A DNA stretch of 62,207 nt from a virus. Positions 1 to 62,207 of the stretch are shown here, in pieces. Within the stretch, counting starts at the first letter, position 1, and each line of letters begins with the position of its first letter. A model generated the notes under the pieces. That model had not been told where the DNA came from, did no database searches, and saw nothing but the letters and a program-made list of their open reading frames with translations. The translations under genes were made by a program, and so were the position numbers. The DNA lies in the IMG/VR virus record IMGVR_UViG_3300033149_002577; one strand, written 5' to 3'.

Positions 1-114
1 GAGGCGGCTTGTGAGGGGACCGACGACCATCATTTGATTGGAAACGCTACGGCCGAGGTCGACATGACCGGCGCTTCGATCTCTACAATGATCTGCGGGA
101 GGGTTTATCGCGAC
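1..114. repeat. Terminal direct repeat, copy 1 (identical to 62094..62207)
   Basis: Bases 1-114 recur exactly at 62094-62207. This is the signature of a circular or terminally redundant genome linearised by assembly (unit 62093 bp). Confidence 0.97.
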
Positions 115-222
115 ACCGGAGACACATGGGCGGGAAGCGGAGTTACTGGGCCGATGCTTCACGAACTCGACTTCCACGTCCTCGAGGATGCGCGAGGCTC
201 TAGACAGGAATGGATAAAATAG
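1..222 (+). CDS. C-terminal part of the junction-spanning CDS that starts at 61554
   Basis: Frame 1 is open from base 1 to TAG 220-222. Track ORF 34..222 is its tail. Continuity follows from the 114-nt overlap. Confidence 0.55.
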   Translation, partial: EAACEGTDDHHLIGNATAEVDMTGASISTMICGRVYRDTGDTWAGSGVTGPMLHELDFHVLEDARGSRQEWIK

Positions 223-653
223 AACTGTGCTATTCTCGCCTCATGAGATTTGATTCATACATCACAGCCGTCAATGGAGCGACCACGGCCGACCCTCGAA
301 TGGGTGCATCACCGGCCACCGTTCCGAATACTCACATCGTCAACATCCGAGAGCATGACAAGGACACAGGGCGCCTAGCATCTCGGCTGATCATCGGGTT
401 GGAAGCGCCGGCGGGCGAGACTGTGGATCTTCAACTCTATCTCCTCGACAGCGCCGATGAAGACGCGGCTCCGGCTGCTCGTCATTGGTATCTGTGTGGC
501 ACGATCTCTGGTCTCGCAGGTGGAGCACTGAATCAAACCAGACTTTCGATAGCGGCGGAAGCAGTGGCAGGCGGTGGGCTGCTTTACGTTCGAGTGACAG
601 CCGAAACCATCTCAGCAGACCGACAAATTGCAATTAGAATAGCATCAGCTTAG
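210..653 (+). CDS. Hypothetical protein (147 aa)
   Basis: ORF whose ATG overlaps the upstream stop (ATGGATAAAATAG), suggesting coupling. No motif recognised. Confidence 0.5.
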   Translation: MDKIELCYSRLMRFDSYITAVNGATTADPRMGASPATVPNTHIVNIREHDKDTGRLASRLIIGLEAPAGETVDLQLYLLDSADEDAAPAARHWYLCGTISGLAGGALNQTRLSIAAEAVAGGGLLYVRVTAETISADRQIAIRIASA

Positions 654-664
654 GAGCGAGAATA

Positions 665-1588
665 ATGGCAACGCATCTGGTACTTGAGACATTTGAGGGC
701 GTTTACGATAACCAATCATGGCGAATCAGAGCCGGTGAGATCGTCGACGACACAAGGGTTCCAGTCGCGGCGCTGAAGCCTTATGGGCTTTCGTATGTGA
801 CCTATGCAGCCGGCCTGCAAACGGCTATCAATGCCTACAACGAGCAGCACGGACGGGACGACGTCCCGCCTTCGATGTGGCCGATGCTCGAGGCCTACGA
901 CGTGATCCCGACTGCCACGGCCTTGCAGGGCAGGACCACGGTAACAGAGGCTGATATCTCGGCGATCGAGGCGACTGAAATCTCGAACGAGGGCGTTGCA
1001 GCTTGCGTGATTGCCATTCAAGCCGGGCAACCAACCACGCTCGACACCTTTACGGTCGGCGCCGATATCTACGAGGTCGACGGAGCTGGTGTGAACATCA
1101 ACTTCGCGCTCGCTGGCTCGGCTGAACTCACTCTCGATGCCCTCCTCGCTGCTGCGGTAGCGAGTGGAACCGAAAACCTCTACTGGGACAAACTCACGGC
1201 AACCACGCTTAGAATCAGGACTGCCGATGCGCCCCAGGGGAACATTGTCGGAGCCGATCCAAGCATCGTGCTCGATTCTTCATCGATGGCCAACTGGAGC
1301 TTCGACACCGGAGACATCAATATGAACACCCTGGCCGGCGTCGCGTTGGCCGCGGTTCAATCTGCTACTGCTCAGATCACGATCACGACCGCGATGATCA
1401 CGGCCACGCTCCACCATCTCTCATTCACGTTCACCCCGACCAAGTTCGTTTACTCGGCAGTGACCTCGGCAGGCGTTCCCGTGGCATGGACTGCTGACGC
1501 CCTGGTTATCACCGGCGACGACATCGTTCTAACCCTCGGCACCGACCTGGCAAACACCGACGTGTTGACGGTCACCGCTTCCGAGTAG
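665..1588 (+). CDS. Hypothetical, probably structural protein (307 aa) sharing an N-terminal module with the 61554 CDS
   Basis: GGAG RBS. N-terminus MATHLVLETFEGVYDNQSWR...VPVAALKPYGL...PPSMWPMLE aligns with MASFLVLEGFKGIYNGTTWR...VPVTVLKSYGL...PPSIMPILE. The C-terminal part is Ala/Thr-rich. Confidence 0.6.
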   Translation: MATHLVLETFEGVYDNQSWRIRAGEIVDDTRVPVAALKPYGLSYVTYAAGLQTAINAYNEQHGRDDVPPSMWPMLEAYDVIPTATALQGRTTVTEADISAIEATEISNEGVAACVIAIQAGQPTTLDTFTVGADIYEVDGAGVNINFALAGSAELTLDALLAAAVASGTENLYWDKLTATTLRIRTADAPQGNIVGADPSIVLDSSSMANWSFDTGDINMNTLAGVALAAVQSATAQITITTAMITATLHHLSFTFTPTKFVYSAVTSAGVPVAWTADALVITGDDIVLTLGTDLANTDVLTVTASE

Positions 1589-1631
1589 GCCTGGAAAGCT
1601 CGTGGGTTGCTGACGTGGTAGACTCCGAGCT

Positions 1632-3278
1632 ATGGCGATCCTAGACTTTCTCAAACCGAAAAATAATGAACCGGCATCAGCTCCGATGCTCCCGCAGGTG
1701 CCGTTACGCCAGCTTATCGACGGCGAGAGGCGAGCTGAGCTCCTTGTGCTCCTATCCCATCTTCGAGGCTCTCAGCATACGCACAAACGCTACGACTGGG
1801 ACGCACGGCTGATATTCGGAAGCGATAGCCTCGTCGACGTTCCGATCGATCAATACGTCCCGATGAAACGCCGTCAGCCCTGCGTTTCCCTCCGGCTCGG
1901 AAAGGTAATCGTCAAGCGTTTGACGACGATGGTTTTCGGCCACGACCGCTTCCCGATGCTGACTATCAACGGTGACGCGGAGGCCGAAGACTTCGTCCAA
2001 GAGCTCGCCAAAATGTCCAAGCTCCGAACGAAGATGGTTGAGGCCAGGGACAAGGGCGGGGCCTGCGGATCGGTGATCCTTTCGTGGGGTTTTGTCGACG
2101 GCAAGCCGGTGATTGATGTTCATTCGGCGCCGCTGATTGACGTACTTGAATGGGCGGATTTCGAGAATCGAAAACCCGGGAAGGTCCTCAAAGCCTACGA
2201 CTTCAGAAAACAGGTTTACAGGCCCGACGGAAGGCCCGAGACAAAGACATTTTGGCAGGTTCGATACTGGGATGAAGAAGTCGATATCTCGTGGGAGCCG
2301 ATCCCTGACGACGTTGCAGCTACAACAGGCTGGCAATCATGGCCCTCGAAAACAATCAGGCACGGGCACGGATCATGCCCAATGATCTGGGTTCAGAATA
2401 TCGCCGATTCGGACGAGACCGATGGGATTTGTGATGCCGATGGACAGCACGCGGACTTCGACGAGATGGACCGGTTAGCGAGCGCCACCGAGCGAGGGAC
2501 GATCCTCAACGTCGATCCGACTCTCGTGATTCGAGACCACAAAGGCAAAGACGAAACCGTCATCAGGAAGGGCTCTGGGACGGTCATTTATTCACCTGGT
2601 GGAGCCGAGTATCTCGAGCTTAACGGGTCGGCTGTCGAGGCGTCGAAGTCTCTCCTGCAATCCATCAAACAAAGCGAACTCGACGAGGCCGAGGTTGTGC
2701 TTCTTGACCCTGAGAAGCTCAGCGGAGCCGGAGTGTCAGCGGCAGCCCTCAAAGTCCGCTACGCCCCGATGCTGGCCAAGTGCGACCTCCTTCGAGACCA
2801 ATATGGAGAGGCGATCATCGAGGTGCTCCGGGTCATGCTCGAGACAGCGAAGCGGCTTCAAGAGGTCTCCGTCGACGAAGAGGGCGTCAGGTATTGGTCG
2901 AAGGTTGAGATGGAGCCAAGGATCGAGCGAGTGGAGCCCGAGGAGGGCGAAGAAGCCGGCGTTCTGCTCGTTGAGCGCACTCCTGGGACGAGCGAGAATA
3001 TCAGCTTGAAATGGCCGCCATACTTCCCCGCGACGTGGCAGGATATGAAGGACGGCGTTGAGACCGCGAAGAACGCCACGGGCGGACAGCAACTTCTTTC
3101 GCAGAGGGCTGGCGTTGAGCTTATCGCACCTATGCTTGATATTGACGATGTAGACGACGAACTCGGACGCATCGAAGAGGACCAGAACGCTCAGAGCGAT
3201 CGGGCGAAGGCCATGCTCGAACTCGGTGCGCCGGAACCTCCAGGTAATCCGGTTGATGAGGACGATGAAGAGGAGTAA
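1632..3278 (+). CDS. Portal protein (candidate)
   Basis: 548-aa ORF between the terminase block and a Mu-F-like head gene, with an acidic C-terminal tail (VDEDDEEE). Assigned by size and synteny only. Confidence 0.55.
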   Translation: MAILDFLKPKNNEPASAPMLPQVPLRQLIDGERRAELLVLLSHLRGSQHTHKRYDWDARLIFGSDSLVDVPIDQYVPMKRRQPCVSLRLGKVIVKRLTTMVFGHDRFPMLTINGDAEAEDFVQELAKMSKLRTKMVEARDKGGACGSVILSWGFVDGKPVIDVHSAPLIDVLEWADFENRKPGKVLKAYDFRKQVYRPDGRPETKTFWQVRYWDEEVDISWEPIPDDVAATTGWQSWPSKTIRHGHGSCPMIWVQNIADSDETDGICDADGQHADFDEMDRLASATERGTILNVDPTLVIRDHKGKDETVIRKGSGTVIYSPGGAEYLELNGSAVEASKSLLQSIKQSELDEAEVVLLDPEKLSGAGVSAAALKVRYAPMLAKCDLLRDQYGEAIIEVLRVMLETAKRLQEVSVDEEGVRYWSKVEMEPRIERVEPEEGEEAGVLLVERTPGTSENISLKWPPYFPATWQDMKDGVETAKNATGGQQLLSQRAGVELIAPMLDIDDVDDELGRIEEDQNAQSDRAKAMLELGAPEPPGNPVDEDDEEE

Positions 3279-3366
3279 TTGCCCTTCGTTGCACGTCTAA
3301 TCTCATTATCGTATGATGTCCATGTCACGCGATGTCTTGAAAGGAGCAAATTGATCACAACTTTTC

Positions 3367-3431
3367 GGTTTCCACCTCGTCGATGAGCGTGACAACCCAT
3401 CAACCTTTCAAGGCTTGATGAGGTGGAAACC
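3367..3431 (+). promoter_or_regulatory. Long-range hairpin in the 5' region of the ParB-methyltransferase gene
   Basis: GGTTTCCACCTC (3367-3378) is perfectly complementary to GAGGTGGAAACC (3420-3431). The stem extends inward through G-T pairs that are wobbles only in the + sense. Confidence 0.5.
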
Positions 3432-3446
3432 GGCCTTTCGGGGATT

Positions 3447-4526
3447 ATGATGAAAATAGATTCTGAATTTCACGATCTCATCTCACCGCTTTCCGACGAA
3501 GAAAAGAATCAACTCGAGGCAAACATACTTGCCGACGGCATTCGCGATCCTCTCGTCATCTGGAATGACACCCTCGTCGATGGGCACCATAGATACGAAA
3601 TAGCCAAACGGCATAACCTCACATACCGCACCGTCGAACTCAACCGCGATACTCGAGATGACGTCATGCTTTGGATGATCGATAACCAGGGCGGACGCCG
3701 CAACCTCTCGACCTATGCCAGGGGAGAACTCGGCCTGAAGTACCTTGAGATCGAGTCTCGGCTCGCTAAGGATAGGATGCTCGCAGGCAAAGCTGACCCT
3801 AGGCAGAATTCTGCCCAGGGTAGTCCCGACACTAACAAAGCAGCCGAGCGAGCCGCCAAGACCGTTGACATGTCCCGAGACACCCTTAGCCGAGTGAAGT
3901 ATCTCAACGAGCACGCTGACGATGAGACGAAGACAAAACTACGCTCTAATGAAACATCGATTAATCAAGAATATACAAGATTACGGTTACGCGAAAACAG
4001 CCCACCGTTAGCGAGCAAGCCTCATATTGCTCATAACAGCGGCAATAACGAATGGTACACACCGGCTCGGTTCATCGAGTCTGCCCGAACAGTGATGGGT
4101 TCCATCGACACCGACCCGGCATCGAGTGAGGTAGCGAATGCCGTTGTCGAGGCCGAGACGTACTACACCGAAGAGACAGACGGTCGTGACAAGGTCTGGA
4201 ATGGGAACGTTTGGATGAATCCTCCGTATGCACAACCGCTCATCGGTGACTTCTGTCGAGGAATCGCTGAGCAATACAAGGCCGGCAGCATCAAGCAGGC
4301 ATGCGTTCTTGTGAACAATGCCACGGAAACAGCTTGGTTTTCTGACCTCTTTTCTGCATGCTCGGCAGTCTGCTTCGTTCGTTCAAGGATTCGATTTATT
4401 GATCAAGGAGGCGAAGAATCGGGCTCACCATTACAAGGCCAGGCGGTTGTTTATTGCGGGTATAATGCATCAGGTTTCGTGGATGAGTTCAAGGCTCACG
4501 GAACGTGTATGATTAAGCCGGAATGA
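3447..4526 (+). CDS. ParB-like nuclease domain fused to an N6-adenine DNA methyltransferase
   Basis: N-terminal ParB/sulfiredoxin motif (DPLVIWNDTLVDGHHRYEIA). C-terminal methyltransferase with catalytic NPPY (VWMNPPYAQP). ATG 3447 is preferred over the GTG 3423 of the ORF track. Confidence 0.85.
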   Translation: MMKIDSEFHDLISPLSDEEKNQLEANILADGIRDPLVIWNDTLVDGHHRYEIAKRHNLTYRTVELNRDTRDDVMLWMIDNQGGRRNLSTYARGELGLKYLEIESRLAKDRMLAGKADPRQNSAQGSPDTNKAAERAAKTVDMSRDTLSRVKYLNEHADDETKTKLRSNETSINQEYTRLRLRENSPPLASKPHIAHNSGNNEWYTPARFIESARTVMGSIDTDPASSEVANAVVEAETYYTEETDGRDKVWNGNVWMNPPYAQPLIGDFCRGIAEQYKAGSIKQACVLVNNATETAWFSDLFSACSAVCFVRSRIRFIDQGGEESGSPLQGQAVVYCGYNASGFVDEFKAHGTCMIKPE

Positions 4527-4945
4527 AGACACGCCACAGAAATACTAGTTCAAAAGCGAACAAGATGCGCTGGAACTGCGAGAAGGACGGTTGTTTCAAT
4601 GTGAAGCATCGTTTGAAGCTCGAGATATTCGCTGAGTGTTTCGGCGGCAATATCATGATGTCCGACGTCGATGGCGAGGTTGAAAGAAATGGCCAGTGGT
4701 TGCGTATCGAATGGAAGAACCCAGGCGTCGGGCTGCCTGTCGGTCAACGCATCAATTACGAGCGGCTCTCAAGGGATACACCGACAGCCATTTTCATTGT
4801 CAATGGAGACGCCGAGACGATGAAAGTTGATTCGTTCGGGATTTATCGAAAAGGGAAATACCATCCGGACGAAGGACATAGCTTGGATGAACTCAAAGCA
4901 CGATTCGTCAGATGGTATGACTGGGTCGATAAGGCGAGACGATAA
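4523..4945 (+). CDS. Hypothetical protein, possibly a PD-(D/E)xK-like nuclease
   Basis: 140-aa ORF with overlapping start and stop codons on both sides. SDVDGEVE...LRIEWK resembles a D...ExK nuclease core. Weak. Confidence 0.45.
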   Translation: MKTRHRNTSSKANKMRWNCEKDGCFNVKHRLKLEIFAECFGGNIMMSDVDGEVERNGQWLRIEWKNPGVGLPVGQRINYERLSRDTPTAIFIVNGDAETMKVDSFGIYRKGKYHPDEGHSLDELKARFVRWYDWVDKARR

Positions 4946-5988
4946 TGCCCGACCTCATAGCAGCCGACGAAGCGATCGGAAGGTTCCTCACCCGAACCGA
5001 CCGCCTCATCACACTGACCGATAGAAATGGCCGACGAGCAGCCCGTGAACTTCTCGCGGTCCTCGCCGAGGCCGATAGGTCCCTTGCCCATCGACTTGAA
5101 CTCTGGACGAGCCTGAACGGTGGCGGGGAGATGAGGTTCACAGAGGCCTCGATGCTCGTCTACCGGGAGCAGATGAGAGTTGTCACCGAGTTCGTCGAAC
5201 AACGCCTCCTCGGGCTCACCTCGGAGCAGGCTTTCGCGGCGTCGATGATAGCCCTGAAGCGAACCGTCGCGCTCACCAGACAGCTCGAATTCGCATTCAC
5301 GGGGATCACGGTTCCCCTCAGAGTCAACGAAGCTCTCATCATGCGGCTTCAGCCCTCGCTCCTCGCTCGGCATGCCACCTCGGTTGATCGGTACGGCCAG
5401 GCGATGATCGCCGAAATGCAGCGGCGGATGGCCGAGGGGCTCCTCGAAGGCGTCAGCCAGAGAGAGATGACCAACAGGCTCGTAGCGATGCGGGGACCTC
5501 AGGGGTTGGTATCCCTCAGAGCCTTCGAGATGCAGCCTGGGATGGTCGTCAGGACGCAAGAGGCGATGATCCCTGAAGGGCTGTTCGTCGCCAAGAGATT
5601 CTGGGCTTGGCGGATCGTCCGTACCGAGGTCGCTGAGGCTCAGAACGCCACCGCTCAAGAGGAATACTACGAAGCCCGCGAGGAACTCCCGGATATGCAG
5701 CGGAAGATCCTCGCCATCCTGGACAACCGAACCGCCCAAGACTCCCTCGGCGTTCACGGCCAAGTGAGAGCTCTCGATAAGCCGTTTCTGGACGGTGCCG
5801 GGCGTTCCTATATGCGCCCCCCGTCACGCCCAAACGACCGTGAAACTCTCGTCCCATGGCGTCCACATTGGTCTAGTACCCCACGATCTCGGCCTCTGTC
5901 GGCGTCCGAACGCGAACGAATCTGGACGAGAAATGAGCGCTGGCAGGCGGATCGGGCGAGGAGAAGAGCCCGGGCAAAACGCGGCTGA
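4945..5988 (+). CDS. Head morphogenesis protein (Mu gpF / SPP1 gp7 family)
   Basis: Family-like signature RIVRTEVAEAQN...DNRTAQDSLGVHGQV...PF. Located near the portal. Confidence 0.65.
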   Translation: MPDLIAADEAIGRFLTRTDRLITLTDRNGRRAARELLAVLAEADRSLAHRLELWTSLNGGGEMRFTEASMLVYREQMRVVTEFVEQRLLGLTSEQAFAASMIALKRTVALTRQLEFAFTGITVPLRVNEALIMRLQPSLLARHATSVDRYGQAMIAEMQRRMAEGLLEGVSQREMTNRLVAMRGPQGLVSLRAFEMQPGMVVRTQEAMIPEGLFVAKRFWAWRIVRTEVAEAQNATAQEEYYEAREELPDMQRKILAILDNRTAQDSLGVHGQVRALDKPFLDGAGRSYMRPPSRPNDRETLVPWRPHWSSTPRSRPLSASERERIWTRNERWQADRARRRARAKRG

Positions 5989-6090
5989 GATCTTTTTTTC
6001 GGATTATGATGATTTTTCTTTCCGCTGTACGTTTTGCCGCGTATACTTAATAGTGTTCCGAGGGGGACAGGGAAAGTGAAAGGAAAGAAA

Positions 6091-6420
6091 ATGTCATATC
6101 AGATCAGAGAGAACACCCAAGTAATTATCGTGAGCGACGCCGAAAAAACGGCGACTGATTATTTCGAGGAAGGCTTCTTGGAAGACTTCATGGCATGGCT
6201 CGAAGACTCGCCCGACTTCGAGCTCGAGTATGGAAACGACCTCCAGAGTTCATTGGCCGGTTGGATTTTCGGCGATGACAAGCTCGAGGCCACCGAGCCT
6301 TTCGACCTCGACGCCGACAGAGCCATCCACCAGTTTGGGAAGATCGATTCTTGGACCTATATCCTTCGCCAAAAACTCTTTGAGCTTTGCGCTTGCGAGC
6401 TCGAAATTAACGTCGAATAG
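6091..6420 (+). CDS. Hypothetical acidic protein (109 aa)
   Basis: ATG 6091 is preceded by GAAAGTGAAAGGAAAGA (6072-6088). It lies inside track ORF 6034..6420. Confidence 0.6.
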   Translation: MSYQIRENTQVIIVSDAEKTATDYFEEGFLEDFMAWLEDSPDFELEYGNDLQSSLAGWIFGDDKLEATEPFDLDADRAIHQFGKIDSWTYILRQKLFELCACELEINVE

Positions 6421-6494
6421 GTCGAAACGGGCTCCGGCCCGTCCGTGTCTGTAGGCACGCTGATGAGACCTGAAAGTGAAAGGAAAGAGAGAGA

Positions 6495-7739
6495 ATGGAC
6501 GACCAAAAAGACGAGACCTACAAGATTCCGAATGAGAACCTTCCGGCCCTCGACGCGGCCATCGCGAAGCTCAACAAAAAGGCCGACAAGCTGGGCTGTT
6601 TTCCGGTGTCATACGACGTCACCGGGACGGTCAAAGAAGAGATCAAAGACGACAAGGGCGAGGTCATTGGCTATCGCCTCTATAGCCTCGTCGCTATCGA
6701 TGGTGAAGCTCCTAAGATTCCAGGTTGGAGTTTTGAAGGCATCGTAGCCTTCTCCGATCCTGCCGTCGACGGTTTCATCCTCCGAATGGCACCAAGTGCC
6801 GAGGATCTTGACCGCAGTTTCCGAGCAGGGATCACCGCCGATCCTCGTCGTTGTGACCACTGTGGTACCCAGCGGAATAGGCGAGAGACCTTCGTCGTCC
6901 GCAGTGATGACGGGCTCTACCACCTCGTGGGCCGGACCTGTCTCAAGGACTTCACGGGCCATAGCAATCCCCAGGCGATCGCGAGCTATTTCACGATGCT
7001 CGATGACCTCCTCGTTGCCCTCGGCGATGATGAGACCGGCTTCGGTGCGTGCGGATATGTCGCTCCGCTCCTCGAAATCCTCGGCTTCATGGCCGTCGTG
7101 GTCGCGCTCGCTCGGCTCGATGGGTTCATGAGTAAACGTGAATCCCTTGCCCGCTACGACAACCCAGTCCCCACGGCTTCAACGGCCTGGGAGCTTTGCA
7201 GCCCATGGAGTAAAGAGGGCAAAAAAGAATCAAAACGATTTCACGAGGAGGAACTCACGGACGCCGACAGCGCAAAGGCCGAGAAGATCATCGCCTTTCT
7301 TCCGACCATGTGGGCGCAGGACGAAGACGAACTCTCCGATTTTATCCTCAATCTCAGAAATTCCGTATCAACCGATCTCGTCTCAGGACGGACAAGTGGC
7401 ATCGTGGCTGCCGGGTATGTCTGCTACGAACGCGAGATGAACGATAAGGCTCGCGAGAAGCTCGGCGATAAACTCCGTGGCTCTGAGCACCAAGGACAGC
7501 CGAAGCAGCGCCTCACGCTCGAGCTCACCGTTCACAGCGTGAGATTCATCGAAGGTCCCTACGGCTCCACGGCACTCACGAAGCTCCACGACGCCGACTT
7601 CAACTCCTACTGTTGGTTCAATTCCGGCTCCACGGAGCTCGAGGTCAACGAGACCTACCGACTCAAAGGGACGGTCAAGAAACACGACTCTTACAATGGG
7701 ATCAACGAGACGCACCTGAGCCGCTGCAAAGTACTTTAG
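6495..7739 (+). CDS. Hypothetical protein with a Cys/His zinc-binding motif (414 aa)
   Basis: Same 17-nt RBS motif at 6472-6488. Contains RRCDHCGTQRNRRETFVV...YHLVGRTC. Function unknown. Confidence 0.6.
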   Translation: MDDQKDETYKIPNENLPALDAAIAKLNKKADKLGCFPVSYDVTGTVKEEIKDDKGEVIGYRLYSLVAIDGEAPKIPGWSFEGIVAFSDPAVDGFILRMAPSAEDLDRSFRAGITADPRRCDHCGTQRNRRETFVVRSDDGLYHLVGRTCLKDFTGHSNPQAIASYFTMLDDLLVALGDDETGFGACGYVAPLLEILGFMAVVVALARLDGFMSKRESLARYDNPVPTASTAWELCSPWSKEGKKESKRFHEEELTDADSAKAEKIIAFLPTMWAQDEDELSDFILNLRNSVSTDLVSGRTSGIVAAGYVCYEREMNDKAREKLGDKLRGSEHQGQPKQRLTLELTVHSVRFIEGPYGSTALTKLHDADFNSYCWFNSGSTELEVNETYRLKGTVKKHDSYNGINETHLSRCKVL

Positions 7740-7755
7740 GGAAAGGAAAGAGATC

Positions 7756-7953
7756 ATGAACAACCGAGAACAGGAACTAGTCGACGAAATCATCCTCGTA
7801 GCCGTCAACCAGGGCGACTTCTACCCAAGCGACCCCGAGGGCTCCGTAGACGAGGCCTTCGAGCAATGGGTGACGCAGCTCCGCCGAGAATGGGACGGGC
7901 GAGACCTCCGGGGAGCAGCCATCAAAGAGGTAAAGGAGCAGTGGAAGTCATGA
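7756..7953 (+). CDS. Hypothetical protein (65 aa)
   Basis: RBS GGGAAAGGAAAGAG precedes the ATG. Confidence 0.5.
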   Translation: MNNREQELVDEIILVAVNQGDFYPSDPEGSVDEAFEQWVTQLRREWDGRDLRGAAIKEVKEQWKS

Positions 7954-8129
7954 GCAAATTGCTCGACGAGCACTTTGATAGAGTGGTTGAGAACGGCGTC
8001 ACATTCTACATTCCAAGGACCGAGGATGCTCATGGGCACGTCAAATCCACGGGTGTTTGCCCCGTATGCAGCACGCGGACGATAACCGGCGGTCGCTGCC
8101 TTAGTTGTGATTGGAGGATTCCATCATGA
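7950..8129 (+). CDS. Small zinc-ribbon protein (59 aa)
   Basis: ATG 7950 overlaps the upstream stop. Contains CPVCSTR...CLSC. Confidence 0.5.
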   Translation: MSKLLDEHFDRVVENGVTFYIPRTEDAHGHVKSTGVCPVCSTRTITGGRCLSCDWRIPS

Positions 8130-8296
8130 AGATCATGATCGCAGAAACGATTTTGAACCATTGGCTTGTCACCATCGACGGCGATGAGATAGGTGAATTC
8201 AAATCCTACGATATCGCCTGTCTTATGATGCGATCCGAGGCCTTCACGAAAGCCGTGGAGCAGAAGCTTTTGGACGCAGAAATCGAGGTCGAGTGA
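8126..8296 (+). CDS. Hypothetical protein (56 aa)
   Basis: ATG overlaps the upstream stop. Part of a coupled small-gene series. Confidence 0.45.
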   Translation: MKIMIAETILNHWLVTIDGDEIGEFKSYDIACLMMRSEAFTKAVEQKLLDAEIEVE

Positions 8297-8514
8297 TGAG
8301 TAACCCCGGCGAGACATTGGGCGAGGCATTGAAGGCCCGAGGACTTCGCCACCGCCCCGGAAAAGTCCACGGGAAAAGAGAAATCTACGAAGCTGAAACG
8401 GGCCGGGTGCTTGGCGACTTCAACGCCCGCGAAGGCTGGACGCTGATCGCCGATATGCGGATTGATGACAGCTTTGAGATCGTGCGAGAAATCGAAAGGA
8501 TCAACCATGGATAA
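8293..8514 (+). CDS. Hypothetical protein (73 aa)
   Basis: Start and stop overlap (GTGATGA). Coding-like composition. Confidence 0.5.
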   Translation: MMSNPGETLGEALKARGLRHRPGKVHGKREIYEAETGRVLGDFNAREGWTLIADMRIDDSFEIVREIERINHG

Positions 8515-8683
8515 CATCATCATTCACCGACCGAGCAAAGCGAAGACCACGACCACCGACGGATTGACGGTCGAGCACATTTTTCCGTGTGATATGTGTT
8601 CCGAAGTTGCGCGCCACACCTCGCCAGACGACGGAGCTCGACTATGCGATATTTGCTGGGAGATAGAACAGGACGTACTTTGA
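8507..8683 (+). CDS. Small Cys-rich protein (58 aa)
   Basis: ATG 8507. Contains CDMC...CDIC, a zinc-ribbon pattern. Confidence 0.45.
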   Translation: MDNIIIHRPSKAKTTTTDGLTVEHIFPCDMCSEVARHTSPDDGARLCDICWEIEQDVL

Positions 8684-8979
8684 TGGACAATCCCTTCGGC
8701 CTCGGAGTAGAAACCCTTTCCAGGAAGCTCTCGAAGCACCACGGCCAATGGAACGCCGCGAAGGCCATCCACAACCTCGACACGGGCGACGTCACCAACC
8801 ACCGGGCTCGAGACAGCTCATTTCGTCGGTGTATTTCATGGCTCTATCCGCATAAGTCAGCGGCCATAATTTCGGATTTTGAATATCCTGTTTTGCCGCG
8901 ATGGATCAACGGCGAGTCCTCATCAAATCCCTACGATCTGTCTTTTGGGCCAAGGAAAGGCGGCCATCATGCCGACTAA
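8683..8979 (+). CDS. Hypothetical protein (98 aa)
   Basis: ATG 8683 overlaps the upstream stop (TGATGG). No motif recognised. Confidence 0.35.
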   Translation: MDNPFGLGVETLSRKLSKHHGQWNAAKAIHNLDTGDVTNHRARDSSFRRCISWLYPHKSAAIISDFEYPVLPRWINGESSSNPYDLSFGPRKGGHHAD

Positions 8980-9709
8980 AATCGAATGGGCCACGGAGAC
9001 CTGGAACCCGGTCACCGGCTGCTCAAAGACGAGCCCGGGATGTGACAATTGCTACGCCGAGAGGATGCCAAAGCGCCTCGCGGGTCGCTGTGGGTACCCT
9101 GCAGTGCCGAATAGTTTCGATGTCACGTTGCATCCAAACCGCCTCGAGCAACCGTTGAAATGGAAGCCATCTCGCCGGGTGTTCGTCTGCTCGATGGGTG
9201 ATCTCTTTCATGAGGATGTTCCCTTCAAATACATCACTGAGATTTTTAGCGTGATGGCGCGATGTCCTCATCACGTTTTCCAGGTGCTGACCAAGCGGCC
9301 TGCCCGGGCTCTTGAGTGGTTTGGTTATCCGAGTGATTTCAACCTTGAGCCTCTCCCTAACATCTGGTTTGGCGTCACAACTGAGGACCAACAGCGAGCA
9401 GATGAGCGCGTTCCGCTGCTCCTTCAGATCCCGGCTGCCGTTCGATTTGTTTCGGCGGAGCCGATGCTTGGCCCGGTTGACATGCGTCCATTGCACGACC
9501 ATTGGAGCGAGGGCTCCGGACGACTCGTGGACTGGGTGATCTGTGGTGCCGAAACCGGTCCAGGAACTCGCCCCATGGATCTGGAATGGGCTCGGAACCT
9601 TCGTGATCAATGCGCCTCAGCGGGCGTCCCTTTCTTTTTCAAAAAGGACAGTAGCGGAGGCCGAACGATCGACGGCGATACCCACGAAGCTTGCCCCGTC
9701 TTGAAATAA
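8969..9709 (+). CDS. Phage Gp37/Gp68 family protein (DUF5131)
   Basis: IEWATETWNPVTGCSKTSPGCDNCYAE, VSAEPMLGP and WVICGAETGPG match the family signature. The start is ATG 8969, inside track ORF 8879. Confidence 0.8.
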   Translation: MPTKIEWATETWNPVTGCSKTSPGCDNCYAERMPKRLAGRCGYPAVPNSFDVTLHPNRLEQPLKWKPSRRVFVCSMGDLFHEDVPFKYITEIFSVMARCPHHVFQVLTKRPARALEWFGYPSDFNLEPLPNIWFGVTTEDQQRADERVPLLLQIPAAVRFVSAEPMLGPVDMRPLHDHWSEGSGRLVDWVICGAETGPGTRPMDLEWARNLRDQCASAGVPFFFKKDSSGGRTIDGDTHEACPVLK

Positions 9710-9729
9710 TCCGCGTCAAAACGTACACT
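9701..9729 (+). promoter_or_regulatory. Promoter TTGAAA-17-TACACT with an operator copy (9710-9725) in the spacer
   Basis: -35 TTGAAA at 9701-9706 and -10 TACACT at 9724-9729, then 6 nt to ATG 9736 with no SD. TCCGCGTCAAAACGTA matches the 16-bp palindrome consensus at 13 of 16 positions. Confidence 0.6.
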
Positions 9730-9735
9730 CAAGAC

Positions 9736-10032
9736 ATGCCTCGAAAATCAGACAGAACATCGAAGGAAGGCCACGAGCTTTACAGGACATTGAAAGACAA
9801 CATCACCTCTCGGCTGTCTTGCCTCGGCGTTTCAGCCTATATCGCAAGCCGTGAATCAGGCCACAATCGAACATGGATCAGCGATTCTTTTAGGCGTTCT
9901 TCTGGCGTTTCGTTGGTTTGGTTGGCCGATATATCGAAGGTGCTGAACGTTCCGCCGGGTGACCTTCTCAAGCCTCAAGAGTTGTTTGCTCCCGGCAAAT
10001 ACCCAATCCCGGAGTGGCTGGAGCAATCTTAA
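9736..10032 (+). CDS. XRE-type helix-turn-helix regulator (candidate operator-binding protein)
   Basis: HTH-like segment VSAYIASRESGHNRTWISDSF...VSLVWLADISKVLNVPPGDLL. An operator-containing promoter lies directly upstream. Confidence 0.6.
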   Translation: MPRKSDRTSKEGHELYRTLKDNITSRLSCLGVSAYIASRESGHNRTWISDSFRRSSGVSLVWLADISKVLNVPPGDLLKPQELFAPGKYPIPEWLEQS

Positions 10033-10054
10033 GAGTCTGTGCTATCCTCGCCCT

Positions 10055-10792
10055 ATGTCGAAGCTCGTAACCGTCTCAGGAATTCTCACCGTCGAAGCTG
10101 ACACCGTTGTCACGGGGCAAGGTGTCGATGCTCGGCAAATCGCTCTCGGGCCTGGTAACTCGGCTCTGGGCGCGAAATATTACCAGGCTGTAACGAGCAC
10201 TCAGATCGATCTTGCAACCGCTGGCCTCGTCGGTGCGGCCTTCGAGGACCTCGACGTTATCGACGAGCTCACGAGGGTTGATCTTCTCTACATCAGAACA
10301 ACCGCCGAGATCGCAGTCAGGCTCTATGCCGTTCCCGCTTCGGCTGTTGCGGTGGCAGGGGTATTCCCGACCACATTCGCAGGTGCCGAAACACTGATCA
10401 CGACCATCGACGGGACGGCTGTAACCACGACGTTCCTCATCGGTGACCAGTCAGCCGCTCAGTGCGTCGCGCGCATCAATGCAGCGATGGCGCTGACAGG
10501 GATTGCAACGCCTCGGGCGAACGTTGTAGGTGGCCAGGTTTGTCTCGATGGGGTCTCCACTGCGGTGGGTTCCTCTGGCGATGGGCAGTTCGCTGCCTTC
10601 ACAGGGACGGGCGCCGCTCAACTCGGTCTCGATGCCGGAAGTTCACCGACGATCACGAACGCGCAGGGCCAAGACATCCATGTGAGCGGGCTTGCGGTTT
10701 TGGAGTTCCCGTCGACTGGTGATAATGTGCTCACGAACGTATCTATTAGCGGTGTTGCTACTGTTGACGTGCTCGCCGCAGGTCGATCCTAA
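10055..10792 (+). CDS. Hypothetical structural protein (245 aa)
   Basis: ATG 10055. Ala/Thr/Gly-rich. Contains a ~80-aa module (ITTIDG..TTTF...VARINAAM...G..L.G) also present in the sheath candidate. Confidence 0.55.
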   Translation: MSKLVTVSGILTVEADTVVTGQGVDARQIALGPGNSALGAKYYQAVTSTQIDLATAGLVGAAFEDLDVIDELTRVDLLYIRTTAEIAVRLYAVPASAVAVAGVFPTTFAGAETLITTIDGTAVTTTFLIGDQSAAQCVARINAAMALTGIATPRANVVGGQVCLDGVSTAVGSSGDGQFAAFTGTGAAQLGLDAGSSPTITNAQGQDIHVSGLAVLEFPSTGDNVLTNVSISGVATVDVLAAGRS

Positions 10793-10815
10793 AAAGGATC
10801 AAGGAGAAAAACACA

Positions 10816-11475
10816 ATGGCATCCACCGTAAAAGCCGAACTGGACAAAGCAAATCCGAACAACGTGGCCGATCTTTTTCGCCTCGCGAAAATCGGTTCAG
10901 GCTTGGCCGTCACACCTCGAAGCGAGCTCGTAACCGTGGCATCCCATCTTGGCACTCTCAGCCAGCCAGCGGCGGCGATTCTTCACTGCTACGCGACCGT
11001 TGGAACTACGATGGGCGTCATGCATCCAGTGGCTTCCCTGACCACACCTTCGACGACCGAGTGCGCAGTCAACGAGGCCGGCCAAGTCGAGTTCGCCGCT
11101 GGTGATGCCGTTACGGCCGCCGAGGTAACCTATGTTCCGATCGAGGAAGATCTGATCACCGAGACCATCCCAGTCACGGCTGGCGGGCTCGGTACGTTCA
11201 ACGCGTCGAAATCCTGCGCGCAACTCGTGAGTGCAACCCTCAACTCGCCGGCGTCAGTTGCTGGCCTGAATACCGCTCTCGATAGAGGCACGCTCATCGG
11301 TGTGCTCGCCACCACGCAATGTGCGGTTCAGTTCGCTGGAACGACCGTTCAATTCTACGCCACGGACGCCGGCTCTGTCTGCACTGCTGACGTCGTTTAT
11401 CACGCGTTTCCGGGCGTTGGGACCGGAAGCAAGACAGCTCTCGGCGATCGCCTTGATGCAACCTACACCCCGTAA
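10816..11475 (+). CDS. Hypothetical structural protein (219 aa)
   Basis: AAGGAG RBS. Lies in the head-gene block. No motif recognised. Confidence 0.55.
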   Translation: MASTVKAELDKANPNNVADLFRLAKIGSGLAVTPRSELVTVASHLGTLSQPAAAILHCYATVGTTMGVMHPVASLTTPSTTECAVNEAGQVEFAAGDAVTAAEVTYVPIEEDLITETIPVTAGGLGTFNASKSCAQLVSATLNSPASVAGLNTALDRGTLIGVLATTQCAVQFAGTTVQFYATDAGSVCTADVVYHAFPGVGTGSKTALGDRLDATYTP

Positions 11476-11499
11476 ATCAATAACCAAAAAGGAGACACC

Positions 11500-12210
11500 A
11501 TGACAACGCCCGCAATCCCAGAAGGCGACGGCGTACAACCGCCTATTCCTGCGCCGCCAACGAATGCAGCCCCTGCACCGGCTCCTCCGGTCGATGAGGG
11601 CTTGAGGTTCACCCGTGAAGCCCTCGATCAAAGGCTTACCCGTGAGCGCAATAAAGCCCAGGCCGACGTGCTCAAATCCATGGGTTTCGACTCTCAAGAA
11701 AAATACGACGAATGGAAGGCGTCATACGATGAATCCGAGGCCGCAAAGGTGCAGGCTGAGCGAGAAAAGCTGAGCGAGATCGAGCGGTACAAGGCCGAGC
11801 TCGCCGACAGCGCCAAGGCCCTATCAGAGGCCAAAGCGGCCAATGAAGTTGCTCAAGCACAGGTCGAAGCCGCCAAAATCGAAGCTCATCTCAACGCTCT
11901 TTTCGCCCAAAACAAGATCAGTAATTCATCCTATGGAATGTTCAAGTTCGAGGAGAAGATCAAAGGGCTCGCCAGCGGCGAAGAACTCAATGAGCAGGAA
12001 TTTATCAACGAGTTGCTCGCCGATCCTCGAGAGGCAATAGCGCTCGGAGTAGCCGATCCCAATGCTCCACCTATGAAGATTCCTGCTACCACTGCACCGT
12101 CGAAAGATGGCCCGGCTCCGAAGGCTCCGGGGGCAGAAACGGCTAAGCATGCCTCCGAAATGACCGCTGATGAATGGACCGCATTTAAGCACAACAATCA
12201 CATCTCATAA
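11500..12210 (+). CDS. Scaffolding protein (candidate)
   Basis: AAAGGAG RBS. Ala/Glu/Lys-rich coiled coil (AKVQAEREKLSEIERYKAELADSAKALSEAKAANEVAQAQVEAAKIEAH) directly upstream of the capsid candidate. Confidence 0.55.
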   Translation: MTTPAIPEGDGVQPPIPAPPTNAAPAPAPPVDEGLRFTREALDQRLTRERNKAQADVLKSMGFDSQEKYDEWKASYDESEAAKVQAEREKLSEIERYKAELADSAKALSEAKAANEVAQAQVEAAKIEAHLNALFAQNKISNSSYGMFKFEEKIKGLASGEELNEQEFINELLADPREAIALGVADPNAPPMKIPATTAPSKDGPAPKAPGAETAKHASEMTADEWTAFKHNNHIS

Positions 12211-12345
12211 TCCGCATCAACTTGCATCTAGTGATATCGATGGTTTATTCTCGTCGTGAAGAGGAAGCCTGACGCGACGCCGGCGGTTAACGGGCGAGGG
12301 CGATAAATCCTCAGTGAAGTCGACTGCAACTGTAGGAGGAATATC

Positions 12346-13734
12346 GTGGCTGTATCACTCGTGGGTCTCAATCCACACCTGGCAAATTTGATTCAATCTG
12401 GAACGATCGAGCGTATCGTTCATGAAGCGCTCGTCGCTGAAACGCTCTATCGAACCGATGTGAAGCCCGAGATTTTCGGGGCTGGCATCGGAGAAACGAA
12501 ATTCATCACGCGACACGGCCTTCTGCCCGTGTCGATCGCGCCGTTGGACCCAAGCGTTGATCCGACTCCAAAGAACTACACGACAGAGGCGTTCACAACC
12601 GAGCTCCGAAAATATGGGGATACGGTCGATGCGTATCTACCTCACGACTACGTCGGCGTAGTCAAGGAATCAGCGGTCAAGGCGCGAGCTATCGCCATCA
12701 ACGCCGCCCAGACGATCGATCGCCTGGCACGTTCCGTTCAGTACCGAGCCTATTTCGCTGGCAATACCGTCGTGACGGCTATCGCGGCCATCGGTGCAAA
12801 CCAGATCCATCTCGCATCCTTGAACGGCTTCACGGTCGTGAATAGCGCCGCAAATGGCCGCCCCGTTGCGGTCAGCGCTGCCGATCCTCTCGCGGTCACT
12901 TTCGGGGGAACCGAGCCCACGAGAAACATCACTGCTTTCACGGCTGATGATCCGGCAGCTCCTCTTGGGTCTGGGTGGGTAACGCTCTCCGCTACCCTCA
13001 CCGTTGGGCTCACTGCTCGCGAAGCTGTGCTCGCCAACAACCGATCCACCATCATCTTCGCCGGTGGCGGAAACAACGTCGACGCAATCGGAGCTGGCGA
13101 CACACTGACGATGACTGACATCATCAACGCCGCGACTACTCTCAGGACCTCGCCGAAGGTACCGACGTTCGGCCGTGGCCTGTACCACGCTCACATTTCG
13201 CCGGCTGGTGAAGGTCAACTGCTCCTCGATCCACTCGTTCGCGGAATGGTTCAGACCGACGATATCCCAGAACTCTACAAGAACGCGGCCATCGGCGCGC
13301 TCGGTGGATCGTTGCTGCTCCGCAACTCTGAATCACCCGATTCGGTCAACGCTGGAACGCTCGTTTCGTCCGGTGCTGGCGATTCATTCGTGGCTCCCGA
13401 GGTCGGCGGTGAGGTCATCAACAACGCAGGCATCAGGCTCGGCTATACGCTCGTTTACGGTGAGGGCATGTGCTACGAGGAGTACCAACCTCCGGGCGCC
13501 ACCTCTCCCGGCGTGAGCATTTCAAGAGAAACCGTTGCAGAGCCTGCGATGTCGAGCGGGGTTTCGCTGAACACCGACAGAATCGACTTCATCATCCGAC
13601 CGCCCCTCGGTCGCCTGAATGATGAGCACGCGTTCTCCTGGAAATTCGTCGGCGATTTCGTTTGCCCGACTGATACCGTCACCCAGGCCGCGCGCTATCG
13701 CCGTGCCGTCATGATCTGCCACGCCATCGGATAA
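12346..13734 (+). CDS. Major capsid protein (candidate)
   Basis: 462-aa ORF with a GTG start and a TAGGAGG RBS, after the scaffold-like gene. Assigned by position and size. Confidence 0.5.
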   Translation: MAVSLVGLNPHLANLIQSGTIERIVHEALVAETLYRTDVKPEIFGAGIGETKFITRHGLLPVSIAPLDPSVDPTPKNYTTEAFTTELRKYGDTVDAYLPHDYVGVVKESAVKARAIAINAAQTIDRLARSVQYRAYFAGNTVVTAIAAIGANQIHLASLNGFTVVNSAANGRPVAVSAADPLAVTFGGTEPTRNITAFTADDPAAPLGSGWVTLSATLTVGLTAREAVLANNRSTIIFAGGGNNVDAIGAGDTLTMTDIINAATTLRTSPKVPTFGRGLYHAHISPAGEGQLLLDPLVRGMVQTDDIPELYKNAAIGALGGSLLLRNSESPDSVNAGTLVSSGAGDSFVAPEVGGEVINNAGIRLGYTLVYGEGMCYEEYQPPGATSPGVSISRETVAEPAMSSGVSLNTDRIDFIIRPPLGRLNDEHAFSWKFVGDFVCPTDTVTQAARYRRAVMICHAIG

Positions 13735-13761
13735 ACATTTCGCCTGTGCTATGCTCACGGC

Positions 13762-14325
13762 ATGGTGAAGAGAAAACTACCTAGGGCAAAACCTAAACAA
13801 CCCGTCAGCGTCAATGATCCATCTGATTTCGGAGACCTCGGCCCAATAGAGGCCGCTCCTGACGACGTTCGTCACGTAAAAACAGCCGAGGTTATCGCTG
13901 ATGACCACGGCGATTCAGAGCCGAAAGAGCAACCGAAACCGAAGAAGATCACTCTGAAACCGGACGATATCCTTGCGGCGATTCTCAACGGTGATGCCTC
14001 AGGACTCCCGATGAGAAAGGGCTTCTCGCCCGTGCTTCGAGGAAGTGAAATTGTCTTAGCCGGAGAGGGCTCTAAGATCACCGTTGCCCTGGCTGGCTAT
14101 GCCGTGAACTGTGAACTCGTCTCAGAGGTCCGGTTGGTAGGCTGGAGCGTTCAAGGGGCGGCCGTAGAACTCGTCGATAGATGGCGCTTGATGAATAACG
14201 TTAAGATGGCGGTCGGTGGTCGGGTCATCGAACTCAAGAAAAACAAGGAATTTTTCGGTCACCAGATCAACGTCGAAAGGCTGAAACAGGCCGGCGGGAT
14301 CGTGATCCCAATAGGTCAGAAGTAA
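13762..14325 (+). CDS. Hypothetical head-associated protein (187 aa)
   Basis: ORF in the head block with a basic, Pro-rich N-terminus. No motif recognised. Confidence 0.5.
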   Translation: MVKRKLPRAKPKQPVSVNDPSDFGDLGPIEAAPDDVRHVKTAEVIADDHGDSEPKEQPKPKKITLKPDDILAAILNGDASGLPMRKGFSPVLRGSEIVLAGEGSKITVALAGYAVNCELVSEVRLVGWSVQGAAVELVDRWRLMNNVKMAVGGRVIELKKNKEFFGHQINVERLKQAGGIVIPIGQK

Positions 14326-14331
14326 TCCACG

Positions 14332-14727
14332 ATGGCGCTCACTGAAACAGAGGGCTCTTTGGTCCGTCGCTACCTCGGTTACCCAAACTGGGAAAACCTC
14401 GCACTGGCATGGGGCTTGAGCTTCCCGACAGCGATTGAGCCGAGCTACTACATTAACAACGCGATGGACCGGATCACGGACGAGGGAGAAGCGCTTATCC
14501 GCCGTGACCTTCGAGAGCTCCAGACCATAGAAAACCAGATAAGCGAAGCAAGGTGCCGGCTCAAGGCCGTAAAGATCGGTGATATCACTTTGAACTCAGA
14601 AGAAATCCCAGCGCTCCGTGGTGAAATGAACCATTGGAAAAACCAACTTGCTGATGATTTCGGATCAATTCTCAACCCATTTAGAAAAAACGTCGGCGGG
14701 TCGCGTAACGGCTCAGTCGTCGGATAA
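14332..14727 (+). CDS. Hypothetical protein (131 aa)
   Basis: ORF in the structural block. No motif recognised. Confidence 0.5.
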   Translation: MALTETEGSLVRRYLGYPNWENLALAWGLSFPTAIEPSYYINNAMDRITDEGEALIRRDLRELQTIENQISEARCRLKAVKIGDITLNSEEIPALRGEMNHWKNQLADDFGSILNPFRKNVGGSRNGSVVG

Positions 14728-14736
14728 GGAACGAAA

Positions 14737-15174
14737 ATGACCAAGGCAAATTCCTGGGAAGAAGGACTCCTCGACCTCCTGTTCATGAACGACGACTTTC
14801 TCGAAGTCGGAAACGCAGGCGGGCTACTCCAGAGCTCGGCCGATGGCGATCTGTTCGTCTCGCTCCACACTGGAGACCCTGGCGAAGCCGGCGATCAAGA
14901 AACCAGCGAAATCACCTACACCTCTTACGCTCGCGTATCCGTCGCTCGTGATGGTGCTGCTTGGGTAAGGACCGGCTCATCCGTCAGTCCGAACGCGGCA
15001 ATAACTTTTCCCGCAGGAACGGGCGGGAGTGGCACGGCGACGCACTTCGGCATCGGAACGCTGACTTCCGGAACAGGGACACTGCTGTATTCCGGGACCG
15101 TTACGCCGAACATCGTCTGCGGTTCAGGAGTGACACCACAACTCACCACGGCCACCGCAGTCACTGAAGACTAG
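14737..15174 (+). CDS. Conserved phage structural protein of unknown role (145 aa)
   Basis: Pattern LLDLLF...YTSYARVSV...W...ITFPAGTGGSGTATHFGIG resembles a widespread phage virion-protein family whose name I cannot place. Confidence 0.5.
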   Translation: MTKANSWEEGLLDLLFMNDDFLEVGNAGGLLQSSADGDLFVSLHTGDPGEAGDQETSEITYTSYARVSVARDGAAWVRTGSSVSPNAAITFPAGTGGSGTATHFGIGTLTSGTGTLLYSGTVTPNIVCGSGVTPQLTTATAVTED

Positions 15175-15182
15175 GCCGAACA

Positions 15183-18100
15183 GTGGCGACTGAAAGACAG
15201 CCGCCAGATGCTGTTCTGGCATCAACCAATTATTCAACTCTCAACGTTGGTGACATCGACGAAGATCCCGATAGCCCTGACGGGTCATGGGGAGCATGGG
15301 ACGGTCGCGGCGATACTATTTGCGGCACCTCGTTTGGAACGCCCACTGGAACACCAAACGAGGGCGCCGAACTCCAAGAATTTCGGGTTCTAGCCAGGAA
15401 AACCGCGAGCGGAACAGTCGATCCGACATATTCGCTCGAACTCTGGGAGGATGGCGGACAGGTCAGTGTCCTTGCTACCGGAACCTTAACCGATTCAGAC
15501 CTAGATCCTGGAACAGTCATCGGAGGACTGTGGGATGCAACCTCGCTCGGGACTGCTGACGGCAGTTTGGTCGAGTGTTATTTCATCCAAACCAATGGCG
15601 GCGATGGCGGTTCAACTCGGCGAGGGATCGAAGTTGGTGCCGTCGAGTGGAATGTTGACTATTCCGCAGCGGCAACGCCGGGTGCCGGGGAATCTGATGG
15701 GACCTCTGAAGCTCTAGCCACCGGCGCTTCAACAGCGGTAGCCCCTGGCATATCAGCCGGCACCTCGACATCTGAAGCGACCGGAGAAGCGACGGCTGAA
15801 TCGGTTGGAGCAGATGCCGACGGAACCTCGGCATCGCTTGCGACCGGAGAGGCGATATTAAACGCCGTTGGCTCAAGCGATGGAACCTCAACCACGCTCG
15901 GAACCGGGCTATCGACTGCTGCTGCTGACGGCGATGCACCTGGCACGAGTGAAGCTCTGGCAACTGGCGAATCGACGGTTGAAAGCGATGGCTTGGCTGA
16001 AGGCACCTCAACCGCCACGGCGATCGGCGCTTCATCTGCTTTCACGGTTGGAGACAGCGACGGAACCTCAACAGCCACGTCCGTGGGTCTCGCCGTTACT
16101 ATGGGCGAAGGGCTCAGCGACGGCACCTCAACGGCTGATGCAGTCGGAGCAGCGACTGCTGACGCTGACGGCTCAAGCGTCGGAACTTCCACCGCAACTG
16201 CCACCGGAGAGGCTACCAGCGAGGCCGAGGGCTCAATCACGGGGCTATCGACTTCCGGCGCGACTGGAACGTCAGAGGCCGACGCCGTTGGGTCCAGTGA
16301 CGGCACTTCCACCGCGGACGCCACCGGATTAGCCGTTACCCTCGGAGCAGGCTCATCAGACGGGACCTCGACCGCCACGGCTCAAGGCGTATCGACTGCC
16401 GATGCTGCCGGCACGAGTTCTGGAACTTCGACATCCAATGCTGTTGGGGCGTCCACGAGCACCACGGTCGGGACAAGCACCGGAGCTTCCACGGCGCTAG
16501 CAGTCGCGAGTTTAGAGGGCTCAGTCGGAGTGTCCGACGGCACCTCTACAGCAACGGCAACAGGACTCTCAACGGCTGATAGCACCGGAGCTTCGACGGG
16601 CACGTCAACCGCCTCAGCAACCGGCCTCTCAGTATCAGATAGCGTCGGAACCTCCACGGGAACCTCAACGGCTACGGCTGCCGGACTCTCTGTCGTTATC
16701 GGAACCGGTTCATCGGCCGGAACATCGACATCGCTTGCAACTGGCCTCTCGCAGGCCGAGAGCGACGGAACCTCAACGGGTACTTCCACGTCACTGGCGA
16801 CTGGAGTAGCCCTGAACGAGGCCGTGGGGGCATCAGTCGGCACCTCAACGGCCGCTGCCATTGCAAGCGCTTTCGGATCTGTCGGTTTCTCGGCTGGAAC
16901 CTCGATAGCAGCGGCGTTCATCACGGCGATCGTTAGCTCCGTTGGATTCTCTGCCGGAGCATCAACAGTCGTTGCTGAAGGGGTTTCTGATGTCGCCTCT
17001 GAAGGGCTTTCTGATGGCGCTGCAATCGTTGCCGGGGTCGGTGATTCAACGGTAGCGCCCTATCGATTATGGCCTCCGGCTGATATCGAGATCGACGCAT
17101 CGTTGGCAGAGATTGAGATAGTCGCGGCCGTCGCTTCAACTGTCCCGAAAAACGCGGAGTTAGCTTCAATGCCTATTTCTATCGAGGCTTCCATCACTGA
17201 CATTGTCTCGATTGAAGCTTCCATTTCGTCGTTTACGCAAACGATTTTACTGTCTAATGGTGCCTCAATTGGTGATTCGATTTCGATCGCTATCGGCGAG
17301 TCATACGCCGAGACCGTCGGCGTCAGTGACGGCACCTCAACGGTCACGGCTGTTGTGGCCACGTCGGAAGGCGTCGGCGTATCTGACGGCACCTCAACGG
17401 TCGCCGCGACAGGTGCATCGTTGTTTGTTGCCACCGGAACTTCCGCAGGGACCTCGACGGCAACAGCATTCACCTCATCTGAAGGCGTCGGCGTATCTGA
17501 CGGCACTTCAACTGCTCTTGCCGTTGGAACTGGGATATTTGTTTCAGAGGGCTCTTCTGTTGGCACCTCAACGTCACTGGCTGTCGGAGCCTCGGCTGTT
17601 GTTTCAGTCGGCGTTTCGACTGGCACGTCAACATCAGTTGCAACGGGCGGATCGACGTTTGTTTCTGTTGGCACATCAGACGGAGTTTCAACATCGATAG
17701 CCGTCGGCGCATCTTCCGCGGCCTCATTGGGCTCCTCGATTGGCACCTCGACATCATTGGCAATCGGCGAGTCGTCTGCGGTTTCGGTGGGTGCATCAGC
17801 CGGAGCCTCGGCAGTCACCGCTGAAGCAGGATATTCAGGCATTTCGATTGGAACTTCGACGGCAACCGCGATCGGCTTGTCATCAGTTGCTTCCGTCGGC
17901 GTCAGTGACGGCACCTCAACCGCCACAGCGATCGCTACGGCATCAGAGGGCGTCGGCGTCAGTGATGGCACCTCAACAGCAACTGCAATCGGCGTATCCA
18001 CTGCGGTTTCAGAGGGGATATCTGATGGGGCTTCAACTGCGGTTTCCATCGGTGAATCAACTGCGGTATCGGCTGGCATATCAAATGGAACATCGACAGC

Positions 18101-20495
18101 AATCGGCGAAGCAGGTGCTTCGGTCGGCGTATCAGACGGGACCTCGACGGCCGACGCTATAGGTGAATCAACAGCCGTTTCAGTGGCAACGTCGGACGGA
18201 ACTTCAACCTCGGTCGCAATTGGCGAATCCACGGCCGCTTCAGTAGCAACTTCCGTCGGTACTTCTACGGCGTTAGCAATCGGCACTTCGGTCGGCGTTT
18301 CAGTCGGCACATCTGATGGAACTTCGACATCGATCGCCGTTGGAGAGTCTGAAAGCGACGCTGTCGGGACATCGGCCGGGACCTCAACATCCGTCGCAGT
18401 GGGCGAATCTACAGCGGTGTCCGATGGCGTATCAGACGGAACCTCGACAGTGACGGCTATATCGGCAACGACTGGCGTTGGCGTATCAGACGGTACGTCA
18501 ACAGCCGTTGCAATCGGTGAGGCAACAGCAACAACGGTCGGAACCTCTGACGGCGTATCAACCTCAATAGCTGTCGGTGAGGCATCAGCAACGGCCGTCG
18601 GCGTCAGCGATGGAACTTCAACAGCAACGGCAATCGGTGCAGCATCAGTCGGCGTATCCGATGGAACGTCTACAGCGACCGCTGTAGGCGAGTCATCCGT
18701 CGATTCGGTAGGGCTCTCAGATGGGACGTCAACGTCTACAGCGATCGGTGCGTCAACGGCTGTTTCGGTGGCAACGTCAACTGGAACATCGACATCGACA
18801 GCAATCGGAGAATCTTCGGCGCTTTCAGCGGGCTCTTCGGTTGGTACGTCAACATCGCTTGCAACCGGAGAATCGACCGCAGTTTCAGTCGGTGCATCTG
18901 ATGGCACCTCGACATCCACGGCAGTCGGCGAGTCAACAGCGGCATCAGCAGGCACATCAGTTGGCACCTCAACGTCGCTCGCAGTCGCTTCGTCAACCGG
19001 CTCTGTCGGAGTATCCAACGGTACTTCAACGGTGTTCGGAGCCAACTTCACGCCCTATGAGCCGGTCGGTAGTCCTCAGTTCTGGGGTACTCAGCGCGTC
19101 GATTTCAACAATGTTCTGAACTACGACTACGACGAGGCCTTCTCTTTCTCCACCTGGGTAAAGGGCTCCGTCGACTACGACCAAGAAGGTATGGTAATCG
19201 GGAAATACAACTATTCCGATCGCGGCTATCAACTCCGGTTCAACAATGACACCGGGCTGATCACCATCCTGATCTCTTCAAGTTCCGGGAATAGAATTGA
19301 TGTCGAATACACCGCGTCTGGCATCGCGAATGATAACGGCTGGCATCATATAGCGTTTGCTTATGACGGCTCAGAGGCGGCTTCAGGCGTTACCCTATGG
19401 GTCGATGGTAGTTCTGTGAGTCTCTCGACAAACACGGATACACTTAGCGCGACGATCGTTCATTCGGACGACTTGCTTATAGGGATGCACCCCGGTGATT
19501 CTTACGGGTTCGTGGGCCGTGTTTGCAACACCGCTTCGTGGAGTTCAGAGATCACCGACGACGATGTAACGCTCCTCTACACTCACTCCGCGTCTGCCGA
19601 TGACGTTGACGCGTCCAGTCTAGAGGCATGGTGGCACTTGGACGAATATGACGCCGCTTACCCGACGTTCACCGACGAGAGCAGCAATGGCTACGACGGC
19701 ACGCTCTCGTCGTCTCACGACGGGCTTATCACCACGGACGCCCCTGGATTGAGTTACGTAGCAGACCACGCGATGGCTTTTACTGCCGAGGAGCAATCAG
19801 TTAAAACTAGCGACCGATTTGATTTGGGCGAAACCGACGAGATCTCTGTGTCGATTTGGTTCCGAACGGCGCGCACTGTCTCCGGCGAACAAATGATTTT
19901 GTCAAAAGGTCAGTATGACTCCGACGCTGGATATTATTTTTATCTCGTGGTCGATGAAACCAACGATACGCTCTACGTTGAAGTCCAGGCCAATGGATCG
20001 ACCACGGTACGAAAAGCCTATGCTCAGGCTTCAGTCGGGACCTGGTCTGATGACGACTGGCATCATTTGGTCGCGACCTATGCGCCAGATAGCGACACAG
20101 AATTTACGGCAACCATCTACGTCGACGGAAGCTCAGAAAGCGTCACCGAAGAGGAGAACGACTCGTTCTCGGGTGCCAGTTACGGCAACGGCGATGGGTT
20201 CACCGTCGGTGCGAGTGACACTGGACCGTCGTATGAAAATACGTTTGGTGGAGAACTTTGTGAAATGCAATGGTGGCTTGAGGATTCAGGTGTATTGACC
20301 TCTGGAGACGCGACCGCCCTCTATAATAGCGGCGTCCCTCACGATAACCTTTACACAACCCTAGGTATTCCGACCATGTGGTACAGACTTGGCTCACAAG
20401 ATGTATTTTTCTACGTTTACAGCAGAGGATATGCCACCGATGACGCCTATATGGTGAGTATGTCATCTGGTAACATAGTGGAGGTGAGTTTTTAA
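15183..20495 (+). CDS. Giant fibre or decoration protein: N-terminal domain, then roughly 50 copies of a 20-aa G/S/T/A repeat, then 2 LamG-like lectin domains
   Basis: 1770-aa ORF with a GTG start. Repeat unit is like GTSTATAIGASSAFTVGDSD. The C-terminus carries two LamG-type signatures (AFSFSTWVK..GYQLRF..WHHIAFAYDG..LWVDG and ISVSIWFR..WHHLVATY..IYVDG). Confidence 0.8.
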   Translation: MATERQPPDAVLASTNYSTLNVGDIDEDPDSPDGSWGAWDGRGDTICGTSFGTPTGTPNEGAELQEFRVLARKTASGTVDPTYSLELWEDGGQVSVLATGTLTDSDLDPGTVIGGLWDATSLGTADGSLVECYFIQTNGGDGGSTRRGIEVGAVEWNVDYSAAATPGAGESDGTSEALATGASTAVAPGISAGTSTSEATGEATAESVGADADGTSASLATGEAILNAVGSSDGTSTTLGTGLSTAAADGDAPGTSEALATGESTVESDGLAEGTSTATAIGASSAFTVGDSDGTSTATSVGLAVTMGEGLSDGTSTADAVGAATADADGSSVGTSTATATGEATSEAEGSITGLSTSGATGTSEADAVGSSDGTSTADATGLAVTLGAGSSDGTSTATAQGVSTADAAGTSSGTSTSNAVGASTSTTVGTSTGASTALAVASLEGSVGVSDGTSTATATGLSTADSTGASTGTSTASATGLSVSDSVGTSTGTSTATAAGLSVVIGTGSSAGTSTSLATGLSQAESDGTSTGTSTSLATGVALNEAVGASVGTSTAAAIASAFGSVGFSAGTSIAAAFITAIVSSVGFSAGASTVVAEGVSDVASEGLSDGAAIVAGVGDSTVAPYRLWPPADIEIDASLAEIEIVAAVASTVPKNAELASMPISIEASITDIVSIEASISSFTQTILLSNGASIGDSISIAIGESYAETVGVSDGTSTVTAVVATSEGVGVSDGTSTVAATGASLFVATGTSAGTSTATAFTSSEGVGVSDGTSTALAVGTGIFVSEGSSVGTSTSLAVGASAVVSVGVSTGTSTSVATGGSTFVSVGTSDGVSTSIAVGASSAASLGSSIGTSTSLAIGESSAVSVGASAGASAVTAEAGYSGISIGTSTATAIGLSSVASVGVSDGTSTATAIATASEGVGVSDGTSTATAIGVSTAVSEGISDGASTAVSIGESTAVSAGISNGTSTAIGEAGASVGVSDGTSTADAIGESTAVSVATSDGTSTSVAIGESTAASVATSVGTSTALAIGTSVGVSVGTSDGTSTSIAVGESESDAVGTSAGTSTSVAVGESTAVSDGVSDGTSTVTAISATTGVGVSDGTSTAVAIGEATATTVGTSDGVSTSIAVGEASATAVGVSDGTSTATAIGAASVGVSDGTSTATAVGESSVDSVGLSDGTSTSTAIGASTAVSVATSTGTSTSTAIGESSALSAGSSVGTSTSLATGESTAVSVGASDGTSTSTAVGESTAASAGTSVGTSTSLAVASSTGSVGVSNGTSTVFGANFTPYEPVGSPQFWGTQRVDFNNVLNYDYDEAFSFSTWVKGSVDYDQEGMVIGKYNYSDRGYQLRFNNDTGLITILISSSSGNRIDVEYTASGIANDNGWHHIAFAYDGSEAASGVTLWVDGSSVSLSTNTDTLSATIVHSDDLLIGMHPGDSYGFVGRVCNTASWSSEITDDDVTLLYTHSASADDVDASSLEAWWHLDEYDAAYPTFTDESSNGYDGTLSSSHDGLITTDAPGLSYVADHAMAFTAEEQSVKTSDRFDLGETDEISVSIWFRTARTVSGEQMILSKGQYDSDAGYYFYLVVDETNDTLYVEVQANGSTTVRKAYAQASVGTWSDDDWHHLVATYAPDSDTEFTATIYVDGSSESVTEEENDSFSGASYGNGDGFTVGASDTGPSYENTFGGELCEMQWWLEDSGVLTSGDATALYNSGVPHDNLYTTLGIPTMWYRLGSQDVFFYVYSRGYATDDAYMVSMSSGNIVEVSF
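15680..19040 (+). repeat. Degenerate 60-nt (20-aa) tandem repeat region inside the giant CDS
   Basis: The GTST motif recurs every 20 aa. The region is interrupted at ~17050-17290 by a unique segment. The stop-poor repeats create long spurious antisense ORFs. Confidence 0.85.
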
Positions 20496-20789
20496 ATGGC
20501 GGATCTACGAGTAAATGATGTCGGCGTTTCCATCGAGGTCAAACTTAGCGAGGACGTGGGCGACGCAACCACGCTCGAGCTGCTTCTGTTGTCGCCATAC
20601 GATACGCCAAAATCGCTTACGGCATCGCTGGACGATAGCGATTCACCTCGGCTCGTAAAATACATTACCGAGGACGGCGATTTCGATATTTCTGGCCGAT
20701 GGCAATGCCAGATCAGGGTCGTTCAATTCGGTATGGATCGAAGAAGCTCGTCCTTCATCATCACCGTGGAAAGAGCTCTCGATGCCTAA
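20496..20789 (+). CDS. Small Ig-like (BppU_N-like) domain protein (97 aa)
   Basis: Pattern VSIEVKL..DATTLELLLLSP....YITEDGDFDISGRWQCQIRV...SSSFIITV resembles phage Ig-like baseplate or decoration domains. Confidence 0.45.
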   Translation: MADLRVNDVGVSIEVKLSEDVGDATTLELLLLSPYDTPKSLTASLDDSDSPRLVKYITEDGDFDISGRWQCQIRVVQFGMDRRSSSFIITVERALDA

Positions 20790-21354
20790 TCCACGAGGAC
20801 AATATCCGCCGCTCAACGATGCCGATATTCATGAGATCGATGAAACCTCATCATGCAACCTTGTCGAAAGCCTCGGTGGATGCGTCGACGATATCCGTCA
20901 GATAGCGACCGACCTTGGTGCTAGGCCTCACACCTATCATTCTATCAAGGTGCAGTGGAGCGGCGGTGAACTCGGCCGAGGCGAGCCGGAAGTAATCAGC
21001 GAAACGGCGATCCTCCCAACGCCGAGGACCGAGACCAGCGGGATCGATCGGAAGCTCGAGGCAGGTGGAATAGCAGAGCGCGGAGATGTCACTTTGACCG
21101 GCATCTCACCACGGTTCACCGAGGATGAGATTGACGAGCTCTTCGGCGCCACCGTCGAGGCCGGCTTTGAGGTGTTCATAGAGCAGCGGATCGATCTTCG
21201 TGATGGGGTGACCCGTCGACGTCGTTTCGTCCTTGCTCCTCGAGCACCGGAGCGACGCCCGACGCGGACTGATTGGAAGGTCTTCCTGCGGAAGGCTGAC
21301 GGCAATCGACTGCGTGATGGTCAGGTTCGTAAGGCTCGGGAGCAGGTCTGGTAA
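20782..21354 (+). CDS. Head-tail joining protein (putative)
   Basis: 190-aa ORF between the head genes and the gp10-like gene. Assigned by position only. Confidence 0.4.
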   Translation: MPNPRGQYPPLNDADIHEIDETSSCNLVESLGGCVDDIRQIATDLGARPHTYHSIKVQWSGGELGRGEPEVISETAILPTPRTETSGIDRKLEAGGIAERGDVTLTGISPRFTEDEIDELFGATVEAGFEVFIEQRIDLRDGVTRRRRFVLAPRAPERRPTRTDWKVFLRKADGNRLRDGQVRKAREQVW

Positions 21355-21845
21355 TGACCATCAAGATCAGCATCAGAGATTTTGCCGGCAAAGTCGAAGC
21401 GCTTGGGCCAGAGCTCGAAGCCGCTGCTCTCCGTGGTATCTACTCGGCAGCTTTGAGGCTCGAAGGTATGGTTGTTGATTCTATCGCTGCCACGACGCCC
21501 TACCCGCCTCAAGACACGGGCGAGCTTTCTCGGTCCGTAACGACCACGAAGAAGAAAAACGGCGCCACGGTCCAAGCTAACGCGCCTCATGCACCATTTA
21601 TGGAATACGGAACACGACCACACTTCCCGCCGCTGCAACCCCTTGCTGAATGGGCCTATAGAAAGGGCCTTGCAGACAGCGAAGAAGAAGCGATGGGCGT
21701 TGCGCTTGCAGTGGCCAGGAAGATCGCGAAAAAAGGGATTGCCCCTCGGTTTTTCATGAAGCGAGCCATTGAGGAACTCGAGCGACAACACATCGTTGAA
21801 AAAGAAATCATCCACGAACTCAAGACCTCGGGACTTCTGACATAA
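21354..21845 (+). CDS. HK97 gp10-family neck / tail-completion protein
   Basis: Signature TGELSRSV...ANAPHAPFMEYGTRPH is typical of the HK97 gp10 family. Confidence 0.65.
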   Translation: MTIKISIRDFAGKVEALGPELEAAALRGIYSAALRLEGMVVDSIAATTPYPPQDTGELSRSVTTTKKKNGATVQANAPHAPFMEYGTRPHFPPLQPLAEWAYRKGLADSEEEAMGVALAVARKIAKKGIAPRFFMKRAIEELERQHIVEKEIIHELKTSGLLT

Positions 21846-21855
21846 CGGAGGAATC

Positions 21856-22542
21856 ATGGCAGTCGGCGACATCATTTCAACAGGTGCCCCATCGATGCCC
21901 GAGGCGCTTCCCGGGCTTATGGGGCCGACGGTAGCGATGAGAGAAGCTCTTGCTGCCTATCTCCTCGGGATAACTTTTCGCGTTGCAGGCGGTGACGATA
22001 TGAGGGACTCGGTCTTCAAGCTCGAGGAAGCCCTCGACCACTTCCCGAGGCCGAGCGAAACCCTGAATTATCCGTGCACCTCAATCGAGGAAATGGCCGA
22101 GACATCTAACGATCAGCCGATCTCTCCAGCACCGCTCGAGGATACCTTGGGCACCTTCGATTCGATGATCGGGTGGACTGGTGCCGATCCTCAAACCTGT
22201 CTTTGGGTGGTCGGCGAAGCTGAGACGATGTTTCAGCTCGACTTCTGGTGTGATCGTGACCCGGATCGGCAGGCCATCGAGGGACAACTAGCCAACATTT
22301 TCAGCCCGGAAGAGGGCTGTTCAGGCGTGGTCCTCGAGGCTCCTGAACTCTATTTCGGACAGGATTGTGAGTTTTCTCTTCTCTCGCAGCGGTTTGATGA
22401 TTCAGGGCTATTCTCAGAGCGTAATGAGCTTCGGCTTCGGTGTGTTATCGAGGCATCCTGCGCCATCGTAGCGCTCAGGAAAGTGATCTTGATGAAGCCA
22501 ACGACGACCGTTGATGCTGTTGATCCACGCGACCCCTCTTAA
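21856..22542 (+). CDS. Neck / tail terminator-region protein (putative)
   Basis: GGAGG RBS. 228-aa ORF immediately before the sheath candidate. Assigned by position only. Confidence 0.4.
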   Translation: MAVGDIISTGAPSMPEALPGLMGPTVAMREALAAYLLGITFRVAGGDDMRDSVFKLEEALDHFPRPSETLNYPCTSIEEMAETSNDQPISPAPLEDTLGTFDSMIGWTGADPQTCLWVVGEAETMFQLDFWCDRDPDRQAIEGQLANIFSPEEGCSGVVLEAPELYFGQDCEFSLLSQRFDDSGLFSERNELRLRCVIEASCAIVALRKVILMKPTTTVDAVDPRDPS

Positions 22543-22605
22543 TAGCCGTTCAGCGAACATCCCATCGGTGTGCTAGTCTCCTCCGTATACGAGGAGGTTC
22601 CTATA

Positions 22606-24792
22606 GTGCCTTTTGTTCGACGCTCTACGACGACACCAACGACCGAACAACTAACGGCGATCGAGCAGACATGGATCATCGATCGCACCCCACAAACACC
22701 CTCTCAAGGCGCCGGATGGGGCGTGCTTTTGACGGTCGCTGAATTCGAGGACGGCGCATTCAATACGCCGACTGAGGTTTACGGAAACACGCACCTCGAA
22801 TCAGACTTCGGTGGGTTCGGTTACTCATACGGATCGCTCGAGCATCAAAACCCATGTGCTCGACAGCACCTCGCCGAATTCTGGAACGGCAATGGATGGA
22901 TGAAACTTGCAGGCCTCAAACCTTCGAGGCGCGTGATCAGCCGGGTTGACACTTCGGTCGGTGACGTTCGATTCTCCATCGCTGCGGCGCTTCGCTCTGA
23001 TGCCGCTCCGTTCGACCTGGCCAACGCTGCTCAACTCTCGGTTACGACCGACGTAGGTGGACCTGAGAACTCGACAGCCCTCGCCGCCGTGGTAGCCACG
23101 GTTGCCGGCTCTGGCTTGGCGGTTTCGTTCACAGGTGGCGAGCAGATTACTATCCAGGTCGATGCGATCCCGGCAATCACCATCACGTTCCAGGCTGCCG
23201 ACACCACGTCAACCCTCGTCGCGGCTCGAATCAACTCATTCATGGGGTATGCGTGCGCAGTCGAAAATACTGGAGAGGTCGACCTTTCCGGAATCCAACT
23301 CGGCACCGGCGGGAATCTCACTCTTGCCGACATCACCGCAGGAACCTTGGTCGATATTGGACACGCAGCCGGCGACACCTCGGGAACAGGTAACGTGGTC
23401 AACGCGGCCGCAGTTACAGGAGCCGAGGCTGTGACACTGATTGAGTCAGCCGGAATCCTCGGCGACGATGCTCTCGCCAGCGTCGACGCCGTGACCGGCC
23501 AGGTCGTTGTTTATCGCTCTGGTAGTTCAACCGGGACGATTCAGATTGATGACGTCGCCGGAACAATGGCGACGCTGATGGGCTTCACGACAGCCACCAC
23601 GATCACCGCAAACGTCGGCGCTGCTTTCAGCGTCAACGCCGGAACGAGGGTTCAGAACGCCGGTGGTGACGAATGGGTAGCAATGCGCACGCTGAGCTGG
23701 CCCGAGGGCACCGTTGCAGCTCCCAACGACGCTACGCAAGACGTAGAGATCAGGCCGGCTAACGACGTCGGTACCCTCGGCAGTGAGACCGCTGGAAACG
23801 TCAATGTCCTCGTCGATATGCCCACGGATCGAATGGTTGAGGTCACGAACCCGGCCAACGTATCTGCGGCGCTCACCGAGCCTCAAATCGATGCCGCCTA
23901 TGCTGACGCCTGGGATGCCACGCTCAATCAAGAGCTCAAGGCTGCTCGAGAGGTCAATGTTTCGCTCTGCGCTCGCCGAAGCGACGCGGTCGTAAGGCAG
24001 GGACGCCAGAACGCCATCGACGCATCAGATAACGGCTGCTATGGCAGGAAGTTCGTCACCGGGAGCACGCTCGGCACCACGTCGGCAGCGGCTATCACTG
24101 CCGTTGCAAACTTCCGCTCTGACCGAGTCTTCTATTCTCACCGAGGCTTCCTCCAGACCTTCCCGGAGATCGCGAAACTGGGCACGGCTGGCGGCGTTGG
24201 CTTCACGGCATCCGGACAGCTTACGATCCGAGCCGATGGGCCTCTCGCCTATCTCCGATGCGCCATGAATCCAGAGGAAAACATCGGGCAAGACACCGGA
24301 AAGCTGACCTTCCTCGACGGCCTCGAGGTCGTATCGGAAACGTACAACTACGCACTCTACGTCGCGTTCAAAGCTGCCGGGCTCTGTGTTCCGAAGGTCG
24401 AAAAAGGCGGCGCTCTCACGTTCCAATCCGACGTAACTTCGAGCCTGAACGCTGGACGCACCACGCAGAAACGCCGGTCTTTCGCGGACTACTCGCAAGA
24501 CTCTCTTGCACTCGTGCTCGAGCCCTACTCAAAGAAGCTCGGCACCGATGCTCGACGAGCCGGAGCCCTGGCCGCTCAGGTCTCATTGCTCGAAGATTGG
24601 ATGAGCCGGAAGGACCCGAACGGCCAACGAATCAAGGACTATTCGATTAACGAAAGCACCTCGAACAATCCCAACTGGGAAGCTCTCGGTATTTTCGCCT
24701 GGCAAACTAGAATCGATATGCTTTCGAGCATGGACACGATGATCGTAGACACCGAGGTCGGCGAAGGCGTCATCATCGCCACAGTTCAATAA
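22606..24792 (+). CDS. Tail sheath protein (candidate)
   Basis: Large ORF directly upstream of a tube-sized gene, the chaperone frameshift pair and the tape measure. GTG 22606 has a GAGGAGG RBS and is preferred to track start 22570. Confidence 0.6.
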   Translation: MPFVRRSTTTPTTEQLTAIEQTWIIDRTPQTPSQGAGWGVLLTVAEFEDGAFNTPTEVYGNTHLESDFGGFGYSYGSLEHQNPCARQHLAEFWNGNGWMKLAGLKPSRRVISRVDTSVGDVRFSIAAALRSDAAPFDLANAAQLSVTTDVGGPENSTALAAVVATVAGSGLAVSFTGGEQITIQVDAIPAITITFQAADTTSTLVAARINSFMGYACAVENTGEVDLSGIQLGTGGNLTLADITAGTLVDIGHAAGDTSGTGNVVNAAAVTGAEAVTLIESAGILGDDALASVDAVTGQVVVYRSGSSTGTIQIDDVAGTMATLMGFTTATTITANVGAAFSVNAGTRVQNAGGDEWVAMRTLSWPEGTVAAPNDATQDVEIRPANDVGTLGSETAGNVNVLVDMPTDRMVEVTNPANVSAALTEPQIDAAYADAWDATLNQELKAAREVNVSLCARRSDAVVRQGRQNAIDASDNGCYGRKFVTGSTLGTTSAAAITAVANFRSDRVFYSHRGFLQTFPEIAKLGTAGGVGFTASGQLTIRADGPLAYLRCAMNPEENIGQDTGKLTFLDGLEVVSETYNYALYVAFKAAGLCVPKVEKGGALTFQSDVTSSLNAGRTTQKRRSFADYSQDSLALVLEPYSKKLGTDARRAGALAAQVSLLEDWMSRKDPNGQRIKDYSINESTSNNPNWEALGIFAWQTRIDMLSSMDTMIVDTEVGEGVIIATVQ

Positions 24793-24811
24793 TCACTGAG
24801 GAGGCTAGAAA

Positions 24812-25246
24812 ATGGCTAACCGGAAACTCAAAGGATCGAACACCTCGGTGAACGTAGTATCAGCGTTGACGGGGCTTCGAGTCGAATTCACGGATATCAA
24901 GGACTGCACCATCACGTTCGATCGCGATGTGACGTCTGAGGGCTACCTCGGGCAAAACACCGAGCAAAAGAGTTCTGACTTCAAGGGCGTTTCGTTCAAA
25001 TTCACCGCTCATGCTCGGCAAAAAGCAATTCTCAATCTCATCCATCTGATCAATCAAATCACCCGCGGTCTCTCGGTCGATTCAGTCCAGATCGTCACGA
25101 CCCTTCGGTTCCCTGACGGCATCAAACGAGTCGTCATCCCAAGCGCCGAGTTCGGCAACCTCGAGGTCGGCATCGGTGGAAAGGCGGAATTCGTTTCGTT
25201 CCCGTTCGAGGGCTCTGCCGACGATTATCAGATCTTGGAGGCGTAA
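24812..25246 (+). CDS. Tail tube protein (candidate)
   Basis: 144-aa ORF with a GAGGAGG RBS between the sheath and the chaperones. Confidence 0.55.
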   Translation: MANRKLKGSNTSVNVVSALTGLRVEFTDIKDCTITFDRDVTSEGYLGQNTEQKSSDFKGVSFKFTAHARQKAILNLIHLINQITRGLSVDSVQIVTTLRFPDGIKRVVIPSAEFGNLEVGIGGKAEFVSFPFEGSADDYQILEA

Positions 25247-25350
25247 GCCGTATCATCATATCCAGGGCCAGCAAGGCGGGGTGGTGTCTCCTCCCGTTGT
25301 GGCCTTGTGAAGCCCTGGACCTAACACAACCTCTCACAACGGAGGATAGA

Positions 25351-25866
25351 ATGGAGAACACGATGGATAAAGAAAAAGCACCTGCAACGCCAGAATTCGC
25401 GCCATCAGTCATCGATCAAATCATGGCCAGGGCGAGCACCTCGAGTCAGGAAGGGCCGGGCGAGCTCAGAGGGCGTGGTTGCACGGTAATGATCGTTCCG
25501 GAGCAATGCCGACCCGGCTACCTCACCGAGCCCATTAAGGTCGGTATCTCAGAGCTCACCAGTAATGAAGAACTCGACGCCTATCGAGAATTTGGCGGTA
25601 TCAAGGTCGACGTCAACGCAGACGGCGAGGCCGAGGTTGAGAGCAAAGAGGCCTCCGTCCCTCAGCAAGCTCTCGCCGTATCATTGGCGAAGGGAGCGAT
25701 CCGGACGGTCAACGATCGGAAGCTCACCCGGGATGAACGCCGCGTCATGTGGGAGATCCTCGGCATGACTGGAAGGCTCGCTCTCGGGATGGCCTATATG
25801 GCTCATTGTTCGGGCGCTGCCGGGGGTTTTCTCGAGCGCTCGATGGCCTCAATCGAGGTTTGGTAG
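25351..25866 (+). CDS. Tail assembly chaperone (short, gpG-like product)
   Basis: ATG 25351 with a GGAGG RBS. Lies between the tube and tape-measure genes. Contains the slippery heptamer near its 3' end. Confidence 0.6.
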   Translation: MENTMDKEKAPATPEFAPSVIDQIMARASTSSQEGPGELRGRGCTVMIVPEQCRPGYLTEPIKVGISELTSNEELDAYREFGGIKVDVNADGEAEVESKEASVPQQALAVSLAKGAIRTVNDRKLTRDERRVMWEILGMTGRLALGMAYMAHCSGAAGGFLERSMASIEVW

Positions 25867-26135
25867 CGCGAAATGACTCAGATATGGCTGCCGGGTTTCA
25901 ACTCTATATCCTCTGGTTTTCAATTATTCGAGACTGGGAACAGTGGCGCCCAAGGATGGTCAGTGACATCTTCAAACGAACTGCGTGGATCTGTCGATAC
26001 AGTCGAAGCGTTGGGTTTAGGGAGGCGATGGGAATGAAAGCTTGGGAACGCAATCGGTTCATGGACGCCCTTCAAGAACTCATCGAAGAAGAGACGAGCA
26101 AGGGCGGGATTTCGTCGGAGATGCTCGATGATTAA
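25351..26135 (+). CDS. Tail assembly chaperone, -1 frameshift fusion product (gpGT-like)
   Basis: G_GGT_TTT at 25824-25830 is in the X_XXY_YYZ register of the 0 frame. The -1 frame is open from there to TAA 26133-26135. Confidence 0.5.
25824..25830 (+). promoter_or_regulatory. Candidate -1 programmed ribosomal frameshift heptamer GGGTTTT
   Basis: Correct register relative to CDS 25351..25866. This is the canonical location for a tail chaperone frameshift. Confidence 0.5.
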
Positions 26136-26454
26136 CCCATGGACAGTCCTCGGTGTAAAACCCGGCGACACAGAGGCCGACCTAGCCCGAGCCTATCGCC
26201 GAAAGATGTTCGATGCTCATCCGGATCGTGGCGGTGACCCTGCGAAAGCAAAGTTGCTGGCCAAGATCTACGAGGGCTTCAAAGGGCTCCTCCGGGACGA
26301 TGGGCACGGTACGAAAAGGATCGTGCTGCCGACTCCGAGGCCAATATTTAGAAGCGGTCCGCAGTTCGTTATTCACGTCACTCAAGGCCATGGCGTCTCA
26401 GCCACATTCACCTCCTCGACTACGTCATCAGGGTTTTATCCGCCATCGTGGTAA
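26128..26454 (+). CDS. J-domain (DnaJ-like) protein
   Basis: N-terminus WTVLGVKPGDTEADLARAYRRKMFDAHPDRGGDPAKAKLLAKIYEGFKGL carries the HPD tripeptide and the J-domain helix pattern. Confidence 0.75.
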   Translation: MINPWTVLGVKPGDTEADLARAYRRKMFDAHPDRGGDPAKAKLLAKIYEGFKGLLRDDGHGTKRIVLPTPRPIFRSGPQFVIHVTQGHGVSATFTSSTTSSGFYPPSW

Positions 26455-26463
26455 GCTGGCCTC

Positions 26464-28539
26464 ATGGCCGATTATGATGTCAAAGCAAAACTAGAACTCG
26501 ACGCAAAGAAGCTCAAGAAGGAAGCCGCCAAGGCCGCCAAGGCCATCAAAAAGATCGAGTCTGAACTCGAACGAACGCGGAACAAGGGGCAAGCTGCATT
26601 GAACTCACTCGGCTCGGCCTTCAGCGGGCTCGGCCGAAGCATGCGAGGATCTCGGCTCGGTCTCGGTCGTATGGTCACCGGGCTCGTTGGTATCGGAGTC
26701 ACCTATTTCGGCATCCGAGCGGTTGGCGGTGCGATCCGGGACATCGCCGGGTACGCTGGAGAAGCCAACGCATCAGTCGAAAACCTCACGCTCTCTCTTG
26801 GTACGATCATGGCCGAGATCGAGGGGATTTCATTCGGCGAAGCTCAGACACAAGCTCACGGTCTTTACCGACAGATTCAGGACATCGCCATCGTGAGCCC
26901 AGGAACGGCCAAGGAGGTCGCCGACGTCTTCACTATGGCCTATGGACCCATGAGGCGAGCCGGTCAGTCGATGGACGACATCTTGAGACTCTCGCAGAAT
27001 GCTCTCAGTGTCGCCGCTGCTATGCGGATCGACCTACCGCAGGTCTCTCGAGACATTTCGATGATGGCGTCAGGTGTCGCGGGAACCGACGTCAAAACGT
27101 TCCGACTCCTGAAGTCGATGGGGATGATCACGAAGACCACCAAAGAATGGAACGAGATGGCGCTCGCTAATCCGACGGCCGCCGCTGCGGAGCTCACCAG
27201 GATCTTCGAGCAACTCGGTGGTCCGGCTGCTGAGGCTTTCGGGAATACGTGGGCCGGTGTCTCCTCGGCCTTCGGCGACCTCGTCCAAAATTTCGCGCGG
27301 ATCTTTGGAGGCGCTGCCTTCGAGCGCACCAAGGGAGCGCTCAAGTCGGTCAACGATTTCCTCCTGAAATACCGACGCAACCTTGAGAATGTGATGGAAT
27401 TCCTCGGCGAGAAGGTTGGCAACGTTTTCGGCCGAGTCTTCACGAAAATGGGCGAGGTATTTATCGGAATCACCAGCAACCTCGACGAGTTCGCCATCAA
27501 GATCGATACCGCGATCGCCAAGATCAAAGAGTTCCTCCCGGCCTTCAAAAAGATCGCGATTGGGATGGCTGCCGGGACGATAGGGATGAAAATTCTTGGG
27601 ACGGGCCTTTCTGTTATGGGTGCTGCTCTCATGGGGCTTTCCAGCCTTAGCGGACTTGGCGCACTTGGAATAGGAGCAGCCGGAGCCGGTGGAGCCGCTG
27701 CAACGGCCGTGGGTGGCGCTGGAGCCGTTGCTGGAGGCACGGGCATTGGTGCCGCTCTTGCCGCTGCCGGGGCGGCCCTCATGACCATAGTACCTATCGT
27801 GCTCGGCGTGGCCGGTGTGTTTACCGTTGTCGGGGCTTCTATTTATGCAATCTTCGACGACGCCAGCGAGGCAGTAATAGCGCTTTTCGAGCCGATATGG
27901 GGTGATCTCCAAGAGATCGGTTTGAATCTAATGGCTTTCTTCGGGTCAGTCTGGGAGCTTCTAGGCCCGATCTTCGGCATACTTGGCGCGGGCATCGTCA
28001 CACTTTCAGGAATAATTTTGCGTTTGTTGGTATCAGCCATTCGTGGTGCGAGCGAAACTTTGATGTGGTTTGGGGATGCGATCGAAATGGCCGCTGACGC
28101 CATCGGACCACCGCTTCAAATTGCCGCTGAACATATCGTTTTGTTTGGTAATGAGATTGCGAACTTCCTCGACGGGCCGTTCAGAACGTTCGCTCGTGTT
28201 TTTTCTTCGGTTGGTTTTACAGTGACACTCCCGAACTATGGAGCAGTAGAGAGGGCTCCAGACGGACCGGTTACAGGGTTGATTTCTGGTGTCCTTGATG
28301 AAGCACGCGCGGCCTTCGATGAGGTTCCTGAATCCCTTCGACCATCCGAAGAAGGAACCGGAGTAGCACCCCCCGGTCGCCCCGGAACCAACGTCGACAT
28401 GAGGGGCTCGAGAATCACCGTAAAACAGGAATTCAGAGAAGCCGATCCCGATCGAATTTGGATGCAATTTGTCGACGGGCTTTCGAGGGAGGCGGTGATT
28501 CGGACTCAGAGCGGTCTATTAAATCCACTCACCAGATGA
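26464..28539 (+). CDS. Tail tape measure protein
   Basis: 691-aa ORF after the chaperone pair. N-terminal coiled coil (KKLKKEAAKAAKAIKKIESELERTRNK) and Gly/Ala-rich hydrophobic segments. Confidence 0.7.
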   Translation: MADYDVKAKLELDAKKLKKEAAKAAKAIKKIESELERTRNKGQAALNSLGSAFSGLGRSMRGSRLGLGRMVTGLVGIGVTYFGIRAVGGAIRDIAGYAGEANASVENLTLSLGTIMAEIEGISFGEAQTQAHGLYRQIQDIAIVSPGTAKEVADVFTMAYGPMRRAGQSMDDILRLSQNALSVAAAMRIDLPQVSRDISMMASGVAGTDVKTFRLLKSMGMITKTTKEWNEMALANPTAAAAELTRIFEQLGGPAAEAFGNTWAGVSSAFGDLVQNFARIFGGAAFERTKGALKSVNDFLLKYRRNLENVMEFLGEKVGNVFGRVFTKMGEVFIGITSNLDEFAIKIDTAIAKIKEFLPAFKKIAIGMAAGTIGMKILGTGLSVMGAALMGLSSLSGLGALGIGAAGAGGAAATAVGGAGAVAGGTGIGAALAAAGAALMTIVPIVLGVAGVFTVVGASIYAIFDDASEAVIALFEPIWGDLQEIGLNLMAFFGSVWELLGPIFGILGAGIVTLSGIILRLLVSAIRGASETLMWFGDAIEMAADAIGPPLQIAAEHIVLFGNEIANFLDGPFRTFARVFSSVGFTVTLPNYGAVERAPDGPVTGLISGVLDEARAAFDEVPESLRPSEEGTGVAPPGRPGTNVDMRGSRITVKQEFREADPDRIWMQFVDGLSREAVIRTQSGLLNPLTR

Positions 28540-28545
28540 TAGCAA

Positions 28546-28574
28546 TTGTCCTCTTACGCGATAAATGATATATA
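28546..28574 (+). promoter_or_regulatory. Promoter TTGTCC-17-TATATA, 6 nt upstream of ATG 28581
   Basis: -35 at 28546-28551, a 17-nt spacer, -10 at 28569-28574, then CCAGTA and the ATG. No SD. Confidence 0.5.
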
Positions 28575-28580
28575 CCAGTA

Positions 28581-29249
28581 ATGACTATAAAACTAGAGAC
28601 TGGATTGGTTCTCGGGAAACTCACGATCACAGAAGACCTTCAGCGCAGAAGTCGCCATGGCGATAGGGTCTGGAGTGCAATCTGTGAATGCGGAATCATC
28701 ATAGAGGATACGGCATGCCACTTAAGAAAAAGAACATCATGTGGCTCACATATATGCAGAAAAATCAGAAGTGACACAAATGGCGGCTATGCACCAAACG
28801 ATGCAAGCAAGAGGATTCCTGAATATGGAATTTGGAGACTAATAAAACAGCGCTGTTGCAACAAAAACAATCCCGCGTTCGCTGATTATGGTGGTCGTGG
28901 GATATTCGTTTGTGATGAATGGATTCACAATTTCAAAGCTTTCATCGATGACATGGGAAGAAGACCAACGAAAGACCACCAAATAGAAAGAATCGATAAT
29001 TATGGACCGTATTCAAAACAAAACTGCAAATGGGCTACTCGTTTCGAGCAAGGATGTAACAAGCGAAATAATATATGGATGGAATGCAATGGAAAACGAC
29101 TGATTTTGGCCGAATGGTCAAGACAAACAGGGTTGCCTGAGAAAATGCTTCAGAATAGAAAGAGGGCTGGATGGTCTGATAATCGAGCATTGACTACGAT
29201 ACCAAAATCTGATCATCGTCGAAAAAAAATCATTTTGAATTTGCCGTAA
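28581..29249 (+). CDS. Free-standing homing-endonuclease-like / AP2-type DNA-binding protein
   Basis: Motif YGIWRLIKQRCCNKNNPAFADYGGRGIFVCDEW..F..FIDDMGRRP...IERIDNYGPYSKQNCKWATRFEQ.CNKRNN recurs in phage HNH/AP2-associated genes. The gene is visibly AT-richer than its neighbours. Confidence 0.5.
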   Translation: MTIKLETGLVLGKLTITEDLQRRSRHGDRVWSAICECGIIIEDTACHLRKRTSCGSHICRKIRSDTNGGYAPNDASKRIPEYGIWRLIKQRCCNKNNPAFADYGGRGIFVCDEWIHNFKAFIDDMGRRPTKDHQIERIDNYGPYSKQNCKWATRFEQGCNKRNNIWMECNGKRLILAEWSRQTGLPEKMLQNRKRAGWSDNRALTTIPKSDHRRKKIILNLP

Positions 29250-29306
29250 TTCTTGTCTTTTCTAGTCTTGTCGAATCGGTCCCTGTAAGTTCATGTCTAG
29301 TCCTGC

Positions 29307-29344
29307 TTGGTGCCCTACGATCACGAAAGCAACCGCAGGGCTTC
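29307..29344 (-). ncRNA. Hairpin element A1 (13-bp stem, tetraloop)
   Basis: 29312-29324 pairs with 29329-29341 around GAAA (29325-29328). Four A-C/C-A positions become G-U wobbles in the minus sense. Confidence 0.65.
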
Positions 29345-29453
29345 TTTTCTCATCCCGTCGTGTCGAATCCTGTCGAGTCGCATCTTGTCCAGTCCCGTCT
29401 CGTCCCGTTAAATCGTGTCTGGTCCGGCCCCATCGCATCTCGTCTAATCATGC

Positions 29454-29488
29454 TTGGCACCCCACCGCAACGAAAGCCACGGGGCATC
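29454..29488 (-). ncRNA. Hairpin element A2 (degenerate copy)
   Basis: Same TTGGCAC...CGAAAG...GGGGC layout, but the lower stem is weaker. Confidence 0.45.
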
Positions 29489-29558
29489 GGGTCTTGTCTC
29501 GTCCAGTCACGTCGCGTCACGCCTGGTCTCGTCCGGTCTTGTCAGGTCCCGTCAAGCC

Positions 29559-29598
29559 TGGCACCCCTGAACCCCGAAAGAGGTCTAAGGGTATCGAG
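29559..29598 (-). ncRNA. Hairpin element A3
   Basis: 29563-29575 pairs with 29580-29592 around GAAA. Three C-A/A-C positions and one G-T position. Confidence 0.55.
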
Positions 29599-29670
29599 TC
29601 TTTTCTTGTCCCGTCTCATCACGTCGTGTCTCGTCCGGTCCCGTCACGTCCCGTCACGTCTCGTCAGGTA

Positions 29671-29708
29671 TTGGAGCCCAACCAAAGTTTCACGTTTGGC
29701 CGGGCCTC
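29671..29708 (-). ncRNA. Hairpin element A4 (type II loop)
   Basis: GCCC-aa-CCAAA ... TTTGG-cc-GGGC with loop GTTTCACG. The flanks TTGGAGCCC / GGGCCTCTTGTC are shared with type I. Confidence 0.55.
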
Positions 29709-29785
29709 TTGTCGCGTCTTGTCCGGTCTTGTCAGATCCTGTCACGTCTAATCAAGTCCGATCTCGGCTCGTCCGTTCATGTAAA

Positions 29786-30325
29786 TCATGAAAGTAGCAG
29801 CCACTCAGCGAGCAACCCTTTATCAGCGGACTCCCCCTTGTCCGCAAGTTTTTGAATCGTTTTCGGCTTCGACGCCGCTTGAATTAGATGTGCATGAACC
29901 GCCAGAGAATTCGCCCGTGATCGTTCACCGGTGGAGAGCTCGCTCATGTCAGCGCTTGCAACCACGACGCTCGCAGTCTTCGCCCTTCGGCCGGCCCTGC
30001 ATATCTCGGCCTCTGTCCTCTCAAGTCGCTCTCTGGCGTCGAGGCACTTGATACGGCCTTCTTTCCTAACCCGTTGCCAGAGCACTAGATGCTTCCTCAA
30101 AACGTGCTTGATGGCCGAGTTGAGCATTCCGTACCCCTGGCCGCTCGGGTCGACCTTTTGAAGATCCCCTGGCCAGTCCTCATCGACAATGAAGTCGCCA
30201 GGTGTCCCGACCTCGAGGACGCGGATAAACCGCGAAGTCTTCGGCCCGGAATTCCCGTAGACCGGGCCTTCGTAACCATCCTCTGAAATCTCATTTAGTC
30301 TTTCGACTACTTCCTCTTGGCTCAT
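29786..30325 (-). CDS. Orphan protein P179 (179 aa), embedded between arrays A and B
   Basis: ATG preceded by AGAAAGGAAAGAAA. Acidic N-terminal half and an Arg/Lys-rich helical C-terminal half (RKHLVLWQRVRKEGRIKCLDARERLERTEAEICRAGRRAK). No family recognised. Confidence 0.7.
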   Translation of the reverse strand: MSQEEVVERLNEISEDGYEGPVYGNSGPKTSRFIRVLEVGTPGDFIVDEDWPGDLQKVDPSGQGYGMLNSAIKHVLRKHLVLWQRVRKEGRIKCLDARERLERTEAEICRAGRRAKTASVVVASADMSELSTGERSRANSLAVHAHLIQAASKPKTIQKLADKGESADKGLLAEWLLLS

Positions 30326-30413
30326 TTTCTTTCCTTTCTAGGCAAATGATTTTCGTGTCGGGTCAGTTCTAATCGTGTCCTGTCAAGTCAGGTCTTGTCA
30401 TGTCGTGTCGCGT

Positions 30414-30451
30414 TTGGTGCTCCCTGCGACCGAAAGATCACGGGGAGCTTC
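30414..30451 (-). ncRNA. Hairpin element B1
   Basis: 30419-30431 pairs with 30436-30448 around GAAA. The stem sequence differs from B3 and C1 but pairing is retained (covariation). Confidence 0.65.
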
Positions 30452-30519
30452 TTGTCTCGCCGGGTCCGGTTTCGTCGTGTCGAATCATGTCGCATCGTGT
30501 CTCGTCGGGTCATGTCGAT

Positions 30520-30558
30520 TTCGGAGCCCGACCAAGTTTTCAAGCTTGACCGGGCCTC
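30520..30558 (-). ncRNA. Hairpin element B2 (type II loop)
   Basis: GCCCG-ac-CAAG ... CTTG-ac-CGGGC. There is a compensatory change relative to A4 (CCAAA/TTTGG versus CCAAG/CTTGa). Confidence 0.55.
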
Positions 30559-30632
30559 TTGTCTCGTCTTGTCGGGTCCGGTCTTGTCGCGTCTCGTCTC
30601 GTCCGGTCGCGTCTTGTCATGTCGCATCGTGC

Positions 30633-30670
30633 TTGGAGCCCACGGCCACCGAAAGGCAACCGTGGGCCTC
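30633..30670 (-). ncRNA. Hairpin element B3
   Basis: GCCCACGG (30638-30645) pairs with CCGTGGGC (30660-30667). The three inner C-A/C-A/A-C positions all become G-U in the minus sense, giving an uninterrupted 13-bp helix. Confidence 0.75.
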
Positions 30671-30749
30671 TTGTCTTGTCGTGTCTCGTCCTGTCGAGTC
30701 ACGTCTTGTCAAGTCCTGTCGCGCCGGGTCGTGCCGTGTCGCGTCCATG

Positions 30750-31376
30750 TTATTCAATGATCTCAAATTTAAAGTTCTCAACCCGGAAGATCCCATGATC
30801 GCCGCCATTGGTCCCGGGCCTATTACAGCCGATTCCGACTTGGTAGCCGGCAGTTTCCAGGGTTTCGCTGATCATCTCAGGGTGCTCGATGATATCGGCA
30901 TCGACGACCATGAACCCGATCGCGATATTCCACGGCGGATCGATCTCAGGGAAACATCGAGGCACCCTCTTTGAGCCGCCTCTTGTCCCGTCGCTTGGTA
31001 CGGAAATCGTTCGACCGATCACGTCATCGATATGAACCGGCTCAAGCTTCTTACTTTCATCGTTGATGGCGTAGACCAACGTTTCCGGCGCTGTCGGGTC
31101 GGTCATGATCCCGCTCTTGAATCGTGCGGTGAAAGTCGACCTGTTCTTACCGGGGACCTTGTCGTTTCGGAGCTTCGAGGCCTGCTCCATGCCGAGCTTG
31201 AAGGCGATCGGCGGAACCAAAACCAGGTCGTCTTTGTTGATGTGACACCGTTCTCGCCAGCACCTCTTATCCTGCGCCTCTGCCGATTCCTTTCCCTTTC
31301 GCGGGCTCTGAAACATGCGCCCGAATGTCAGTGTGGTTAGTCCGATAATGTCCGCGCTAAAGATTCCTCTTCTCAT
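30750..31376 (-). CDS. Orphan protein P208 (208 aa), embedded between arrays B and C
   Basis: ATG preceded by CGAAAGGAAAGAGCAAG. Coding-like composition. The C-terminal region contains VVDADIIEHPE and NGGDHGIFRV. No family recognised. Confidence 0.7.
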   Translation of the reverse strand: MRRGIFSADIIGLTTLTFGRMFQSPRKGKESAEAQDKRCWRERCHINKDDLVLVPPIAFKLGMEQASKLRNDKVPGKNRSTFTARFKSGIMTDPTAPETLVYAINDESKKLEPVHIDDVIGRTISVPSDGTRGGSKRVPRCFPEIDPPWNIAIGFMVVDADIIEHPEMISETLETAGYQVGIGCNRPGTNGGDHGIFRVENFKFEIIE

Positions 31377-31461
31377 CTTGCTCTTTCCTTTCGTTAGTTA
31401 AAAAACTTCAATTCGCGTCCTGTCAGATCCGGTGCCGTCCTGTCACGTCTAGTCGGGTCAG

Positions 31462-31500
31462 TTTGGAGCCCACAACCACCGAAAGATAGCTGTGGGCCTC
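31462..31500 (-). ncRNA. Hairpin element C1
   Basis: 31468-31480 pairs with 31485-31497 around GAAA. Three A-C/C-A positions become G-U in the minus sense. Confidence 0.75.
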
Positions 31501-31587
31501 GTGTCGTGTCGCGTCACGTCCGGTCGGTCCGAATCTGATCTTGTCAAGTCACGTCGGGTCCTGTCAGGTCCCGTCTGGTCCCGTCTG

Positions 31588-31627
31588 GTTTGGAGCCCTC
31601 GCCGACCGAAAGATCAGCGGAGGCCTC
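31588..31627 (-). ncRNA. Hairpin element C2
   Basis: 31595-31607 pairs with 31612-31624 around GAAA. Three C-A positions and one T-G position. Confidence 0.65.
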
Positions 31628-31723
31628 TTGTCTTGTCGTGTCTCGTCCTGTCTCGTCGTGTCTCGTCACGTCGATTCTTTCCAAAAATGGTGGCCCTCAG
31701 CGGTCAACTTCGAGGTTGTTGGC

Positions 31724-31788
31724 TGCGACACCGTCCCGCTTCGGACCATAAAAATGTTGTTTTGTCTCCTCTTAGTTTCCGGTGTCGC
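31724..31788 (-). promoter_or_regulatory. 9-bp inverted repeat at the predicted 5' end of the cassette transcript
   Basis: GCGACACCG (31724-31732) and CGGTGTCGC (31780-31788), separated by 47 nt, lie immediately downstream of the leftward -10. Confidence 0.4.
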
Positions 31789-31795
31789 AATTCTG

Positions 31796-31824
31796 ACTAT
31801 ACGCGTTGACGCGTACCGTAGCAA
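31796..31824 (-). promoter_or_regulatory. Leftward promoter of the cassette: TTGCTA-17-TATAGT with the perfect operator palindrome (31800-31815) in the spacer
   Basis: Minus-strand -35 is the reverse complement of 31819-31824. The -10 is the reverse complement of 31796-31801. The 16-bp TACGCGTTGACGCGTA occupies the spacer. Confidence 0.6.
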
Positions 31825-31836
31825 GCTTTTTTTTCG

Positions 31837-31848
31837 CTGTGATATCCT
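31837..31848 (+). promoter_or_regulatory. Extended -10 box CTGTGATATCCT, 6 nt upstream of ATG 31855
   Basis: The identical 12-mer with identical spacing occurs before terS (59424-59435). TGaTATCCT fits the TGnTATAAT class. No SD. Confidence 0.5.
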
Positions 31849-31854
31849 CCAACC

Positions 31855-32919
31855 ATGAGCGAACCTCTTTCCATCGTCGAAACCACAGGGTCCGAACGCG
31901 GCGTTGAGCTAAACAATAGAGCCCTTCCTTTTAAGGGCGTTTCCTTCGCGGGCGAACAGCGATCCGAGAAGACAAACTACCCCGGAAATCCAGTCTCAAC
32001 GCTTCAGGTCCTCGGACCAAATGAACTCCCGACTGAAATGCAGGGCCGATGGAAAGATCAATTTCTTTACGGGATGGTTACGCTCACAGGCTGGGATGCA
32101 ATCGTCTCCGATGGTGAGCACCCGTCGGCCGAGCAGCTCGTAAAAATCTTCCATATCCTTCGCCGATCCGGGAACCTGCTCGAGGTGCGGTGGGGGCCGG
32201 AGATTCGCCGTGGCATCCTGAAACGGTTCGATCCTATCTATGACCGTGTCGACGCTGTTCGCTGGAATATGACCTTCGAGTGGACCCAATTCGGGACCGC
32301 TCAAGCGAGCCAATTCACCGGCGTTCAGCCGACGGAATCGATGTCGGCCGAACTCGCTGCAACCCTCGCCGCGCTCAACGACCTCACCTCGGGCATGCCT
32401 CAGATTATGTACCCGACCTTCGCCGATGACCTGCTCGAGCTTCAAGGCCTGATCATGGTCGCCGCCATCGCCCTCATGGAAGCCAACGCGGAAGTTCAGG
32501 GCACCCCGGAGGTTACTCAAGATGAATTCCAAGGCGTCGCTTCAAGAGCGGCCGACGTCGTTGCAAGCTGCGAGGTCATGCGGCAAGCGTTGGACGTCCC
32601 TGGAACCGAACTCGTGCCTACTGACGACGTCTCAAGCGTGCTCGCTGGCAGCACCTGGTCGAAGGACACGATGAAAGCCCTCGTCGAACTCGCTGTGGCC
32701 GCTGTGAGGACTCGCGAAATGATCAGGAACAGAACGGTTTCAGAATACCTTGCCGACATTAGGCTAAGAGAGAGTCAAACACTCCGAGACGTCTCCAGAG
32801 AATACTACGGCGCCGCTGACGACTGGACGATCATTGCCAACGCTAACGGGCTCATCGGCAGCATCCACGACGCCGGAACCCGTATCCTTGTTCCTCGGCA
32901 ATCATGGAGCACCTCTTGA
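31855..32919 (+). CDS. Tail/baseplate protein with a C-terminal LysM domain (gpX / DNA-circulation-like position)
   Basis: C-terminus YYGAADDWTIIANANGLIGSIHDAGTRILVP fits LysM. First gene of the baseplate block. Confidence 0.55.
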   Translation: MSEPLSIVETTGSERGVELNNRALPFKGVSFAGEQRSEKTNYPGNPVSTLQVLGPNELPTEMQGRWKDQFLYGMVTLTGWDAIVSDGEHPSAEQLVKIFHILRRSGNLLEVRWGPEIRRGILKRFDPIYDRVDAVRWNMTFEWTQFGTAQASQFTGVQPTESMSAELAATLAALNDLTSGMPQIMYPTFADDLLELQGLIMVAAIALMEANAEVQGTPEVTQDEFQGVASRAADVVASCEVMRQALDVPGTELVPTDDVSSVLAGSTWSKDTMKALVELAVAAVRTREMIRNRTVSEYLADIRLRESQTLRDVSREYYGAADDWTIIANANGLIGSIHDAGTRILVPRQSWSTS

Positions 32920-34688
32920 GCACATATCGCCCATCGGCCTCTGTTCGTCTTCAAATCCGGTGCGAGGAATTCGATGACACGAGCACCCTAGAGGGGTTGC
33001 TGCCATCGGGAGATCCTGAAGCGTCCCTACCTGATCAAACATTCGAGGCTCCACCACAAGCGACCTCGGCCAGCGGAGACGACAGCACGGCCACGAGGCT
33101 TGAACGGAACCTAGAGCGCCGGCGAACTCTGGAAGGTCGACGTTCAAACATCTCACCGGAGGAATACCGATCGCAGAATGCCGAGCTCATCAGTGAAGAA
33201 CAGGACATCCTTGAGGACATCCGCCAAGCTGACGAAGAGTCTCTCGGTAGCGGTCCTGAGAGTATCGAGGGCTCGCCTCCGGACGACCTAACAGTGATAG
33301 GTTCAATCAACCCTCTGAACGTCATGATCGAGCGCAACGGGCTGTCCCAGGCCGACACTGCAACCATTGAATTACGGTGGAAGGACGCCCCTCTTGACCC
33401 GAGAATAATCCGTTCCGCTCATGTTCAGATCACTCTCGGAGTCGTCAGGCCTGAAGAATTTGAGGCCGGGATGTCAGCGAGCGATTCGACACGCGCTGAC
33501 GGCTTACTCCGCTCTGTTGTCCATGCTGGCGGTGAACGAGGAACGACTGAATTCCTCGGGTTTGTGGACTCTTGGCAGGTCAAATATTCTTCATTCGGCG
33601 ACATTATCACGCTCGAATGCCGGGATATGTCTGCCAATTTGAGAGATCTAAACCTCGGCACCGATGAAATTATCGATCTGACGCTTCCCATCGACCTCGG
33701 GATTGAACATTTTCTCACCCGACTCGGCCCGACGGTGCGAGGGATCGAGGTTGAATATCTGATCGATGGCGACGTGCCTACTCCTGGCGATACGTTCCCA
33801 CAACGACGACGCCCACGACGAGGAGCTCGCGCTCGACGAGGCCGAACTACAGGCGACAAGATGAGCGCCTGGGACCACATCACCGACGTCGTGAGAGCTC
33901 TTGGTTTCATCCCGATCATGCGAGGGTTCAGGTTGGTCATCATCGAGCCCAGAACGCTCTATGAAACTGTCGGCGTTACCAGGATGGTCTACGGTCGCAA
34001 CCTCGAAGAACTCTCATTCAGCCGGGCTCTCATGGGCGTGAAGGTCCCGACGATCGAGGTGCGTTGCTACGATTCGGAGACAGGGCGAACGCGGTGGGCT
34101 CGCTATCCCGTAGCCGACGGGCAGCGCTCTAATGGCGTTATGGGTATCGACCCTCAACCGAGGCCGTCTCGAGCCAACGAGGTGCCACCGAGCGGATCGA
34201 CGCCCACCGAGACGATCCGGATCATGTCGGTCACCAGCGTCAACGATCCCGCGACCCTAGAGCGCATCGCCCGCAACGCCTTTGAACAGCTTGGTCGCCA
34301 AGAGATCGAGGGCAACTTCTCGACAGCCGATGCATGGAGTTATGACCGGCCCGAGGCAACCGCTGACCTCCTCGCGCTCGACGCTGGCGACCCTGTTGAG
34401 CTCCTCATGACCGCAGCCGACTCCGGAGACGAGCCCGTGGTTGATGCCGGCGAAGCTCCTACCACCGCTCAAATTCAGGCAATGACCCGAGCTCGACGCC
34501 GAGACTATTTGATCGATATTGGATGGACCGAGGACGTTGCCGAGAGGTTCGCAGCGCTTCAGGATGCTACCGGGTTTCAACTCGTTTTTCGGGTGCAGAA
34601 GGCCATGATCAAATACGCTGCAACGACTGGAATGAAGATCGACGTGGACTTCATCAACTACATTACAGTGCGAGAGGATGCGTCATGA
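32904..34688 (+). CDS. Baseplate hub / gpD-like tail protein (putative)
   Basis: 594-aa ORF between the LysM protein and the gpV-like spike. Assigned by synteny only. Contains an Arg-rich patch (QRRRPRRGARARRGR). Confidence 0.4.
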   Translation: MEHLLSTYRPSASVRLQIRCEEFDDTSTLEGLLPSGDPEASLPDQTFEAPPQATSASGDDSTATRLERNLERRRTLEGRRSNISPEEYRSQNAELISEEQDILEDIRQADEESLGSGPESIEGSPPDDLTVIGSINPLNVMIERNGLSQADTATIELRWKDAPLDPRIIRSAHVQITLGVVRPEEFEAGMSASDSTRADGLLRSVVHAGGERGTTEFLGFVDSWQVKYSSFGDIITLECRDMSANLRDLNLGTDEIIDLTLPIDLGIEHFLTRLGPTVRGIEVEYLIDGDVPTPGDTFPQRRRPRRGARARRGRTTGDKMSAWDHITDVVRALGFIPIMRGFRLVIIEPRTLYETVGVTRMVYGRNLEELSFSRALMGVKVPTIEVRCYDSETGRTRWARYPVADGQRSNGVMGIDPQPRPSRANEVPPSGSTPTETIRIMSVTSVNDPATLERIARNAFEQLGRQEIEGNFSTADAWSYDRPEATADLLALDAGDPVELLMTAADSGDEPVVDAGEAPTTAQIQAMTRARRRDYLIDIGWTEDVAERFAALQDATGFQLVFRVQKAMIKYAATTGMKIDVDFINYITVREDAS

Positions 34689-35398
34689 GGCGAGGCATCG
34701 ACATCGCCCGCATCCGTGAATCGATGGCCGCTCCCGGCATGGATCAACGATGTTGGGTTTGTATGGGCAGAATCGACGACGATCCCGACGCTGCGGTGTG
34801 GGACGACGTTCTTGGGTGGCTCTGCGACGTCACAGCCGTTTCAGGACCTCTCGCGGGCTCATTGCTGCCATTGGCCTGCCGGGTTGTTTCGATCGCTCAA
34901 GGCGACGATAGCGGCATTCATAGCCCGCCTCGAAAGGGTGGGCTCGTCGTCGTCATGTTTCCTTCTGGCGATCCGAATGAGGACTCGATCATCGTCGGTT
35001 CCCTTCACAACACTGATGACGCCGGAGCGCCTGCCACGGTGAACGGCGAGGAGATCGATGAAGACTTCGCCGCTGAAACCTTCATCTACGCGCTACCCGA
35101 CTTCGACCTCGAGCAGGAATGGCGGAACGCTCGAATCACGGCCGGAGAGATGATCCTCGGCAAAGAAGACGCCGATCAGCCATACATGCGAGGCGATGAC
35201 TTCGCTGATGCTATCGAGGATATCGTTGACGCGATCGGCTCCTTTGCTCAGTCCATTGCCACAGCAACAGCGGCTCCTCCGAATGCTGCCCTGACAGTCG
35301 CCGATGTTCTCCTCGCCTATGCACCTCTCGAAATCGCCATCGTTCAATTCAAGGGTGCTCGAGAAGGCTATCTCTCGACAAGAATCAAAGGAGACTAA
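34685..35398 (+). CDS. Baseplate spike protein (gpV / gp5-OB-fold-like)
   Basis: PRKGGLVVVMFPSGDPNEDSIIVGSLHN matches the gpV/VgrG OB-fold motif. ATG 34685 overlaps the upstream stop. Confidence 0.65.
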   Translation: MRRGIDIARIRESMAAPGMDQRCWVCMGRIDDDPDAAVWDDVLGWLCDVTAVSGPLAGSLLPLACRVVSIAQGDDSGIHSPPRKGGLVVVMFPSGDPNEDSIIVGSLHNTDDAGAPATVNGEEIDEDFAAETFIYALPDFDLEQEWRNARITAGEMILGKEDADQPYMRGDDFADAIEDIVDAIGSFAQSIATATAAPPNAALTVADVLLAYAPLEIAIVQFKGAREGYLSTRIKGD

Positions 35399-35401
35399 AC
35401 C

Positions 35402-36154
35402 ATGGCAACCCTCGTTTCATGGGCTCAGACGACGCTCAACACGGTCGATCTCGTCCTCGGGAAAGAACCAGAGCACCTCGACCCGGCTGGTATTAGCGAC
35501 GGCCTCAACCTGGACAACTACGCCGTCATGGGGCCAACGACCCCCTACCCGGTGAGGCTCCTTCAATACGTGGAATACATCGCAGACAATACGCTCCGGC
35601 TCTGGTTTGATGGCGAGCTCGTGCCCGGCGAAACCTACGAGGTTCAAGCCTCGGGCCTCCTGGCCTATGACGGAACACCGTTCACACCCAACCCGATGCT
35701 CGCCGAGTTCACGGCCTATGGCGCTGACGTTCCGGTCGTGCCTATTCGATTCGACAAAACGGATTCATTTGATCTCGCAAATCCTCAGCTTGAGCGCGAT
35801 TCTCAGGGACATTCCATGGGAACGCTATCGGTTGACGAACAGGGCGATCTGACCGTCGAGGGACGTCGAGCGAGCTTACGAAAACGGGTTCTTCGTCGAT
35901 GCACCTCGAGGCCGGGTGGTTTTGCTCACCTCGAAAACTACGGGCTCCGCATCGACTCAAAGACGCTCATCAGGCCGGCTGACCTCCGACGTCTTCAGCA
36001 GGATGCCGAGGCGCAGGTGTCGATGGAACCCGACGTTGTTTCCGTACGTGCTATCGTGAGACAACTGGCCACGGGTGGTGCGTGGTTGACCCTCAAGGTC
36101 CGAGCTCAGTACGGAGAGATCGACGTTGAGACCACCATTGGAGGCGATGAATAA
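35402..36154 (+). CDS. Baseplate protein with a gp25/gpW-like C-terminal half
   Basis: ASLRKRVLRRCTSRPGGFAHLENYGLRI resembles the GPW_gp25 core (L..T..GeR...P.fG). Lies between the gpV-like and gpJ-like genes. Confidence 0.5.
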   Translation: MATLVSWAQTTLNTVDLVLGKEPEHLDPAGISDGLNLDNYAVMGPTTPYPVRLLQYVEYIADNTLRLWFDGELVPGETYEVQASGLLAYDGTPFTPNPMLAEFTAYGADVPVVPIRFDKTDSFDLANPQLERDSQGHSMGTLSVDEQGDLTVEGRRASLRKRVLRRCTSRPGGFAHLENYGLRIDSKTLIRPADLRRLQQDAEAQVSMEPDVVSVRAIVRQLATGGAWLTLKVRAQYGEIDVETTIGGDE

Positions 36155-37281
36155 TGGCGGATCTTCCTAGCAGAGCTCAGCTTTTCGAGGTTGGAGCAAA
36201 CGACCTCTTAGTCCGAGCTGAAACCAGGCCAGTCGGCCAACGAATCACCCCGGAGCAGGTCAGCATTCCCGGCAGCGATGTGAATCTTATCTTCGGTGGC
36301 GCGAGCGCTATGGCCGAAGAAATCATTCGGCAGCATGCTCGAGATGTTTCCGATCTGACCCTCGACGGAGCCGAAGGGAAAGCACTTGATCGCCTCGTCG
36401 CAGATCGATACTCGCCTTCCATCGTCCGAAAAGATGCCTCTCCGGCTTACATATCGCTCTCGTTCACGCGGACAAGCGCCGCAGCAGGGGCCGTGAATTA
36501 CGATGCCGGTAGCGTCGTGGAGACCACGGGCGGGGCAAGGTTCGCGACTCAAGCCGTGGCCGCTTTTGGCGCTTCGTCATTGGGGCCGGTGGTCGTCTCA
36601 GGCCGAGCCGTCAACGCAGGTCCGAGCGGGAACGTAGCCATCGGAACCGTGACTAAATTCGTCACCGCGAAGACCGACTCAACGATGTTGGTGACCAATA
36701 CCGCAGTTGGCGCCGGCGGTGACTACACCGAGAGTGATTCGTCGCTGAAGTCTAGAGCTCGTGCCTTCTTCCCGAACGCTCGACGAGGAACCGTCGAAGC
36801 AATCATGAACGGGGCTCTCTCGGTTCCAGGCGTCCAACAGGCTGCCGTTTACGAGCTCCTTCAAGCGCCGCTAATGGTCCCGTCTGGGTTCATGACGTGC
36901 TTCGTTGCCGACTCGAACGGCCAGTCAAATTCGTTGCTCAATGCTGCCGTGGAGCTCGCTCTTTTCGAGTATCGGGGCGGTGGTGTTTGGGTGACTGTCT
37001 ACGGCGGAACCCCAGTTTACCAGTCCATTCAACTTGACCTCTCATACAACGCAGGGATCGACACCGTGGCAGCCTGGTCGAACGTAAGAGCAGCCGTCAT
37101 CGCCGTTGTGAACGCTCTGGCACCTGGAAAGATGCTTGAGGTATCCATGATCACCGCAGCGGCTCGCCTGGTGACTGGTGTGATCGTCGAAGATGACGCC
37201 GTTGTGGTCCCGGCAGGCGACGTGGTGCCGACAGGAGGCCAAGTTATCAGGACTAGAGCCGATCTCGTCACCCCCGCGTGA
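36154..37281 (+). CDS. Baseplate J-like protein
   Basis: 375-aa ORF with the DSSLKSRARAFFPNARRGTVEAI pattern. Its position after the gp25-like gene fits gpJ / Mu gp47. Confidence 0.6.
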   Translation: MADLPSRAQLFEVGANDLLVRAETRPVGQRITPEQVSIPGSDVNLIFGGASAMAEEIIRQHARDVSDLTLDGAEGKALDRLVADRYSPSIVRKDASPAYISLSFTRTSAAAGAVNYDAGSVVETTGGARFATQAVAAFGASSLGPVVVSGRAVNAGPSGNVAIGTVTKFVTAKTDSTMLVTNTAVGAGGDYTESDSSLKSRARAFFPNARRGTVEAIMNGALSVPGVQQAAVYELLQAPLMVPSGFMTCFVADSNGQSNSLLNAAVELALFEYRGGGVWVTVYGGTPVYQSIQLDLSYNAGIDTVAAWSNVRAAVIAVVNALAPGKMLEVSMITAAARLVTGVIVEDDAVVVPAGDVVPTGGQVIRTRADLVTPA

Positions 37282-37301
37282 GCCGTGCTATCCTCTGAGC
37301 C

Positions 37302-40300
37302 GTGGCCAAACTATCACAAGATGATCTCCTAGATGTTCTCCGGGCTTCCGCCGACGACGCCTATATCGAGCCTCTTGAAACCGTCGACGATGGAGCCGGA
37401 TTTGACCTCCATCGCGCCATCGCGGCGATATTTGCTCGAGCATCAGAGGCCGTCGATACCAACACGCAGGCGATGTATCTCTACCCTCACTCGGAGCAGA
37501 CGTCGGCGCCGGCAGGTGGCGGTGTTCAAGCTTCAGGAAACCTGCTGATCGTCAGAACAGCACCCACCGATGGCGAGATCATTCTGACTGAAGGCGAGCT
37601 CCTCGTCGTGCTTCTCACGACTCTTGATGCCGAGATAATCGTCGAGGCCGAACTCGAGGTCGCTACCAGCACCACGTTTTCTGCGGGCGTCGGTGGGCCT
37701 CTAAGCGTTCCAGTCCGTGCGGTTCGAGTCGGATACCACGGAAATCTACCGACCTCAGAGAGCCGATACGCCATCGCTAAACAGCTCACGACGATGACGT
37801 TGACCGGCATGACCTCGACGATCGCGAACTACGTCACCGACACCGGGCTCAACGACACTTTTGAAGAGGCCTCGGTAGGTGCTTGGCTGCGGTTCACTTC
37901 CGGCCCCAACGTCGGGACAGGCCCGAGGCTCATCCTCTCTTTCGATGCCTCAACCTCGACGGTGATCGTTGACGGCTCGGCCCTCGTGGCCAGCGTTGTC
38001 AACGACGGCGAGATCGTGGATTTGAGCACCATCGGTTTTGCTCCGGTGATCGACAGCGAGCTCTCAAGCGGCGTTTCCCCCATGCTCGACATGCTCGGCG
38101 CCGGCCGTGACATGGGCCGAGAGCCAACCGAAACTGACGACGAGTATCGTGAGCGCCTTCGATACCTCCCTGACATTGTCTCCCCCAACGCGCTCTATCG
38201 GGCCGCCTCCCGTATCCTGACGCCGTTGAGCATCAGGTTCCGCCTGCTTGAAGCTCGAAGCACTGACGATTTTACCGGCGGCGCCTGGGACGTCATGGCC
38301 TACGATGACCCAGCATTTTACAACTGGGTTCTCGGTCGTCAAAACTTCTTCCAAGGCGACGCCTTTGAATATCGCGGTTTCTACCTCGTGATCGAACGTC
38401 AATGGTACGGCGACTTCGGAGCCCCGTTCGACTCATGGCCAGCGGCATCGCCTAATCATCCGTCGAATGCCTGGGATTGGATGGCCTATGACGGCTATCC
38501 CCTTGGTTTCGCGAACGACCTGGACAGAACCATCGTCGAAGTTGAAAAAGCCCGCATGGGCGGCGTCCCTTGGCTCTTGGTCCTCGCTGCGTCATTTGGC
38601 AGTTACGGTGCCTCAGCCGGCTCATCGACAGTATTGGCGTTATCGCCCGTTTCTTCGTTCGGCGCCTCAGCCGGCACCTCAACCGTCATCGCTGTGGGAG
38701 AATCAACATCTGAGGCCGATGGCATATCAGATGGAACCTCCACATCCACCGCCGTCGGGGAGTCGACATTCGAAGCTGCCGGATTATCTGATGGTATTTC
38801 GACGGTTACTGGCATTGCCACTTCGGTGGCCGTGGGTGCGTCAGACGGCACCTCGACAGCAATCGCCGAATCTGCATTCATAATGTCGAAATCTATCGAC
38901 GTATGGGAAAGCTCAAGAATCGATTTCGACAACAATCTCGGCTTTGATTATGACGAAGCCTTCTCGTTTTCTTTCTGGTTTCGTCCAAAAACTGAACGAG
39001 GAAGCGGTCTTCGTGAATTGCTTGAGAAATGGGACAGCGGATCAACTCGCGGATACCAACTGAACTGGGACCAGGGAACAGGAAACGTTCAATTCCTCTT
39101 GAGCAACGGGCCAAGCAACCAGATCGATGTTGACTTCACCGACGCCGCGCTTGGAAATTCAGATTCTTGGCACCATATCGCGGTCTCTTATGATGGCTCA
39201 GAGGCGGCCTCCGGCATCAGTATTTACATTGACAACTCATCAAGATCACTCGCGACAAACGCAGATACCTTGAGCGCAACGACTTTGAACACCGAAGATC
39301 TCGCGTTTTCAAATGTCTTGTCAGGATGCGTCGGTCGATTCTGCAACGGTGCTTTTTGGTCAAAGGAAATTAGCTCGGTCGAGGTGACATCGCTTTACAA
39401 CAGTGCCCTGCCAACATCAATCTCCGACAATGAGTCATGGTGGAAACTCGGCGAGGGCGACGCACCCGGTTCCATCCTCGACTCAAGCGGAAATGGGATA
39501 ACAGGGACAGGCGGCGGCCATGATGGCCTCTTCGTCGACGATTGCCCAGGTTACGATTATTCAAATTCTCACGGTCTCAGATTCGATGGAAACGCCTATG
39601 TCGACATAGGCGATCATTTCGACCTGGCAAGTTCATCGGCCGATTTCTCTGGCTCTATTTGGTTCAAGACAACGACGAAAACCTCAACACGTATGACGTT
39701 CTTCTCAAAAGCAGAAGACGCTGATCCGGAGCAAGTATCTTACACGGCACACATGTACACATTCGGTGGGTATGATTATTTCAGGGTTGCTTTACATGCT
39801 GATATATATGACAGAGTTGGGCGATATCGAGCGCCAGAGGGAACATACACAGATGGGCAATGGCATCATTTCGCATGCTCGTATGAGAACGAATCATATA
39901 CTGAGTTTACTGTTCGCATGTTCCTCGATGGCCAAGAGGTAACGGTCGCAGAAGACCAAAATGACAGCTTTGAATTTGTGTATTATGGGAACACTAGCCC
40001 ATTGCTTATTGGCGCAATTGATGAAGAATCTTCGATAAGCGAATATTTCTACGGCGAACTCAAAGAATTCTATTTTATTATGAGCAACGTAGCCGCCAAT
40101 AACTTGACCCTTGCCAACGCACGAAAATATTACGGTCACGGAATACCACCTGAAAATGTCTATCCTGGAATGAGCCCCCATCTCTACTTCCGCCTCGGGA
40201 CGGGAGACACCTACGACGAGGCAACCACGCGCGGTCGGGCATACGACTACGACGGCACCATGAACGGAATGTCCGACACCGACCTCCTCGACGACGCCAT

Positions 40301-41726
40301 TACGAAGCAGACGATCGGGTGGTCCTCAGTCTTCGACGGGACGGATGATTGCATCACAATGGGGGATGTTCTCGATAAAGAACTCGCTGATCCCATCTCG
40401 ATTTTAGCGTGGATGAAATTAAGCGGTGGCGGGACAGCAAAGGTAATTCTAGGCAAAACCATTGCAGGAGAACAGGGTTATCAATTTGGTTATCATTCTG
40501 GCAATCAATTTATAGGAAAACTAAAGGGAGCGACTGGACAGATATACGTGCGGTGGCTGATTACTCTTGATTCAAACTGGCATCATGCCTGTTTTGCGTA
40601 TGATGGATCTGGAAATGCCAGTGGATGTGCTTGTTATTGCGACGGTGTGCTTCTTTCAATGGATACGATTGTTGATACATTAGCAGGCACAATGGCGACA
40701 TCCGGACCATTTATGATTGGTGGTCTTCAAAGCTCTTCGACCCCAAATAGTCCGTTCAACGGGAATCTTGCGTATGTTGGTCTGTTTGAAAGAGAACTTA
40801 CACAGGCCGAGGTTTTCGAGGCAATCTTTACGCCGAATCTAAACGCCCATTCGCAGGAATCAGACCTCGAGGGCTTCTGGAAATGCGGACAAGAAGACGA
40901 CCACCCGACGGTTATTGACTATGGTTCAGGCGGTAATAACGGCACCATGACCAACATGGTCGCCGGGGATATCGTCAACGAATTCCCGAAAGCTCCCTGG
41001 CTTGACACCTCATCGGCCCTTGACGGAACGAACGACACCATCACGATGGGCGATGTGCTCGACAGGCTTCACACTGAAGCTTTCTCGATTTCCGCATGGT
41101 TCAAAACCGATTCAGCATCAGTGCTTCAAGGGATCGTGGCGAAGAGATCGACGGCCGGGGACACCCCAGGATATGCGATGAACTGGGACGGGGCGAACAG
41201 TCGATTCGACGTCTACCTTGTGAGCACGGCCTCAAACCTCATACATGCAACGTTCGCCGATACAATAGATACCGCCTGGCACCACGTCGTGATGACCTAT
41301 AACGGAGGCTATGACATTACCGATGTTCTCCTTTATGTCGACGGGGTTTCGTTGACGCGAGCCACCCAATCGAACGCGCTCTCGGCAACGATGGCCAACT
41401 CGGCACCGTTGCTGATCAGCGGGGAAAACAGTTCGTCCTCACCGACGAATCCCTTCGACGGCAATGTCTGCGGAATTGATATCTTCGATGACGATCTCTC
41501 GCAGGATCAAGTTGACGAACTCTTCGGTGTTGGGATGCCTCGAGACACCAGAATCCACACCGAGACTTTGGCCGGCAACCAGGACGGTAAATGGAACTGC
41601 GGCACAGATGATACCTACGATGAGACCACGGACCGCTCAACAGGCGGAAGCGATGGAACGTTGACGAATATGGCGGAAGAAGACTTCGAGCTTTACGATG
41701 CGCCTCTAGCGTTTGGAGATTTATAA
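37302..41726 (+). CDS. Tail fibre / receptor-binding protein: N-terminal baseplate-attachment region, ~5 G/S/T/A 20-aa repeats, 4 LamG-like domains
   Basis: 1474-aa ORF with a GTG start. Four LamG-type signatures (FSFSFWFR..WHHIAVSYDG, FSGSIWFK..WHHFACSY, ISILAWMK..WHHACFAYDG, FSISAWFK..WHHVVMTYNG). Confidence 0.75.
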   Translation: MAKLSQDDLLDVLRASADDAYIEPLETVDDGAGFDLHRAIAAIFARASEAVDTNTQAMYLYPHSEQTSAPAGGGVQASGNLLIVRTAPTDGEIILTEGELLVVLLTTLDAEIIVEAELEVATSTTFSAGVGGPLSVPVRAVRVGYHGNLPTSESRYAIAKQLTTMTLTGMTSTIANYVTDTGLNDTFEEASVGAWLRFTSGPNVGTGPRLILSFDASTSTVIVDGSALVASVVNDGEIVDLSTIGFAPVIDSELSSGVSPMLDMLGAGRDMGREPTETDDEYRERLRYLPDIVSPNALYRAASRILTPLSIRFRLLEARSTDDFTGGAWDVMAYDDPAFYNWVLGRQNFFQGDAFEYRGFYLVIERQWYGDFGAPFDSWPAASPNHPSNAWDWMAYDGYPLGFANDLDRTIVEVEKARMGGVPWLLVLAASFGSYGASAGSSTVLALSPVSSFGASAGTSTVIAVGESTSEADGISDGTSTSTAVGESTFEAAGLSDGISTVTGIATSVAVGASDGTSTAIAESAFIMSKSIDVWESSRIDFDNNLGFDYDEAFSFSFWFRPKTERGSGLRELLEKWDSGSTRGYQLNWDQGTGNVQFLLSNGPSNQIDVDFTDAALGNSDSWHHIAVSYDGSEAASGISIYIDNSSRSLATNADTLSATTLNTEDLAFSNVLSGCVGRFCNGAFWSKEISSVEVTSLYNSALPTSISDNESWWKLGEGDAPGSILDSSGNGITGTGGGHDGLFVDDCPGYDYSNSHGLRFDGNAYVDIGDHFDLASSSADFSGSIWFKTTTKTSTRMTFFSKAEDADPEQVSYTAHMYTFGGYDYFRVALHADIYDRVGRYRAPEGTYTDGQWHHFACSYENESYTEFTVRMFLDGQEVTVAEDQNDSFEFVYYGNTSPLLIGAIDEESSISEYFYGELKEFYFIMSNVAANNLTLANARKYYGHGIPPENVYPGMSPHLYFRLGTGDTYDEATTRGRAYDYDGTMNGMSDTDLLDDAITKQTIGWSSVFDGTDDCITMGDVLDKELADPISILAWMKLSGGGTAKVILGKTIAGEQGYQFGYHSGNQFIGKLKGATGQIYVRWLITLDSNWHHACFAYDGSGNASGCACYCDGVLLSMDTIVDTLAGTMATSGPFMIGGLQSSSTPNSPFNGNLAYVGLFERELTQAEVFEAIFTPNLNAHSQESDLEGFWKCGQEDDHPTVIDYGSGGNNGTMTNMVAGDIVNEFPKAPWLDTSSALDGTNDTITMGDVLDRLHTEAFSISAWFKTDSASVLQGIVAKRSTAGDTPGYAMNWDGANSRFDVYLVSTASNLIHATFADTIDTAWHHVVMTYNGGYDITDVLLYVDGVSLTRATQSNALSATMANSAPLLISGENSSSSPTNPFDGNVCGIDIFDDDLSQDQVDELFGVGMPRDTRIHTETLAGNQDGKWNCGTDDTYDETTDRSTGGSDGTLTNMAEEDFELYDAPLAFGDL
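38598..38880 (+). repeat. Short copy of the 20-aa GTST repeat array, inside the tail-fibre gene
   Basis: ASAGTSTVIAVGESTSEADGISDGTSTSTAVGESTFEAAGLSDGISTV... is homologous to the 15680-19040 repeats and is followed by the same LamG junction (DFDNNLGFDYDEAFSFSFW versus DFNNVLNYDYDEAFSFSTW). Confidence 0.8.
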
Positions 41727-43250
41727 ATGGCACTTCAAGGATCAGTACCAATCACCACGCTCGAGAGAGCCGTATCAACCGACGTTGTCACGAGCGACGA
41801 CCTTATCAATCGGTCGTTGGCCGAGTTCGTGAAGTGCTTCGCGAGGACATCAGAGGCCGGCGGGAGCGCCTCGGTGAGAGACCATATGGTCTCAGCTCTT
41901 CGCGTGACTCAAAGCGGTAGTGTTTTACAGATTCAGCCTGGGATTCTTGCGCAAGATGTTGCAGCGAACCCTCCGGATGTTCCGGCGGCTGGGACCTTCG
42001 ATAGCCACTATCGATTCGGCATCCAGTTCGCTCAAGCAGCGCTTTCAGACCCCTGGGACGCAGCGGATCGTTGGTGGCTACTCCAGGCCCGCGTGGTGCG
42101 CGTAACGACGCTCTCAGAGCAGCGAGACATCTTCAATCCGACGCTCACGACCTTCGCCCTCTCCGGGGCATCCCTCGATAAGCGCTATGAATCGCGAGTT
42201 GAAACCGATTGGAAGGCCGGCACCTCGACGACGGCCGCCTCTGCTGACCTCGGCTATGCTCCGATCGCTGCGGTCTGGAGGCCATCAGGAGGCGGTGCAA
42301 TCACTGACGCCGATATCATTCAACTGGCCATTCAGTTCGACGATCTGACGAGCGTTCATACAGACAATGAGATCGCGAGCAGGTCATTGATGAAGCTTCA
42401 ATGCGGCGACGGAATGAACGTTCCATCGTCAGATTGTTTTTTTGCTTTTGCTGCCGAAATCAGAGGACTGCAACTTTTCGCAGAGGCAAACACGGCAGTA
42501 TCGCTTCGCTCAGCCACATTTGTCGACCCTGGTGATATTGCATCGATCGGAACTGACGATCTTTGGTGGTATGTTTATCTGGCAGCTCAAAGCGGTATTC
42601 TCCCGTCGAACATGTACACAAATATCGATCACCGTGGCGCGATCATCGTTTCAAGAACGCCACCAAACGATTTCGGATCAAACAGTTCAACAATTACGAT
42701 TCCGGACCCAATAAACATAGCTGTTCCTGGTAACGGAGCTGCGTTTGTTGGGTGTTTCCGGGCGTCAGGAACAGGATCAAATATTCATTACATAAACATT
42801 AGCAAGGATGGCGAAGGAATCATCGATAGAGTTTCAGGCATGGTTTCCCAATTGAACCAGACTCAACAATACGGCCAGGTCTCATCACCGTACAACTGGG
42901 CAACGTCTGGGCCTGGCTCCACAGAGTTCCTGCCGTTTGGTTGTCATTATAAAATGCGACTCAGAACGGACGGGCTTGATGTCGCTTCTACGGCCCTAGC
43001 CATTGGTTGGAGGTTTGACTTTCCAGGCGACAGCCAAGACGTATCTGATGAGGTAATGATGGGATGCCGCGATATAGGCATGCTGTATTTCGATCTACAC
43101 CCTGTCGATGGATACTCAGGTGCAAATTTGACCGTGACGATAACGGCGAGAACATTAAATATTTACATTGGTTCAACGGGGGCATTGCCCAACGCTGACG
43201 GCGGAACCAATTCATACCAACTCGATTGCGTCGGCATCCGCCTAATTTGA
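41727..43250 (+). CDS. Tail fibre-associated / distal tail protein (putative)
   Basis: 507-aa ORF starting one base after the fibre gene stop. No motif recognised. Confidence 0.45.
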   Translation: MALQGSVPITTLERAVSTDVVTSDDLINRSLAEFVKCFARTSEAGGSASVRDHMVSALRVTQSGSVLQIQPGILAQDVAANPPDVPAAGTFDSHYRFGIQFAQAALSDPWDAADRWWLLQARVVRVTTLSEQRDIFNPTLTTFALSGASLDKRYESRVETDWKAGTSTTAASADLGYAPIAAVWRPSGGGAITDADIIQLAIQFDDLTSVHTDNEIASRSLMKLQCGDGMNVPSSDCFFAFAAEIRGLQLFAEANTAVSLRSATFVDPGDIASIGTDDLWWYVYLAAQSGILPSNMYTNIDHRGAIIVSRTPPNDFGSNSSTITIPDPINIAVPGNGAAFVGCFRASGTGSNIHYINISKDGEGIIDRVSGMVSQLNQTQQYGQVSSPYNWATSGPGSTEFLPFGCHYKMRLRTDGLDVASTALAIGWRFDFPGDSQDVSDEVMMGCRDIGMLYFDLHPVDGYSGANLTVTITARTLNIYIGSTGALPNADGGTNSYQLDCVGIRLI

Positions 43251-43289
43251 CCCCTATGTTACCCTGGACGGAGCATAGAAAGGGCTCCC

Positions 43290-43964
43290 ATGGCTGACAT
43301 CGACGACACCTCACCGGCAATCCCAAGCCCGCACCCGACACCAATACCATCAACCCCCAACGAACTCGCCATAGTTGTGGCGAAGATCGATGACCGTACC
43401 CGACTGATGATCGAGCGCTACCTCCCGAGAGTGGAAGAGACAGCCCTCGAGGCCCGTGACGGCGTCATGGAGCTCAAGGGCCGGGTTAGTCACCTGGAAG
43501 CCACGCCCGAGCACGAGTGCGATGAGAAGGAGCGTCAGCGTCGACAGGACGAGGGCATTCAAAAATCGAAGGTTTCATCGATCACGGCCGAGGGCGATAT
43601 CAAAGGGCTCCACACCTTCAGAAATTGGCTCATCGGAATCATCGTTCTCGTCGTGGGAAGCGCCGGAGGATTCGCCGTCCATTCGAGCACAGCGGACACC
43701 TCGCATGATGAGCGCCTCGATGCCACCCGCTCCGATGTCGACCGCCACGAAAACATCATCGCCGACCTCCCAAGAAAGGCTGACTTCGAGCGCATCAACG
43801 AGGCCGTCAAAGCCATCCCGACAGAGGTTCAAAAGCTCAAGGCCGCACCTGCGACGGCCCTCGAGGTCGAAGAAGCCGCCTCCGAATTACCGCTCAAGCC
43901 CCATGAACTCGAAGCCCTCCGGACGATCCTAAAGCGAGCTCACGGGCGCGAAAACGGTGAATAG
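43290..43964 (+). CDS. Single-pass membrane protein with coiled coils (224 aa)
   Basis: Pro-rich N-terminus and a hydrophobic helix WLIGIIVLVVGSAGGFAV. Role unknown, possibly lysis or exclusion. Confidence 0.45.
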   Translation: MADIDDTSPAIPSPHPTPIPSTPNELAIVVAKIDDRTRLMIERYLPRVEETALEARDGVMELKGRVSHLEATPEHECDEKERQRRQDEGIQKSKVSSITAEGDIKGLHTFRNWLIGIIVLVVGSAGGFAVHSSTADTSHDERLDATRSDVDRHENIIADLPRKADFERINEAVKAIPTEVQKLKAAPATALEVEEAASELPLKPHELEALRTILKRAHGRENGE

Positions 43965-44062
43965 AACTATCCCCCCGGATGCCTCGGCTACCGGGTGCGA
44001 GGTCGCCTTCGGGCGGCCTCAGCGTTATCTGGTATCCTGAGCGCCGATTAAAGGAGGAACGA

Positions 44063-44860
44063 ATGGAAGGCATCATTACCGCGATAGAAAACAATCAGTG
44101 GCAGGTCCTCACCGGGCTCGTGCTCCTGCTCGTCACGGCTCTCGTTCGAGACGTCAGCACGCGGGCGAAGGTCACCGGATTGGCTGCAAAGCTCATCTCA
44201 GCAATCAGCTCATACCTCAGCGGCATCGCCGTGCTGCTCCCTGTGGTCCCTGTTTGGTGGCACGCTGCTCTGATAGCTCTTGGCACCCCGCTCGCTTCGC
44301 AGGGTCTAAGGGACCTTCTCGTTGATTTGGTTGGAAGATTGATCAAGCGGAAGAAAGCTCTCCCTGTAGTCGTCGTGGTTCTGCTCACCCCGAGCTGCAC
44401 GATCCACAAAGCCCAAATCGCCACCCAAACAGCGCTCACGTCAGTTGCTGAGGGCGTTGACGCTGGTGATCGGCTTGTGGCCCGCATGATTCCCGGAGCC
44501 GCTGACGAGGCAATAGCAACAGCTCGGGTACGAATGGGGAATTGCATAGAGGGATGCGATGCGCTCGCCTATTACCACGAGGAGATGGAGCCCTGGCGAA
44601 ATGCCGTCGATGGGTTTGAAATCGTCGTAGCCTCACTGCTCGTCGTTCAAGAGCTCGTCGAGGTGTGGATCGCCACCGGGACGCTCAGTGAATCGGCTGG
44701 TGACTTCTGCGAAGAGCTCGGCGACACGACCGGGGCAGCCATGGACCTACTCGGCGTTATCGGAGTCGATCTCCCGCCATTGCTCGAGGCTGTACCACGG
44801 ACCGTCGACATTCTTTGCAATCTGATCGCAGTCAATATCGATCCAGAGGGAGGCGAATAA
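44063..44860 (+). CDS. Multi-pass membrane protein (possibly holin- or spanin-like)
   Basis: ATG 44063 with an AAAGGAGG RBS. Several hydrophobic helices (VLTGLVLLLVTALV, GIAVLLPVVPVWWHAALIAL, LPVVVVVLL). Confidence 0.45.
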   Translation: MEGIITAIENNQWQVLTGLVLLLVTALVRDVSTRAKVTGLAAKLISAISSYLSGIAVLLPVVPVWWHAALIALGTPLASQGLRDLLVDLVGRLIKRKKALPVVVVVLLTPSCTIHKAQIATQTALTSVAEGVDAGDRLVARMIPGAADEAIATARVRMGNCIEGCDALAYYHEEMEPWRNAVDGFEIVVASLLVVQELVEVWIATGTLSESAGDFCEELGDTTGAAMDLLGVIGVDLPPLLEAVPRTVDILCNLIAVNIDPEGGE

Positions 44861-44861
44861 A

Positions 44862-45071
44862 ATGGCGAAAAGCATCGGTCTAGAAGCAACAATGGTCGCT
44901 CTCCAGCTCGGAGCCGCTGTTGGTCAGTTGGTCATCGAGGCCATCGCGAATGATGACGTTGAGACGCTCAAAAAAGTAAATGAACTCTTCCCTAGGGGCC
45001 ACGACCTTCGGGCTATGGTGGCATTGGCGGCCGCTGATGAGAGAGCTCGACAGCAACTCGCAAACCTCTAG
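44862..45071 (+). CDS. Hypothetical protein (69 aa)
   Basis: ORF directly following the membrane protein. No motif recognised. Confidence 0.4.
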   Translation: MAKSIGLEATMVALQLGAAVGQLVIEAIANDDVETLKKVNELFPRGHDLRAMVALAAADERARQQLANL

Positions 45072-45278
45072 ATGGAGTCATCAATGCTCATCGTGGACAA
45101 GCTCGATATGATAATCGCGGAACTTCAAATTATGAATGAGCGTCTGACTGTGCTCGAGGGGAACTCGACGATGATCTGCAATGCCTACAGCGGCATCAAT
45201 CAGCGCCTCGCCGCGCTCGAGCAACGGACTATCAAATCGCTGACGCCGACTCCTGCGCCCATCGATTCGCCGTTTTAA
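45072..45278 (+). CDS. Hypothetical protein (68 aa)
   Basis: Last + strand ORF before the strand switch. Its stop overlaps the convergent gene's stop. Confidence 0.4.
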   Translation: MESSMLIVDKLDMIIAELQIMNERLTVLEGNSTMICNAYSGINQRLAALEQRTIKSLTPTPAPIDSPF

Positions 45279-46030
45279 TCGATCCAGTCGAAGGGATCGA
45301 CGCCGGTCTTGTAGTTGTAATTCATAACAGATTCACGGATGTCATCGATTGACCAGAATGGGAATTTGAATTGATTATCGCGGTCTTTTCGGTCGGCGTT
45401 CTTCTCTCGAAGCCATGCGATCCACTTGCTCCAGAGCGCTCCTTTTGGCGTGATAACCCAATGCCCGCCCGTGTCACGGGGGCCGTCAAAGAACCGAACC
45501 CAGGGATTGAACGTGGAATGCCCGGCAGTGACATGGCCAACGACTCGGCAAGATACGAGCCCCCAAGTGCCCAGATATTCGCGAAGCTCGTTGGCAAAAC
45601 CACCGTCACCTCCGACGGTGTTTTCCGGGTCTTGGTCATCGGATATTATCATGTCATCGTCTCGGGCGGTGCTACATGCATAGAGCGGCACCACGACGTT
45701 TTCCGTGCAAGTATGCTCGCAGGCATCGGCGAGTTCGGTCAAATCATGGCCGCCGAGGCTAAACCCGAGCTGAATGCCGGTTTTCCAGCCGTGGCAGAAA
45801 AATGCAACGGTTTCTAAAAGCCCACCTCGATAAAATTCTTCTTCAATCGCCGTAGTGACGTCAATCCTCATGTCTTCCCTGCTTTGGGTGATATCGATGG
45901 GATGAATCGCGCTAGGTGGGATGCCATGCTCTCGCGCGAACCCTTCGGCCTCCGGTTTGAAAGCGCCGGTGTAGTCGGCTCGTTTCACATTGCGGTCAGG
46001 GGTGAAGACGACGCCTCTCATGCGTTTCAT
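45275..46030 (-). CDS. Hypothetical protein with a caspase/CHAT-like His-Cys dyad pattern
   Basis: VAFFCHGWKTG and VVVPLYACSTARDD resemble the strand-HG and strand-aCxT motifs of caspase-fold (CHAT / peptidase C14) enzymes. Weak. Confidence 0.4.
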   Translation of the reverse strand: MKRMRGVVFTPDRNVKRADYTGAFKPEAEGFAREHGIPPSAIHPIDITQSREDMRIDVTTAIEEEFYRGGLLETVAFFCHGWKTGIQLGFSLGGHDLTELADACEHTCTENVVVPLYACSTARDDDMIISDDQDPENTVGGDGGFANELREYLGTWGLVSCRVVGHVTAGHSTFNPWVRFFDGPRDTGGHWVITPKGALWSKWIAWLREKNADRKDRDNQFKFPFWSIDDIRESVMNYNYKTGVDPFDWID

Positions 46031-46791
46031 CGACTTGGGAACCTCCCATTAAGAGCGCCCAGCACGATATCCAACGTTTCATTCGAGAAGCTTTGCCGGA
46101 GCATCCATCGCAAGTATCCGTGCTCGTTATCTGACAGGTAATACAGTGTGGAGCCCTTGTGTTTTCCGAAGCCGATGGCGACCTCGTCGTCAACCCAAAT
46201 GAGCTTACCGTCAAGCGTTACCCGGTCGCCGAGGCACCACTTTGAGAGTTCGTCGACATCACGCGGGAGAACATCCTCATAGTGCGCCAGTTGCGCCTCT
46301 AGAACGTCGATCGTTGCCTCCACGTCTCCCATTGCGTCGTGGGCCTCGGTGTGCTCACGGCCACAATAGAGCTTCAGCGCGCCCGCTAGATTCCTCGGCT
46401 CCATGCGGTGAAAGATCTCCATAGCATCGATGACCCTCCGGCCGGTCATGTCGAAAGTCGTTCCGGCGCGCTGATACTCGGCCTGCAACATCGGGATATC
46501 AAAGCCCATCACGTTGAAACCACCGAGGTCAGAATCACCGATGAAGTTATCGATCTCCCCATGGGTCGCACCATGGAATTTCGGGCTGTCCTTCACGTCC
46601 TCATCGGTAATACCGTGTACGTCCGTTGCGCCCTGAGGGATAGGAACGCCGGGGTTGATGAGAATCTCAACCCCGATCTCGAGCCCATCGGCTGTGAGTT
46701 TCCTGGCGGCAAACTGAACGATCCGATCCTTCTCGGTGTCTATGCCCGTCGTTTCAAGATCGAAAATTACGAGTGGTTTTTCAAGCTTCAT
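46027..46791 (-). CDS. DEDD-family 3'-5' exonuclease (DnaQ/epsilon-like)
   Basis: ExoI VIFDLETTG, ExoII GFNVMGFDIPML and ExoIII HDAMGDVEAT motifs. Confidence 0.85.
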   Translation of the reverse strand: MKLEKPLVIFDLETTGIDTEKDRIVQFAARKLTADGLEIGVEILINPGVPIPQGATDVHGITDEDVKDSPKFHGATHGEIDNFIGDSDLGGFNVMGFDIPMLQAEYQRAGTTFDMTGRRVIDAMEIFHRMEPRNLAGALKLYCGREHTEAHDAMGDVEATIDVLEAQLAHYEDVLPRDVDELSKWCLGDRVTLDGKLIWVDDEVAIGFGKHKGSTLYYLSDNEHGYLRWMLRQSFSNETLDIVLGALNGRFPSR

Positions 46792-46916
46792 TAGTCTTTC
46801 CTTTCATTCTCCGTGCATTGGTCGCTGCCCGTCGGCACTTGCCGGAGCAGTAAATCTGATGAGATAGGTCCGTTTTGAATTCCGTACCGCACCGGCAACG
46901 GCGCTTATATTTCATC
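46788..46916 (-). CDS. Small zinc-ribbon protein (42 aa, below the ORF-track cutoff)
   Basis: Hand translation gives MKYKRRCRCGTEFKTDLSHQIYCSGKCRRAATNARRMKGKTNEA. RBS GAGGAAAG. Its stop overlaps the exonuclease start. Confidence 0.35.
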
Positions 46917-47110
46917 TTTCCTCAGCACCCTAGCGGTTCGTGTGACCAACTCGAGCGCGCACATGATGTCAACGAAATCAGCCTTTGGCAGCTTGAATTC
47001 GTGCCATTCTGTCGTGCCGATGCGAGCAAAGGTGAACCTGAAGAATTCTTCGTCTTCAATGCAGTGCATCAGGATATTCCCGACGGTGGATGTTGTTTCA
47101 TTTTTCATCG
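46905..47110 (-). CDS. Hypothetical protein (67 aa)
   Basis: Internal ATG (MKNETTST...) of track ORF 46905..47303, overlapping the ASCH gene stop. Confidence 0.4.
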
Positions 47111-47565
47111 AGCCGCTCCTTGAAAAGCTCAGTGACCGCATCAGCGGCCTCGGCCAGGGTCTTATTGATGGCCTCCGGAACCCTCCAAAGCCCTTGGGTG
47201 CCTCGGCAGGGTATCGGATCGTCGAAGGCGATTGGGTCGGCGAGCTTCCATCCAACGGGGCCAAACCACCAAGGATCATCGTCTGGAATAACGGTTGTGT
47301 CATCGTAGAATCCAGTCACCCGGACCAACCCGACGATTCCGATTGGGCAAGACTTTGAATAGGGTGCGTCGTAGAGCCCTTCCTCTCGCATCCAATTCGC
47401 CGCCTCGTCGTCGTATTTCACCCCGGCATGAATGGCGATGTACTGCCCGATCACGCTTTCCCACGGCTTCCACGAGCGATTCTCGATACGTTTTGAGCCG
47501 TAAAGGATCGCGCTCGGCCATGGCCTATGAAGGGTAAGAACTCGGAATTCGGTTTGCATCGTCAT
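47098..47565 (-). CDS. ASCH domain protein
   Basis: LHRPWPSAILYGSKRIENRSW...YIAIHAG fits the ASCH signature. RBS GGAAAGGAAAG. Confidence 0.65.
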   Translation of the reverse strand: MTMQTEFRVLTLHRPWPSAILYGSKRIENRSWKPWESVIGQYIAIHAGVKYDDEAANWMREEGLYDAPYSKSCPIGIVGLVRVTGFYDDTTVIPDDDPWWFGPVGWKLADPIAFDDPIPCRGTQGLWRVPEAINKTLAEAADAVTELFKERLDEK

Positions 47566-47755
47566 CTTTCCTTTCCACGATCACCGCTCCAGACTGAAGC
47601 GGGCAGCACTTAGGGATGCTATTAAGCGCTCCGAGGTGATAATTGCGACCGATATCGACAAAAGGATCACCAGCCGCATTCCCGCGGAGCAGAATGCAGT
47701 CGACCCAGTCATACATAAATGGACATTCCAGGCACGAGTTGACTTTGATTTTCAT
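47525..47755 (-). CDS. Small Cys-rich protein (76 aa)
   Basis: ATG 47755 is preceded by AGGAAAGGAAAGA. Begins MKIKVNSCLECPF... Confidence 0.5.
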   Translation of the reverse strand: MKIKVNSCLECPFMYDWVDCILLRGNAAGDPFVDIGRNYHLGALNSIPKCCPLQSGAVIVERKDDDANRIPSSYPS

Positions 47756-47766
47756 TCTTTCCTTTC

Positions 47767-48003
47767 CTATTCGTCCTCGTCCTCGTAATCCTCTGGGATG
47801 CAGTGATCCTCCCCAAACAACGACACAAGGACCTCCTGTTGACGCTCTGTGAGCTCGCGCGGGCAGTTGCCGTCCTTGTCCTTCTCGCGTTGGATGCACG
47901 AGTCACAGAGCCTCCGATACTGATTGATCTTGGTCAGCGGTGGGTGGCTACCGTGGGGCAACCAACCGCACTCGGAGCAGCTCCCTATGATCTTCTGAGG
48001 CAT
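47767..48003 (-). CDS. Small zinc-finger protein with an acidic tail (78 aa)
   Basis: CSEC...CDSC pattern. C-terminus EDYEDEDE. Confidence 0.5.
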   Translation of the reverse strand: MPQKIIGSCSECGWLPHGSHPPLTKINQYRRLCDSCIQREKDKDGNCPRELTERQQEVLVSLFGEDHCIPEDYEDEDE

Positions 48004-48503
48004 TACAGTATTTCGAGTACTTCACGGCGCGAGCAGACAAGCTTGTCCTGGTCGAAAATTATCCGTCCCGAGCATGCTACTCGCGTTACAACGCCATCCT
48101 GCCCGCCGTATTTTTTAGCGTCGTCGAGTTCTAGGGACGCATGAAATCCAGAATTGCAGATGGATATTTTGCCGTCATACTCGAGGACATCCCCTGGTTT
48201 AATAAATTTTCCGTTCATGTCATGCCGCAACGTCCCATTCGTTGTCAGTACATGCCACGCCTTTATGGGTGAGTTGTGAGCAAGCTCTATTTCGCCGTAG
48301 CCGTTGCCGTTGCCGTAGCCATTGCCGTTGCCGTTGCCGTAGCCGGAGCCGTCGCCGTAGCCGTAGCCGTAGCCGTTGCCGTTGCCGTAGCCATTGCCGT
48401 AGCCGTAGCCGTTGCCGTAGCCGGAGCCGTTGCCGTAGCCGTTGCCGTTGCCGTAGCCGGAGCCGTTGCCGTAGCCGGAGCCGTTGCCGTTATTCAACCC
48501 CAT
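48003..48503 (-). CDS. Protein with an N-terminal (G-Y-G-N-G)n low-complexity region and a conserved C-terminal globular domain
   Basis: MGLNNGNGSGYGNGSGYGNGNGYGNG... (~65 aa) followed by W.VLTTNGTLRHD..GKFIKPGDVLEYDG.ISICNSGFHAS, a domain type seen in other phage proteins (DUF7666-like in my recollection). Confidence 0.6.
   Translation of the reverse strand: MGLNNGNGSGYGNGSGYGNGNGYGNGSGYGNGYGYGNGYGNGNGYGYGYGDGSGYGNGNGNGYGNGNGYGEIELAHNSPIKAWHVLTTNGTLRHDMNGKFIKPGDVLEYDGKISICNSGFHASLELDDAKKYGGQDGVVTRVACSGRIIFDQDKLVCSRREVLEIL
48295..48490 (-). repeat. Hexanucleotide-based GCCGTA/GCCGTT repeat encoding the GYGNG tract
   Basis: Near-perfect short tandem repeats. They also open spurious + strand ORFs (48242..48553 and 48276..48509). 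Confidence 0.85.
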
Positions 48504-48790
48504 GGCTGATCTCGCCAAGCACGCACGGCGTCGTCGGTACATTCGGCGAATGAATGCACGTCAATGGCCGTAAGGGATTTCACAACAGGAGAGACCCTAC
48601 ATGATTTCGATGGACCCCTGGCCGCCAGACCCAAGACCCCACCTATATCGCTTGACCAATAGACGCACATCTGGGCATCATCCAGCGTTACACGTGAGAG
48701 ATCATCGAGATCTTTCAGTGCAACGAGACCCATGAAAACGCCTTTTTTATCGGTAAAAATCACAACTGCTTTTTTCTTTGCCTTAGCCAT
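48494..48790 (-). CDS. Hypothetical protein (98 aa)
   Basis: ATG 48790 (MAKAKKKAVV...) with an AAGGAG RBS. Lies inside track ORF 48494..48829. Confidence 0.55.
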   Translation of the reverse strand: MAKAKKKAVVIFTDKKGVFMGLVALKDLDDLSRVTLDDAQMCVYWSSDIGGVLGLAARGPSKSCRVSPVVKSLTAIDVHSFAECTDDAVRAWRDQPWG

Positions 48791-48800
48791 ATTTTGCTCC

Positions 48801-49124
48801 TTATTCTTTCGTGATCTCCCATTCGTCATCGATCTTCGCGATAATCATTTCAGGGTACCCCCACGTCTTCGCCTTCCTCGGTCCCCATCGATTCCTTCGG
48901 TCCATGATGGCACCACATTCGCAATAACGGTTGAGCGTGAGAGCATCGCATGCCGGGCAATACCAGGGCCTTCTATCCCCGTGTTTTTCACATACCCCAT
49001 AGTGCGTTTTGACCGGCCAAGTCCCGTGGTCGCCGACCTGGAGCGATTTCTCGACCTTGCAGGTTCCGCGCTTCTGCTCCCGGCTAAACTCGTGGTAGAA
49101 CTTGCATGATATGCAGCTTTTCAC
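48801..49124 (-). CDS. Cys-rich putative zinc-binding protein (107 aa)
   Basis: Multiple CxxC pairs (CISC, CPAC, CEC). Confidence 0.55.
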   Translation of the reverse strand: MKSCISCKFYHEFSREQKRGTCKVEKSLQVGDHGTWPVKTHYGVCEKHGDRRPWYCPACDALTLNRYCECGAIMDRRNRWGPRKAKTWGYPEMIIAKIDDEWEITKE

Positions 49125-49522
49125 GGCGATTCCTTTTCAAGCTTATGCATCGCCGCGGTCAGTACGTGCCTCGCTTCACCGACTTCTTTCGCCATTCCTT
49201 CGAGGCTGAATCTGAGCTTGTCGTCTTCAGCCCTTTTTGATTTCGTGATCAATGCCTTGAATTTATTTTGATACCGCTGAACCCATCCGCGTAACTTGCT
49301 TTTCAGAAAGCTCATGGACTCCTCGCGGAGCACAGCCCTCATCTCGTTGCTGATGCCGTCGAATGAGCATCGATGGCCGTCGTGAATTGCCGTTACGATG
49401 AGGCTGAGGTTGTCACCTCGCATCAGCGTCAATAGCCGTGCCCTAAGCTCATCCTCGAACCCTACGATTGATCTCGGTGTGAGTTCGCTGGTGTTAACGC
49501 AAAATGTCATACATGCGGTCAT
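49121..49522 (-). CDS. Hypothetical protein, first gene of the leftward early operon (133 aa)
   Basis: RBS GAAAGGAG. Lies downstream of the leftward operator/promoter. Confidence 0.6.
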   Translation of the reverse strand: MTACMTFCVNTSELTPRSIVGFEDELRARLLTLMRGDNLSLIVTAIHDGHRCSFDGISNEMRAVLREESMSFLKSKLRGWVQRYQNKFKALITKSKRAEDDKLRFSLEGMAKEVGEARHVLTAAMHKLEKESP

Positions 49523-49544
49523 TGCTCATCTCCTTTCAATCCCA

Positions 49545-49574
49545 ACCATACGCGTCAACGCGTACAGAAATCAA
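49545..49574 (-). promoter_or_regulatory. Leftward early promoter TTGATT-18-TATGGT with the perfect operator palindrome (49549-49564)
   Basis: -35 is the reverse complement of 49569-49574. -10 is the reverse complement of 49545-49550. TACGCGTCAACGCGTA lies in the spacer. Confidence 0.55.
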
Positions 49575-49619
49575 CAAAAAAAGATGTATAGGTCTTGACA
49601 CGGAGGCCGGTTTCGATCA

Positions 49620-49701
49620 TGCATAAGGAAGTGGGTAACCCTTCCAGCTATCCACCAAAATCACAAACGCCACGAGCCTGTAGCCCTCGTGGCGTTTTTT
49701 T
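49620..49701 (+). ncRNA. Candidate small RNA ending at an orphan intrinsic terminator
   Basis: A TTGACA box lies upstream at 49595-49600, outside this interval. 5' hairpin GGAAG-GG-GTAA-CC-CTTCC at 49627-49645. Terminator at 49667-49701. No + strand CDS lies upstream. The -10 is unclear. Confidence 0.3.
49667..49701 (+). terminator. Rho-independent terminator
   Basis: ACGCCACGAG (49667-49676) pairs with CTCGTGGCGT (49686-49695), followed by a T7 run. Confidence 0.75.
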
Positions 49702-50352
49702 GTGCCCCAAATAAATATCTTGCTGAAAATAGAATCCTGAAGCATGATCGATCTACTCGACGGCTACACTCGCCGAGCTGGAAGAAATTTGAAACACCGA
49801 GATGAAATATCCCCGATATGGCCAATACGCTTGGCTGGCGGCGGACCATCGTCTTTTTACGGACGAGGTGCCATGGCCTAATCCATAGAGCGGTGGCCGA
49901 CGCCCTCCCAACACCTGAGGAAGCGTGACACCCCAAAGTACAAGGCTGCCGGAGGAGATGATCCCTGCCAGCCTGGAAATGGTGGCCCACCCGCTATTTC
50001 GTCCCGAGCCTGAGGGATAGGAAATAAAGGCGGCTGTGATTCGGCGGTATGGCATGTCAGAGCCCGGAATTTGAGGGGAGGGGAGGGCTTAGCTCTCTAA
50101 TTCTCAGTGCATTAAAACCATATTCTCTTGCCCTCTATGCTTTAAAAAATCCCTATCCACATCACGACGCTTGAGCTTTAGCTCAAGACGAGGAGCACGC
50201 CTCGGGCTCCGAAGCTTGTAGCGCGTAGCGCGGCTAAATCAGGGGTAGAGATTCTCTCTTCTATATAAGAATTTAACTATTCGTTTACCCTCAATGCTTT
50301 TAAAAAGCCCGCAAAAGACTCTCTTCTATATGGAAAAAATGAAGAAAAAAGC

Positions 50353-50380
50353 TTGCCCTGTACGCGTCAAAGCGTATACC
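50353..50380 (+). promoter_or_regulatory. Rightward early promoter TTGCCC-16-TATACC with an operator copy (50361-50376)
   Basis: TACGCGTCAAAGCGTA matches the consensus at 15 of 16 positions. The -10 begins at the terminal TA of the palindrome, as at the other sites. Confidence 0.5.
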
Positions 50381-50403
50381 TTGGGAGAAGAAAGGAAAGG
50401 TGC

Positions 50404-50766
50404 ATGACGACGGAGAAATCAACCAATTCGACAATCTTAAGCAGAATCCAGTCCCTAGCGGTCGATCGGGCGAAGGCCAAAGGTGAACTCAAGGAGGCGT
50501 CCAGTGAGCGCCTCAAGGCTGCCAAGGAGGCTCAAGCTGAGCTTGATGATGCCATCGAGGGTTCAAACGGCTGTGAGCCTGGCGATGTTCCGAAGTTCCT
50601 GGCGGTTATTCAGGACAAGTTCGCTTCGAAGCGTCACGTCGTAAATGAAACTCAAGAGGCCTATCGAGCAGCCAAGAGCCGTTTCGATGAGGCCGACGAG
50701 GATTTCTTTTCGGCCATCGAAGACTCGAAACAGGGTTCTTTATTCGATGAGGAGGGGTCATCATGA
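50404..50766 (+). CDS. Hypothetical coiled-coil protein, first gene of the rightward early operon
   Basis: ATG 50404 is preceded by GAAAGGAAAGG. It lies inside track ORF 50353. Confidence 0.55.
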   Translation: MTTEKSTNSTILSRIQSLAVDRAKAKGELKEASSERLKAAKEAQAELDDAIEGSNGCEPGDVPKFLAVIQDKFASKRHVVNETQEAYRAAKSRFDEADEDFFSAIEDSKQGSLFDEEGSS

Positions 50767-51041
50767 GTCAGCTAAGTAAGGACATTGAAACCAAATTTGA
50801 TGACGCCAGGTCGGAGACTGAAACGGCTCAGAACTCCGAAGAACCTCGGGTTGTCGCAGACTCGATCACCAAAGCGACCGTGCACCTCCACGACGTTGAG
50901 AGGCTCGTGGGACGCATGAAACCCGGGTTGTTGGCTGACGGCATCAATGCGCTTCTACGGGAGCAGAGCGGGCGCGTTCGTGAGCTCTTTTTGCGATCCA
51001 TGGGTGAAGGGCCGGCGACGAAGGGGAACGACAATCACTGA
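50763..51041 (+). CDS. Hypothetical protein (92 aa)
   Basis: Start and stop overlap (ATGA). Confidence 0.5.
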   Translation: MSQLSKDIETKFDDARSETETAQNSEEPRVVADSITKATVHLHDVERLVGRMKPGLLADGINALLREQSGRVRELFLRSMGEGPATKGNDNH

Positions 51042-51052
51042 TCTCGGTCGCT

Positions 51053-51083
51053 GAAAGGAAAGGGAAAGGAAAGGAAAGGAAAG
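51053..51083 (+). repeat. (GAAAG)2-G-(GAAAG)4 pentanucleotide run forming the RBS region of CDS 51084
   Basis: GAAAGGAAAGGGAAAGGAAAGGAAAGGAAAG lies immediately before the ATG. Confidence 0.9.
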
Positions 51084-51677
51084 ATGAACGAAGAGCAGCG
51101 GGTCGCATTTTCACGATCAATCCTCAAAATCGCAGACGGGGTGCTTGGCGGTGAGCTCGAAGCTGGGGCCGTCATAGAGCGATTCAAGGCCGGCATCACC
51201 TGGCTGAAGAGAGTCGAGAAACCAACAGCAACCGGCTCCTCTCCACCTGAATCGGAGAGGCTCGGCCCGACGCCGGCTGAGGTTCGAGACATTTTTGATC
51301 ATTGGCAGAAAGCGACGAATCGGCCGACGGCTGTCCTCGACACAAAACGAAAAGGGATCATCCGGCGAGGCCTGGCGAACTTCTCGGCAGTCAAAATCAA
51401 GCACCTCGTAGCATGGTGCGCCCAAGATTCATTTTATTCCGGTGCGAACGATCGCAACAAACGATATGACTGGCTCGAGACGATGTTGAGATCTAATTCT
51501 CGGATCGAAGAGCTGCTCGAGCGCTCGGCCTGGGGGAACACGGTGTCGCTCGGCGACGATGATGGGTTGGAGCAGGCTAGGAAACGAAAACACCTCGAGA
51601 GGGAGTCACTTCAGGCACTAAAGGAGCATCGGACCGATGACTATAATCGACTTGAAGAAGAGCTTAAAAAGCTCTGA
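51084..51677 (+). CDS. Replisome-organiser / DnaD-like protein (Phg_2220_C-like C-terminal domain)
   Basis: IFDHWQKATNRPTAVLDTKRKGIIRRGLANFSAVKIKHLVAWCAQDSFYSG...YDWLETMLRS fits the conserved phage C-terminus pattern (..yLN...g..f....t...I.aRl..g.s.ed....I......W.......yl.P.TLF). Confidence 0.5.
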   Translation: MNEEQRVAFSRSILKIADGVLGGELEAGAVIERFKAGITWLKRVEKPTATGSSPPESERLGPTPAEVRDIFDHWQKATNRPTAVLDTKRKGIIRRGLANFSAVKIKHLVAWCAQDSFYSGANDRNKRYDWLETMLRSNSRIEELLERSAWGNTVSLGDDDGLEQARKRKHLERESLQALKEHRTDDYNRLEEELKKL

Positions 51678-52191
51678 TGAATGGATCTGCCGGGTGCATC
51701 GCGAACACCTACTCACGGACCTCGGGCACTATCAAAGGCCGTCGCTTCCGGTGATGCCAGGTGCATTCGATGGGATGAGCGAAGAACACATCATCGGGCT
51801 CCTCAATTCGGCAGCGAGAAACGCGGAACAGAGGCAACGTGATAAGGACCTGCTCACATGGTTCGGAGCTTGGCGAAATGACGTGATGAAGCATGAAGCG
51901 CTCTGTGAAGGGAATATCCTTTTTTTGCTCCGGGCCGCTGGGCGATTTGTATCGATCGGCGACGATGAAACCGCCTGTAAACTGATGGCCTACGCCGGTG
52001 AGCAGTATGGATTTCACATCACCGAGGCCGACATGACAGAGGACGATCGTTCCGAGATCGCCCGAAGGTATTCCCGGTGTCGAGGAGCGATGTCGGACAA
52101 GCTTCTCGGTGGCAAGAAACCGACAAAAGCTGAAACCGAAAAGCCACCGGCACCGATTGGTTTGAGCGATATATTTAAGATGCACGAGTAG
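51637..52191 (+). CDS. Hypothetical protein (184 aa)
   Basis: ORF overlapping the upstream gene by 41 nt. The start is uncertain. Confidence 0.45.
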   Translation: MTIIDLKKSLKSSDEWICRVHREHLLTDLGHYQRPSLPVMPGAFDGMSEEHIIGLLNSAARNAEQRQRDKDLLTWFGAWRNDVMKHEALCEGNILFLLRAAGRFVSIGDDETACKLMAYAGEQYGFHITEADMTEDDRSEIARRYSRCRGAMSDKLLGGKKPTKAETEKPPAPIGLSDIFKMHE

Positions 52192-52197
52192 AGAGGT

Positions 52198-52530
52198 ATG
52201 ATGAAAAACGATAGATTCACAATTCGAGACGTCCGAAGGAAGATCGCGGCCGGAGAGCGACGAGCCCGATACGTCGAAAGCCAATTCGGGCAAGGTGCGC
52301 CGTCATCTGAAACCTATGCACGCGAGGAGCTTCTCTTCATCGAGGCGGCGATCCTCACGCTGAAATACTACGAGCTCTCGCTTAGCCCGGAGACGTCGAT
52401 CCCTCTCGCCCTCCGAGAACTCTTGGAGGAGATGGACAGGGTTGACATGCCAGGGCAGAATCCGGCGCATGACAAGCTTCAGAGGGCGTATATCAAGGCC
52501 CGGAGAATCCTCCGGGAATGGAGCGAATAA
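52198..52530 (+). CDS. Hypothetical protein (110 aa)
   Basis: ORF with coding-like composition. No motif recognised. Confidence 0.5.
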   Translation: MMKNDRFTIRDVRRKIAAGERRARYVESQFGQGAPSSETYAREELLFIEAAILTLKYYELSLSPETSIPLALRELLEEMDRVDMPGQNPAHDKLQRAYIKARRILREWSE

Positions 52531-52787
52531 TGGGCAGCAAAAGCAGAATGAACAGTCGGCGACGAAGCTATCGAAATCAGCAGATGGAGCGCCTAAGAGA
52601 TAACCTTGCCGAGTCATGGTGGATCATCGGTGCCATGCTTCAGCAGGCCGGAGGAAAGGCGGTGCTTGATCCGAAAGCGTTCGATTTGAAGGACGGGGAG
52701 CCCGAGATTAAAAGCCGAATCGAGGCCGACGGAATCATTCATTTAAGCTTGATAGGGTCCGCGTCAACGCGTACAATTGAGGAGTAA
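52530..52787 (+). CDS. Hypothetical protein (85 aa)
   Basis: ATG 52530 overlaps the upstream stop (TAATGG). Confidence 0.45.
   Translation: MGSKSRMNSRRRSYRNQQMERLRDNLAESWWIIGAMLQQAGGKAVLDPKAFDLKDGEPEIKSRIEADGIIHLSLIGSASTRTIEE
52749..52777 (+). promoter_or_regulatory. Promoter TTGATA-17-TACAAT with an operator copy (52758-52773) in the spacer
   Basis: Near-consensus sigma70 hexamers with an exact 17-nt spacer. TCCGCGTCAACGCGTA matches the consensus at 15 of 16 positions. Confidence 0.65.
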
Positions 52788-52814
52788 GGGAAAGGCAAGG
52801 AAAGGAAAGAGTCG

Positions 52815-53591
52815 ATGAATTTCGAGGAATATCGAAAGATTAATGCGATGAACTGGAGTTCGCTGAAAGATATGAATGTTTCAGCGCGACTCTATAAATG
52901 GCGGATCGATCACCCGAGACCTGAAACGCCGGCTCTGTCGATGGGCTCGGCGCTTCACACCGCGATTCTCGAGCCCGAAGAGTTTCTTCAGCGATACGTC
53001 ACCAGGCCGGCCGGCTTGGACTTCCGGACGAAGGCCGGCAAGGAATGGAAGGCCAGCGTTAGGGCCGACCAGGCCATTCTTACGGCCGATCAGGTTGATA
53101 CGATCTGGCAGTATGTCAAGGCGGTTTCGGAGCACGAGGAGGCATCCAGGCTGCTCGAGGGAACGCGGCGAGAGGAGACGGTCGCATGGACCATCGACAG
53201 CTTGGCTTGTAAAGGGCGAGTCGATGCAATCGGGCCGGACAAGATCATTGATCTCAAGTCGACGAGATCGCTCGAATGGTTCATGCGGGACGCCGTAAAG
53301 ATGCTTTATCATGGTCAATTGGCCTGGTATCGAGACGGGTGCTTTTTTTCAAAGCTGATACCAGAAGACTCTGAGGTTTATATCATCGCGACGGAGACGG
53401 CTGAGCCCTACGACGTCGGTGTTTTTCGGCTCGGACCGAGCGTGCTTAGGACGGGGCGAGAACTCTACACATCGCTCCTCGGCTATTGGCGCGAGTGCGA
53501 GCGATCAAATATTTGGCTCGGGCAGTACGCAGGGATTCAACCTTACGAGCTTCCACCATGGGCCGAGACCGGCGACGAGGAGGGATTCTAA
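52815..53591 (+). CDS. PD-(D/E)XK recombination exonuclease (RecB/YqaJ/Cas4-like)
   Basis: GRVDAIGPDKIIDLKST (D...DxK) and YHGQLAWY (QxxxY) motifs. Paired with a downstream annealase. Confidence 0.75.
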   Translation: MNFEEYRKINAMNWSSLKDMNVSARLYKWRIDHPRPETPALSMGSALHTAILEPEEFLQRYVTRPAGLDFRTKAGKEWKASVRADQAILTADQVDTIWQYVKAVSEHEEASRLLEGTRREETVAWTIDSLACKGRVDAIGPDKIIDLKSTRSLEWFMRDAVKMLYHGQLAWYRDGCFFSKLIPEDSEVYIIATETAEPYDVGVFRLGPSVLRTGRELYTSLLGYWRECERSNIWLGQYAGIQPYELPPWAETGDEEGF

Positions 53592-54382
53592 TGAGCGACG
53601 ATCACAAAACGATTACTGTTATCGAGACCGAGAACCACGAGATCATGCATCCCATGGTCGCTGCGGCGATGGCGCAAGCGCCGACCCCTGAGACGCTCCG
53701 AGAGCTCTTGAGAGTGCAGAGAGAATGGGAAGAGGGCGAGGCAAAAAAGGCCTACACAAGGGCTCTTGTTGGCCTTCATCGAGACCTGCCGGCGAGCATC
53801 GGGCGAGACAAATCAGTTGATTTCAAAAATACTCACTACAAATATTCTTCCCTGGCGAACGTCACGAATCAGGTCACCAGCATTCTGTCAGCTCATGGAT
53901 TTTCAAAATCTTGGGACCCGAGCACCTCGCAACATTCGGTTACGGTGACTTGTCGCCTCACCCATCAAGAGGGCCATAGCGAGTCGTGCACAATCTCATC
54001 GCCACCTGACAACAGCGGATCAAAGGGACCTTCGCAGGCAGTCGCGAGCACCATCACGCTGCTTCAGCGATACACGTTGCTCTCTATATTAGGCATCGCA
54101 ACCGCTGACATGGAGGAACCTCACGGACCGCGACCGACCAATAACCCAGGAGGGATCGACTCGGTTTTGAACTTGAAGGCAGCGGCTCACATTAGGGCGA
54201 AGCTCGGCGGGATTCACGACGCCGAGGAGCACGTAGGAAGCCCGGTGGAGAAGTGGACAGCGAACGACCTGGACTCCCTGAGAGAGTGGCTGAGGGCGAA
54301 GCTCTCCCCGAAGCCAGTGATCAGCGACCAAGAAGAACTTGAGCAGGAGATGGCGGAAGATGAGAAGGAGTTGTCCGAATGA
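53591..54382 (+). CDS. erf: ERF-family single-strand annealing protein
   Basis: KAYTRALVGLHRDLPASIGRDKSVDF..THYKYSSLANVTNQVTSILSAHGFS fits the ERF core. ATG 53591 overlaps the exonuclease stop. Confidence 0.65.
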   Translation: MSDDHKTITVIETENHEIMHPMVAAAMAQAPTPETLRELLRVQREWEEGEAKKAYTRALVGLHRDLPASIGRDKSVDFKNTHYKYSSLANVTNQVTSILSAHGFSKSWDPSTSQHSVTVTCRLTHQEGHSESCTISSPPDNSGSKGPSQAVASTITLLQRYTLLSILGIATADMEEPHGPRPTNNPGGIDSVLNLKAAAHIRAKLGGIHDAEEHVGSPVEKWTANDLDSLREWLRAKLSPKPVISDQEELEQEMAEDEKELSE

Positions 54383-54630
54383 AAACATACACAATCTACG
54401 GGAAAGTAACCGGTTTGAGATATCTTGGAGAGGTGCAGGCTTCTTCTCTTCGAGACGCAGAGGATAAAGCCATTTCGGCCTTTGCTGAAAATATGGTCAT
54501 TCAACTCTGTCATCAATGCGCGAGAGAATTTGATCCTGATGAGGTCTCAGGGTTCATGATTGAGGCTAACGAAGGCTCGGATCGTCTCGATTTCGATGGG
54601 GTTTATCACGAGAAGGCGGCCGAAGAATAG
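54379..54630 (+). CDS. Hypothetical protein with a CHQC motif (83 aa)
   Basis: Start and stop overlap (ATGA). Coding-like composition. Confidence 0.5.
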   Translation: MKTYTIYGKVTGLRYLGEVQASSLRDAEDKAISAFAENMVIQLCHQCAREFDPDEVSGFMIEANEGSDRLDFDGVYHEKAAEE

Positions 54631-54835
54631 GCCAAGGAGGCGACGATGCGGGATGTATTACTTGCGGATATATAACCGACAGCCTATGCGGGCCGATGTG
54701 TCCAGACTGCGACGATCCGCTGACACAAGGGTTCGATACAAAGGTGTTCGGCATGGATGGCGGCTTGGAATGTCAGCCCGATTGACTACGTTTCAAGGTG
54801 GCTGGCGAAGCGGTTTAAAGCGGAGGAAAAAACGA

Positions 54836-55819
54836 ATGAATGACGGATCAAAGGCGATCAGCTTGATAGATAACGCCAGCCAAGCCCTGGCCGAGGCGAC
54901 CACGTTTCAAGAGGTCACTCACCTGATCGGGATGGCTGCGGCGGCGAAGGTCTATGCAAAACAGGTGAAATCATCTCAGGGCGTGATCGATCAGGCGACT
55001 GAGCTCAAAATACGTGGTGAACGTCGACTTGGCGAAATGTTGGGGGCGACCGAGCTTTCAAAAGGTGCCCTGAAAAAGGGCCAAAATCCCGCGATTCAAG
55101 CTGAGAACCCCGGGGTTAGGCTCGTTGACATTGGGATATCAAAAAAGGAAAGCTCGCAGGCTCAACGGCTTGCCTCGATTCCTTCCGAGGCATTCGAGGA
55201 GATCATTGCTACGGCCAAGGCTGGAGCGTTGAGCACGGCCAGGGTTCTAAAGGCCCACGAGGGCGTCGGTGATCGTCGCAAGGATGGGATCGACTTCTAT
55301 CCTACCCCGGAATGGTGCGTGCAACGCATGCTCGAGGCCTGCGGCGTAACAGGCGGTCTATGGCTGGAACCGGCTGTAGGGGACGGCTCGATAGTACGAG
55401 CGGTCAGCAAAGTCAGAGACGATGTCAGTTGGACTACGGTCGACATCAGGCCGGAATGCAAGGCCGACAAAACCGGTGATTTTCTTCATATGGGCTTCGG
55501 TGAGCGGTTCAACGCGATCATAACGAATCCCCCATATTCGCAGGCGTTGGAATTCGTCAAAATGGCTGTGACGAGGGCTGATGTCGTGGTCATGCTGTTG
55601 CGCCTTAATTGGCTCGCAAGCGCCGAGAGGTGCTCGTGGTTGCGCGCAAATATGCCCTCTGAGGTTTACGTGCTTCCGGACCGACCGAGCTTCGACGGTG
55701 AGAACACTGACGCCACCGATTACGCGTGGTTTGCGTGGCGCCGTGGGAGCCGAGAGCAGCATGCTAGGCTGATGATTCTCGAGACGACGCCGCTGAAAGA
55801 TCGAAGAGGCGGCCAATGA
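54836..55819 (+). CDS. N6-adenine DNA methyltransferase
   Basis: ATG 54836 with a GCGGAGG RBS. Motif I LEPAVGDGSIV and motif IV IITNPPYS. Confidence 0.85.
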   Translation: MNDGSKAISLIDNASQALAEATTFQEVTHLIGMAAAAKVYAKQVKSSQGVIDQATELKIRGERRLGEMLGATELSKGALKKGQNPAIQAENPGVRLVDIGISKKESSQAQRLASIPSEAFEEIIATAKAGALSTARVLKAHEGVGDRRKDGIDFYPTPEWCVQRMLEACGVTGGLWLEPAVGDGSIVRAVSKVRDDVSWTTVDIRPECKADKTGDFLHMGFGERFNAIITNPPYSQALEFVKMAVTRADVVVMLLRLNWLASAERCSWLRANMPSEVYVLPDRPSFDGENTDATDYAWFAWRRGSREQHARLMILETTPLKDRRGGQ

Positions 55820-55848
55820 GACCCGCAAGATTAAAGGGAGAGTGGGTG

Positions 55849-56067
55849 ATGCCTGTTGCTCCGGTGTGCAAACAATGCGGAACATCGATTGAGGCAGTAG
55901 CCTACATTGATGTATCCGAAGTATATTTTTTTTGGGATGAATGGTGTTCAAATTGCAATGAAACTTTTGATTCGGATTCCCGTTCTGATGACTGGGGTGA
56001 TTGGCCATTTGATGTTGATCTTGTTTCCACTGAAGATATTGAAGCTGCTGGGTTTAGGGTTGAGTGA
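55849..56067 (+). CDS. Small zinc-ribbon protein (72 aa)
   Basis: CKQC...CSNC. AT-richer than its neighbours. Confidence 0.5.
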   Translation: MPVAPVCKQCGTSIEAVAYIDVSEVYFFWDEWCSNCNETFDSDSRSDDWGDWPFDVDLVSTEDIEAAGFRVE

Positions 56068-56627
56068 TGTTTCATCCAGATAAAATCATAATTTTCTGCG
56101 TCTTCCTTTTGGCTATTTTCGTCACCTGGACTCTGTCGGTGCGAGCGTGCGAGAGCATAGCCTACGGCGATACACCGCTGATTTCGAGGGTGATGACGGC
56201 GATCTCAGCCCTTCGTCCGACGCTATCAGATGGCCGAGTCGGTGATCTCGCCACGGTCTTCGTCGATGCCGGTCAAGAGACCGAGATCGATCCACTGCTT
56301 CTCGTGGCACTCGCTCGGCGCGAAAGCGGTCTGAGGCCATCGGCCCGTGGCAACCTCGGAGAGATCGGGCTTCTGCAAGTCCATGGCGTCGGCCTGAAGC
56401 ATCGTCCAGAGGTCTGCGCGAGGTCTCTCACGACGGCTGATTGTCAGGTTAGAACCGGCGCGGCGTTCCTTCAATGGGTGCGTGCGAGTTGTCCGGGCTC
56501 AACATGGCGATGGGTCTGTTCCTATGCACGAAGCCATTGCTGCTCTGAAGAGGTGGCGCGGAACGACATCGGGACGAGGCGAGCTCACCGGTACCATCAG
56601 GAGATCGGAGGAAGAGAATGGGACTGA
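56064..56627 (+). CDS. Lytic transglycosylase (SLT domain) with an N-terminal membrane anchor: endolysin candidate
   Basis: IDPLLLVALARRESGLRPSARGNLGEIGLLQV contains the SLT catalytic ES motif. N-terminal hydrophobic helix IIIFCVFLLAIFVTW. Confidence 0.8.
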   Translation: MMFHPDKIIIFCVFLLAIFVTWTLSVRACESIAYGDTPLISRVMTAISALRPTLSDGRVGDLATVFVDAGQETEIDPLLLVALARRESGLRPSARGNLGEIGLLQVHGVGLKHRPEVCARSLTTADCQVRTGAAFLQWVRASCPGSTWRWVCSYARSHCCSEEVARNDIGTRRAHRYHQEIGGREWD

Positions 56628-57160
56628 TATATCTGGCATCGCCGTATACACATGACAACGACAGAGTCGTTGAGGCTCGAGTCAAACTAGCGACGAAAGT
56701 GGCGGGAGAGTTGCTCAAGAGAGGGCACGTTGTTTTCTCGCCTATCACCCACTTTCATCCGATTGCAAAGGTTTGCGGTCTGCCGACTGACTGGGCGTTC
56801 TGGAAGAATATCGATGAGGTTTACATCAAGCTCTCTGACTATCTCTATGTGCTCATGCAAGACGGGTGGGAAGAGTCAGTTGGGGTTCAGGCTGAGATTG
56901 AAATCGCAAGAGAGCTTGGCAAGACAATCCGATACATCAACAAGGAGCGAGGCAACGAATATCGCCCGATAGGGCAGCTTGCAACCGTCGATGAAATCAT
57001 AATGTTGGAGAAGATCAAGGACCTCGTCGGCACGCAGCACACCGGCGAAGACCCCGTCAAAGCCGTTGGTCGTCTGATTGCCGAAGTTGCAAAGCTTCGT
57101 CTCGCACTGATCGATCTTGGTAAAGCCGTCGATTATTCGGACAAGGACATCCCATGGTGA
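56618..57160 (+). CDS. DUF1937 / nucleoside 2-deoxyribosyltransferase-like protein
   Basis: IYLASPYTH...FSPITH...GWEESVGVQAEIEIARELGK matches the DUF1937 pattern. Confidence 0.7.
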   Translation: MGLIYLASPYTHDNDRVVEARVKLATKVAGELLKRGHVVFSPITHFHPIAKVCGLPTDWAFWKNIDEVYIKLSDYLYVLMQDGWEESVGVQAEIEIARELGKTIRYINKERGNEYRPIGQLATVDEIIMLEKIKDLVGTQHTGEDPVKAVGRLIAEVAKLRLALIDLGKAVDYSDKDIPW

Positions 57161-57342
57161 TATCCGAGGCGATGATGACGGAGAAATGCGGGATCTGCGG
57201 CGAAGTACATGAGCGCGGACTGAGACATTGTTTGGTGTGCGAAGACCTCGTAAGGGAAGAAGACATCGTGAGGCTTTATTGCAAGCGATGCGACGCTAAG
57301 CGAGTCAGAAGGCACTCATTTGATCGATGGTGGAGTTCATGA
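57154..57342 (+). CDS. Small zinc-finger protein (62 aa)
   Basis: CGICGE...CLVC...CKRC. Confidence 0.45.
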   Translation: MVISEAMMTEKCGICGEVHERGLRHCLVCEDLVREEDIVRLYCKRCDAKRVRRHSFDRWWSS

Positions 57343-57530
57343 TGGTAGTGCTGACTGTCGACGAGCGAGAGGCCTTTGAGGAGCGCGCGGCCATTATGGA
57401 GCATCATGGGGATTTGGACCGCAAGGAAGCTGAAAGGAAAGCCCTCGAGGACATCTTAAGGATTCGGGAAAGGAAAGAAAATGAACGTAAAAATCATCAT
57501 CAGCGGTTTTCTCAGCGGCTGGTTTTTTAA
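57327..57530 (+). CDS. Hypothetical protein (67 aa)
   Basis: ORF in a coupled series. Confidence 0.45.
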   Translation: MVEFMMVVLTVDEREAFEERAAIMEHHGDLDRKEAERKALEDILRIRERKENERKNHHQRFSQRLVF

Positions 57531-57672
57531 AATTGATCATGAAGAGTTCCAATCGATCATAGGCGATGGATATGAGTGGGCAGGGCCGTATGAGAGTCGT
57601 TGGGAGGCCGAGATTGTAGCCAAATCAGAGGCCTTAGAGATGATCGCCTCTGTGGAGGTAATAGATGAGTGA
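57481..57672 (+). CDS. Hypothetical protein (63 aa)
   Basis: ATG preceded by GGGAAAGGAAAGAAA. Confidence 0.5.
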   Translation: MNVKIIISGFLSGWFFKIDHEEFQSIIGDGYEWAGPYESRWEAEIVAKSEALEMIASVEVIDE

Positions 57673-58120
57673 TTCAACAGTGATCACATTTGAGGTTCCA
57701 GGGCCGGCCGTTGGAAAAAAGCTCAAGGCGTTTATCATCGGAAAGTACGCCAAGATCATCAACGAGCCGAAGAAAACCAAGCCCTACATGGACCTCGTTC
57801 GGACTATTGCCAAGCTCAACGCACCTCTGGAGCCGTGGCTTGGAGCGGTGGCGATAAGTATTGAATATATCATCGAGCCAACCAAGGGATGGAAGGCCGA
57901 GAAGAAGGCTCTCGCCCTATCCGGAAAGCTCTATGCGACGGTCAAGCCCGATGGGGACAACGTCTCTAAATCCGTCTGCGATGCCCTGTCTCAGGTGATT
58001 TACAAGGACGACTGTCAGATCGTGCAATACGTCATCACGAAGCGCTACGGAGCGGTGGCGAAGACCGTGGTCACCATCGAAGCGCTCGAGCATATCCCGA
58101 CGCAGCAGAAATTGATTTGA
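57665..58120 (+). CDS. rusA: RusA-family Holliday junction resolvase
   Basis: KPDGDNVSKSVCDALSQVIYKDDCQIV is the RusA catalytic signature. Confidence 0.85.
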   Translation: MSDSTVITFEVPGPAVGKKLKAFIIGKYAKIINEPKKTKPYMDLVRTIAKLNAPLEPWLGAVAISIEYIIEPTKGWKAEKKALALSGKLYATVKPDGDNVSKSVCDALSQVIYKDDCQIVQYVITKRYGAVAKTVVTIEALEHIPTQQKLI

Positions 58121-58136
58121 AAGGAAAGAAAGAGCC

Positions 58137-58328
58137 ATGATGAAAGAAAAGCAGATCGATATTTGCATCGAAGAGGCCGAGCGATTCATCAAGCGTGCGA
58201 ACGATTTGAAGCGACGTTTGAAAAATGATGACTATGCGTTTCTTGGGTCGGCAGAAGGCGGAGCCCTCAAACGGGCATCGATGGACCTCACCCGTGAGCT
58301 CGCGACGATGAGGAGCACGAAGAGATGA
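58137..58328 (+). CDS. Hypothetical protein (63 aa)
   Basis: ATG preceded by GAAAGGAAAGAAAGAG. Confidence 0.5.
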   Translation: MMKEKQIDICIEEAERFIKRANDLKRRLKNDDYAFLGSAEGGALKRASMDLTRELATMRSTKR

Positions 58329-58522
58329 AAGTCAAAGGAAAGTGGGGCGCTCAATGCAGCGTCGAAGGGTGTCAGAAGAAGGTTGGATACCGCTGTGACT
58401 ACAAGGCGGAGGACAGCGAGATCATCGAGGTGTGCGACCAGATGATGTGCTCGAAACACGCGAAGCTCGTCCGGTTCAACGTGCACTATTGCCCGGAGCA
58501 TGCCGAGGGAGAAACACGATGA
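58325..58522 (+). CDS. Small Cys/His-rich protein (65 aa)
   Basis: Multiple Cys and His residues (CSVEGC, CDQMMCSKH, HYCPEH). Confidence 0.5.
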   Translation: MKVKGKWGAQCSVEGCQKKVGYRCDYKAEDSEIIEVCDQMMCSKHAKLVRFNVHYCPEHAEGETR

Positions 58523-58701
58523 CAAAGGGCGTAAAACGGATTCCGAGTTCATACAGGAAAGACGATGAGTCGATGGGCGATCGGGCCTTCCTGAGGCTCC
58601 TCACGGAGCGGATGAAAGAGCACGGCATACCGACCGGGAGCTGGAAGAACGAGATCAACTGTGATGCTCGGCGTTACGAGATCGAGAAGGGGGAGTTGTG
58701 A
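58519..58701 (+). CDS. Hypothetical protein (60 aa)
   Basis: ATG 58519 overlaps the upstream stop (ATGA). Confidence 0.4.
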   Translation: MTKGVKRIPSSYRKDDESMGDRAFLRLLTERMKEHGIPTGSWKNEINCDARRYEIEKGEL

Positions 58702-58979
58702 CCGGTTCGATTCGGAAAGCGTTGCTCATGCTGGCCGCTCGATGGTTCTTCGACCCCAAGGACCTTCGAGCACTATCAGACGATGATCTTGAGGCCGGAC
58801 TGAACCTATACCCGTCGATGCAAAAGGCGATCAATGAGACGTCAGAGGCCTTGGGGCTGATATTCGAGACAGAGCTTGAAGAACGGGTGGGCCGGGCGAT
58901 CTCGAAAATCCGGAGCGCGGAAGGGATCGACCCGGACCAGATTGACCAGATTTTGGGAGTGGAAAGGGTGGATTTATGA
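58698..58979 (+). CDS. Hypothetical protein (93 aa)
   Basis: ORF in a coupled series with a non-ATG start as in the track. Confidence 0.4.
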   Translation: MTGSIRKALLMLAARWFFDPKDLRALSDDDLEAGLNLYPSMQKAINETSEALGLIFETELEERVGRAISKIRSAEGIDPDQIDQILGVERVDL

Positions 58980-59395
58980 CTATTGACCCGAGAATGATCG
59001 TTTTCCATTATGCCGATGGGGAGGTTCTGTTTAGCTGCAAGCATTGTAGCCACGACATTATTTTTGCCAAGGCGGATGCAATGCATGTCAGTTATTCGGA
59101 AAAAGGCCCGCCACCTTGCCCGAAGTGCGACCCGGTAGACTTTGGGGAGTGGAGTGGGAGAAGGAGCAATATGACATGGATGACAGAGATAAGCGACGAA
59201 GGAGAGCGTGCTCTCCGGACGATTGAAGAAGCCTTGAGGCCATATATCAGAAAAATGAATGGCAAGGTTCGATCGATAACATTAGACGAACCAATCAGTT
59301 TTATCATTGTCGATCTTGAGCTTGAAATTCCACTACCGGATTGCTTGACTGGGCCTGACACAACACGCGCGAAGTCACGCGCGCCCGTCGAATAA
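58976..59395 (+). CDS. Hypothetical protein with a zinc ribbon (139 aa)
   Basis: CKHC...CPKC. Last gene before the packaging operon. Confidence 0.5.
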   Translation: MTIDPRMIVFHYADGEVLFSCKHCSHDIIFAKADAMHVSYSEKGPPPCPKCDPVDFGEWSGRRSNMTWMTEISDEGERALRTIEEALRPYIRKMNGKVRSITLDEPISFIIVDLELEIPLPDCLTGPDTTRAKSRAPVE

Positions 59396-59401
59396 ACTTT
59401 A

Positions 59402-59435
59402 TCCGTTTTGACGCGTAGTCCTCCTGTGATATCCT
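59402..59435 (+). promoter_or_regulatory. Packaging-operon promoter: operator half-site, TTGACG-16-(TGa)TATCCT, then 6 nt to ATG 59442
   Basis: TTGACGCGTA (59408-59417) is the right half of the palindrome. CTGTGATATCCT (59424-59435) is identical to 31837-31848. No SD. Confidence 0.55.
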
Positions 59436-59441
59436 TGGCTT

Positions 59442-60002
59442 ATGGCCACGACAAAACAGGGCAAACCACACAAGCGACGCGGCAAATTACCGGTTGGAGC
59501 TGGTGGGAGTCGGACGACTGATGCGGAGAGGAATGAGCGGATTCGGATCGTTGAGTCGCTGATCGTCGCAGGCCGTGGTGGGTCGATTGAAGAGCTTCAG
59601 TTTGGGTTGGAGAAGAGCGGGCGGGAGAAGCTCCCATCGACGACGGTTCGCGGATATATGAAGATCGCCAAGGAGCGGCTGACCAGGGAAGACGACAGTA
59701 CACGGACAGCTCGGCGAGAGATCATGGTTAGGGCTCTGCTCAGCGATGCGGCCATCATATCCAGGAAGCTCGAGGAGGCAGGCGTTGAACCGCGGTGGTC
59801 GGACCGGATAGCCTGTTTGAAGCTCCTCGATGACGTGCTCGAGAAAGCTACTCCGATCGTTGGGCCAGTGATGCCTGATGATGACACCGAAGACCTCACC
59901 GATAAAACACCAGAGCAACTCGATAAGATGATCGCCGAGCTCGCCGAGAAGGCCGGTGGGTTCTCGAGTCTACTGCCGAAGCCTGATAAACCTGAGGCAT
60001 GA
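59442..60002 (+). CDS. terS: Terminase small subunit (candidate)
   Basis: 186-aa basic, helical ORF immediately upstream of and overlapping terL. Assigned by position. Confidence 0.55.
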   Translation: MATTKQGKPHKRRGKLPVGAGGSRTTDAERNERIRIVESLIVAGRGGSIEELQFGLEKSGREKLPSTTVRGYMKIAKERLTREDDSTRTARREIMVRALLSDAAIISRKLEEAGVEPRWSDRIACLKLLDDVLEKATPIVGPVMPDDDTEDLTDKTPEQLDKMIAELAEKAGGFSSLLPKPDKPEA

Positions 60003-61525
60003 ACGCGCCCTCTATCTCGCATGAAGCCGCCACAAAGCTGAAGCTGTACCAGGCGATGAAAGCCCGGCTCATCGCTGAGGCGAGGCGAGACCCGTCTGCA
60101 TTCATTGAGTACGTCCTTGCCAACGAAAAGACCGGGAAGGCCATCAAGAACGCTGATTTTCATAGGGAGTGGCAGGCCTTCCTCTCAGAGTGTCGGTGGG
60201 GCGTCATTATCGCGGCCGTAGAGCATGGGAAATCTATCCAAGTGAGTGTAGGGCGTATTTTATGGGAGATCGGGACAAATCCTGACCTGAGAATCCTGCT
60301 CATCGGGAGAAATGCAGCGGCGGCTGAGAAGTCACTTCGGCTCATCAAACAGCAAATTCTCTACAACAAACGGCTTCACGAGGTTTTTCCGAACCTTCGG
60401 AAGTCTGGCAGGAAGGGCGACCTCTGGACGAGCAGCGACATCGTTGTTGAGCGTGAGGGCTATTCAAGAGATCCGTCGATTCAAGCTCGTGGAATGGGTT
60501 CGCTCAGTATCCTCGGTTCAAGGCTCGATTTCGTGGTCTTCGATGACGGGCTCGATCTCGATAACACCCGGACCCAGTTGGCCCGCGATAAGGCCGAAGA
60601 CTGGTGGGACACAGTCGTTTTCAGTCGGCTCGTTGACGACTACGAAACCCAGACATTCGGGCGAGTGTTCGCCATCGGAACACCATTCGATAATGACGAT
60701 CTTCTTCACCGGCTCGCAGGGCGGAAGGGGTGGCGCCTTGCGCACTACTCAGCCGTTGAGAACCCGGACGATCCACCTGGACAGTGGCGACCAATATGGC
60801 CTCGTGTATGGCCGCTTCAGCGGCTTCTCGATAAGCGCGACGGGATGACGATCACCGCCTTCGCCCGAACGCTCCTTTGCAAGGTCCTCGACGACGCTAC
60901 CAGGCGTTTCAAGCTTGCATGGCTGAAGCACATGAAGTGGCTCGGGCGAGGTCGAACCTTCATGAGATCGGCGCCGACAGAGCACGGCAGGCCGATGAAG
61001 TGTTTCACCGGGCTCGACATCGGGATCGGGAAAAAGAAAACCGACGCCGAATCTGTTCTCACCACGCTAGCGGTCATGAAAAACGGTCGGCGGATCATCG
61101 TCGACATCGATTCAGGGCACTGGACGGGGCCGGAGATTCTCGACAAGTGCGAGCAAAAAGCCACCTGGTTTGATTGCGAGATCATGGTCGAGGGGAACGC
61201 AGCTCAGCGGTTCATTGCGGAATTTGCTGTCGCATATAAGGGGCTCTTCGCCACCGCAGTGAACACCGGAAAAGAGAAATGGTCCGATGTCTTCGGGGTC
61301 GAGTCGCTGGCCGTCCTGATGAAGCACGGGTTCTTCGTTGCGCCATCCGGTCCCGAGGGGAACGAGCCGCCTGCTGAGGTCGAAGAGCTCTGTCGTGAGT
61401 GCTACGACTTCAACCCTGAGCAGCACACCGGAGACCGCGTGATGAGCCTCTGGGTGGCGGACAAGGCTGTTAGGGAGCACCTGGCGCCAAGGACGGAGAG
61501 CGCGAGCGATCATGCCTATCGTTGA
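59999..61525 (+). CDS. terL: Terminase large subunit
   Basis: 508 aa. Walker-A-like VEHGKS, Walker-B-like LDFVVFDDG, and a C-terminal nuclease-sized domain. Canonical size and position. Confidence 0.8.
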   Translation: MNAPSISHEAATKLKLYQAMKARLIAEARRDPSAFIEYVLANEKTGKAIKNADFHREWQAFLSECRWGVIIAAVEHGKSIQVSVGRILWEIGTNPDLRILLIGRNAAAAEKSLRLIKQQILYNKRLHEVFPNLRKSGRKGDLWTSSDIVVEREGYSRDPSIQARGMGSLSILGSRLDFVVFDDGLDLDNTRTQLARDKAEDWWDTVVFSRLVDDYETQTFGRVFAIGTPFDNDDLLHRLAGRKGWRLAHYSAVENPDDPPGQWRPIWPRVWPLQRLLDKRDGMTITAFARTLLCKVLDDATRRFKLAWLKHMKWLGRGRTFMRSAPTEHGRPMKCFTGLDIGIGKKKTDAESVLTTLAVMKNGRRIIVDIDSGHWTGPEILDKCEQKATWFDCEIMVEGNAAQRFIAEFAVAYKGLFATAVNTGKEKWSDVFGVESLAVLMKHGFFVAPSGPEGNEPPAEVEELCRECYDFNPEQHTGDRVMSLWVADKAVREHLAPRTESASDHAYR

Positions 61526-61553
61526 TCTGTTATCCTCGTGACGGAGGAAAACG

Positions 61554-62207
61554 ATGGCTTCTTTCTTGGTTCTTGAAGGTTTCAAAGGCATCTACAACGG
61601 GACAACTTGGCGATTCAAGCCGGGGCAGTTGATCAGCGATTCAATCGTTCCGGTGACAGTGTTGAAGTCTTATGGACTCGCGGTTCTGGCCTTCGTCGAG
61701 TACCAGGAAACAGCGATCGCGGCGTTCAATGAAAAATACGGAAGTCATGCCGAGCCTCCATCGATCATGCCGATTCTCGAGAGTCATAGATATCAGGAAT
61801 TCTGGGAAGACCTTAGGGTCTCAGCGACGTTTCAGCGCGGTGGGGGGAACGATCCGAACCTCGTCCAATATCTCAACACCGGGTTCTTTTATACGTTTTC
61901 GCAGAATGACGAGCTCGGTTTTCAAACGCAGGTTCCCCATGCATGGAAGATCGGGACTAACCTCAGAATGCATCTACATTGGTGCACGCACACGAGGGGC
62001 GTCGCGGAAGGAACTCACACCGTTGCGTGGAAGGCCATCATCACGTTAGCCGGTGTCCATGGCGTGTTCCCGGCAGCAACCATCTACGATCTAGAGGCGG
62101 CTTGTGAGGGGACCGACGACCATCATTTGATTGGAAACGCTACGGCCGAGGTCGACATGACCGGCGCTTCGATCTCTACAATGATCTGCGGGAGGGTTTA
62201 TCGCGAC
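61554..62207 (+). CDS. Hypothetical protein, N-terminal part. The CDS runs off the window end and continues at 1..222 (253 aa in total).
   Basis: ATG 61554 lies 28 nt after the terL stop and the frame stays open to the window end. It is in frame with the 1..222 ORF through the terminal repeat. The N-terminal ~78 aa are paralogous to the N-terminus of CDS 665..1588. Confidence 0.6.
   Translation, partial: MASFLVLEGFKGIYNGTTWRFKPGQLISDSIVPVTVLKSYGLAVLAFVEYQETAIAAFNEKYGSHAEPPSIMPILESHRYQEFWEDLRVSATFQRGGGNDPNLVQYLNTGFFYTFSQNDELGFQTQVPHAWKIGTNLRMHLHWCTHTRGVAEGTHTVAWKAIITLAGVHGVFPAATIYDLEAACEGTDDHHLIGNATAEVDMTGASISTMICGRVYRD
62094..62207. repeat. Terminal direct repeat, copy 2 (identical to 1..114)
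   Basis: Exact 114-nt match to the window start. Confidence 0.97.

Follow-up and report, generated by a model that had tools for sequence, protein, structure and literature searches.

VIPR (Viral Interference Programmable Repeat), described in 2026, is an RNA-guided DNA-targeting system which is related to CRISPR and was proposed to predate it (10.64898/2026.04.26.720920, 10.64898/2026.04.26.720927). VIPR systems are mostly phage-encoded and comprise an ancestral RAMP protein of ~20 kDa (Vipr), the accessory gene vap and the vrRNAs, each of which consists of 9-16 tandem YNNGG repeats (a GGY triplet plus a hypervariable NN dinucleotide) and a structured 3' tail of ~40 nt (10.64898/2026.04.26.720920). 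Vipr forms a right-handed helical filament with one protomer per 5-nt repeat, in which the triplet is sequestered and the NN is presented (10.64898/2026.04.26.720927). The NN dinucleotides pair with double-stranded DNA, every third base being skipped, and transcription of competing phages, prophages or satellites is thereby silenced (10.64898/2026.04.26.720920, 10.64898/2026.04.26.720927). The middle G of the SUSP1 triplet is held by specific residues of the thumb and the G-loop (10.64898/2026.04.26.720920, 10.64898/2026.04.26.720927).

The locus described here lies in a 62,207-nt stretch of viral DNA (IMG/VR record IMGVR_UViG_3300033149_002577), which as a whole is referred to as the window. 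Its segment 29255-31824 is very probably a VIPR cassette of a tailed phage, located on the minus strand and antisense to the tail genes. The hallmarks of VIPR were found in it: a Vipr homologue, phased repeats with hypervariable NN, guides and tails in the vipr sense and an adjacent vap gene. The guide length of 9-17 units and the tail length of ~42 nt fit the published 9-16 repeats and ~40 nt. The locus is closest to type II VIPR (Vipr with a Vap1-like gene); its scaffold is GAC and its tail is a simple hairpin.

The first-pass annotation, made from the sequence alone, had noticed strictly phased GTCNN units (NNGAC on the minus strand), and this observation is confirmed. Altogether, 127 phased 5-nt units are present in 13 tracts (12 had been given), which form arrays A (29255-29780), B (30355-30747) and C (31405-31674). 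The triplet is an exact GTC in 113 of them, which agrees with a previous hand count of more than 100. Phased GTC tracts were not found on either strand in the rest of the 62-kb window outside 29255-31674. The spacing of successive GTC triplets is exactly 5 nt in 90 of 125 cases within the arrays vs 9 of 922 in the rest of the window, and first-order Markov resamples of the array sequence gave on average only 6.3 such spacings (maximum 17). Fourier analysis, which had been suggested together with the spacing check, showed a period-5 power of 2.3-2.6 in the tracts 30561-30623 and 30673-30747, more than 10 times the largest background value (0.19 in 844 windows). The first of these tracts consists of 13 consecutive exact units and the second of 15 units in register (13 exact ones and two GCC variants), just as had been described, and the nine units reported at 31630-31674 were also recovered. 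The tract previously given as 14 units at 29491-29560 is indeed phased; its count is 13 units at 29491-29555. In the minus-strand consensus unit, the triplet is 93-99% conserved (G 0.99, A 0.97, C 0.93), whereas the NN positions, rightly called nearly free, are nearly uniform in composition and close to maximal entropy. The reported scarcity of A on the plus strand is real and modest in the window (0.17 at the NN positions), and it is not general among the relatives.

The two proteins that had been singled out for binding tests, P208 and P179, proved by profile matches to be Vipr and a Vap1-like protein, respectively. Comparisons with GenBank phages by blastn (the region) and tblastn (P208) gave no match, and searches of P208 and P179 against Pfam and PHROGs yielded nothing useful. 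The sequence identity of P208 to SUSP1 Vipr is very low, and the two are linked only by profile methods. The P208 profile built from 20 homologues matched one PDB entry, 36pp (SUSP1 Vipr protein; E=2.9e-5), and hhalign aligned P208 with Vipr of a SUSP1-like Felixounavirus over 154 columns (95.9% probability, E=5.6e-9). The AF2 model of P208 (pLDDT 90.6) matched best Csm3 and type VII Cas7 in Foldseek (probability 1.0, TM 0.5-0.57), with 81 matches to Csm3/Cas7 RAMPs at E<=1e-3. P208 is a Vipr protein; it belongs to the small RAMPs that have a single RRM, and both the thumb and the glycine-rich loop are present. The P179 family is very divergent. Its profile (A3) was aligned by hhalign with Vap1 of a SUSP1-like phage (89.6% probability, E=1.9e-6), the reference Vap1 being the neighbour of the reference Vipr in the same phage; as judged by this alignment, P179 is a homologue of the type II accessory protein Vap1. 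The AF2 model of P179 was of low confidence (pLDDT 61.8; element order H-b-H-H-b-b) and gave only weak winged-helix matches and no significant fold match in Foldseek; judging by the order of the elements and these weak matches, P179 probably consists of a winged helix and, after it, a helical domain.

Read along the minus strand, the cassette is arranged in the order promoter, array C, vipr (P208), array B, vap (P179) and array A. Its neighbours, all on the plus strand, are the tape-measure gene with an HNH endonuclease gene at one end and baseplate-like genes at the opposite end. The tracts are set apart by ~42-nt spacers. Nine guides of 9-17 units are followed by a tail, and three shorter, partly degenerate tracts without a tail (A0, B0 and C0) are each located at the downstream end of their array. 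All features listed below are on the minus strand, and the folding energies of the tail hairpins are given for the minus vs the plus strand; covariation supports each of these hairpins. A candidate sigma-70-like promoter (31796-31824, TTGCTA-17-TATAGT, assigned by its 9/12 match to the consensus only) is located upstream of array C and directed into the cassette. Array C starts with guide C2g (31630-31674, nine exact NNGAC units) and its tail hairpin (31588-31629, -22.2 vs -13.3 kcal/mol), followed by guide C1g (31503-31587, 17 units, i.e. nine exact, three degenerate and five exact) with its tail hairpin (31462-31502, -23.7 vs -12.2 kcal/mol) and by the terminal tract C0 (31405-31461), which is situated just upstream of the vipr ribosome-binding site. 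The vipr gene (30750-31376) encodes the 208-aa, small RAMP/Cas7-like P208 with its thumb and glycine-rich loop (GIGCNRPGTNGGDHG).

Array B comprises guide B3g (30673-30747, 15 units, 13 with GAC and two with GGC) with its tail hairpin (30626-30672, -26.7 vs -20.8 kcal/mol), guide B2g (30561-30625, 13 exact units), whose tail (30519-30560), recognized by folding and covariation, is a variant with an 8-nt loop, guide B1g (30454-30518, 13 units, nine exact) with its tail hairpin (30412-30453, -20.5 vs -17.9 kcal/mol) and the terminal tract B0 (30355-30411) upstream of the vap ribosome-binding site. The vap gene (29786-30325) encodes the 179-aa P179, a Vap1-homologous accessory protein according to hhalign. 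Array A consists of guide A4g (29711-29780, about 13 units, nine exact) with another 8-nt-loop variant of the tail (29668-29710, -18.7 vs -14.1 kcal/mol), guide A3g (29598-29667, 14 units, 12 exact; tail 29556-29597, -17.1 vs -10.1 kcal/mol), guide A2g (29491-29555, 13 units, 12 exact; tail 29452-29490, -13.7 vs -9.2 kcal/mol), the more degenerate guide A1g (29357-29445, about 14-17 units; tail 29306-29356, -21.9 vs -15.7 kcal/mol) and the degenerate terminal tract A0 (29255-29300) at the end of the cassette.

The HNH homing-endonuclease gene (28581-29249, plus strand, with a low G+C of 0.48) adjoins the VIPR cassette. Together, they split the tail module between the tape-measure and the baseplate genes, with the cassette antisense to the structural operon, and look like a moron-style insertion. 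Transcripts of the tape-measure and HNH genes might be kept from running into the cassette by a terminator-like hairpin with a T-run (29826-29845, plus strand), which lies antisense within vap, in its 3' part; if so, a separate promoter near 31700-31850 would be required for the tail genes downstream.

The inter-tract spacers, of which the one at 30626-30672 is hairpin B3 of the first-pass annotation, are real hairpins according to both folding and covariation. Eight of nine fold much better as minus-strand RNA (e.g. -23.7 vs -12.2 kcal/mol) because the G-U pairs of the minus strand turn into C-A mismatches on the plus strand. The alignment of the nine tails gave a consensus of a single 15-bp stem with a UUUC loop, and compensatory (double) changes keep the pairing in 12 of the 15 stem pairs, which argues for selection on RNA structure. 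A second conserved complementary segment, as would be expected of a pseudoknot, was not found in the tails, with the limit that RNAalifold cannot exclude pseudoknots. The loop, UUUC in the other tails, is 8 nt long in A4 and B2 (29668-29710 and 30519-30560; GUGAAACU and CUUGAAAA, respectively); B2 alone folds without a clear energy difference between the strands. In the type II locus used as the reference (SUSP1-like), both the repeats and the tails are on the vipr sense strand. From this orientation, the strand-asymmetric folds and the covariation of the stems, the guides are predicted to be minus-strand (GACNN)n followed by a covarying ~42-nt 3' hairpin tail. In the last two or three units of most guides (29357-31674), NN is nearly constant (AA, GA or AC), as in ...GAGAC ACGAC AAGAC before the tail. 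Guides elsewhere end with CAAGG CAAGG in GGC systems (L130) and with GUCAA GUCAAGG in L040. The 3'-terminal units may be a part of the constant handle and not of the guide.

In viral contigs, a search for eight GTCs in phase revealed at least 120 loci; among those listed, ~50 are true multi-tract arrays with variable NN and the remainder are trivial microsatellites. Clustering of the ORFs beside the arrays produced two recurrent families, P208-like (in 28) and P179-like (in 23 of the ~50 array loci among those listed). Among the same loci, 50 of the 51 P208- or P179-like ORFs are on the strand reading GAC, and the P179-like genes are always on that strand. The 5-nt phase, whose absence from relatives would have spoken against the first-pass annotation, is kept in the arrays of the relatives. 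The inter-tract spacers differ between lineages, being hairpins in the window, identical 33-nt sequences in L004, the 7-nt GTGCCGN in L014 and 1-nt overlaps in L061, and the universal elements are therefore the phased triplet and the two genes. The three identical 33-nt spacers between the guides of L004 (8004-8036, 8157-8189 and 8295-8327) are not hairpins; on the gene-sense strand they contain the Shine-Dalgarno-like AAGGAGG with no obvious start codon after it. Tracts reach 21-25 units in L004, and a tract of 42 units is present in L113. The tracts of L036, L061 and L110 overlap by one nucleotide (GTCAGTC, a phase shift of -1), which matches the "staggered arrays" of the VIPR paper (legend to Fig. 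S18).

The triplet in the window is GAC (A 0.97) and not the GGY which defines the YNNGG repeats of type II. The substitution GGY>GAY is among those which abolish silencing by SUSP1 (10.64898/2026.04.26.720920), and P208 must therefore read the scaffold differently. The consensuses named in the published text, i.e. YNNGG, NNNGG, YNNNG and NNNNG, all retain the second G (10.64898/2026.04.26.720920); the GAC class, including the window, is without this base common to every consensus named there. Within the Vipr family of P208, the gene-sense triplet is GGC in L130, L132, L144 and L149, GUC in L040 (with a sense-strand terminator) and L142, GUU in L143, and GAC in L148 and L151-L154, five MAGs which belong to different phyla. 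In the distance tree of the family, systems with different triplets are intermingled; the triplet has therefore been switched repeatedly.

There is also a second, larger Vipr clade (211-300 aa), in which the G-loop of L056, GVGDWRP, is identical to that of SUSP1. Comparison of the loci L002, L036, L056, L061, L109 and L110 with L006, L025, L087 and L102 of this clade showed that the sense-strand triplet is GUC in some loci and GAC in close relatives; the difference is a flip of either the middle base or the orientation of the array. The arrays of L002 and L056 end in sense-strand intrinsic terminators. No residue explaining the choice of A vs G in the triplet was found across the Vipr family. 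The equivalent of SUSP1 W178 is N or H in the subclade of the window, but most GAC systems have F, W or M at this position like the GGC systems. The equivalent of D177 is R in six of seven non-GAC systems, but this is confounded by phylogeny.

We tentatively suggest, as a possibility somewhat short of even, that VIPR is not bound to GGY and that its scaffold triplet represents a fast-switching, system-specific identity code, G-N-Y. If true, such a code could keep co-infecting VIPR systems orthogonal, since a Vipr could not load the guides of its rival, and would provide programmable DNA binders that are orthogonal to one another. The GAC, GGC, GUC and GUU scaffolds in related systems indicate that scaffold recognition is evolvable, which bears on the reading of RNA by Vipr, on possible orthogonality of competing phages and on the development of several independent VIPR tools. 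The GAC variant may already be known to the VIPR authors, since GAC systems are present in NCBI-derived MAGs and "a related consensus" is mentioned in a figure (10.64898/2026.04.26.720920). New here are only the variant of the scaffold and the evidence that the triplet has switched; the kind of system has already been published and the increment is modest.

By analogy with the published homologue, from which filament formation, the 1-nt skip, DNA silencing and the role against competitors are taken, the cassette may function as follows. It would be transcribed from the minus strand, each vrRNA consisting of 9-17 GAC-NN units and the ~42-nt hairpin tail. The P208 protomers would polymerize along the repeat tract, one per 5-nt unit, and hide the GAC triplet after flipping it out, leaving the NN dinucleotides exposed. 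The latter would pair with double-stranded DNA with gaps, every two paired bases being followed by a skipped one, and would keep a competing phage or another mobile element from being transcribed, and P179 might assist as a DNA-binding accessory protein. One triplet per subunit of a helical oligomer on 60-75 nt of RNA had been anticipated in the first-pass annotation, and this is what the published Vipr homologue does. NN had not been recognized there as the informative part; in VIPR, the triplet is only the scaffold, sequestered by the protein, and NN is the guide pairing with the target DNA.

Targets of the guides were searched for in several ways. With skips of 0-3 nt, matches of all 149 guides to 1.1 Mb of sequence were as frequent as those of shuffled controls. 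Exact 9-unit seeds of B2g, B3g and C1g gave three, five and no matches in viral contigs, respectively, none of which extended beyond chance, and the other guides gave nothing in all seed-matched contigs. A 10-unit seed of B2g had eight matches in the metagenome collection. In L140, a 2.7-kb metagenomic phage fragment unrelated to the window, B2g agrees with the sequence at 25 of 26 NN positions if 1 nt is skipped after each dinucleotide (386-424, minus strand). The match keeps the frame of a 162-aa ORF (253-741), the skipped bases being wobble bases; this ORF adjoins a 441-aa glycine-rich, tail-fibre-like gene. The naive probability of the extension is about 0.04 and the peptide is of low complexity. 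The in-frame placement of the B2g matches is not independent evidence, since the B2g seed spells a common helical peptide. None of the other guides converged on the L140 contig, and no relatives of the target ORF were found in viral contigs, nor was a longer relative found. L140 is thus a candidate natural target of B2g on sequence grounds and is not statistically secure. The NN composition of the window fits best codon positions 1-2 in sense (r=0.68), which is not so for the pooled loci.

With no target found for any guide, the arrays might be decoys or sponges, with scaffold-only RNAs or DNA titrating the Vipr of a competitor, or the non-functional relic of a decaying VIPR system. The degenerate units in A0, A1 and B1 would suit such a reading, as would the ability of VIPR systems to target each other (10.64898/2026.04.26.720920). 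However, the target search did not go deep, since it was confined to exact seeds and to a limited set of scans, vipr and vap are intact and conserved in the same cassette, and the covariation of the tails indicates selection on RNA structure. We consider a decoy or a relic unlikely, and a functional VIPR cassette remains by far the preferred reading.

Slightly less probable still is a regulatory array of the TRAP or HutP kind, in which an oligomer would read only the triplets, with NN as spacers, and control translation or termination of the two genes or the tail operon. The optimal spacing of TRAP sites is a triplet plus 2 nt, which is the 5-nt geometry found here, and the arrays flank the ribosome-binding sites of both genes. 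This geometric precedent, proposed in the first-pass annotation, stands, but the analogy with regulatory binding does not, since P208 has the RAMP/Cas7 fold of a Vipr homologue and not that of TRAP or HutP. P179 is winged-helix-like and Vap1-like, as far as the model and the profile tell, and the triplet is GAC. Moreover, the homologous system was shown experimentally to use NN as a DNA guide, and nine guides with their own tails and with NN near maximal entropy would not be needed for pure binding.

The idea that the plus strand carries DNA priming or replication signals (hairpins with 5'-GTC-3' primase triplets, as in T7 gp4 and G4-type ssi) is hardly tenable. GTC is the recognition triplet of the T7 primase, but the functional strand is the minus one, which reads GAC, and the structured elements favour minus-strand RNA through G-U pairs. 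Priming requires neither strict phasing nor hypervariable NN; among the loci listed, the arrays travel with the RAMP protein and Vap and not with replication genes, and relatives have GGC, GUC or GUU in the same architecture. Equally improbable are protein-coding pentapeptide repeats (15 nt encode 5 aa in any frame): although all frames are open across the tracts of the window, coding, already thought to be incompatible with the 5-nt period, is ruled out by the frequent in-frame stops in the tracts of relatives (GTCAN giving TGA on the minus and GTCTA giving TAG on the plus strand), by the changes of phase and the covarying RNA hairpins which break the tracts, and by the conservation of P208 and P179 as the only ORFs among the loci listed.

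Among the known systems, the cassette most resembles type II VIPR, as described in Escherichia phage SUSP1 (Felixounavirus) and in a P. fulva prophage. They share the phage-encoded, RAMP-like Vipr, which is small (~20 kDa) and has a thumb as well as a G-loop, the adjacent Vap1-like gene downstream of vipr, sense-strand tandem pentanucleotides composed of a conserved triplet and a hypervariable NN and followed by a structured 3' tail, and arrays both upstream and downstream of the genes. In contrast to type II, the triplet in the window is GAC instead of GGY, a plain hairpin of 15 bp with the loop UUUC replaces the pseudoknotted tail, an extra array is inserted between vipr and vap, and the cassette is antisense inside a tail-gene module; the sequence identity is very low.

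The backbone of class 1 CRISPR-Cas, i.e. the Cas7/Csm3 filament on crRNA, is similar in the RAMP fold (the best structural matches being Csm3 and type VII Cas7), in a variable guide capped by a structured constant handle and, by analogy, in protomers which would each cover a constant number of guide nucleotides, the thumb flipping bases at regular intervals. The period is 5 nt with three bases hidden in VIPR vs 6 nt with one base flipped in CRISPR. Identity with CRISPR-Cas was rejected: instead of a repeat-spacer array with contiguous unique spacers, the stretches between the hairpins are period-5 repeats, the phage-borne cassette has only two genes, and an Rfam search of 28500-32500 at E<=1 detected nothing, i.e. 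no CRISPR direct-repeat family, hammerhead or other ribozyme.

The TRAP sites are alike in their triplets with 2-nt spacers and one subunit per 5 nt of single-stranded RNA, whereas the protein fold is unrelated and the triplet is (G/U)AG in TRAP and HutP and GAC in the window. In TRAP, the triplet is the signal, the spacers are uninformative and the output is attenuation; in VIPR, it is the spacers that are informative, with the triplet as the scaffold and DNA targeting as the output.
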